From contig OZ024741.1 in NCBI GenBank assembly GCA_964016885.1, positions 117,428,001-117,492,000 of the forward strand: a DNA stretch of 64,000 nt. The letters run 5' to 3'. How positions within the stretch are numbered: position 1 is the stretch's first letter; each line of letters begins with the position of its first letter. Made by a program: the position numbers and the translations under genes. This DNA comes from Eledone cirrhosa. Lineage: Eukaryota. The notes beneath the pieces are model-generated. The model searched no databases and had not been told where the DNA came from. It worked only from the letters and a program-made list of their open reading frames with translations. Of this stretch, positions 1-64,000 are shown piece after piece.

Positions 1-239
1 AGAGAGAAGGTGGGAACCAGACACAAAATAAACATTTTGGTTTGGGTGCTAGGAGAGGTAGAGGAAGACGGAAACAAGAAGCTGAAGACAAAAGAATGAC
101 ATTCTTACCAATTCCTCCGTCACAATAAAAGATTTCAAACATGATTTATTACACTGAAGAACGTAAATGACAAATGTTCTTCAACCATTTTGTTATTTTC
201 AAATTCGTTTTCGAGTGTATGTATGTATGTATTTATGTA

Positions 240-800
240 AGGACCCCTAGCCTTTGTCAGAGCATTCTTCTAGAAGGCAACTCGGGAAACTGGGATAACT
301 CAGATAATAAAACATGCGGCTCAGTAGTTACCGATGATGTTGATCTTTTTTCTTTTCGGGTTATAGCTACTGTCGCTCAGAGAGTGGGATTGGCTCAGTG
401 CACAGTCTTTCCTCACTTTAAAATATTCCACGATAGCATTAATTGATAATTATTAATAATGTTATATCGTGCAATGGCCATGCTCGATAACTAGGGGGCA
501 GCCATCGTGTATGTATGTATGTATGTATGTATGTATGTATGTATGTATGTATGTATGTATGTATGTATGTATGTATGTATGTCGTTATTTTTATATCTGG
601 AGATCTCTCTGCACTTGTAATCACATGGTACCATGGGCCCAGCACTATGTGTCAATAATTGTCACAAGTGTAGTGTTTGTACCAGAGTTTTCAAGTCGCT
701 GGCTGGACTAAAAAGTCACTCGTTCAGCGCATCGGTAGGGGTTCTCCTACATGGATATAAAGTAGTGGCCGTACTCGAAAACGAGTTGACAGCCACCATG
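240..800 (+). mobile_element. Non-autonomous RTE-like LINE derivative, 5'-truncated copy, interrupted at ~441-586 by a related 3' tail plus (ATGT)n
   Basis: Homologous to 49316-49921 (minus). Encodes degenerate C2H2 finger [17 protein letters not shown], then a short 3' UTR ending in ATGT/TA repeats, typical of RTE-clade 3' ends. Confidence 0.7.
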
Positions 801-825
801 TATGTATATATGTATGCTTTATAAT

Positions 826-1033
826 GGGATCAGGGACTTCTGGTCCGGTTGTATCCATAGGCTACAAGAAGCCAGGGGGAGGTGAAAGCATTATCAAACA
901 TACCAGCAACATTATCCTGTAAACCTCACCATAGCACAATCTGTGGACTTGCTTACAAATCCTTAGCAGGTCGATAATCTCATGCCCGACATAAACATCC
1001 AAACTGAATATATATATATATATATATCCAAAC

Positions 1034-1036
<3 letters not shown>
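826..1036 (+). mobile_element. 3' end of a second RTE-like LINE family
   Basis: 933-1007 translates STICGLAYKSLAGR*SHARHKHPN*, a decayed CxxC...SLAGLxSHxRxxH finger. Upstream RDFWSG resembles the DRxxWR motif. It ends in (TA)n, with ATCCAAACTGA duplicated. Confidence 0.6.
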
Positions 1037-1112
<76 letters not shown>

Positions 1113-1328
1113 AAGTACAGCATATTCGAAGCTCGAGCCGCAGCTAAGCCGGCGAATGCTTTCAGCAGTGCAGCCAAGCACTCGACAAGGTATAAAACCT
1201 CAGAGTAATAACATATAGTTTAAAGGGCTTTGCAAATTGAAGATAGCGACCGGTAGTTCAGCCACGTGGTCCGTAGCAACGAAAGAACTGACTCGCGAGA
1301 AAAAATACATACATATATATATACATAC

Positions 1329-1359
<31 letters not shown>

Positions 1360-1410
1360 AGGGTGAAAGCAGCGATTCTTTGCTTAAACTTTAATCTGTT
1401 ATTTTAATAA

Positions 1411-1470
<60 letters not shown>

Positions 1471-1558
1471 CGAACCTGGACCATCACCATTTGTCTGAGA
1501 AACAAAATGGCGTAGGACAGAACAAAGGAGAGGCACAGAAACAAAGAAAGGAATCCCC

Positions 1559-1603
1559 AGTTACTGAAGAGGTCACAGAGTGTGTGACGAAAGAACTATG
1601 ACT
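1559..1603 (+). ncRNA. Minimal type I hammerhead ribozyme, core intact
   Basis: Helix I AGUUA/UGACU; CUGAAGA-G; helix II GUCAC/GUGAC; GAAAG-AA-CUA (CUA cleavage triplet). Lies in an insert next to (TA)n. Confidence 0.8.
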
Positions 1604-2764
1604 ATATATAAATAACTATCTGGTTGTGGAACCAACCAACCAGAAATTTATAAATTTATAAATTTATTATAAATTTATTATAATAAATTGAAGTGAAAGC
1701 AACTGGTGCGTGTGTTTCTTATTGGCAACATGACCCTCCCAAAGTATAACAATATCGGTTTCAACACACGATTTCAGATAAAGAATCTTGCTAAACAAAT
1801 TCAGAAACGATATATATATATATATATATATATATAAACAAACACACACATTTATTTTGTCGAAATATAAAAAAAAATGATATATATAGTTATATATATA
1901 ATGTAATACCAAAGACGGAAAAAATAAAATAAGCCAAAAGATTCGTTTCTGAACCTTGTATATCCGGGATTAACATATAAGTGTAGAGTGGCAACCTTTC
2001 ACATTATAGCGAAAATAATGACATTCAAACTAGTTAGTGCCCATTATAACAAGATGTAAGTTAAGCCATTTGATATATAGTAAGCAATACTGAGGCCGAG
2101 TGGATATTTTCCCCTCTCAGATAGCTTTTAGCTACGGTCATTTCATTTTCTCTTCTTTTTTTTTTTCTCCCTAATCTATCTATCTATCTATCATTTTACC
2201 TTCCGACATTGGGGGGGGGGGGGGGTTGCTTTTTTTATTTTTTTCTATTTCGTATAAAGATTAATTACCAGATTCATTTCCGAAAAAGTAGAAAATATTT
2301 TCTGACTATATTTCAGCAGTTCTTTTCTTATTTTATCTTTGAAGTATCTCATTCAGTTCACAGGGTATACATCGTTCTTGTTGTTGTTGTTTATGTCGCT
2401 GTCGTTGTCGTTATTGTTGTTTTTGTTGTTGATGATGTTCTAGCCAATATTGTTATCGTCGTCGTTGATGCTGTATTTTTGTCGTCATTATCTTCTTCTT
2501 AGTGTTTTTGTTGAAAAGTTGAAATTAACTACTCCCACATTCAATGAAAATTTTCTGAATTCTTCAAGCTGACAACTTACACACATCACAAAACAAATAA
2601 TTATTCTTTAACTTTAACAGTCAGATACTTTTTTATTTTTTGTATTTTTTCATTTCTTTTTTTTCTTTTTTTTTTTCGTTTATTTATTTTTATTTTTATT
2701 TTTATTTTTCTAGAAATTTAACTCGAAACAGAAAATATAGGGGGAGTTGAAAATAATATTTTTG

Positions 2765-3420
2765 ATAAGGTTTCTGATTTGGGGGGAGGGGAAGTCGATT
2801 AAATTTGTCCCGGCACGTTACTGGTACTTTATTTTATCGACGCTGTAAGGATGAAAGGCAAAGCTAACCTCAGCGGGATTTGAACTCAGAACATGCTGCA
2901 AAGCATTTTGTTCAACCTTCTACTAATTCTACCAATCCACCGCCCTAGTGATATTATTTCTACTTTGGGCGCAGGCTCAATAATTTGGGGGAAAGAGGAC
3001 AACCGATTATCTTGGCCCCAGCATTTGATCGGTATTTTAATTGATCGACCTCGAACGGATGAATGACCTCTCACTTTTCCAATGTCGATGATAATTTCTT
3101 TTCTGTTTTAGGCACAAGGCCAGCAATTTTGGGGGTGGGAAAGACGATTACATCGACCTCAGTAGGTAACTGTTACTTATTTAAATGATTCCGACCATAT
3201 GAAAGGCAAAATCAGTCACCCGAGGTTAACTTTGCCTTTCATCCTTACGGAGTCGATAAAATAAAGTACCAGTAATACACTGGGATAATTGCTAGCCTTG
3301 TGCCAAAAGTAGAAACGATTATTAGAAACGTCGGACATATTCCTTGGTCTTTGCGTTCTGAGTTCTAATCTTGACGAGTTCAACTTTACCTTTCATTCTT
3401 CAGAGATTGATAAAATACTA
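2765..3420. mobile_element. Cluster of tRNA-derived SINE copies and fragments, both orientations
   Basis: B box GAGTTCAAATCC, core GCCTTTCATCCTTACGGGGTCGATAAAATAAAGTACC, tail GCTGGCCTTGTGCC..AAGTAGAAAC. Confidence 0.85.
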
Positions 3421-3455
3421 CACTTCTTCCCCCTACCCCGCCCATTCTCTCTCTC

Positions 3456-3519
<64 letters not shown>

Positions 3520-3594
3520 GGAATATTCAGTGTATGGATCATGTTATATCCCACTCTTCCAAGAAATAGAGGAGGTTAGATAGATGGATCTTAG

Positions 3595-3905
3595 TCGGTT
3601 TCGATGATGATTGTTCCAGTTGTTCGATCAACGGAACAACCTGCTCATGAAATTAACATTAAGTAATTGAGCTGTGCAGTAAAGCGTGTAGCATTAACGT
3701 AATACGCAGAAAGAATCAGCTTGACACAATGTGGGATAAGGTTGGCCCTTTGAATTACAGTATCACTCAGGCGTCCACTCAGTTCCCATCCAACCAATTT
3801 CGCTCACACGGGAGGAGTCGACTCGAGGCTATGGTAAGTAGCACTTGTCTAAAATGTCGCGCAGTGTGGTTGAACCGGGGAACTAACGTTTGTGGAGCGA
3901 ACTCT
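3595..3905 (-). mobile_element. Fragments of two other SINE families
   Basis: Similar to 61850-62140 (GATCAACGGAACAACCTGCT, CCCTTTGAATTA) and to 42000-42170. Confidence 0.6.
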
Positions 3906-4418
3906 TTAACTTAGATACATACACACATGCATACACATATACGTGTACAGAAGGATACATACACACATGCATGCACAAAATTATATATACGCAAAATCAT
4001 ACATACACGCATACATGCACAGAGCATACATATACAGTCATAAATACACACTTACTTGCACAGTCTTACATGCATAGAAACATATACGTATAAAAACGCT
4101 TTCAAGCTTTCAACATAGAAACCTCATTTTTTTAAAAAGTGGCATAAGTAGTTTTTAGTAGTTTCTAGGGTCCATATTCCCCTGAAGGCAATAATAGCTG
4201 GCCACTTGTTGTATTTCATGTATTCTAAATACCTGACGAATGTTGTTATCTTAGAATTCGTGGGAGGTCTGTCGTTATCATTGCAAACCTGTTGTTGTTA
4301 CATCGGTATGGAATCGCGCAATAATATGGAAATGAGGTCCACACTTTTTTCATTGTTTTGTTTGAAAAATTGCCTCCTTACATACACATATATAGGTCTG
4401 TGAGTGTGTGTTCAAGTG

Positions 4419-4488
<70 letters not shown>

Positions 4489-4558
4489 TGTGTGTGTGTG
4501 TGTGTGTAAGCATACTCACGTATATATACTCATATGTATATCTCTATGTATATTATGT

Positions 4559-4613
<55 letters not shown>

Positions 4614-5183
4614 ATATATATATATATATTATGTGTGTGTGTATTGGTATGTTCTCTATGGCTGACACCAGTGGGGAGGAAGTTTTGTTGTTTTCAATGA
4701 AACCATTGATTACTCGTAAGCTGCTGGAGAGGGAAAAGCCAGGAAACAAAGAAGGAAAGAAAAATAAACAGACAGACAACAGACAAAAAAAATACAAATA
4801 TAAAAGGATAAAATACAAAAAGGGTAGTAGTGAAAAAATAATAGCAAAAAGTAGTAAAAAGGAAAAGTTGGAAAGAAATACAAATAAATATAAAGAACAA
4901 AATGGCGGTTAGCTTAAAACCTAGAGAGGAACAAGAATGACACTTAAATAGATAAGACTTGTCCAGGATAATTTTCTGACTTGTAAGTTCTGTATCATGG
5001 CCTTTGTTTCGAGATCTGTTTATTTTGTGGACATTACATACAATCCTTGCTGTAAACTATCTCGCTCTTCTTTGTATACACACGCATACACAAACAGGCC
5101 AAATGTATACACGCACACTCGTATACACATAGATGATACACTTATACTGATAAATATACATACATCGTATGTGTATTTCTCAG

Positions 5184-5234
<51 letters not shown>

Positions 5235-5426
5235 GTGTGAGTGTGTGTGTGTGTAAAGTAAAATTTAAGAGAAAATAACTCAATGCCAGTTGCATGAATC
5301 TAGACAAGTCGTTCACGATAAATTCTTAATTTATTGAAATTACTCTCACAAACACAGAAGGAAAACAAAAACCCCAACTCAAACTGTGAGCAACTGCAAA
5401 AGATCAAGGGAGATAATTTCAAGTAA

Positions 5427-6352
5427 TCTGTATATATATAAAATTAAGTATGTGTGTGTGTCTGTGTATTACCTATAGGGGCCTACATCTTACGACCGAT
5501 TTTATTGAAACTTTACAGGCTCATAGATTAGTCATCGGGGAGTGTTTTCTATATATCAACGTATCGTTTTTTTTTTATTCCGAGTTCATTCTGCAGATAC
5601 AAATCGATAGGGAGGTCACCTTTTTTTTAGGTATCGAAAAATAAGATTTTTGGCTCTAGCTCCCACATTTTGCCACCGATTTCGTTCAAATTTTAAAGCA
5701 AAATAGAATTTATCATTGCACATCCTGTAAATCCTGTAATGGCTTTATATTTTGCATTTGCTGTTCAGGGACGGCGTGGCAGCCGCTTAAATATTCAAAA
5801 ATACCACTTTTAGACTCAAATTTCCACTTTTTCGGCTCTAGCTCTCACATTAATCAACCTACTTTGTTCAAATTTTACACTACGCTAGATCTGATTATTT
5901 CACGTCTTAAAGTGGTTTCACATTTTGGATTTTTTGTTCAGAACGGCGTGGCAGCCGCTTAAATTTTCGAAAATACCACCTTTTCGCTCAAATTTCCACC
6001 TTTTCGGCTCTAGCTCCCACATTTTTCAACCGATTTCGTTCAAATTCGAAACTTCGGCCCCACCTCACACATAAATCAATTTATTTGGTTCAACTTTTAT
6101 ACTACGATAAAACCTATGATTGCACATCTTATAGATAGTCAAAGGCGAAACGATGGCCACTGATGTTGTCTGAGCTTTTAGTTGTGTATTTGAGATTTCA
6201 TCGGTTTCCAATCAAGTAGCTTGAGGAAATTTGGCTTAGTGATAGAGGTCATCACCACCCTCCCCCGCATGGCCTGTGTGTGGCCATAGATGAGTCATCG
6301 AGAAGCAGAAAATTATTTTACCTACCCAGGCAACGCTGGGTACTGATGCTAG
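5427..6352 (+). mobile_element. Non-autonomous Helitron, copy 1
   Basis: A|TC 5' end; subterminal hairpin TACCCAG-GCAACG-CTGGGTA; CTAG|T 3' end; no TSD; internal ~180-bp subrepeats; near-identical to 23883-24828. Confidence 0.85.
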
Positions 6353-6485
6353 TTAAGTATAACTTCATGGTTGAATTAACATAGTTAAGAGAAAGAACTA
6401 CATGATATCTATTTCGGATACAAGGGACAACTATGGACACATTTTTTGGTTTGAATTTTGACCTGAACCGGACACACACACAATA

Positions 6486-6607
<122 letters not shown>

Positions 6608-6966
6608 AATCTCTTATTCAGGTTTTCTACTGGAGATTATTCTAATTATAAGCACATCACTGTAGCAAGGAGCCATTTCAACACCATCTCGATCATCACG
6701 ATCATCATCATTATAATCACCGACAGCAGCGGCAATATTAATGATTTAAAATTAAAATATGAAGAAAACCCACCTCTTTTCTACAGTTATCTCAAGTCAA
6801 ACATAGGAGTGTTTCGACTGCAATCACCCCCATTTCTTTCATAAGTTACCTTCTATATATACACATAGACGCACAAATTCTCATGCATATAACCTCATAC
6901 ACACACATATATTCACATGTACACACACATACACATCTACATATGTATACAACCAGAAACACGAAC

Positions 6967-7043
<77 letters not shown>

Positions 7044-7091
7044 TATGTATATATATATATATATGTGTTTGTGTGTGTATGTATATATACA

Positions 7092-7127
<36 letters not shown>

Positions 7128-7839
7128 CCAAAATTAAATTAAGAGTATCATGTCTGAGAGACATGCGCCATATCCACATAATCGTATATATATATATATA
7201 CACGTGTGTATTAATAGAGAACTATATTCTGACACACACACACACTACCATGCATATACACGCACAAGCATATGTATACGCACACACGAAAAGTCACAAT
7301 ATACCAAACTATATGAGAAGCTAGAAAATGAAGCACACGTACATCCACACACGCCCCCCCCCCCCCCCACACACACACATACACCCGCGCGCGCGCGAGT
7401 CCACACAGACACACACGTACACGTACTTACATACATGTGCACCTATACACATATGTACACACACGTACACATCATGTCAAAACTGAAAATATAATGGCAG
7501 TAAATATTTACTTTAAACCGTTGGCAAATTTAACGTTTCTCGCAGACCAATTACAGCCACCATATTAACTGATACTATATAATGAAAATGAAAACAAAAT
7601 TGTGTCTATTTAAATAAGCCACACGCCATTATTAAGATATTTATTTTCAACATTTTCATTTGAAATGATTATCTAAAGAAGATTAAGAAAATAAACGAAT
7701 CAGTTATTTTTGTATCTTAGGGGAGCAAATACCACCAAACTCTAATTTATTTAACAGTCAAGGTTTTGTCGTCTATTAATTCGGTGAGATTGACAATAAG
7801 TAGGAAAAAGGTATACTCATGTGAGAGTGTATATACGTG

Positions 7840-7886
<47 letters not shown>

Positions 7887-7893
7887 TATACAT

Positions 7894-7980
7894 ATAAGGT
7901 GGTCGAAGACAACGAGAAACCGGACGAAACACATCTGTCGAACTCCTGGGTTTTTTTCCGGTTTCTCCACCACCTTATAT
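7894..7980. mobile_element. Short fold-back insert in (TA)n
   Basis: TATAAGGTGGT..GAGAAACCGGA / TCCGGTTTCTC.ACCACCTTATA arms around GAAAC-ACATCT-GTC (HHR 3'-half-like). Confidence 0.5.
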
Positions 7981-8000
7981 ATATACACTGTATATATATA

Positions 8001-8114
8001 TGTTTATCCCAGTTTCAATCGGAGGTAACCACAGTTACTAGGGTACTCTGGGCTATCCTGATGATTTCCTCCGAATGAAACAGTTCTAGTCCTTTAGAAG
8101 CCATTTCTATATTG
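8001..8114. mobile_element. PLE-like 3' remnant with inversion, containing a type I HHR (8051-8102, plus)
   Basis: GGCU(A)UC/GAAGCC helix I, CUGAUGA, GAAACAG..CUUUA (CUGUA in the 23483 copy). Same family at 9229-9325 and 23483-23602. Confidence 0.75.
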
Positions 8115-8129
8115 ATTATATATATATAT

Positions 8130-8470
8130 ATATATATATCAACAACATACTTAACAATCATACACAAGCAAATGCGCCGTGATGTGCACCCCTCCTACAC
8201 ACAAATACCCACTGCACGTCGGCCTTGCCCACCAGGACACCACACCCTCCCCTCCTTAATTTTCTTATTTTTAATTTTTTTGTACCCTATTCAATTTTAT
8301 TTTTTGCAATTTTCATTCCTTAACGTTTTTTGTTTACTATTTTCCTTTTGTGTCATTTCCGATGAAGGGCAAATGCCCGTTACGTTGACTATGTTACTCT
8401 TTCTCCAAGCGTGAAACTAATAAACTTTATGTTATTGCATTTCCTTGTTCGTTTCATGTTTCCTTGACTT
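8130..8470 (+). mobile_element. PLE pseudo-LTR remnant with degenerate HHR (~8359-8390)
   Basis: CCGAUGA-A-GGGC-AAAU-GCCC-GUUAC (GAAAC decayed), followed by AATAAA; starts at a (TA)n tract. Confidence 0.5.
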
Positions 8471-8482
8471 CTTGATATAGTA

Positions 8483-8525
8483 GGGACATTCCTAACGTTT
8501 CGGACGTTAGTCCTTTGTCAGAAGA
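8483..8525 (-). ncRNA. Degenerate minimal hammerhead
   Basis: Minus strand CUGACAA-A-GGAC-UAAC-GUCC-GAAAC-GUUAGGAAU-GUC. One core mismatch; helix I not evident. Confidence 0.6.
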
Positions 8526-8759
8526 TAAAATTAAAAGTAAAAGAGGAAACAGAAAAATAGAGGAGAGTAAAAAGCGAGAGAGAGAGGTGGAGTCTGTATT
8601 AATTTTATCGTTATGAACCAATTATTTTTATATATAAGGTTTGACTGTGACTTTAAGCTTCAACTCTTGTTGCTTATTGAGAGGGAGAGGGAGGGGGGGG
8701 GAGAAAAGGAGAGAGAGAGAGAAAGGAGAGAGAGAGAGAAAGAAAGAGAGAGAGGGAGG

Positions 8760-8813
<54 letters not shown>

Positions 8814-9070
8814 GAGAGAGAGAATTTATCAGATTGATGACTTGTGAGAGTAGGCTTTTCCTGTGGAATTTCAAACACCCGACTATTTCTGAAAGGCATA
8901 AATAATCATCTATGTATAATAAGGAAGTATATGAAAGCTTATACGATATGTTTATGTATAATAAACATACGAGAGATTGGCAATGGATGTTTTACGCTGC
9001 GACCATATTCAATGTGTTTATGTATGTATATATCTGGATACATTATATACATTATATATATATATTTATA

Positions 9071-9225
9071 AAAGAGGAGTTGTGGTAAGGAACCAGATGG
9101 ACCATAACACACCAGAGTACTCAATACTTAGAGTAGTAGAGTGGGTAATAGGAAAATGTATGACCCCGACGGCAGAGCTCAAGCCGTTTCGACGGCTATT
9201 TCTGGAAATAGCCGTCGAAACGGCT
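9071..9225 (-). mobile_element. PLE-like 3' remnant (family A) ending in a perfect 21+21-nt palindrome
   Basis: Homologous to 23647-23780 and 29506-29707. Contains GAAACGGC-UUGAGCUCU-GCCGUC (HHR helix III plus GUC). Confidence 0.75.
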
Positions 9226-9322
9226 ATATGTTTATCCCGGGTTCAATCAGGGGTAACCACAGTAAGTAAGGTCCTCAATCCCAAATGAAACAGTTCTAGT
9301 CTTGTAGAAGCCATTTCTATAT

Positions 9323-9440
<118 letters not shown>

Positions 9441-9550
9441 GTAATAATAATAAATGTAAAGACTAAAAACCGAAGAGGGCTCGATAAGGATTATATATAT
9501 ATATAAATATATATAAAAACCGTAGAGCAAATATTTATTTAATGTTATTT

Positions 9551-9681
<131 letters not shown>

Positions 9682-10802
9682 CACGTGTGTGTGTAATGTA
9701 TATATATTATACTGTATGCGTATGTATGTATGTTTATAAATGTATTTATTTTTAATTGTAAATAGATATATGTGTTTACACATATATGATACATACATAC
9801 ATGAATTATCAATCATATTCGGCTGCCATTTGCATTTGTTACGTATTTTAAATTTTCACTCAGAAATAACTTAAAATACACTTCCGATTCAGTCCCTGCA
9901 CTCTCATCATCAAATAGGGATTAAAGCTAATTTTGTATATATTATACTGCAAAATACACAAAGTACATCTTTTGATGTCGACACTCGAGATGTTTTCTTG
10001 GTCTTAAAAGATTTTGAAGCAATTAATTACCGAGTTGAGTTTTGTATAACTAAGTTGGTCATTCTGAAGGGATTTGTAATAAAAGCCCCTAACTACCGAC
10101 ATTTGAATCATGATAGATGTCTTACCGACCTATTAGATGTGGTTTGAAAAGAGTGAACTAACTTGTTTGAAGGTTGGTTCAAAAGTATATATATATATAT
10201 CCTGCCAACTTTCTTGTAGACGATTGATAACCTAAGAAAAGGTCATTCCTAACTCTTGTTTATTAGTAGCATCTATCTACGTATATCTATCTATTTATCT
10301 ATCTCCCCACTTTGCTCTGTAAATGTGTATGTGTATGTGTGAGTGTCTATTCACACCAAACTCTTTTTCATTTCCCTATGATAAGCGCATTCTCGTCTCC
10401 CTCTCTCCTTTCTATTTCCTTTTCTTCTCTTTGGCGTGTTTTAGCAATCGTTTCCCAATACCTTCTTTCCCTCGTCACTTCCTGTTCGCTCAGTATTCTC
10501 GTCCCTTTTCTTTTGCCCTTTACTTCGTTGAGAGACGGACATGTATATACATCTATCTCGTATCGTTCTCGGGCCAAAGTCTCAAATATAACCTCTTTCA
10601 TTCCAGCGTTACTTCTCTGCACAACCTTCCCTGTACTTGATTATCATGTTTTGTCCCAATTATAAAACTTCGTTGTCTACTGAGCTGTATACTCTATGCA
10701 CATACTGCTCACTTTCTAATCACACTGAGTAAAAAGGTAGAATGAATTGAGCATTTATTTTCACTATATTATATTATTATTGTGAACTCACAGCAAGTCC
10801 AA

Positions 10803-10950
10803 TTAACCCTTTTGATACCAAACGCCCTATACCGCTCCTTGTTGTACGATACAAAGCTATTTATTTTAACGTATTTATATTCATCTAAAATCCTTCTATT
10901 ATAATTTTATGTACAAAACATTTACTAAGTCATGTTCTAAATACCAGTTT
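10803..10950 (+). mobile_element. Possible piggyBac-like MITE end
   Basis: TTAA|CCCTTT start; no matching second end seen. Confidence 0.25.
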
Positions 10951-11030
10951 AATGAGTTATATACATGTGTGTGTGTAAGTGAGAGGGGGTGAGTGTGTGT
11001 GTGTTTTAAACAATGAAAATAAAACAAAAG

Positions 11031-11264
11031 GCTTAATTAGTTCATTGTTTCACGATTGTTTCAGAAGGTTGATTGAGCATGATAAATCGATATGTTGACT
11101 AATTGATAGTGGTTATGTCACCATATATTATTAGTCGCGATTGGATCTAGAATATCGAAACTAGTAGTATGTGGTGGCATAACCACTGTCAATTAGTCAA
11201 TATTTCGATTTATCATGATCAATCAACCTTCTGAAACGATCGTAAAACAATGAACTAATTAAGC
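11031..11264. repeat. Long imperfect inverted repeat (~110-nt arms) centred beside an HHR 3' half
   Basis: GCTTAATTAGTTCATTG... / ...CAATGAACTAATTAAGC; centre CGAT-12nt-ATC-GAAAC-TA-GTA; flanked by (GT)n and (CA)n. Confidence 0.85.
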
Positions 11265-11333
11265 ATCAATCGTCGCATCTTGTTTTATTTTCCCTGTTCA
11301 AAACACACACACACACGCACACGCACACACACG

Positions 11334-11402
<69 letters not shown>

Positions 11403-11986
11403 GTACCTCATTTAGAATCCACAACGGAATCTTTTATATGAGGAAAGCCTACTACAAAACAATAGCTCTTATCACATGATCTCTTTGGAATTATTTCTTC
11501 AAGACTACATGGAGTTCTAACAACGTTATTGAACCTTCCACAAACAGCTTTCCAAATCCTTGAATATTTTCAAAATGATTTGGAAATTGTCATTAGAAGT
11601 ATGGTAACGAAAGGTTACGAAAATGATTTGGAAATTGTCATTTGCAGTGTCGTTCATCAGAAGTATGGTAACGGAAGGGTTAAGAATGCTACACCTAGTA
11701 TGAAAATTGAACTAAAACAGCACGAACACGGGAAATTGTAGCTGTGTGGTGTCGTAAAGTTTCTATATATTATCAAAGAATGATATCTGCACTGATCTGG
11801 TTAACTGGCTGTAACCGTTCACTGTCTGTAGATGAGCTTACACAGCGTAAATTCCTATTTTCTTCTCCATGAAAATATCCCAAGCAACATGATGTGTTTA
11901 GCAACAACTGTATGTGTGTGTATGTATGTATGTATGTATGTATGTATGTATGTATGTATGTATGTATGTATGTATGTATGTATGTA

Positions 11987-12054
<68 letters not shown>

Positions 12055-12439
12055 AAACCTTCAAATACCTGTTGTATAAAAATAAAAAAACAAAGATTTT
12101 CCTCACACCAAATAATAATAAAACGGTGTAACACTTATTTCGGCATTTCCTGACGAAATGCCAAAAATTAGAAATCCTAGTGTGTCTATATATATATCTT
12201 CTGGGGTAAGACGAGAAGTAATAAGATAGGATAACATAGAAATTGGGAAACTTACTGGCCATATGGGAATCACACGCTGCTTGATTTTAAAGCAAGATTT
12301 TACTTGAGGCTGTAAAATCCAGATTTTTGGGTTCTTCCCAGAGTCATCTTTTGGATTTGATTCCCTACATATGTTGGGTCGGGGGGGGGGGGGATATCCG
12401 TCGGCTCCCAGGATGAGTGTTCCAATTGTTTAATCTAGA

Positions 12440-12820
12440 CCAGGGCCTTGTGATTGAGCCGGTTTAGTCACCGACCATCTGACCATGAAAGGTTGTACTG
12501 GGTTACATGGTACTAACAGCAGGCAGAAGACTGACCTCTGTGACGTTGTGTTGGACAAAACTGGCCCTTTCAATCGCAGATACTAATTGTTTCCCCTGCT
12601 GAGTGGATTGGAGCAATGTGAAATGAGGTGTCTTGCTCAAAGAGACAATGCTCCTCTTGGTAGAGAAATCGAACTCATGGCCTTAGACTCACAAGCCCAG
12701 CAAGCTAAACACTAAGCCCCGCCCCTTCACATATTAAAAAGAACACCGAAGGTTATTCGACCAGAAATCGAACTCACGACCTAATGAACACCCTAACTAC
12801 TAAGCTACAGACCTTCACAC
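12440..12820 (-). mobile_element. tRNA-derived SINE, second family, plus an extra head
   Basis: Minus strand GGCTTAGTG..GAGTTCGATTTC..TTGAGCAAGACAC; same family at 19330-19450, 61850-62140 and 62475-62625. Confidence 0.7.
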
Positions 12821-13849
12821 CTACGTATGTATTTCCACCCGAGACAACAAGCTACACAACTTATAAATGTAAAATATTCAACTGACTACGTCTTCCATCT
12901 AATTCTTAATTCCATTCCGACCACTCTTTCGCGCACCAGTAACGGTGATGCTAGAAAATGCCAAAGACACTGCCCTTCCTCCTCTTACTAAGCCATTACA
13001 AACAAACTGTTTAAGTTCGATGCCAGTAGAGAAAACGTATGTGTGATGGTATTTTCAGAGGGCTGACGTTTGAAGAATTGAGAATATTGGTTAGTGCGAG
13101 GCTTGTGGAGCACGGTGCATTGTAGATGACGAGTGGGAGACAGGACTGTATTAATTGACTTCGGTGATATACAAGTACCTAATTAAAAGGAACACATCTT
13201 TGTAGCATCAATATAATACGCAAAGGGCAGAATGAGCACGACTATGGGGGCACGAGTAATTTCCAAAAGGCTTTCTTATAGATGTCATATAAGATATCTT
13301 TATATGTAAAAGCAGCATCAGCATCAGCATCACATGTGCTTTACTGTATCTTTTAAATCAACAAAAATAAAGTCACGGGGCTCTAAAAGAGTGTCTTTTC
13401 GCTGTCGCTCCACTTAATTTTAAATAAATCAGCTTGATCATGGTTGAGCTAGGGATATGAATAATAAAATAAAATAACATAGACCCAACAATTGAGCTTC
13501 TGTATGGTTGATCCAACTTTTTAGAAATAGCAACCAAATCTCCCTCAATTTCGAAAAGATCTCCTTATTGGCTTGTATTTACCCGTCTTAAAAAAGAAAT
13601 TAACATACTGGTAAATGTAATCCTAGATACACAAGACTGGAACACATCTGATCATATTTTCTGTTCAAGCAGTCAACAACATCAATAATAATGATTTCTT
13701 TATTAGCCACAGAATAATGATTTCTAATTTAGGCTAAAGGCCAGCAAATTGGGTGAGGTGAAAGTCGATTATTTGATTAGTACTTTATTATATCGAAGGA
13801 CGAAAGTTAAGGTTTCTACCTCTAAAGATTCTGCCAATTCATCAATAGT

Positions 13850-14615
13850 AACATCAACAACTGCAACCCCACCAACATTACCATCAACTCCACCTCCATC
13901 ACCAACAACGTCTGCAGCACTATCACCATCACCATCACCAACAACATCAACTTCAACGCCAGCATCACCACCAGTAATACCACAAACACCACCATCAACA
14001 CCACCAACATCAACACCATCGCCATCAACACGATCAACACCTACCATCACCACCAACATCACCACCAACATCAACACCATCGCCATCAACACCATCAACA
14101 CCTACCATCACCACCAACATCACCACCAACATCACCACCAACATCAACACCATCAACATCATCACCAACATCACCTCCAACATTACATTCAACACCACCA
14201 CCAACACCACCACCACCAACATCACCAACATCACCAACATTACATTCAACACCACCACCAACACCACCAACAACACCACCACCAACATCACCAACAACAC
14301 CACCAACAACACCACCACCAACATCACCAACAACACCACCAACATTACATTCAACACCACCACCAACACCACCACAACACCACCACCAACATCACCAACA
14401 ACACCACCAACATTACATTCAACACCACCACCAACACCACCAACAACACCACCAACATCACCAACAACACCACCATCAACATCGACTTTAGCACCACCAA
14501 AACAATACCACCACCATCACCAACACCACCCCTACATCACCAAAAGCATCTTCAACACCACCACTACCATCATCAACGCCACCAGCTTCAGCACCACCTA
14601 CACCATCACCAACAT
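13850..14615. repeat. (CAC/CAA/CAT)n low-complexity tract
   Basis: Direct inspection; source of the His/Gln/Thr ORFs. Confidence 0.9.
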
Positions 14616-14765
14616 AGGTCTACAGAAATCAATGTCTTCTAGTCCTACAAAAGGAATCTACCAAAATCTTCCAAATATGATGTAATATATGAGAAGCTAT
14701 GAAATACCAGCCATGGTTTCGACGTCTTTACTCACATGCTACTGTCTTAATCCCTTACTCTCTTA

Positions 14766-14804
<39 letters not shown>

Positions 14805-14811
<7 letters not shown>

Positions 14812-15217
14812 ACCTTACTGCCTTGCACACACACACATACAGACACACACATATACACACACACACACACTCTCACTCTACCTTACTGCCTTGCACACAC
14901 ACACATACACACAGACACACACATATACACACACACGCACACACTCTCTCTCTCACTCTACCTTACTGCCTTGCACACACACATACACACAGACACACAC
15001 ATACACACACACACACACACACTCTCTCTCACTCTACCTTACTGCCTTGCACACACACACATACGCACAGACACACACATATACACACACACACACTCTC
15101 TCTCCCTACCTTACTGCCTTGCACACACACACATACACACAGACATACACATACACACACACACACACTCTCTCTCTCTCCCTACCTTACTGCCTTGCAC
15201 ACACATACACACAGACA

Positions 15218-15258
<41 letters not shown>

Positions 15259-15260
15259 CC
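14805..15260. repeat. ~70-75-bp minisatellite, 6 units
   Basis: CTACCTTACTGCCTTGCACAC recurs six times, separated by CA/CT runs. Confidence 0.9.
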
Positions 15261-15637
15261 TCTCTCTCCCTCGTTATCTCTCTCTTTATCTCTCTCTCTC
15301 TCCCTCTCTCTTTCTCTCTTTCTCTCTCCTTTATTGTTACGCTCTTTTTCTCTATTTCGCTGTCTTACACTGTTTCTCTCCCTACCTTATTGACTTACAC
15401 TGTCTCCCCCCCCTCCCTCTCTGCCCCCTCTCTCTCCCTGTCTTACTGTATTACAATGTCTCTCTCTCTCTCTCTGCCTTACTAACATACACTGTCTTTC
15501 TAACACTGCCTTACTCTCTCACTCTCTCATTCTTATACTCTTTCACTCTCTCACTCTCACACTGCCTCACTCTCACTTTCTCACTGTCTCACTCTCTCAC
15601 TCTCACACTCTCTCACTCTCACACTCTCTCACTCTCA

Positions 15638-15696
<59 letters not shown>

Positions 15697-15829
15697 GGGA
15701 ATGTACAAAATGTCAACATGAACTACAAATCTCACTTCCGGTTTATTTTTAATTTTTGTTTCTGGGTTTAATGTTGTTGAGTTGTGATGTTATTTTAAGT
15801 GTTGTTGACGTCGTTGACTGAGATGTAGT

Positions 15830-16600
15830 CGTAGTTGTTATTACTGTTGTCGTCATAATTATTACTGTTGTTGTTGTTATTACTGTTGTCGTTGTTATTA
15901 CTGTTGTTATTACTGTTGTTGTTATTACTGCAGTCGTTGTTATTACTGTTGTCGTTGTTATTACTGTTGTTGTTATTACTGTTGTCGTTGTTATTACTGT
16001 TGTTATTACTGTTGTTGTTATTACTGTTGTTATTACTGTTGTTGTTATTACTGTTGTCGTCGTTATTACTGTTGTCGTTGTTATTACTGTTGTTGTTGTT
16101 ATTACTGTTGTCGTTGTTATTACTGTTGTTGTTATTACTGTTGTCGTTGTTATTACTGTTGTCGTTGTTATTACTGTTGTCGTTGTTATTACTGTTGTTA
16201 TGACTGTTGTTGTTATTACTGTTGTCGTTGTTATTACTGTTGTTGTTGTTATTACTGTTGTTGTTATTACTGTTGTCGTTGTTATTACTTTTGTCGTTGT
16301 TATTACTGTTGTTGATATTACTGTGGTTGTTGTTGTTATTACTGTTGTTGTTATTACTGTTGTTGTTATTACTGTTGTCGTTGTTATTACTGTTGTCGTT
16401 GTTATTACTGTTGTTATTATTACTGTTGTCGTTATAATTATTATTGTTGTTGTTGTTATTACGGTTGTCGTTGTTACTGTTGTTGTTATTATTGTTGTTG
16501 TTATTACTGTTGTCGTTGTTATTACTGTTGTCGTTTTTATTACTGTTCTTGTCGTTGTTATTGCTGTTGCTGTTGTTGATATTGGTGTTGTTGTTATTGA
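15830..16600. repeat. ATTACT(GTT/GTC)n minisatellite
   Basis: 12-21-bp units; source of the poly-T/V/L ORFs. Confidence 0.9.
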
Positions 16601-17137
16601 TGCTTTTGTTATTGTCATTGATGGCGACTTGTTTTCTAAGGATTGGTCATTTAATAGAAAAAACATTACACTTCTTTTTCAGTGAAGGCGAGTTATGTTG
16701 GTTATTGTGCTTTGTTTACTTCTGGTAGTTTCTGGTGGGTAGGCTTTGGTCTTGTGCTGCAATTAGAAATTCTTCCGTCTCAGCTTTTAGTCCAGTGCTT
16801 CGGAGCCAGTTCAGACACCATGCTTTGCAGCATAGAGCTATGGACCTTTATGCTCTCAGTTCAAATCTGGTGAGGTTAATTTTGCCTTTCATCGTTACGG
16901 GGTCGATAAAAGAAGGCACCAGTAATGCACTAGCGTAATTGCTGGCCTTGTGCCCAAAGTAGAAACATTATTATTATTATTATTAGCTGGTCAAAGAAGG
17001 AAGAATCGACGGAATCGTTGTAATGTCAGAGAAAATATAATTCCGAGACAGTGAGAGAGAAACAATCACATACAGACACACAGACAAACACAGAGAGGGG
17101 GAGAGGGAGAGAGAGGACGAGAGAGAGAGAGAGAGAG

Positions 17138-17185
<48 letters not shown>

Positions 17186-17261
17186 CTACCGATTAATTTA
17201 TCGCGGTCACTCACTTCAAAGAGATTGACTGGCAAAGGGTAATCATTTTGCTTACGGTTTT

Positions 17262-17317
<56 letters not shown>

Positions 17318-17393
17318 AATTTATTCAAATACTATCATAGTTATCTGTATTGTGGTGATTATATTTTCTAATTTCAAATTTCCCAATAGTTCG

Positions 17394-17445
<52 letters not shown>

Positions 17446-18435
17446 GTAATTCCTGATGGAGTCTTAGTGGCACCTCATGCTACTCGGCGTGTCTTGAGCA
17501 CTTTAAAATTAGCACAGCACATTCCCTCTATACGTTTCAACACACCCGATTTCTTCCAAGGAAGGAGAGAGTAAAAGGCAGGAATTAAAAAAGAATCGAA
17601 CCCAGAACTTTGTTTTATCAACCTCAAAAGATAAAGTTTACCTCGGCGGGATCTGAACTGAGAGAGCGCAGAGAACTGTAACGACTGCCGCAAGGCATCC
17701 TATCAAACGTTCTAACATCTCTGCCAATTCATCGCCTAAAGTTATGTTAAGTGAGAATGTATGAAGCAGCTTTTAATGCTTTGTTCCAGCCTTATAATGA
17801 ATCACTCGAATGGACATTGAACCCACTATTCATGAGCTGGTAGTCAACTACTTACTTTATCGATCCGGTCTTTTATTTTTTCCCACACATATAAGGATGG
17901 AATAATTTAAATGGCAAAAGAGAAACAAACAAACATACTTCTGTCACAATATCACTTTCTGTCATTAATAAGCCAAAAAAAAAGCTAATTATCTCTAGAC
18001 TTGTACTTGATTGGCAAGTAAGTGCCTTGATTATTTCAACGAAACAAACTAGCAGTTTGTTTCCCTAACACTACCGCCTACCCCTTACCTCAACGTTTAT
18101 TTTAGTACATTTGTTTTTATGTTTTTATCTCATGGCGCTCCTTTTATTTTCTTCTCGCTCTGACCTCTTCCCCCCACCCACTACTACTTGTCTCCCTCTA
18201 CTGCCATTTGTTATATATATATACTATGAGAGGGAGAGAGAAAGAGAGAGAGAATTACCAGTTTAGACTAGTATGACCATTGTTCAGCTTAGTACTCGAT
18301 ACTCAAGAAAGTATCCACTCACCGTCGAAATGATAAGAGCTCAGCCGTTGGGCAGTAACTCATTAAAATATATGTATATATAAATGTGTGTATGTATGTA
18401 TATACATGTATATATGTATATACATATCTATATAA

Positions 18436-18483
<48 letters not shown>

Positions 18484-18564
18484 GTATATATATGTATATA
18501 TATATGTATATATATATATGTATATATATGTATATATATATGTATATATATATGTATATATATG

Positions 18565-18601
<37 letters not shown>

Positions 18602-18654
18602 GTATATACATATATATGTATGTATATATATATATGTATATATATATGTATATG

Positions 18655-18721
<67 letters not shown>

Positions 18722-19873
18722 AATTCGAGGAGATATAATCGTCGTTATTTTTTTCGGTTATTTGTTTTGTTTTTAATTTTTTTTTTCTTTTGTAAAATAA
18801 GTTAGGTTTCAATTTACTTTGTCCAAAACTAATGTTTGGTTTTGATGCTATCAATAATGTGTTGAGTGAACTGTTATGGAAATGGTTCGCTGCCATCAAC
18901 TACATTTAACAGTATTTTTTTTAAATACCGGAAGAATTTTCATTCTCGAGGTGGTTAATAATGTGAAATGGCATCCCAAATGTCTTTCCTTGGTTCTTTC
19001 ACTTATTTGTTGCTGTTTCAGCCCTTATTTTAGGGGGCATTTGTGTTAGTTTTACTGATGAAATTATCCTGGAAATATATTGGTTAAGGTTGTTTTTTTT
19101 TATAAATAGTATTTTCATTTGTCTTTTGGGGTTGTGGGATTATTATTTTTTGTAGTTATTTATTTATTTGTTCTAACTTCCGTGCTTTTTTGTCTCGTAT
19201 TTCTCATGTGAGAAAATCTGTATTTGTGTGTGTTTTCTTGCGTTTCATTCAAATAGTCATATCTAAGTGTATCAATCTGTGTGCGCGTGTGAACATTATG
19301 TCTGTATACACTCACACACACGTTAATGTGTGTAGCTTAGTAACAAAGGTGTTTGACTCATGATCATGAGTTCCATTCCCCGCGGTGAGTTGTGTTCTTG
19401 AGCAAAACATTTTAATTCCATTTGCTTCAGCCTACTCAGCTATAATTCAAAGGACTGCTGTCGTCATAAATCGAACCCGCGACATTATGATGGTGAGTCC
19501 AATACCCTAACCTCTAGGCCACGCATCTTCACACAAGTTGACATAAAATGGTGATAGTGTATTCTTAGTAAGTGAATTAGTGATATAGTAAAATGATAGG
19601 TTTTCCTTTAGAGAATGTTACTGAGCTTGAGAAAATATTCAGAGAAAAAAAAAATAAATAGATTTGTTGAACATCTAGAAAACTCATCAACATATGTATG
19701 CCAAATAAAACTGAACAGAGTAAGTTATTCAGATACGTATTTCGGTACGAGCAAAACATGTACGCCAACACATAGAAATAATAGAAATTCACACTCTCTC
19801 CTTCTCTTTCTCTCTCACTTTTTCTTTATTTCTCACTTTTTCTTTCTCGTTCTCTTTCTCTCTCACTTTTTCT

Positions 19874-19934
<61 letters not shown>

Positions 19935-20352
19935 CTCGTTCACTTTCTCTCTCACCTTTTCTTTCTCGCTCTCTTTCTCGCTTTCTCTCGCCCCCTTCTC
20001 TCTGTCCATATTAGCTGTATTATATATATTGTCGTTCTAAATCTAACTTTTTTTCCACTTTTATTCTGCTCTCTAGCTAATTTGCATTAGTATTACAATA
20101 TAACTGTGAAATACACATATAATTGTTATTCTTGTCACAGTATGTGTTCAAGTGTTACGCATTAAATAACCTTTAACTATGGAACGAACCTTCTCTTCAA
20201 GGCCACATTGAGTTCTAACAATCTTATCGGCGCCACTATAAACATTTATTATGGCTAACTACTGAGTCTTGTTACTACTTAGCCGTAATGCATGAATATT
20301 TAAACTCTACTTCGGTATTGAGTACTCTTTTCTCTCGTCCATCAATTCCATG

Positions 20353-20399
<47 letters not shown>

Positions 20400-21551
20400 T
20401 ATTAAAAGGGGTAAATTAATTGCGTTCGTAGGTGGTATGCCGAGATGAGCACTCGATGCTCGTGGGGAGCAGAGTATCAATAGTATTAAGATATAAGGGA
20501 ACAAAGAATCATTGTTTCATCATATACTTATTCAATTTCATATTACATATTTCACTGTCGATCGGCTCGAGGAACGATCGATTAATGATCGATCCTGACT
20601 CAGGAATTGGAAGTTCCTCAGATATGTGTTAAAAATGGTTGGATATTTATCCCGATTCCTTATTTTATGCTGCCACACATTCTGTTAAAGGAATTTGACA
20701 TCGCCGTATTCATCCTGTTAAGTTGTATCCGGTGAAATCTCTGTGGGAAACGGCCTAGAACCCAACAGCTATTACTGCTATTTGTTGGTCAAGGCGGAAT
20801 TTTACGCTGGTCTCATACCAACCTCATTCTTGCGTGACGGCCGTTCTGCCGGAAAACTGCTGCTAGTCTTTGAAGTAAGTACGAAGGAAATAAAGCAATA
20901 CAAAAACACAAAAGTGAAACATATGTAATATGTAATTAAATATGTATATGCTGCAACACTGATTCTTTATTCCCTTATATATACTATATATATATAAAGA
21001 GCACAATTTATTAACGTAAATTAATCATTGATACAGTTGTCGTAATAAATCTCTGTTTGAAACCGAAATCCCAAGAAATTTTCAGAAATAAATAAATTAG
21101 AAAAGTTACTGGTGCTGGAAGTCGTATTTATTTATTTATTTATTTGTTTGTTTATTTGTAGGAGAACGTTTCATTTTGAGTTAGATACTTTCAAATACAG
21201 TTCATTACTTTTTGGAAATGTTGTGCTACTTTTTTCCTGAAATTGACCTAGCAACCCTGGTGTATATAATATTTACTAGGCATGTACCAAAGTAGATTTA
21301 ATCAACTGTACCCTCCCCTTCAAATATGTGGCACCGTGCCAAAACAAGAAGAAATCCTTATTATTTCAGTATTAACTCACTGTAGGGGAGACCTTTCACA
21401 GCATCTTCCAGTTCTCCATTAAATTACACAGTAGTAGCTTATACAATGTGCGGTGTTCGTTCCGGCTGTCTGAGTTCAAATCTTACTTTAGAGGTTGATA
21501 AAAAAAAATGTACCAGTCTAGTACAGGGGTCGATTAATTCTCCACTCCAAC

Positions 21552-21612
<61 letters not shown>

Positions 21613-21854
21613 ACTTTCTCTCTCTCTCTCTCCTTCTCTGGACGAAATATATTATGTTTAGAACTGGAAAGGCATCTGGTCCACCAGGTTTTAAAATGCC
21701 CTCCCAAAACGCCGTGTAGTCGCCACAATAACTATAACAGTTAATAATTATGATAGTTAATAACAGAATGATTTACCAAATTTATTCAAATACTATCATA
21801 GTTATCTGTATTGTGAAGATTATATTTTCTAATTTCTAATTTCCCAATAGTTCG

Positions 21855-21916
<62 letters not shown>

Positions 21917-21939
21917 GTGTGGATGAGGGTATATGTATA

Positions 21940-22385
21940 TATAGGTGTAAGTGCACTAAATCCCTTTCTATCACTCTCCCCTCTCCTACCGACCACATGG
22001 AGATATATGTATGTATATTGCTTCCACCCCCTCACTGACCAGCAGCTGGCCATCTGGCCATTGCTAAATCTGACCTTAAAAATAATTCCTCATTCACTAC
22101 TAGAAAGGGACACACAGCAGTCAACTTACTGCTACCAAGATGAAAACTACTATGAAATCCCACACTGAATTTTATACTTGAATTTTCAAATCTCAAATTT
22201 TAACTCTTCTTATTATTAATTTTTCTTAATATTAATCAACATTTGAAAAGATGGCTTTTGCAGACCCATCGAAACCGGTCATTTTTTATACCCTTTATTC
22301 TTTCCTTACCTTATAAAATTATATGTTTTTTCACAAAAAAGTATTCTGTCTCTTATATATTCCATGTGCCATTACCAACCTCAAT
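21940..22385 (+). mobile_element. PLE pseudo-LTR remnant with degenerate HHR (22243-22280)
   Basis: UUGAAAA-GAUGG..CCAUC-GAAAC-CG-GUC with palindromic ACCGGU; lies between (TA)n and (CT)n/(TA)n. Confidence 0.55.
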
Positions 22386-22387
22386 TT

Positions 22388-22745
<358 letters not shown>

Positions 22746-22750
22746 CGTTT

Positions 22751-22832
<82 letters not shown>

Positions 22833-23021
22833 AATATATTCATTTTATTAAGGCTAAATAGTTAGTGTTGTTAACAGGTTTCACTATTTAGCCTTAATAA
22901 AACGAATATTTAATCTCTTCTTCGGTATTGAGTACGTCTATCAGCCTCCAATTACATACGGATATATATTTAAAGATTTTTTTTTAGGAACTTCAATGTT
23001 TTCAAGTTTTTATAGGTTTTG

Positions 23022-23079
23022 CCGTCTGAAGAACTCAGGCTATCATAGCTGATAGTCCTCAGTGAAATATGTATAACGG
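23022..23079 (+). ncRNA. Type I hammerhead ribozyme, core intact
   Basis: Helix I CCGU/ACGG; CUGAAGA; long helix II ACUCAGG-CUAUCA..UGAUAG-U-CCUCAGU; GAAAU-AUGU-AUA. AATAAA follows at 23087. Confidence 0.85.
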
Positions 23080-23127
23080 AGTTTTAAATAAACCTGAATC
23101 AACTAATTATGGCCTCCGATATTTTAA

Positions 23128-23390
23128 TAATTGTTTCTACTTTTGGCACAAGGCCAGCAATTACCCAGTTCATTACTGGTACTTTATTTTAATAATAATA
23201 ATTGTTTCTACTTTAGACACAAGGCCAGCAATTTGAAGGGAAAGAGAAAGTCGATTAAAACGACCCCAGTGCATAATTGGTACTTTATTCTATCGACCCC
23301 GTTAAGATGAAAGGCGAGGCTAACTTCGGCGGGATTTGGCCTCAGAACGTAAAGGGTCATAACTCTATGCTGCAAAGAATCACCGAATAA
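23128..23390 (-). mobile_element. Two tRNA-derived SINE pieces (main family)
   Basis: Same core and tail motifs as the other copies. Confidence 0.85.
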
Positions 23391-23427
23391 TACATATATA
23401 TATATATATAGATAGATAGATAGATAT

Positions 23428-23482
<55 letters not shown>

Positions 23483-23599
23483 TGTGTATCCCGAGTTCAA
23501 TCGGGGGTAACCACAGTAAGTAAGGTACTCAATACATAGTAGAGTATAACATTTTAATATAGAAATGGCTTCTACAGGATTAGAACTGTTTCATTGGAA

Positions 23600-23602
<3 letters not shown>
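23483..23602 (-). mobile_element. Collinear 3' end of the family seen inverted at 8001 and 9229
   Basis: Minus strand GAAACAG-UUCUAAUC-CUGUA-GAAGCC...ATTGAGTACC...GGGATACAC. Confidence 0.75.
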
Positions 23603-24938
<1,336 letters not shown>

Positions 24939-25494
24939 TATATATACATATATATATATTTATATATACATACATATATATGTCCTTTGATTTATCAAAT
25001 TACTCCCTCTACTCAGGCCATCATCACCACACCTCCGGTCCTTTTTTTTTCTTTTTTTTCTTTTCCAGTTCCAACCCGTTATTCAATCAACCATCAGCTT
25101 GTCACCGTATGCCTTAACCAATAAACCTCGCACACCCTTCACCCACTTAAATTCTCTGTAGTGTCTGCTATTTACATTTGTTTATCGTTGTTTTGTTTTT
25201 CCTTCTTTACCTTCTTCTTTTCATCTTCCTTTCCACACGCTTCACATTCTTTCTCGAAGATAAATAAATAAATAAATAACATGGGTTTAAAAAAAAAAAG
25301 GTACAACATAAACAAACATGTAGTTACTTGTCTGTCTGTCCGTCTTCTTTCAATCCTCTTCTGCTTCTTCTAATGTGTGTGTGTGTGTGGGAGGGGAGTT
25401 CTATTTGTTTCCCTTTGTCCTTTTCCTTTGCTCTAATATTTTTCTTTCTATCTCTAAAATTGACTACAACCACTAATTTACATCCTCACACTTG

Positions 25495-25555
<61 letters not shown>

Positions 25556-25560
25556 ATTTC

Positions 25561-25666
25561 TTTTACATTTATTTTTACTCTCTTATTGGATATCAGTTTT
25601 TTTTAATACATTTTATTATATTTTGTGAATACAACAATGAAAATTACAGCCGTTTCATACAAATGT

Positions 25667-25736
<70 letters not shown>

Positions 25737-26090
25737 GTATATAACGAGATAGTTCCGGTGGTAATTTGGTAAAATCCTTATCAAACCCAGGTTTTGTTAC
25801 TCAACAAGCTGAAGATCACAAGCTAAGTACTGATTGCACGTTGATAGGTTTCTTGTCAAACCCATACTGCTGAAACGTCTGGCATCCTAGGTCCCTGAAG
25901 CACCTTCCAAGTCTCTTCGATTGGAATGAAGGAGGCTATTTTCAAGAACGAGCCCCTGAAGATTTTATCTGTAGGGACCATGAAACATTTGTATGAAACG
26001 GCTGTAATTTTCATTGTTGTATTCACAAAATATAATAAAATGTATTAAAAGAAACTGATATCCAATAAGAGAGTAAAAATAAATGTAAAA
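25561..26090. mobile_element. Element with 106-bp inverted repeats (25561-25666 / 25985-26090) and degenerate HHR (25956-25993)
   Basis: Arms differ by one base. CUGAAGA..GAAAC-AUUU-GUA overlaps the start of the right arm. Confidence 0.75.
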
Positions 26091-26377
26091 TTTTTTCGCG
26101 GCATTTTCTAGCATGAATGTAGTATGACCCTTACTCTACACTTCTTTCTCCCTTTCTTTCTTTCTTTCTTTCTTTCTACCCCTTCTTCTTTGACGGAGTG
26201 GTGGTAGTGCATTATAAGCCTTCGCCCCCTCACCAGATATTCATTAGTAGCTTCAGTTGCCAACACTTTGAGAGCGACTGGCCGAGAAGCTAGTTGGTCA
26301 GTCGTCCTCTCTGTCTCTGTCTCTGATTTTTCGGACCCATGGTTTTTTTTACATATTCCTTTGTTATATTCCAATAC

Positions 26378-26412
26378 CTGATGATATCACCGGATTCATA
26401 TGGAACCCGGTC
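26378..26412 (+). ncRNA. Degenerate HHR in a pseudo-LTR remnant
   Basis: CUGAUGA-UAU..AUA-U-GGAAC-CCG-GUC, then AATAAA and (TA)n ~70 nt downstream. Confidence 0.4.
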
Positions 26413-26482
26413 ATTAAAATGTTCATAGTATAATAAACCTTTCAAGGATTTACACCAGTCCAGCCTCCTGTTATTTTATTTC

Positions 26483-26531
<49 letters not shown>

Positions 26532-26534
<3 letters not shown>

Positions 26535-27601
26535 TTGGCCCACACAGGACCTTCGCTCCGAAGATGCCTCTCCACCAAACCCGACGAGTCAGATGGGACG
26601 TGTTCCCTCAGCAACTGCCCGATACGGGGTCAGATTGCCTACGCACCTATGTCGTATATAAGATTCAATACGATAAATGTAACAAGTTTTACATAGGTAG
26701 CACCATCCGACCCCTACATGTTCGTATCAAGGAACATGTCAACACCAACGCATCTTCCTTCCGTAAACACATCCTTAAATGCGGAAACCCACAGGGCAGA
26801 CCCTTGGTCACAGTCCTAGCGACTGAACGCAGCATCGGATCCTTAAGGATAAAGGAAGCACTTGTTATTAAGAACCTCAGACCCCCACTTAACAACCGGG
26901 CTGAGAGAAATGAGCTGACATGGCTAATCTAACCATAGTGACCAGTAACAGCCCCTACGGCCTACTATCTTTCACACACACGCACTTAGATGTATACCCA
27001 TACACATACACACACACACACATCTATATTTATACACGCACACATGTTTATACAACCTACCACCTTTCACACCCTTTGAATTCCAGCTTCTACGGCCCAC
27101 TATCTTTCACACACACACACTCACATACATACACACATACACATATACACACACAGTTACACACACATATATATTTACACATACATATTTTACGGCTTTC
27201 ACACGCTAGCGCACCCTATTGATTTAACCCAATTGGTCAGTAGCTTTTGCCACAGCCTATCACGCGCACGCGCATTCTTTCCCTCGTTTGAATTTTTTCC
27301 CCATAACGGCATTCCTATGTTTTAACGACAATACAACTTTCTCCGGCTTAGCCTGTTTCCCCCCCCCCCTTTTGGAACTTTCCCCCCGTTGATGGGCGTG
27401 AGCCCGAAATATTGGGATTAAATCTCCACTACGGTAACCCTTCTACCTTTGTTTTGTTTTCGTTTTTTCGTTTCTCTCAATTTTCACTTTTCTCCTATTT
27501 CTCACTCACTTGCTACCTCGAGATTTCCCATCTGCATTGTTGTGGCTTTCTAAACTACATATTTTACATATTTCACAATGCTTCAAGCAAACTTTAACAC
27601 C

Positions 27602-27605
<4 letters not shown>
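26532..27605 (+). mobile_element. Truncated PLE: endonuclease plus 3' pseudo-LTR with minimal HHR (~27381-27417)
   Basis: (TA)n on both sides; UCCC-C-CCGUUGA-U-GGGC-GUGA-GCCC-GAAAU-AUU-GGGA. Confidence 0.8.
26535..26932 (+). pseudogene. 5'-truncated, frameshifted GIY-YIG endonuclease of a Penelope-like retroelement
   Basis: VVYKIQYDKCNKFYIGSTIRPLHVRIKEH..H..C..EALVIKNLRPPLN matches the PLE GIY-YIG with CCHH motif (first C mutated to Y). The adjacent frame from 26535 gives the linker LAHTGPSLRRCLS..CSLSNCPI. Confidence 0.9.
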
Positions 27606-27644
<39 letters not shown>

Positions 27645-27652
<8 letters not shown>

Positions 27653-28719
27653 ATACTTGGGGAGGGTCATATTTGTGTAATATTGCCAGAATTAATAACA
27701 GAACACACTCACTGTTTGGTTGGTTTTCGCTTCTCGCTGTCTTTCATATCGGTAATCTAACTTACTCGGTCCTCAATGTTGCCATTGACTGACCGACGGT
27801 CAAAAATAATACAGATACAATATAGACACAAACACATATATATAGTTTATCATAAATCTTTCGTTGCACATCTGCAACATCGTCAGTGGTGTTATATTTT
27901 CCTCCTGTTGTGTTGTATGTCTACGCCATTTTTATTCAGTCTGTCAATATATTTTTTATTTATTTGCTTGTTTGTTTATTTTATTTCGTCTTCTTTGCGC
28001 ATGCGTTTGCGTGTGTGTATAGTGTTATGTTTGCTGTGTGATGGGTGACTAGTGTGTGTTTATGTGCTTGTTGTTATTGTGCTTGTGTATGTATTTATTT
28101 ATTTATTTATCTTATTTTATTTACTTATTTATACTTCTCTTAGGTCAGTGTTGTTTGTTTGGGTGTTGTTGTTATTCCATTCATTCTTTCTGTTTAGCTT
28201 TGGTCTTCTAATTTCTATTTCACTGGCCTCTCTGATTTGCCTATCTGCTGGGTCATTTCTATGTTTAGATATTATTCTAATTTCTATGTTGTCTATGTTA
28301 CCGTCATCTTGTTGTCTAGCATGTTCGTATAGTACTGACCCGTTTTTTCGTCCTTTTGGTTCCCCCCCAGTTTTGGTGTATCCTTTCACCTATGCTACGA
28401 GCTGTCTCACCTATGTATGTTGTTGTCATGTTTCTGCAAGTACCCTCTGTACATCTTATGCTATAGACTACGTGTGTTTGTGTCTATATTGTATCTGTAT
28501 TATTTTTGACCGTCGGTCAGTGAATGGCAACATTGAGGACCGAGTAAGTTAGATTACCGATATAAAAGACAGCGAGAAGCGAAAACCAACCAAACAGTGA
28601 GTGTGTTCTGTTATTAATTCTGGCAATATTACACAAATATGACCCTCCCCAAGTATAACAATATTTGTTTCGACACACGATTTCATATAAAAAAACCTCG
28701 CAAAACTAATTCATCGCCG

Positions 28720-28720
<1 letters not shown>
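27645..28720 (+). mobile_element. (TA)n-flanked element with ~190-bp inverted repeat (27645-27835 / 28474-28664)
   Basis: Two mismatches between arms. The tail TGGCAA..TGACCCTCCC.AAGTATAACAAT recurs at 1700-1810 and 30205-30340. Confidence 0.8.
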
Positions 28721-28761
<41 letters not shown>

Positions 28762-28767
<6 letters not shown>

Positions 28768-29382
28768 AGATAAGCAGAACAAGTAAAATTCAACCAATTT
28801 TTCAAAATAAATTAAAATTAATATACAATTAAAATTAATCAAAATTAAAAAATATAATATAAATATTTACCTATTCAAATGGCCCTAACTGTACAGTTTC
28901 ACGTTGCAAAACATTAGATATCACATGGATATTAATGGAAAAGCAAAGATCATCAGAGAAGCATTTTCCTTTCCTAGGGTTAAAAACCCCAAGAACGATA
29001 AAATATGTGACCTCACTCCAACTAATACAGGTCTGAAAGGTCGTGAAAGTGACCCATAAATACGTTGGTGTATAGTGAAGGCGGGAAATCGTAGACTTGT
29101 TGTCTATGATAGCTACCAAAAAAAATTTTTAGCAGCTAGATAGAACGACAGGGTTTTTCTCTACATAATTGGAGAATATTGAATAAGGTTAATATATATC
29201 TGAGGGTACAATGTACCCCCGGAAATATATAGGGTGTCTATGATTTAAGGTGGTTCTATGGTAATAATTTGATATACCAGAACTTAATATCAAGATAAGC
29301 AGAACAAGTAAAATTCAACCAATTTTTCAAAATAAATCAAAATTAATATACAATTAAAATTAATCAAAATTAAAAAATATAA

Positions 29383-43847: not shown

Positions 43848-44035
43848 GAAACACACGTGTGTGTCTATGATACCTGCGTTTACACATGCGTCTGTGTTTA
43901 TGCAGCGTAACTTAGCGGTCCATTAGATAATTATCAAAGTTGAAAAAAACATACAAAATACTAGAGTCGATGTAATCGACTTCATGACGTGCTCCTAGCA
44001 TGGCCGCTGTCTAATGACTAAAACCAATAAAAGAG
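43645..44035 (+). mobile_element. Third SINE family with internal CA/GT microsatellite
   Basis: CAAGTGTCTTC.CTATAGCC..TTTGGTAAACGGAAAC core and AGCATGGCC..TGACTAAAAC tail; tails also at 29440-29495, 37145-37205 and 62880-62920. Confidence 0.6.
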
Positions 44036-44069
44036 TGCAGGAATTAAAAAAATCCATTTACAATGACAA

Positions 44070-44630
44070 TAATTGTTTCTACTTTAGGCACAAGGCCAGA
44101 AAATACCCAGTACATTACTGGTACTTTATTTTATCGACCCCGTAACGATGAAAGGCAAAGTTAACCTCGGCGGGATTTGAACACATTTACAATGACAATA
44201 ATGGGTTCTGATTTGGGTACAAGGCCAACAGTTTTTAGGGGAGGGGAAAGTCGATTAAATCGATCCCAGTGCGTTACTGGTATTTTATTTTATCAACCTT
44301 GTAAGGGTGAAGTTAACCTCGGTGAGATTTGAATTCGGAACGTAAAGGCTCGTGACTCTATGCCACAAAGGATGTTATTCAACGCTTTACCGACACTACC
44401 AATCCACCGCCCTAATAACGGTGTCTAATTTAGGCACAACAATTTTGGGGGAGAAAAGTCGATTAAATCGACACCAGTGCGTTACTGGTATTTTATTTTA
44501 TCGACCTTGTAAGAATGAAACGTAAAGCTAACCTCGGTGAGATTTGAACTCAGAATGTAAAGGTTCGTAACTCAATGCTGCAAAGCATGTTATCCGACGC
44601 TTCATCGATACCACCAATCCACCGCCTTAA
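44070..44630 (-). mobile_element. Three tandem main-family SINEs
   Basis: Repeated core TTATCGACC..GATGAAAGGCAAAGTTAACCTCGG. Confidence 0.9.
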
Positions 44631-47600
44631 TAATATTAGAAAAACAACTTATGGTGTCAATAAAACCATTCCAACAGGAAATCGAAACCCTTCCGCTGGT
44701 TTCACATGTTGAACCACATTCTTCCTGTACAAACACTTGTATGTGTCAACGTTAAGTCATGTTATGTTGTTTATAGAGCAGTGGAAAAAATGTCTGTAAA
44801 AACTCCAGTCAGGTTATAATGATATTTACAGTAGACTTTTTAGCGGAAGTATTAAAAAAAGGAAATAACAGTTAAAGTGACATTTGCCCTTCATGAAGGC
44901 CATAAATACGGGTAAGTTCATGGTTTCGTGAAACAGACGTCACAAATATTTTGCTTCCATGATACTGCATACGGGTTTTGAATTCTCTGTTCATCACTTC
45001 CACCTCCTCCATCCACTCTGCATCCACCTCCTCCATCCACTCAGCTCCACTCAGCTCCACTTTTATTTTATTTACTTTTACTTCTGGCGGTGAATTGACA
45101 GAGTGGCTAGAGCGTCGGAATTCGTTCCGGTTCCAGCTCTTTGCACTCCGAGTTCAAATCCCACAGAGGCTAACTTTGCCTTTCATCCTTTTGTCATTAT
45201 TGATAAACAACCAGTCCACTGACAGTGGAGTGTCGGAACTGTTAAGGTGTCGGATATGATGATTTGCGTTATCTGCTCCGGTACTCTGCATTCTGAGTTC
45301 AAATCCACCCTCTTTCTCCCCTTCACCCTTTCCACCCTCCACTCTCTCCTCCCTCCACTCTCTCCACCTCCACCTCTCTTCCCTATATCCCCTCTCTCAC
45401 TCCCTCTCTCCTCTCTCTTCACCCTCTCTCCATTCCCCTCTCTCTCCACACCTCCCTCTTTCTCTCTTTGCTAGGAGTTGCAACTGACATAACAAAAACA
45501 CCAACAACAACACCAACAAAGATCACTAGAAACTTAGTTTCCTTGGTCTCATCTGACGAACTTTTCCTTTCCTTTCTTCTTATGTATTGTTTTAAGAACA
45601 TGGGAGCGATTTATTTTCTTAATAAATTTCCAATAATTCATTGTCCAGTTCATCCACTAAAAAGGAATAATAATATCGTTATGGCTTAGTAGGGTCATAT
45701 TGCATATCAAAACGCATGCACTAGGTATAATTCACTTCAGTCTTATAGGTGAGGGTTGTGGATAGGCAGAATCGTCAACGCATCGGACAAAATACTTTGC
45801 GACATTTGTTCCGAGTCTTTACATTCAGCATTCGAATTCCACCGACGTTGACTTTGCCTTTCAATCTTCCGCGGTCGATAAAATAAAGTATCAGTCAAAT
45901 ACTAGAATCAACATATTGTCAAATTGCTGACCTTGTGCCTTATTATAAACTGTTATGAATGAGGTCATAAATCAAACAATCAGTTAGTTTGTTAACCTTC
46001 TAATTAAGCAATTGACAAAGTCCTTTCGCCGCAGCCTGTGACCTTACCGATAACTGTTGCTCTCTGCGTCCCCTCTTCGTTCACACTTAGTCTATATTTA
46101 CGCCATTTTATTTATTTATTTATTCATTTTTGTATTTAGAAAAAAGCTCTCGTTGTTTCTAGTCTAATGATGCTTGGTGTTGTTATTGTTGTTGTCATTT
46201 AACCTCGGCTTAGTCCTGATCGAGCCGACACGTATGATAACAATGATGTTCCAACCATAACCATCTTGTTTTGATACATCTAGGGCTACATTACTTAATA
46301 TATTCCATGCCGATTACAACAACATTACCACTAACAGCGACAACAACCACATTGACAACAACAACAAAAACAATGATATTAATTACCTCCACCACCATCA
46401 CTGTTAAAAGACGAAGGACGACATTCACAACAACGACAACAGAAGCACCCACAGCAACAAACAAAACACCCGAAAAACGAAAAACACGACAAATGACAAC
46501 GACAACTGCAGCAGCTACCACCAACAACAACAACAATGACAGCAGCAACCGCACCATCAACGCCATCAACGACAGCAGCCACAACAACAATAAGAGCAAC
46601 AACCACTAATACCACAACAACACCAACACCGCCAATCACAACAACACTAGCAACTACAATTACCATTAACAACACCAACAACAACACTGACGAAAACACC
46701 AACACCACCAACAACAACAACACCAACAGCGACACCAACAAAAACACCAACTATATCACCAACAACACCAACACCAATGACACCACCAACACCAAGTTCT
46801 ATGACAAGCAACGTTAAACGATATTTATTTGTAATGTTGAGGCAGATTAAGGTGATAGATCGATGTCAGGGGAGATTACTATAACACAGACTTAATTCCT
46901 ACAAACACCATCAATATCCCTTCACACTTAACTACTTATACTATGTTTATGGAACCAATGAGTGTTGACTAGGGGTGGGTAGTAACATGGAAAGGAACGA
47001 TCGTCAGATTGAACCAAGGAAACAATATTTTCAATGATCTTTCCATTGCTGATATTATCTGCTTGTTGCAACTCCTGACCGAAGGGGGGGGGGGATTAGA
47101 ACTCAGAATGTCCAGAGCCGGATTAGATACTGCAAGGGCCATTCCAACACTAATATGTCCACCGCCAATCCATCGCCACTAGACTGGTACTTTATTCCTC
47201 GACTCCGAACAGATTTGAAATTAGAATATATTCCATGTTAATTACAACAGCGACAACAACCTCAATGACAGCAACAGCAAAAACAACGGCGTCAATGCCC
47301 TCCACCACCTCAACAACAAAAACAGCAAGGATGACATTCACAACAACAACAATAAGGGCAACAACCAGAACACCAACAACCACCAACACCACAGCACTAA
47401 TACCACCAACAACAAAAACGACAACACCAACACCACCAACATCATTTGAAACATTTACCCCGACGATCTAATGACCCTGCCTTTCGCCTGTTTTGAAGCT
47501 TAGAAATAGTAGCCAAATCTCCTCCAAACTTTCAAACCACATTTCCACCACTTTCGAAAAAAATAGGAAAAATGCATGTTTGATAATTTAGTCCTGAATT

Positions 47601-48248
47601 CCCTAAGTACAGGCAGAATAGCCATGGCCATCTTTGATCATAGATCAGCTCAATTATGGTTGATAACAATAACAACTATTATATTACAAGATTCGTTCAT
47701 TCTTGTCTTCCTATAACTTCCATCTTTTCTCAAGCCCTGATAGCATCTTTGTGGTTTTTGTGGGCTTTCTCCACGAGTAACCCTCGGAAATCTCAACCCT
47801 GTTGGGGAATTTTCTTTTCTTTCTTTTTTTTTTTTTTTGGTTACATCCTTTGTTTTTGTTTTATACTAATGTTTACACACATAAGCCCACATTATACCGT
47901 TCTGTGCTGCCCTTAATGTATCTTTGTGTAAACCCTTTGTGGTCAATAAAGAAAGCATTATTATTATTACGTATTGTGGCAGAGAGTTACAGTCCTTTAC
48001 GTTCTGAGTTCAAATCCCAGCGAAGTCAACTTGCCTTTCATCCTTACGGGGTCTATAAAATAAAGTACCAATCATATACTGGTGTCGATTTAATAGACCT
48101 TCCCCTCCCCTAAAATTGTTGGCCTTGTGCCTAAATCAGAAACCACTTATTATTTTCATCATCCATCTTCAAATCATACAACTTTATTTCATTCTTCCTC
48201 TTTTTTCCTTTTTCCCTTTTCTTCTACGCTCTTTATTCTCTTCGTCTA

Positions 48249-48287
<39 letters not shown>

Positions 48288-49186
48288 TCTCTCTCTCTCT
48301 CCCTCAACCTCTCTCTCTCACTATCCAATAACATTAACTACAATTAACAAGGAAATCAATAGTTTTTAATTTCCACCTGTAACCATAAAACTTGTTAAAT
48401 GTCATGGATGTGGAAGAGGGGGGGGGATTAACATGTTTGTATGTGTCTTTCTCTGCGTATTTCGGGACACGTGTGTGGGTAAGTGTATGTGTATGATTAT
48501 CACTGTGTTTGTGTCTGTGTCTGTGTGTATGTCGTTGTGAGTATTCATTTGTATTACTTACATATAAGTTGGTTGTATGAGCGTACACTCAAGTGTGTCA
48601 GTGTGTGTGCGTGTGTGTTTGTGTGTGTGTATTTGTATTTATGTGTATATGTGTGTATATGTGTATGTGTGTGATCCTCACAAAATCAATCAATCAATCA
48701 ATTCCCTTGGATACCTATACAAGAATGTACATTAACGTACGATGGGCTGGCACACTGGTACATAACAGTCATTACACGCGTCCCACGTAATTATAACAAC
48801 ACTAAGACTGTTGGTTTCTTGTTGAGTAGTCTGGTTGAAGAACGGAGATACACTCGGAAGCATTCTTCATATATATATATATATATATATATACATACAT
48901 ATACACATATATACACATATATATATACATATATATACACATATATATACACACACATATATATATATATATACATACATATACACATATATACACATAT
49001 ATATATACATACATATATATACACATATATATACACACATATATATATATACATATATATACACACATATATATATATACATATATATACACACATATAT
49101 ATATATATACATATATATACATATATATATATACATACATATATATACATATATACATACATATATATATATACATATATATATAC

Positions 49187-49231
<45 letters not shown>

Positions 49232-49315
49232 ACATATATATATATACATATATATACATATATATTATATATATATATATATACATATATATACATATAT
49301 ATAATATATATATAT

Positions 49316-49921
49316 ATGGTGGCTGCCAACTCGTTTCGAGTACGGCCACTACTTTATATCCATGTAGGAGAACCCTACCGATGCGCTGAACGAGTGTGAC
49401 TTTTTAGTCCAGCCAGCGACTTGAAAGCTCTGGTACAAACACTACACTTGTGACAATTATTGACACATAGTGCTGGCCCATGGTACCATGTGACGACAAA
49501 TGCAGAGAGATCTCCAGATATAAAGCAATGCCTGTGCCGTGAAGCTTTTATAGTGAGCAAAGGCACTGCACAAAGCCAGTCCCACTCTCTTAACCAAGAT
49601 GATATTTACCAAAAAGAAGAACAAGTCAACATCATTGGATACCATCAGGGTTGCAGGTGTTATATCAGAGTTTTCCTTCTCCTAGAATTCTGCCTTGACA
49701 AAGGCTAAGGGGTCATCTCTCCCGGTGATGTTGGATGGCCATTGACTCTTAAGAGCTCCTTTGCCTTTTGACAGGTTTGTTTTTAGGTCCTGCAGATGTC
49801 CAAAGTCACCCTCCTCACCAAGAAACCTTGGTGGGGTTGCCAGTTTAGTCGCCAACGACCCGACCATGGGACAGGTTGTACTGGAATACATGTTACCAGT
49901 AGCACCAACTGGTGACCTGAC
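49316..49921 (-). mobile_element. ~600-bp bipartite non-autonomous RTE-like element, apparently complete
   Basis: GC-richer structured 5' part joined to the C-terminal finger [23 protein letters not shown] and 3' UTR; flanked by TA/TACA repeats. Confidence 0.7.
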
Positions 49922-49934
49922 ATACATATATATA

Positions 49935-51748
<1,814 letters not shown>

Positions 51749-51948
51749 NNNNNNNNNNNNNNNNNNNNNNNNNNNNNNNNNNNNNNNNNNNNNNNNNNNN
51801 NNNNNNNNNNNNNNNNNNNNNNNNNNNNNNNNNNNNNNNNNNNNNNNNNNNNNNNNNNNNNNNNNNNNNNNNNNNNNNNNNNNNNNNNNNNNNNNNNNNN
51901 NNNNNNNNNNNNNNNNNNNNNNNNNNNNNNNNNNNNNNNNNNNNNNNN
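51749..51948. other. Assembly gap (200 N)
   Basis: Run of N. Confidence 1.
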
Positions 51949-52700
51949 ACTGTTTGAGACACAACGTCTAATATAGGACAAAATACAGCCAACTGAATCA
52001 CTGTTTGAGACACAACGTCTAATATAGGACAAAATACAGCTAACTGAATCACTGTTTGAGACACAACGTCTAATATAGGACAAAATACAGCCAACTGAAT
52101 CACTGTTTGAGACACAACGTCTAATATAGGACAAAATACAGCCAACTGAATCACTGTTTGAGACACAACGTCTAATATAGGACAAAATGCAGCCAACTGA
52201 ATCACTGTTTGAGACACAACGTCTAATATAGGACAAAATGCAGCCAACTGAATCACTGTTTGAGACACAACGTCTAATATAGGACAAAATACAGCCAACT
52301 GAATCACTGTTTGAGACACAACGTCTAATATAGGACAAAATACAGCCAACTGAATCACTGTTTGAGACACAACGTCTAATATAGGACAAAATACAGCTAA
52401 CTGAATCACTGTTTGAGACACAACGTCTAATATAGGACAAAATACAGCCAACTGAATCACTGTTTGAGACACAACGTCTAATATAGGACAAAATACAGCC
52501 AACTGAATCACTGTTTGAGACACAACGTCTAATATAGGACAAAATGCAGCCAACTGAATCACTGTTTGAGACACAACGTCTAATATAGGACAAAATGCAG
52601 CCAACTGAATCACTGTTTGAGACACAACGTCTAATATAGGACAAAATGCAGCCAACTGAGACTCTATTTGAGACACAACGTCTAATATAGGACAAAATAC
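51949..52700. repeat. 51-bp tandem satellite, ~14.7 near-identical units, truncated by the gap
   Basis: Unit ACTGTTTGAGACACAACGTCTAATATAGGACAAAATRCAGCYAACTGAATC. Confidence 0.95.
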
Positions 52701-52889
52701 AAATATTTCGATTCATTTCAATGTATTTCGTTGTTCGTTACGTTAGCTTTGTGCTTGAATTATTATTTTTTTCTTTTTTTGCTTTGAGATGCTTTTAATC
52801 ATAGGTCGGACAGACCTATGATCAAAAACATTCCAGTCATGACCATCCGGTCTTTTGTAGAATATATATGATTATATTATCCGTCTTTA

Positions 52890-53615
52890 GGACGGTGGAT
52901 TGGCAGTATCGGTAGAGAGTCGGACAATATGTTTTGCAGCACATAGTTATGTCTCTTTACGTTCTGAGTTCAAATCCCGCTGAGGTTAACTTTGCCTTTC
53001 ATCCTGACGGAATTGATCAAATAAAGTACAAATAACGCACTGGGGTCGATTGAATCGACTTGCCCCTCCCCAAAAGCTGCTGGCCTTGAGCCTAAATATT
53101 ATCCGTCTATTTCTTAAATTGTCATAGTGAGATTTGAGAGACATGTAGCTACTTTTATTTCTTTTTCTTTTTCTTTTTCTTTAGTCAGAGGTGTACCTTA
53201 ATTAAACAGACCTCTGATAAAAGGCATTCCAGTCATGACTATCATGCCTTTGTTTTGATATGATTACATATATTTAAGAAGGTGGAGTGAGATTTAACTG
53301 CTATTTCTAGCTGATATAATAACCACGAAATAACGCCTTCCCTGGCATATTATTGTCTGTATTGTTATAGTTATCATTATTTAGACCCCAAAGGGCAGTG
53401 GATTGGCAGTATCAGTAGAGGGTTGGACGCCATGCTTTGCAGCATAGAGTTACCGTCCTTTATGATCTGAGTTCAAATCCCGCGCAGGTTAACTTTGCCT
53501 TTCGTCCTTAAGGGGTCGGTAAAATAAAGTACCAGTCACGCACTGGGGTCGATTTAATCGACTTTCCCCTCCCACCAAAATTGCTTGCCTTGTGCCTATA
53601 TAAGAAACCATTATT
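52890..53615 (+). mobile_element. Two full-length main-family SINEs (52890-53100, 53395-53615) amid a GCTATTTCTAGC-family repeat
   Basis: A/B boxes, core and tail. The interspersed repeat with CATTCCAGTCATGAC / GCTATTTCTAGC also occurs near 13520, 42310, 47500, 57600 and 58090. Confidence 0.85.
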
Positions 53616-54130
53616 TAGACTCCAAATCTACCATATCTGGCACACCTACTTTTCAAAGGGAGTGGACGCAGCATGATCGAAGGGTTTGAGAGGTTCACTT
53701 CGTAATCATTAGATCCAGGATTCGGTCTTGGGAAAGTATCATTTACTATAACCTCTAACAAACAAAAATATGAAACTTATAACCAAGTGTATAAAAATAT
53801 ATATGTGTGTGTGTGCCCGTGTGTGTACACATACATGCCCGCACATATATATATATATATAATATATATATATATATATAAATATATATATATATAATAT
53901 ATATATATATATAATATATATATATATATAATATATATATATATATAATATATATATATATATATAATATATATATATATATATAATATATATATATATA
54001 TATAATATATATATATATATATAATATATATATATATATATAATATATATATATATACATAATATATATATATATACATAATATATATATATACATAATA
54101 TATATATATACATAATATATATATATATAT

Positions 54131-54166
<36 letters not shown>

Positions 54167-54360
54167 CATAATATATATATATAGTTTTTATATATATATA
54201 TATATATATATACATAATATACATAATATATATATATATATAGTTTATATATATATATATATAGTAGAATAATCGAGTATCGAAAAATCGGCGCACGAGT
54301 TCACGATAAACAAAATTCGAAATGAGCGGCAGAGGGCTCAATAATTCAGATAAATCAGAG

Positions 54361-54400
<40 letters not shown>

Positions 54401-54404
<4 letters not shown>

Positions 54405-54810
54405 AAAACGTGTTGCGGGTTGCTAATGGGTTACATATGAATAAAGTTAGTCCTTCATCAGTGATCATCCAACCATCATTGGTATTTCATCGCTTTAAAG
54501 ACCATATACCTCCGGTTGGTGCGAGCAACGGCTAAAAAAAGTCGTTGGGACACGTAAATAAAGGGGACACGAGTGTAAACAAACAAAAATGGTGAAGCAA
54601 CAGAAAGTGAGGAAGAAGGAGTCAAGTCCCAAATTTCTATGAATTTAAATTTGGTGAAAATCGTGAACGAGAGAGAATAAAGACCATCAACCTGGTTGGA
54701 ATGTGAGCAAGGAAGGAATTCCGTACAGGTCTAACGGGAGGAAGAAGGGATCTAGTCTGTGATTTCGGTGAACGTAAGTTCTGTGAAATCGTAGACGAGA
54801 GAGAGAGAGA
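54401..54810 (-). mobile_element. Family B long copy with permuted HHR-like motif (54449-54522)
   Basis: Homologous to the 32250-32500 copy; flanked by (TA)n. Confidence 0.75.
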
Positions 54811-54957
54811 AATATATATATACATATATTATATACATAATATATATATATATATTTACATATATATATATACATAATATATATACATAATATATATATA
54901 TATATATACATCTATATACATATACATATACATATATATATATACATATATATATAC

Positions 54958-55024
<67 letters not shown>

Positions 55025-55311
55025 TAAGGTATCAAAAATAACACAAAAGATATAACCAAGATAAGTTCCGCCAAATAACCTATTTAGTTAAGGATACAGC
55101 ATATCCAATTTTGTGTGTGTATATATATTGTGCGAATCTGTGGGTTCAGTGATATCGTGTATGTGTGTGAGTGTGAGAGAGACGCTCAAATGATTCCCTT
55201 TCTAATGTAAGATTCAAACGGAAAGAAATGTATACTTGGCAGCCCCCATACAAACACATTATCTTCAATAACAAACGCATATAAGCACAAGAGGAAAATT
55301 TACATGTACTG

Positions 55312-55478
<167 letters not shown>

Positions 55479-55501
55479 GTTATATATATATTATATATAT
55501 A

Positions 55502-55546
<45 letters not shown>

Positions 55547-55764
55547 TGACTTTGCCTTTCATCCTTACGGGGTCGATAAAATAAAGTACCAGTAATGCAC
55601 TGGGTAATTTGCTGGCCTTGTGCCTAAAGTAGAAACAATTATATATATATATATTATATATATATATATTATATATATATATTATATATATATATATTAT
55701 ATATATATATATTATATATATATATATTATATATATATATTATATATATATATATTTATATATA

Positions 55765-55807
<43 letters not shown>

Positions 55808-55832
55808 ATATATTATATATATTATATATATA

Positions 55833-55877
<45 letters not shown>

Positions 55878-55915
55878 ATATATATTATATATATATATAT
55901 TATATATATATATAT

Positions 55916-55947
<32 letters not shown>

Positions 55948-55977
55948 ATATTATATATATATATATAAATATATATA

Positions 55978-56026
<49 letters not shown>

Positions 56027-56032
56027 ATATAT

Positions 56033-56063
<31 letters not shown>

Positions 56064-56178
56064 ATATATATATATATATATATAATATTATATATATATA
56101 TATTATATATATATATATATATTATATATATATATTATATATATATATTATATATATATATATTATATATATATATAT

Positions 56179-56212
<34 letters not shown>

Positions 56213-56303
56213 ATTATAATATATATATTATATATATATATATTATATATATATATATTATATATATATATATTATATATATATATATTATATATATATA
56301 TAT

Positions 56304-56337
<34 letters not shown>

Positions 56338-56433
56338 ATATTATATATATATATATTATATATATATATATTATATATATATATATTATATATATATATA
56401 TTATATATATATATATATTATATATATATATAT

Positions 56434-56464
<31 letters not shown>

Positions 56465-56516
56465 ATATATATTATATATATATATATATTATATATATAT
56501 ATATATATTATATATA

Positions 56517-56561
<45 letters not shown>

Positions 56562-56660
56562 TTATTTATATTTATTACAAACGCTGCTTCATATCTCATT
56601 TCCCTTTTAAAGTCACTGAGTAAATGTGATATAGATTAGATAATATTGTAGTCTGTCTCA

Positions 56661-56699
<39 letters not shown>

Positions 56700-56739
56700 G
56701 ATATATATAGATATATATATATATATTTATATATATATA

Positions 56740-57367
56740 ATTCTTTCTAAACATTGATACAAGGCCAGTAATTTGGAAAAAAAGGGAAAGTCGATTATGT
56801 CGACCTCAGTATTTTACTGGTATTTTATTTTATCGACCCTGTAAAGATGAAAGGCAAAGCTTAATCTTGGCGAGATTTTAACTCAGAACGTAGAAAGTCG
56901 TAACTAAATATTGCAAAGCATTTTGTCCGACGCGCCAACGATACTATCGTCTCGTTATCTTTAATAATGGTTTCTACTATAAGCACAAGGCCAGTAATTT
57001 TGGGGGGAGAGGAAAGTCGATTAAATCGACCCCCAGTGCGTGACTGGTACTTTATTTTATCGACTTCGTAAGGATGAAAGGCAAAGTTAACCTGCGCGAG
57101 ATTTGAACTCAGAACACAAAGGACCGTACCTCTATACTGCGAAGCAGGGTGTCCGACGCTCTACCGATACTGCCACTCCAATAATAATAATTGTTTCTAC
57201 TTTTGGCACAAGGCCAGAAATTAACCAGTGTATTACTGGTACTTTATTTTATCGACCCCATAAGGATGAAAGGCAAAGTTAACCTCGGCGGGATTTGAAC
57301 TCAGAATGGCAAGGGCCGTAACTCTATGCTTCAAAGCATGGCGTCCGACCCTCTACCGATACTGCCA
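56740..57367 (-). mobile_element. Three tandem main-family SINEs
   Basis: Repeated head, core and tail. Confidence 0.9.
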
Positions 57368-58659
57368 CAGGCGGCCAACAATTTAAAAGTTTCCTTGAAA
57401 AAGCAAAGTACAATCAATTCCTCTATGGCAGTACCAGACTAAGGATTTCATAATAATCAGCAGAAATGAATATAAATATTGGGCATTTACCTGATATTTA
57501 TATATATTCGTAAATAAAATATGAAGGACTACATTATCTAATGTGTTCTGTCCATATTTAATATGCTGGAATGTGATTTATGGTTCATTTCACAGCTATT
57601 TCTAGCGAAATGTGCGACCACTAAAATGACTCTACTATCTTGTTATTTAGTCCGAGTTCATCCAAGTGTTAGAACGTCGGATAGAATGTTTTGCGGTATT
57701 TGTTCCGGCTCTTTGCTCTGAGTTCAAATCACGCCGAGGTCAACTTTGCCTTTCATCCTTTCGGGGTCCATAAAAAGTACCAGTCAAGTACTGAATCGAT
57801 TCTTCCTCTGTATCTCTTTCTCACTTTCTCTCTCACACTCTCAATCCTTCTGTAGAAGAAATCTCTTCTGTTCAGACCTGGGGAGGGATGGGTTCCACCA
57901 GCCTTTAAAATGCTCAAGAAACGCCGTATGCCAATACGGCGCTCCTACGGCTCCATCAGGAGTTACGGGACCAGACCATGCATGAGTGAGCAGATGTATG
58001 GTAAAATGCATTCCAGCCGTGGCCATCTCGACCGTTTTAAACATATGTATTCTGTGCATTTTAAAAACACAATGTGTGATTTGAGAGAGATTTGACTGCT
58101 ATTTTAGCAGGTCAAACACTACGTAGTGGTTTCCTCATTCTTGTTGTTTAACCCTAGCTCAGCCATGGGGGAGCAGACGCATCATAAAATGCATTCCGCC
58201 GTGTGCATCCCGTCTATTTTAAGGATATGCTATACTATATTACCTATTACGTTCTGCCCTTATTTATAACGCTTCGGTGTTATTTGATGGAGACTTCGCT
58301 ACTACTCCTAGCAGGGCGAGCAACCACATGCAGGTTTGTTTATTTTGACTCCCGGCGTAGCGTTTACTACTACGAGCCCTTTTATCAATCTGTGGGTAGT
58401 AAGATACCATAATATCTTCTGATGAATGGTTACTTGAGGGTTGATACATGAGAGAAATGGGTGGAGAAGAAATAAATAGCTCCCTTATCCGTTCACTACG
58501 ACTAAATTATAACTCAACAAACAAAAAACAAGCAACAAACAAAGGCTCCTCATGAACTCCAGTGATTTGAGGAAACATTTATCATCATTATCGTCACCAT
58601 ATCTCAAATAAGATGGTGTTTAAGTGTAAAAATAAATAAATAAATAAAAGTAAATATAA

Positions 58660-59070
58660 TGATATCTAGTATAGGCACAAGGCCAGCAATTTTGGGAGAG
58701 GGAAAGTCGATTAAATAGACCCCAGTGCATTACTGGTGCTTTATTTTATCGACTCCGTAAGGATGAAAGGCAAAGTTAACCTCGGCAGATTTGAACTCAG
58801 AACTTAAGAGGTCATAATTCTGTGCTGAAAATCATGGTGTCTGATGCTCTACCGATAATGGTTTTTGATTTAGGCACAAAGCCAACTATTTTAGAGGAGG
58901 GGAAGGTCGATTAAATCGATCCCGGTGCATTACTGGTACTTTATTTTATCGACCCCGTAAGGATGAAAACAAAGCTAAACTCAGCGGGATTTGAAATCAG
59001 AACGTAAAGAACTGAACAAATACTGCTAAGAATTTGTCCGACACTCTACTGATTCTGCCAACCCACCACA
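58660..59070 (-). mobile_element. Two tandem main-family SINEs
   Basis: Repeated head, core and tail. Confidence 0.9.
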
Positions 59071-61849
59071 TCCTAATAATAGTAATAATAATAATAATAA
59101 TAATACGCTTTTAGATCCTTAGATAATTGCCAGTTAGTTCTCTGCTGCCCGGAGTTGGATGTTACAAGGTTTAGCCACCCATCCATCCATCTTATCTGAA
59201 AGGAACAGCAAGTGTAGCTTATATAGCTGTTGAGCTAAAAAAAAAATTATCTCAGTAACGATAATGTACAATGCTATGTAGCAGCAGCAAATAGAGATAA
59301 TCTCCCTCTCTAAACAGCAATCTGTCTTAATGTCAACTTAATTTCTATCACTTCCTCCACTTAAAGATATTTACGTTTCCTCTACCCTTTAGATTAGCCA
59401 TTCTGTTTGACGAAACACATTAAATAAACCGCGTAAAGATACCTTGTAATTCGTTATCTGAGAAAGAAAATCAAAAGAGTTGTTGGTAGAACATCGCATT
59501 ATCTTCCATGGCATTTTTACTCTCATTGATATACTACTGGGCATTTTTATACTTTTTTTTCAACCTTTTCATTGAAAAAATAGTCTATCTTCATTATCGT
59601 CTGATTGGAATGTTAACTTCGTCCAGTTTACGAAATACACATACTCACACGTGCACACGCGTGCGCGAATCAGTAGCGCTGTTGTAAAACGTAGGATAGA
59701 AAGTATTGTGGTATTCTCCGAGTTTCAAATCTTCATCTTATCGGATGAGTTGATTCTTCTTCTTCTTCTTCTTCTTCTTCTATATATATGTATATATATA
59801 TATATATGTGTTGGGGGGGGGGGGGGGGTAGTGTATGTATGTACTCAGTGATTTTCTTCTGAAGTTATTATTCTGAATTCTGACGTGAGAAATGGTTAGT
59901 TGTAACTGTATCTATCAATATTTTCTCAATCTATTTTCTTAATTCAATTAAATATTTTAATTCGGCACACAATTTCAGATATATATAGAAGAAAATCAAT
60001 ATTGTATGGCTTTCATATTGTAAGACACGAGAGACCGGCATTTTGAATAAGTGACGCAGCATGGCGAAGTGGTTAAGAAGCTCGCTTCGCAATCCTCAGG
60101 ACCCGAGTTCGTTTCAACTACGTGACATCTGTGCTTCCACACAATTTTCAATTTTCAACTACCCAATTTTGCTCTCAATGCTTGTGTTGGCCTGAAACTA
60201 TGGAAAAAGCATTTATTCAAAATGCTACTTAGTGGAATCGAACTTAGGACCTCATAATTGCAAAGCGAACTACTTAACGACTCAACGAAGCCTTTTGGGA
60301 AATAGAAAAATGGGCATTCTAACATATTCGGACTGAGAACCGAAACCGAATTACCGATTCCACTTTACGTAACTTTATCTCTGTGGCGCCCTAGTGCTGG
60401 TGAACATATATAAATAAATGCCTTTAAATGATTTTTTTGAAACAAAACAAAAATAAAAGCTCAATCCCAGTTCAAGATATATTGTTTATTTTAAATCATT
60501 GAAAGCCCTGTTTTAGCAGCAGGTGATGAGATTCAGAAGGGCTGTTGAGTTAGACATTTTAGTCGTCTGTATGTTATTTTAGATAGTGGATTGAGTTCGT
60601 TCTCTGTGGGATGAACTTTGAAGCCTTTAACAGAATCAATGAGGAGGAAGCGAACCAAGTATTTCGGTTCAGTGAGTGAGAAAAAAGCATGTAAACATTA
60701 ATGAATACACATGTAGTTCCGATAGGTCAATGTGACTATGCTGGGTGGCTGACTATTCTAATATACACAAGAGAGGTCATACGATTTAGACAGAGAGTGT
60801 TTAACAAATTAATGGGTTTTTATTTTTCCTTTTATTCTGGAAACTTGTAATAGAAAGTAATTCCTTCTTATTTATAATAATTACTTACAGACACATGCCG
60901 ATTTTTTTTTCATCTGGGGTGGGGTTAAAGTCGATTAAATCGACCGGAACTTTTCCATTTGACGAATAGTGTGCGATCTTTTTTGTAAATTTCTATACTG
61001 ATGAAGTTTTGTAAGCGGATTATGAAATTCACAATAATACTTTCTAATTAAGGTACAAGGCTAACAGTTTTTCGGGAGGGGAAAAGTCGATGATATCGAC
61101 CACAGTACGCGATTGATACTTTATTTTATCGATTCCAGAAGGAGAGATAAAGTTGACCTCAGTGAGATTTGAATTCAGAATGTAGAGGATAGTAATCAAA
61201 TGCTGCAAAGCGTTTTGTCCGACGCTCTAACGATTCTTCCTTTTTAAGAAAGTTATGATTTTTAAAAAAGCACAGCATTTTAAAGATATATATATTTTTT
61301 TTTATTTGAACCAATCAGATTTATCCATTCTCTACACCTCGGATTATTCAGGGGTACAGTTATTATTATTAAATTGTTATTAATCTATATATTAAAAACA
61401 ACTGGTTGTTATATCCGTCATCAACATATAAAGCTACATTTCGTTAGAAATTTACAAAAAAATCAGACACTATTCGTGAAACAGAAAAATTCAGTTGAAC
61501 TCTAATTGGAACATAAAATCGATGCAGACTAAACATAGTATTACTGTAGAATTAAATTAGTCTGGACTGATATCTCGAATATCCTTTGATATTTCATATT
61601 AATACAATAAATCAGTCTTCTCTCATCTAGTAACTCAGCTAATAGAATGATAGGGTACCTGCACTTTGGGGGCTTATTACACTTTTGGTTTACTGCATTG
61701 TGATTTTCGTAGGGCTGGGAACAACAAACTCAAGAACCACAAATTCTAGTTACGCCACTATTAATATATTTCTGTTAACAACGACTTTGCTGTTTTTCTA
61801 ATCGTTTAATGTATATATTGGACCTCTGTCGGTCCTGACGTGAAGTGTT

Positions 61850-62140
61850 GATGCGATCAATGGAACAACCTGCTAGAAAAATTAACGTGCAAGTGGCTGA
61901 GCATTCCAAAGATATGTGTACCCTTAACGTAGTTTTCAGATGGATTCAGCGTGAAACAGGGTGATTCAACGCGACACATGGTGTGAGAAAGCCCTTTGAA
62001 TTATAGCTACAATTCATTTTTGCCAGCTGAGTAGACTGGAGAAAGGTGAAATGAAGTGTCTTGCTCAAGAACACAGCATGCCACCAGAAACACACTTACG
62101 ACCTTCGATCGGCAACGAAACATTCTAATTAGTTGGCCAC
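61850..62140 (-). mobile_element. Second-family SINE
   Basis: GTGTCTTGCTCAAG core; ACCCTTAACGTAGTT and GTGGCTGAGCA 3' region. Confidence 0.75.
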
Positions 62141-62474
62141 ACATAGTTCCTTTTGTTTTTAATAAGATGGACACAAATTCATAAAAGCTAATGCGATTTT
62201 GTGAATATTATGTATTTTCTGGAAGCATAGGAAAAAAGAAAATGTATTGACTTCGAATGGGAATCGAAACTGGATCTACGAGTTTGTTTGTTTTTGTTTT
62301 TGTTTTGTTTTTTTATCACTAAGTCAGTAGGCGGCGATTTGCTAGAGTCATTAGAACGCCAGATAGAATATCTTCTGGTATGTGTTCCTGATTTGTCTTT
62401 CCTCCATTTTGGATCGATAAAATAAAGTATCAATCTATGACAATGGTTTGACAGACCACCAGGTGTGTGACAGC

Positions 62475-62925
62475 GTGTGGCTTAGTGGTTAGAGAGTTCG
62501 GTTCACGGCCGTAAAGTCATGAGTTCGATTTCCGGCGCGATGTTGTGTCCTTCAGCAAGATACTATTTCACCTTATTTCAGTCAACTGAGCTGACAAAAA
62601 GGAGTTGTAATTATAATTTACAGGGAAATGTCCAGCGTACGCACGAAATGCGCTTGCGTGTATCGGTGTGTCTATGTATGTGTATGGGTATGTGTGTGTG
62701 TGTACATATGTGTGTGTATGTGTGTGTATGTATGTCTGTATGTTTACATCTTTTAGCGACCGATACTGTTTGTTTATATCCCATAAATTAGCGATTCGAC
62801 AAATAAATATCAATAGAATATAAACCAGAATTTAAAATAAATACAAGCGGTGGTGTGATTTACTAATCATTTCCATCCGGTGCTCAAGCATGGCCGTAGA
62901 CCAATAACTGAAGCCTGTAAAAAAA
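62475..62925 (+). mobile_element. SINE with tRNA-like head, GT microsatellite and AGCATGGCC tail
   Basis: TGGCTTAGTGGTTAGAG A box, GAGTTCGATTTCC B box, GTGTCCTTCAGCAAGATAC core. Confidence 0.7.
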
Positions 62926-63574
62926 AATATAAGAAAAAAAAACTTCATTTTATGATACTTGATAGAAAGTGAGAATGCCGTCTTTCACTGTTGTCTCCTC
63001 AGTAAGGAGGATATATTTTTATCAAAACGTATTTGCAATTTTTGATAAATAACTATATTGTTTCGCACAAGTTTTATAATTTCTTCTATACCCTCCTTTC
63101 GCTCTATCTCTCGGAAAAAATACTTGTTTGTTGATGCAAGGGAAACAACTCTAATATTTTTATAGTAATTAGGATTACCTCCCTTGATAAGAAATTGTTA
63201 TTCAGCTTTCCATTTTTTTATTTTTAGTTTTATTTATTTTTTTAATGTGGCTTCGTCAAAGAGGAAGATCGACATCTTTAACTATGGCAAGCGAGAAGTT
63301 ACACTTAGTGAGGGAGACCTGGCTCAAATGTTGTTTGCGGCGTACTATGCTAAAAGCAGCCCAAGGCTAGGTTGGGGTGTTAAACCAAGCAAAGGATTAT
63401 ATATAGCAATGGAATGGATTTAAATGAACTTCGAGATTCTTTTTTATTCATTTATCGATCTATTTAATCTATCTATTTTGTAATGTCTGAAACGACGCTC
63501 TCGCTATTTGTGTTAGTTCCTTCACAAAAACCTCTTAAATCACCGAACATGCTTTTCATGATTAGAAATATACA

Positions 63575-63653
<79 letters not shown>

Positions 63654-64000
63654 TCTCTCTCTCTCCAGGGGAAATAAATCCAAGAATCCGTCTCAAAAGG
63701 GAGATCACTCATATGAGTAATCCCCCTTTTGAGACTTACACTATTTCATTGTAATATGTATATAATATTTTAATTTGTATATCACATTTTCAACAACACA
63801 GCACGCCATTTTTCATTCCTAATATATATATGTATGTATGTAAAAGGTAAACAGAAATAACAACACAGTCGGTACAGTATATGGAAGGGATATATTAGGT
63901 TAACGCTTGATATATACAACTCCTTTGAAATATGTGTAAGGAAATATATATGTTTTTAAATGATAGAAGTTGATTTTTCCATCGATATATTTGTTTAAGT

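What the first reader, a model, noticed from the sequence alone, without database searches (positions are those of the whole stretch)
54449..54522. Permuted (pseudoknotted) hammerhead-like RNA with a built-in kink-turn
Seen on the minus strand: CCAACC-GGA-GGUAU-A^-UGGUC-UUUAAAGCGAU-GAA-AUACC-AAU-GAU-GGUUGG-AU-GAUCA-CUGAUGA-AGGACU. All hammerhead core strands are present: helix III GGUAU/AUACC abuts GAA(A), the NUH triplet is AUA, and helix I UGGUC/GAUCA abuts CUGAUGA. The strand order is cleavage strand, GAAA strand, CUGAUGA strand. Known types I-III are circular permutations of the opposite order, so this one needs a pseudoknot or a dimer. Helix III continues into CCAACC/GGUUGG through a 3-nt bulge and tandem GA/GA, the consensus k-turn. 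Inference: that bend could return the chain to helix I. Weak point: helix II has only one A-U pair followed by non-canonical pairs (AGGACU/AGCGAU). I do not recall this topology being described, but could not search.
Basis: partly seen in the sequence, partly recalled or inferred. Interest (0 to 1): 0.88.

Follow-up and report, generated by a model that had tools for sequence, protein, structure and literature searches.

The report
Split-core permuted hammerhead with kink-turn
This stretch is one of at least 4,500 copies of a parasitic repeat whose RNA is predicted to fold into a self-cutting 'hammerhead' with its parts in a knotted order and a sharp bend, a design that also appears at the tail of published Naiad jumping genes reported to lack the usual hammerhead; cutting itself is untested.

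Summary
The motif is real and repeated: at least 4,500 exact core copies, 0 in the control. It lies in a non-coding, (TA)n-flanked, Penelope-like repeat of about 500-650 nt. Across 75 copies, helices I, III and the k-turn stem pair at 95-97%, with compensatory changes. First, the S-G-C strand order is published (type-SGC, Eckert 2023), though only from metatranscriptomes. Second, helix II does not use the strand after CUGAUGA (38% paired). The core is thus opened just after A9, which falls outside Eckert's six permutations. Read by eye, the same wiring ends 10 of 53 published Naiad consensus sequences from four phyla, a family reported to lack canonical hammerheads. Cleavage is untested. 5' truncations do not pile up at the predicted cut, but one junction lineage ends exactly there. 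This scan reported the same motif before, in this and other genomes. Verdict: new variant of a known ribozyme, likely the missing Naiad ribozyme.

The parts
54398..54806 (-). 5'-truncated copy (about 410 nt) of a non-coding Penelope-like repeat whose tandem period is mostly 496-648 nt; it starts at a (TC)n run and ends in (TA)n after a tail of about 40 nt
54526..54547 (-). conserved upstream hairpin (CAACGAC/GCCGUUG); 91% paired, 3 pairs with compensatory change; role unknown
   Evidence: a similar hairpin precedes the Naiad_Obim/Ovul motif
54521..54524 (-). 5' strand of helix II (UCGC), lying upstream of the motif instead of after CUGAUGA
54511..54519 (-). 5' strand of the outer (NC) stem CCAACC plus G(3n), G(2n), A(1n) of the predicted k-turn
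54505..54510 (-). helix III 5' strand and NUH triplet AUA; predicted scissile bond between 54505 and 54504
   Evidence: junction lineage
54500..54504 (-). helix I strand UGGUC (block S)
   Evidence: 97% paired
54485..54493 (-). helix II 3' strand GCGA, position 11.1 (U) and GAAA (block G)
54469..54484 (-). helix III 3' strand UACC, 3-nt bulge AAU, G(1b), A(2b), U(3b), and outer stem 3' strand GGUUGG
54455..54466 (-). helix I strand GAUCA and core CUGAUGA (block C)
54450..54454 (-). variable nucleotide after A9 followed by a conserved GGA that does not form a Watson-Crick helix II; possible tertiary contact (inferred)
32304..32406 (-). second full copy of the motif in this window (sister subfamily); 3'-half copies lie at 32626-32680 and 40347-40401

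Best explanation
The sequence is the 3' part of a high-copy, non-coding, Penelope-like repeat, likely derived from Naiad elements, whose RNA is predicted to fold as a single-molecule hammerhead that would cut itself between 54505 and 54504. Shown by sequence and covariation: the strand order is II5' - outer stem 5' - III5'/NUH/I - short link - II3'/GAAA/III3' - k-turn-type loop - outer stem 3' - I/CUGAUGA. Helices I, II and III therefore all cross, and the chain leaves the core after A9 instead of entering helix II. Inferred: the k-turn bends the extension of helix III back so that its far end joins the far ends of helices I and II in a second junction. That junction would replace the usual loop I-loop II contact. 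Inferred: cleavage cuts tandem or read-through transcripts into unit-length RNAs (possibly circularised), which a Naiad reverse transcriptase/endonuclease supplied in trans inserts at (TA)n.
For: All core nucleotides are kept in 71-75 of 75 copies, and position 17 is never G (68 A, 6 C, 1 U). The five-helix model is 92.9% paired, against 21-45% for slid controls, with 13 of 28 pairs changed on both sides. Upstream helix II is 85.5% paired, against 38.1% for the downstream alternative. In unbiased copies with perfect helices I and III, 42 of 47 have an upstream helix II and 0 of 47 a downstream one; in divergent families the counts are 25 and 6 of 28. Divergent families keep the fold with different letters. 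The same wiring is read by eye in 10 of 53 Naiad consensus ends, mostly with perfect 4-6 bp upstream helices II closed by G-C. Type-SGC RNAs of the same strand order cleave in vitro (PMC10085705). The repeat shows tandem units, inverted truncated copies, (TA)n flanks and two 3' end classes about 40 nt apart, as described for PLEs and Naiads. One lineage joins the exact predicted 5'-product end, without microhomology, to an internal site: 17 of 30 loci are junctions, against 1 of 30 at a control position.
Against: No cleavage assay and no RNA data. In the window's families the pair next to G12 is poor either way: 3 of 62 cells pair with the upstream strand and 37 of 75 with the nucleotide after A9; these copies may cut slowly or not at all. 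5' truncation points of 98 copies are spread along the unit, with only 2 clear cases within 4 nt of the cut. Sixteen of the 17 junctions are one junction and cluster on a tree, so they may be a single event. Copies are related, so covarying cells count inherited changes; the shuffle tests on numbers of pairs and pair types are not exceeded (55/500 and 156/500). The 5' GA of the k-turn is present in only 13 of 25 divergent copies, and Naiads outside Octopus have a plain bulge there. No intact Naiad ORF linked to the motif was found in this genome.
Confidence: 0.72

Rival explanations
1. An ordinary type-SGC hammerhead in which helix II is made by the strand after CUGAUGA through non-canonical pairs.
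For: GGA after the variable nucleotide is kept in 72-73 of 75 copies. One pair (columns 61/107) is G-C or G-U in 70 of 74. Ostracod Naiad-4_Dst has a contiguous helix II.
Against: Only 38.1% of cells pair, no better than slid controls (39.4% and 38.1%). The upstream strand pairs and covaries.
Confidence: 0.08
2. The motif works as a domain-swapped dimer between tandem units or two transcripts, like minimal PLE hammerheads.
For: Copies occur in tandem. Minimal PLE hammerheads act as dimers (PMC4209133). CUUUAAAG (54500-54493) is self-complementary in the window copy.
Against: Helix III is 5 bp plus a 6-bp outer stem and is predicted to form locally. The palindrome is lost in the UUUAAUG subfamilies. 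The dimer model arises from unstable helices III, which is not the case here.
Confidence: 0.07
3. In this repeat family the fold is a catalytically weak or dead descendant of the Naiad ribozyme. It is kept as a protein-binding signal for the Naiad RT or an L7Ae-family protein such as 15.5K/Snu13.
For: The pair next to G12 is mismatched in most copies. 5' ends do not accumulate at the cut. The k-turn looks like a box C/D protein site (recalled consensus).
Against: C3, G5, G8, G12, A13, A14, U16.1 and NUH are kept across subfamilies and divergent families, while neighbouring positions vary. One junction lineage ends at the exact cut.
Confidence: 0.11
4. A box C/D snoRNA-like sequence, or a chance arrangement of UGAUGA words.
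For: Weak Rfam snR66 match at 54461-54505 (22.8 bits, E 1.6). Several UGAUGA-like words are present.
Against: The score is far below the gathering threshold of 65. There are thousands of retroposed copies. GAAA, NUH and three helices covary.
Confidence: 0.02

Closest known systems
Type-SGC hammerhead ribozymes (HRIMA-1 and variants; Eckert, Friedrich, Weinberg, Weinberg 2023, PMC10085705)
   Same: Order of cleavage strand, GAAA strand, CUGAnGA strand; crossing helices; short link from helix I to helix II; extra nucleotide after A9 followed by GG.
   Different: There, helix II follows CUGAnGA directly (block C is assumed uninterruptible; the descriptor needs CGAAA and helix II after CUGAUGA(U)G), and a separate stem joins helices I and II. 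Here, helix II comes from upstream and the extension of helix III returns through a k-turn-type loop. Their SGC RNAs came from metatranscriptomes, with none in genomes of known organisms; 'kink' and 'k-turn' occur 0 times in their supplement.
Naiad Penelope-like elements (Craig et al. 2021, PMC8557442)
   Same: (TA)n targeting, partial tandems, inverted truncated copies, 30-40 bp tail. The 3' ends of Naiad_Obim and Naiad_Ovul carry the same fold with the k-turn-type loop and a similar upstream hairpin.
   Different: This repeat has no ORF. The paper reports no canonical HHR in Naiads and only flags 'HHR_core' and 'HHR_half_core', without giving this structure in the passages and supplement parts I saw.
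Non-LTR retrozymes and minimal PLE hammerheads (PMC4209133; bioRxiv 10.64898/2026.07.22.740005)
   Same: Non-coding tandem units with one hammerhead per unit, interpreted as non-autonomous PLE derivatives.
   Different: Those carry type I hammerheads, often dimeric. No permuted form, k-turn or pseudoknot is mentioned in the passages searched.
Kink-turn (Kt-7 / box C/D type; consensus recalled, not from a call)
   Same: 3-nt bulge followed by G.A and A.G, between a canonical stem (helix III) and a non-canonical stem.
   Different: It is built into a ribozyme helix. The 3b/3n pair varies (C.A, U.G, U.U, A.A, C.U). The bend and protein binding are untested.

Membership tests
Hammerhead ribozyme | CUGAnGA abutting helix I | tested here: met
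   core positions kept in 71-74 of 75; helix I 97% paired
Hammerhead ribozyme | GAAA abutting helix III, with A15.1-U16.1 | tested here: met
   G12 74, A13 72, A14 75, A15.1 73 of 75; helix III 95.5% paired
Hammerhead ribozyme | NUH triplet between helices III and I | tested here: met
   U16.1 in 74 of 75, position 17 never G; NUH in 44 of 46 parsed copies of the divergent set
Hammerhead ribozyme | a helix II next to G12 | tested here: met
   4-5 bp with an upstream strand, 85.5% paired; 5 bp adjacent to GAAA in other families
Hammerhead ribozyme | Watson-Crick 10.1-11.1 pair (usually G-C) closing helix II | tested here: not met
   3 of 62 with the upstream strand, 37 of 75 with the base after A9; G-C or G-U in other families and in Naiads
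Hammerhead ribozyme | site-specific self-cleavage after NUH | not testable with these tools
   only indirect genomic footprints, mixed
Hammerhead types I-III (Rfam models) | circular strand order / Rfam match | tested here: not met
   order is S-G-C; no hammerhead hit
Type-SGC hammerhead | block order S, G, C with a 0-8 nt link | tested here: met
   sequence; 6-nt link UUUAAA; descriptor
Type-SGC hammerhead | helix II strand contiguous with CUGAnGA (intact block C), and CGAAA | tested here: not met
   38.1% paired; 0 of 47; UGAAA or AGAAA here
Type-SGC hammerhead | interaction stem joining the sequence 5' of helix I to the sequence 3' of helix II | tested here: not met
   GGUUGG pairs and covaries with upstream CCAACC instead (95.1%, 4 of 6 pairs compensatory)
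Kink-turn | 3-nt bulge followed by tandem G.A / A.G between two stems | tested here: met
   1b G 72, 2b A 72, 2n G 72, 1n A 74 of 75, while L1, L3, 3b and 3n vary; 5' GA in only 13 of 25 divergent copies
Kink-turn | sharp bend; L7Ae/15.5K binding | not testable with these tools
   no RNA 3D or binding tool
Non-autonomous Penelope-like element | partial tandems, inverted 5'-truncated copies, about 40-nt tail, microsatellite targets | tested here: met
   features as listed
Naiad clade | linked ORF with N-terminal GIY-YIG and RT | tested here: inconclusive
   none found beside fetched copies; the link rests on the shared fold and hairpin with published Naiad 3' ends
Non-LTR retrozyme | type I hammerhead in each tandem unit | tested here: not met
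   tandem units yes, type I no
Non-LTR retrozyme | circular RNA product | not testable with these tools
   no RNA holder listed

The most novel reading that the evidence does not exclude
An active hammerhead topology outside all six proposed permutations: the core is opened after A9, helix II is completed by an upstream strand, and three crossing helices are caged between two junctions by a bend (a k-turn in Octopus-type elements, a bulge elsewhere). It is the overlooked processing ribozyme of Naiad retroelements from ctenophores to cephalopods, while other Naiad lineages use SGC, CSG or HDV-like ribozymes. The k-turn may place cleavage under control of a host L7Ae-family protein.
Probability: 0.62. 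Interest if true: 0.86.

Novelty: new variant of a known kind. Interest (0 to 1): 0.76.

Why it matters
It would overturn a stated assumption of hammerhead architecture, that CUGAnGA and its helix II strand are contiguous, and move non-circular permutations from rare metatranscriptome RNAs to thousands of copies in animal genomes. It offers a testable answer to why Naiad Penelope-like elements seemed to lack hammerheads: descriptor searches could not see this wiring. A natural k-turn inside a ribozyme helix would also be a compact model (about 75 nt) for protein-assisted ribozyme folding and a new scaffold for RNA switches.

Tried and rejected
Rfam: no hammerhead or other family above threshold. 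Downstream helix II: rejected. An ordinary GUUC-GAA downstream of CUGAUGA occurs in one sister subfamily, but it is followed by U rather than A15.1 and is absent from the window family and other families, so a type I reading was rejected. Pile-up of 5' ends at the cut: not seen. Parent element: the RT ORF next to copies in L017/L068 has a C-terminal GIY-YIG-like part and its own 3' motif (Hydra-like by my reading; no Pfam hit) and is a separate insertion. A 17-nt Naiad_Obim/Ovul pattern found nothing in this genome. Recalled RT motifs and tblastn found no Naiad ORF beside the copies. An Obim-like old copy had no ORF upstream. Expression: no RNA holder listed; four contig sets of one study hold the stretch and show no start or end pile-ups, which contigs cannot show anyway. 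Single-strand folding recovers only the nested hairpin (z -2.08 and -1.15) and cannot score pseudoknots. L022 was dropped from the 76 non-redundant copies before alignment A2 because its 5' part is a rearranged junction.

Full report
Observation. Rfam finds nothing in the window at gathering threshold and no hammerhead model at E<=10 near the site; the only overlapping hit is a weak snR66 match, 22.8 bits against a threshold of 65. The window is microsatellite-rich DNA of a 3.0-Gb genome, animal by my reading of its repeats. The motif is a dispersed repeat: 42 matches from 40 scored candidates in a first DNA search, 2,267 first-look candidates for a sister subfamily, and 4,500 exact matches to a 34-nt degenerate core pattern with 0 for the reversed control. 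The window holds a second full copy at 32304-32406 and two 3' halves.

The element. The window copy spans about 54806-54398 and is the 5'-truncated end of a non-coding unit. In fetched loci the unit occurs in head-to-tail tandems (59 of 67 spacings between 496 and 648 nt), often with an inverted truncated copy beside it, flanked by (TA)n. In 96 unbiased copies, (TA)n began 15-19 nt after the core in 34, 55-74 nt after it in 31, and not within 110 nt in 23. That gives two 3' ends about 40 nt apart. These are the hallmarks listed for Penelope-like elements and Naiads (PMC8557442, section 6). No ORF belongs to the unit. A neighbouring RT in L017/L068 is a separate insertion with its own 3' end.

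Structure. I aligned 75 non-redundant copies from several subfamilies (A2; 125 full copies reduced to 76 at 96.5% identity, one rearranged copy dropped). Paired cells were: helix I 97.0%, helix III 95.5%, outer stem 95.1%, an upstream hairpin 91.2%. The whole model is 92.9% paired with 135 doubly changed cells, against 21-45% when partners are slid. Counts of covarying pairs and pair types do not exceed the shuffles (55/500 and 156/500), and the copies are related, so this is support, not a significance test. Core nucleotides are kept in 71-75 of 75, and the base at the cut is A, C or U, never G. At the k-turn-type loop the four GA positions are kept in 72-74 of 75, while L1, L3, 3b and 3n vary freely.

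The strand after CUGAUGA pairs with the strand before GAAA in only 38.1% of cells, no better than slid controls. The strand before GAAA instead pairs with UCGC at 54524-54521, just 5' of the outer stem: 85.5% over five pairs, with C-G to U-A in 8 copies. Two looser patterns found further families (18 and 165 matches, 0 controls) with different letters and the same fold, for example GACGC/GCGUU and GACAU/GUGUC. With one parser, copies with perfect helices I and III had an upstream helix II in 42 of 47 (unbiased set, 76 parsed) and 25 of 28 (divergent set, 75 parsed), and a downstream one in 0 and 6; the parser allowed 10 registers upstream and 6 downstream. None of 78 viral-contig pattern matches had perfect helices. 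Two results go against the reading. In the window's families the pair next to G12 is mostly a mismatch with the upstream strand (3 of 62 paired) and pairs with the base after A9 in 37 of 75. The 5' GA of the k-turn is present in only 13 of 25 divergent copies.

Comparison with the literature. The S-G-C order is type-SGC of Eckert et al. 2023 (PMC10085705; I read main-text parts 1-6 of 8, supplement parts 1 and 8, and ran a keyword search of the supplement). Those RNAs cleave in vitro and were found in metatranscriptomes, not in genomes of known organisms. The six-permutation scheme assumes that CUGAnGA and its helix II strand are contiguous, and the SGC descriptor demands it. The motif here fails that feature. 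It is best described as the SGC wiring reopened between A9 and helix II.

Naiads. Craig et al. 2021 (PMC8557442; passages, section 6 and supplement passages seen) report that Naiads lack canonical hammerheads and flag only cores and half-cores. I read by eye the last 330-600 nt of 53 Naiad consensus records (the last record's end was not shown; nothing was computed on them). Ten show the split wiring: Bfor, Naiad-3_Chem, Amil, Aacu, Anas, Naiad-2_Movir, Plae, Obim, Ovul and, with one mismatch in helix II, Esco. Only Obim and Ovul have the GA/GA loop; the others have a plain bulge or an inserted hairpin there. Seven spider and ostracod records show S-G-C order without that upstream strand (Naiad-4_Dst with a contiguous helix II; Sdum with a decayed core), and six nematode records show C-S-G order. 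Many of the rest end in what I recall as an HDV-like motif, or show nothing in the part seen. The Obim/Ovul motif is preceded by a hairpin like the one at 54547-54526, with the same loop letters as some subfamilies here. This points to common descent, but I found no intact Naiad in this genome; the paper says cephalopod Naiads survive only as remnants.

Not found in print. Ten searches of the held library returned no paper describing a permuted or k-turn hammerhead in Penelope-like elements. 'type-SGC' occurs only in Eckert 2023. The 2026 retrozyme preprint (part 1 of 5 and passages) and Cervera and de la Pena 2014 (passages) treat type I motifs; other hits were seen as listings only. Subscription papers and bioRxiv supplements were not visible.

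Footprints of cleavage. No RNA data were available. The 5' ends of 98 copies picked by their 3' half are spread over the unit, with 2 clear cases within 4 nt of the cut (three more scored there are (TA)n artefacts). This does not reproduce an earlier scan note from another genome. Copies in which the base after the predicted cut is not T number 120, against 36 for a control position 6 nt on. Among the first 30 loci of each, 17 and 1 are junctions. Sixteen share one junction: the exact predicted 5'-product end joined, without microhomology, to an internal site, in one case as a tandem of 319 nt. This is what ligation or a template jump at a cleaved RNA end would leave. The junction copies cluster on a tree, so it may be one event; I noticed it first in 2 of the 98 copies, so it is suggestive only.

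Mechanism. Shown: strand order, five covarying helices, conserved core, repeat anatomy. Inferred: a monomeric fold in which the bend returns the extension of helix III to the far ends of helices I and II; cleavage at 54505/54504; processing of tandem transcripts for a Naiad enzyme acting in trans at (TA)n. Because the 5' product would stay paired through helices II, III and the outer stem, release may be slow and religation easy (inference). Confidence 0.72; rivals are a weak or dead protein-binding relic (0.11), ordinary SGC (0.08), a dimer (0.07) and chance or snoRNA (0.02).

Earlier scan notes. I reached this reading before consulting them (notes). Seven notes holding all search words and one more report the same motif in this and other genomes, and one notes the second copy in this window. 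They are not independent evidence.

Verdict. A real, high-copy, covarying hammerhead-like RNA with a topology not found in the literature searched; a new variant of a known ribozyme class; interest 0.76, pending a cleavage assay.

Noticed in passing
PMC8557442 supplement, 3' ends of Naiad-1/2/3_Nbra, Hcon, Hpol, Asuum: Clean type-CSG hammerheads with an extra flanking stem, a type known from two metagenomic sequences in Eckert 2023; read by eye.
   Followed up: partly
PMC8557442 supplement, 3' ends of Naiad_Ptep, Smim, Naiad-1 to -4_Dst: S-G-C hammerheads with long insertions (up to about 300 nt) between helix I and GAAA; Ptep and Smim have an interaction stem as in Eckert's SGC.
   Followed up: partly
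PMC8557442 supplement, 3' ends of bivalve, hemichordate, Naiad-1_Chem and Naiad-2_Chem records: A conserved motif that resembles an HDV-like ribozyme (label recalled, not tested) sits where other Naiads have the permuted hammerhead, suggesting ribozyme swapping within the clade.
   Followed up: no
L269-L296 (e.g. L279:1500-1860): A lineage in which the predicted 5' cleavage product is joined to a fixed internal site, giving a ribozyme-less unit of 319 nt, tandem in L279/L280.
   Followed up: yes
L068:1793-3343 (-), L017, L169: [quoted passage not shown]
   Followed up: partly
L028 (downstream of the copy), L104, L269; window 1564 (+) and 47007 (-): Other repeats with hammerhead cores: canonical-order CUGAnGA...GAAA in L028, L104 and L269, and CUGAnGA cores of unchecked context in the window.
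   Followed up: no
L161-L166, L170, L171, L174: A family with the same wiring and a C before GAAA, in which the 5' side of the bend has extra nucleotides after GA, i.e. a non-standard k-turn or another bend.
   Followed up: partly
window 51847-52809: Tandem array of a 51-nt unit, about 14 near-identical copies.
   Followed up: no
window 31499-31887, 52890-53600, 56780-57380: Many copies of an abundant SINE-like repeat of about 196 nt, often in tandem.
   Followed up: no
L006:1750-2340: A 129-nt internal segment of the repeat unit is amplified five times in tandem.
   Followed up: no
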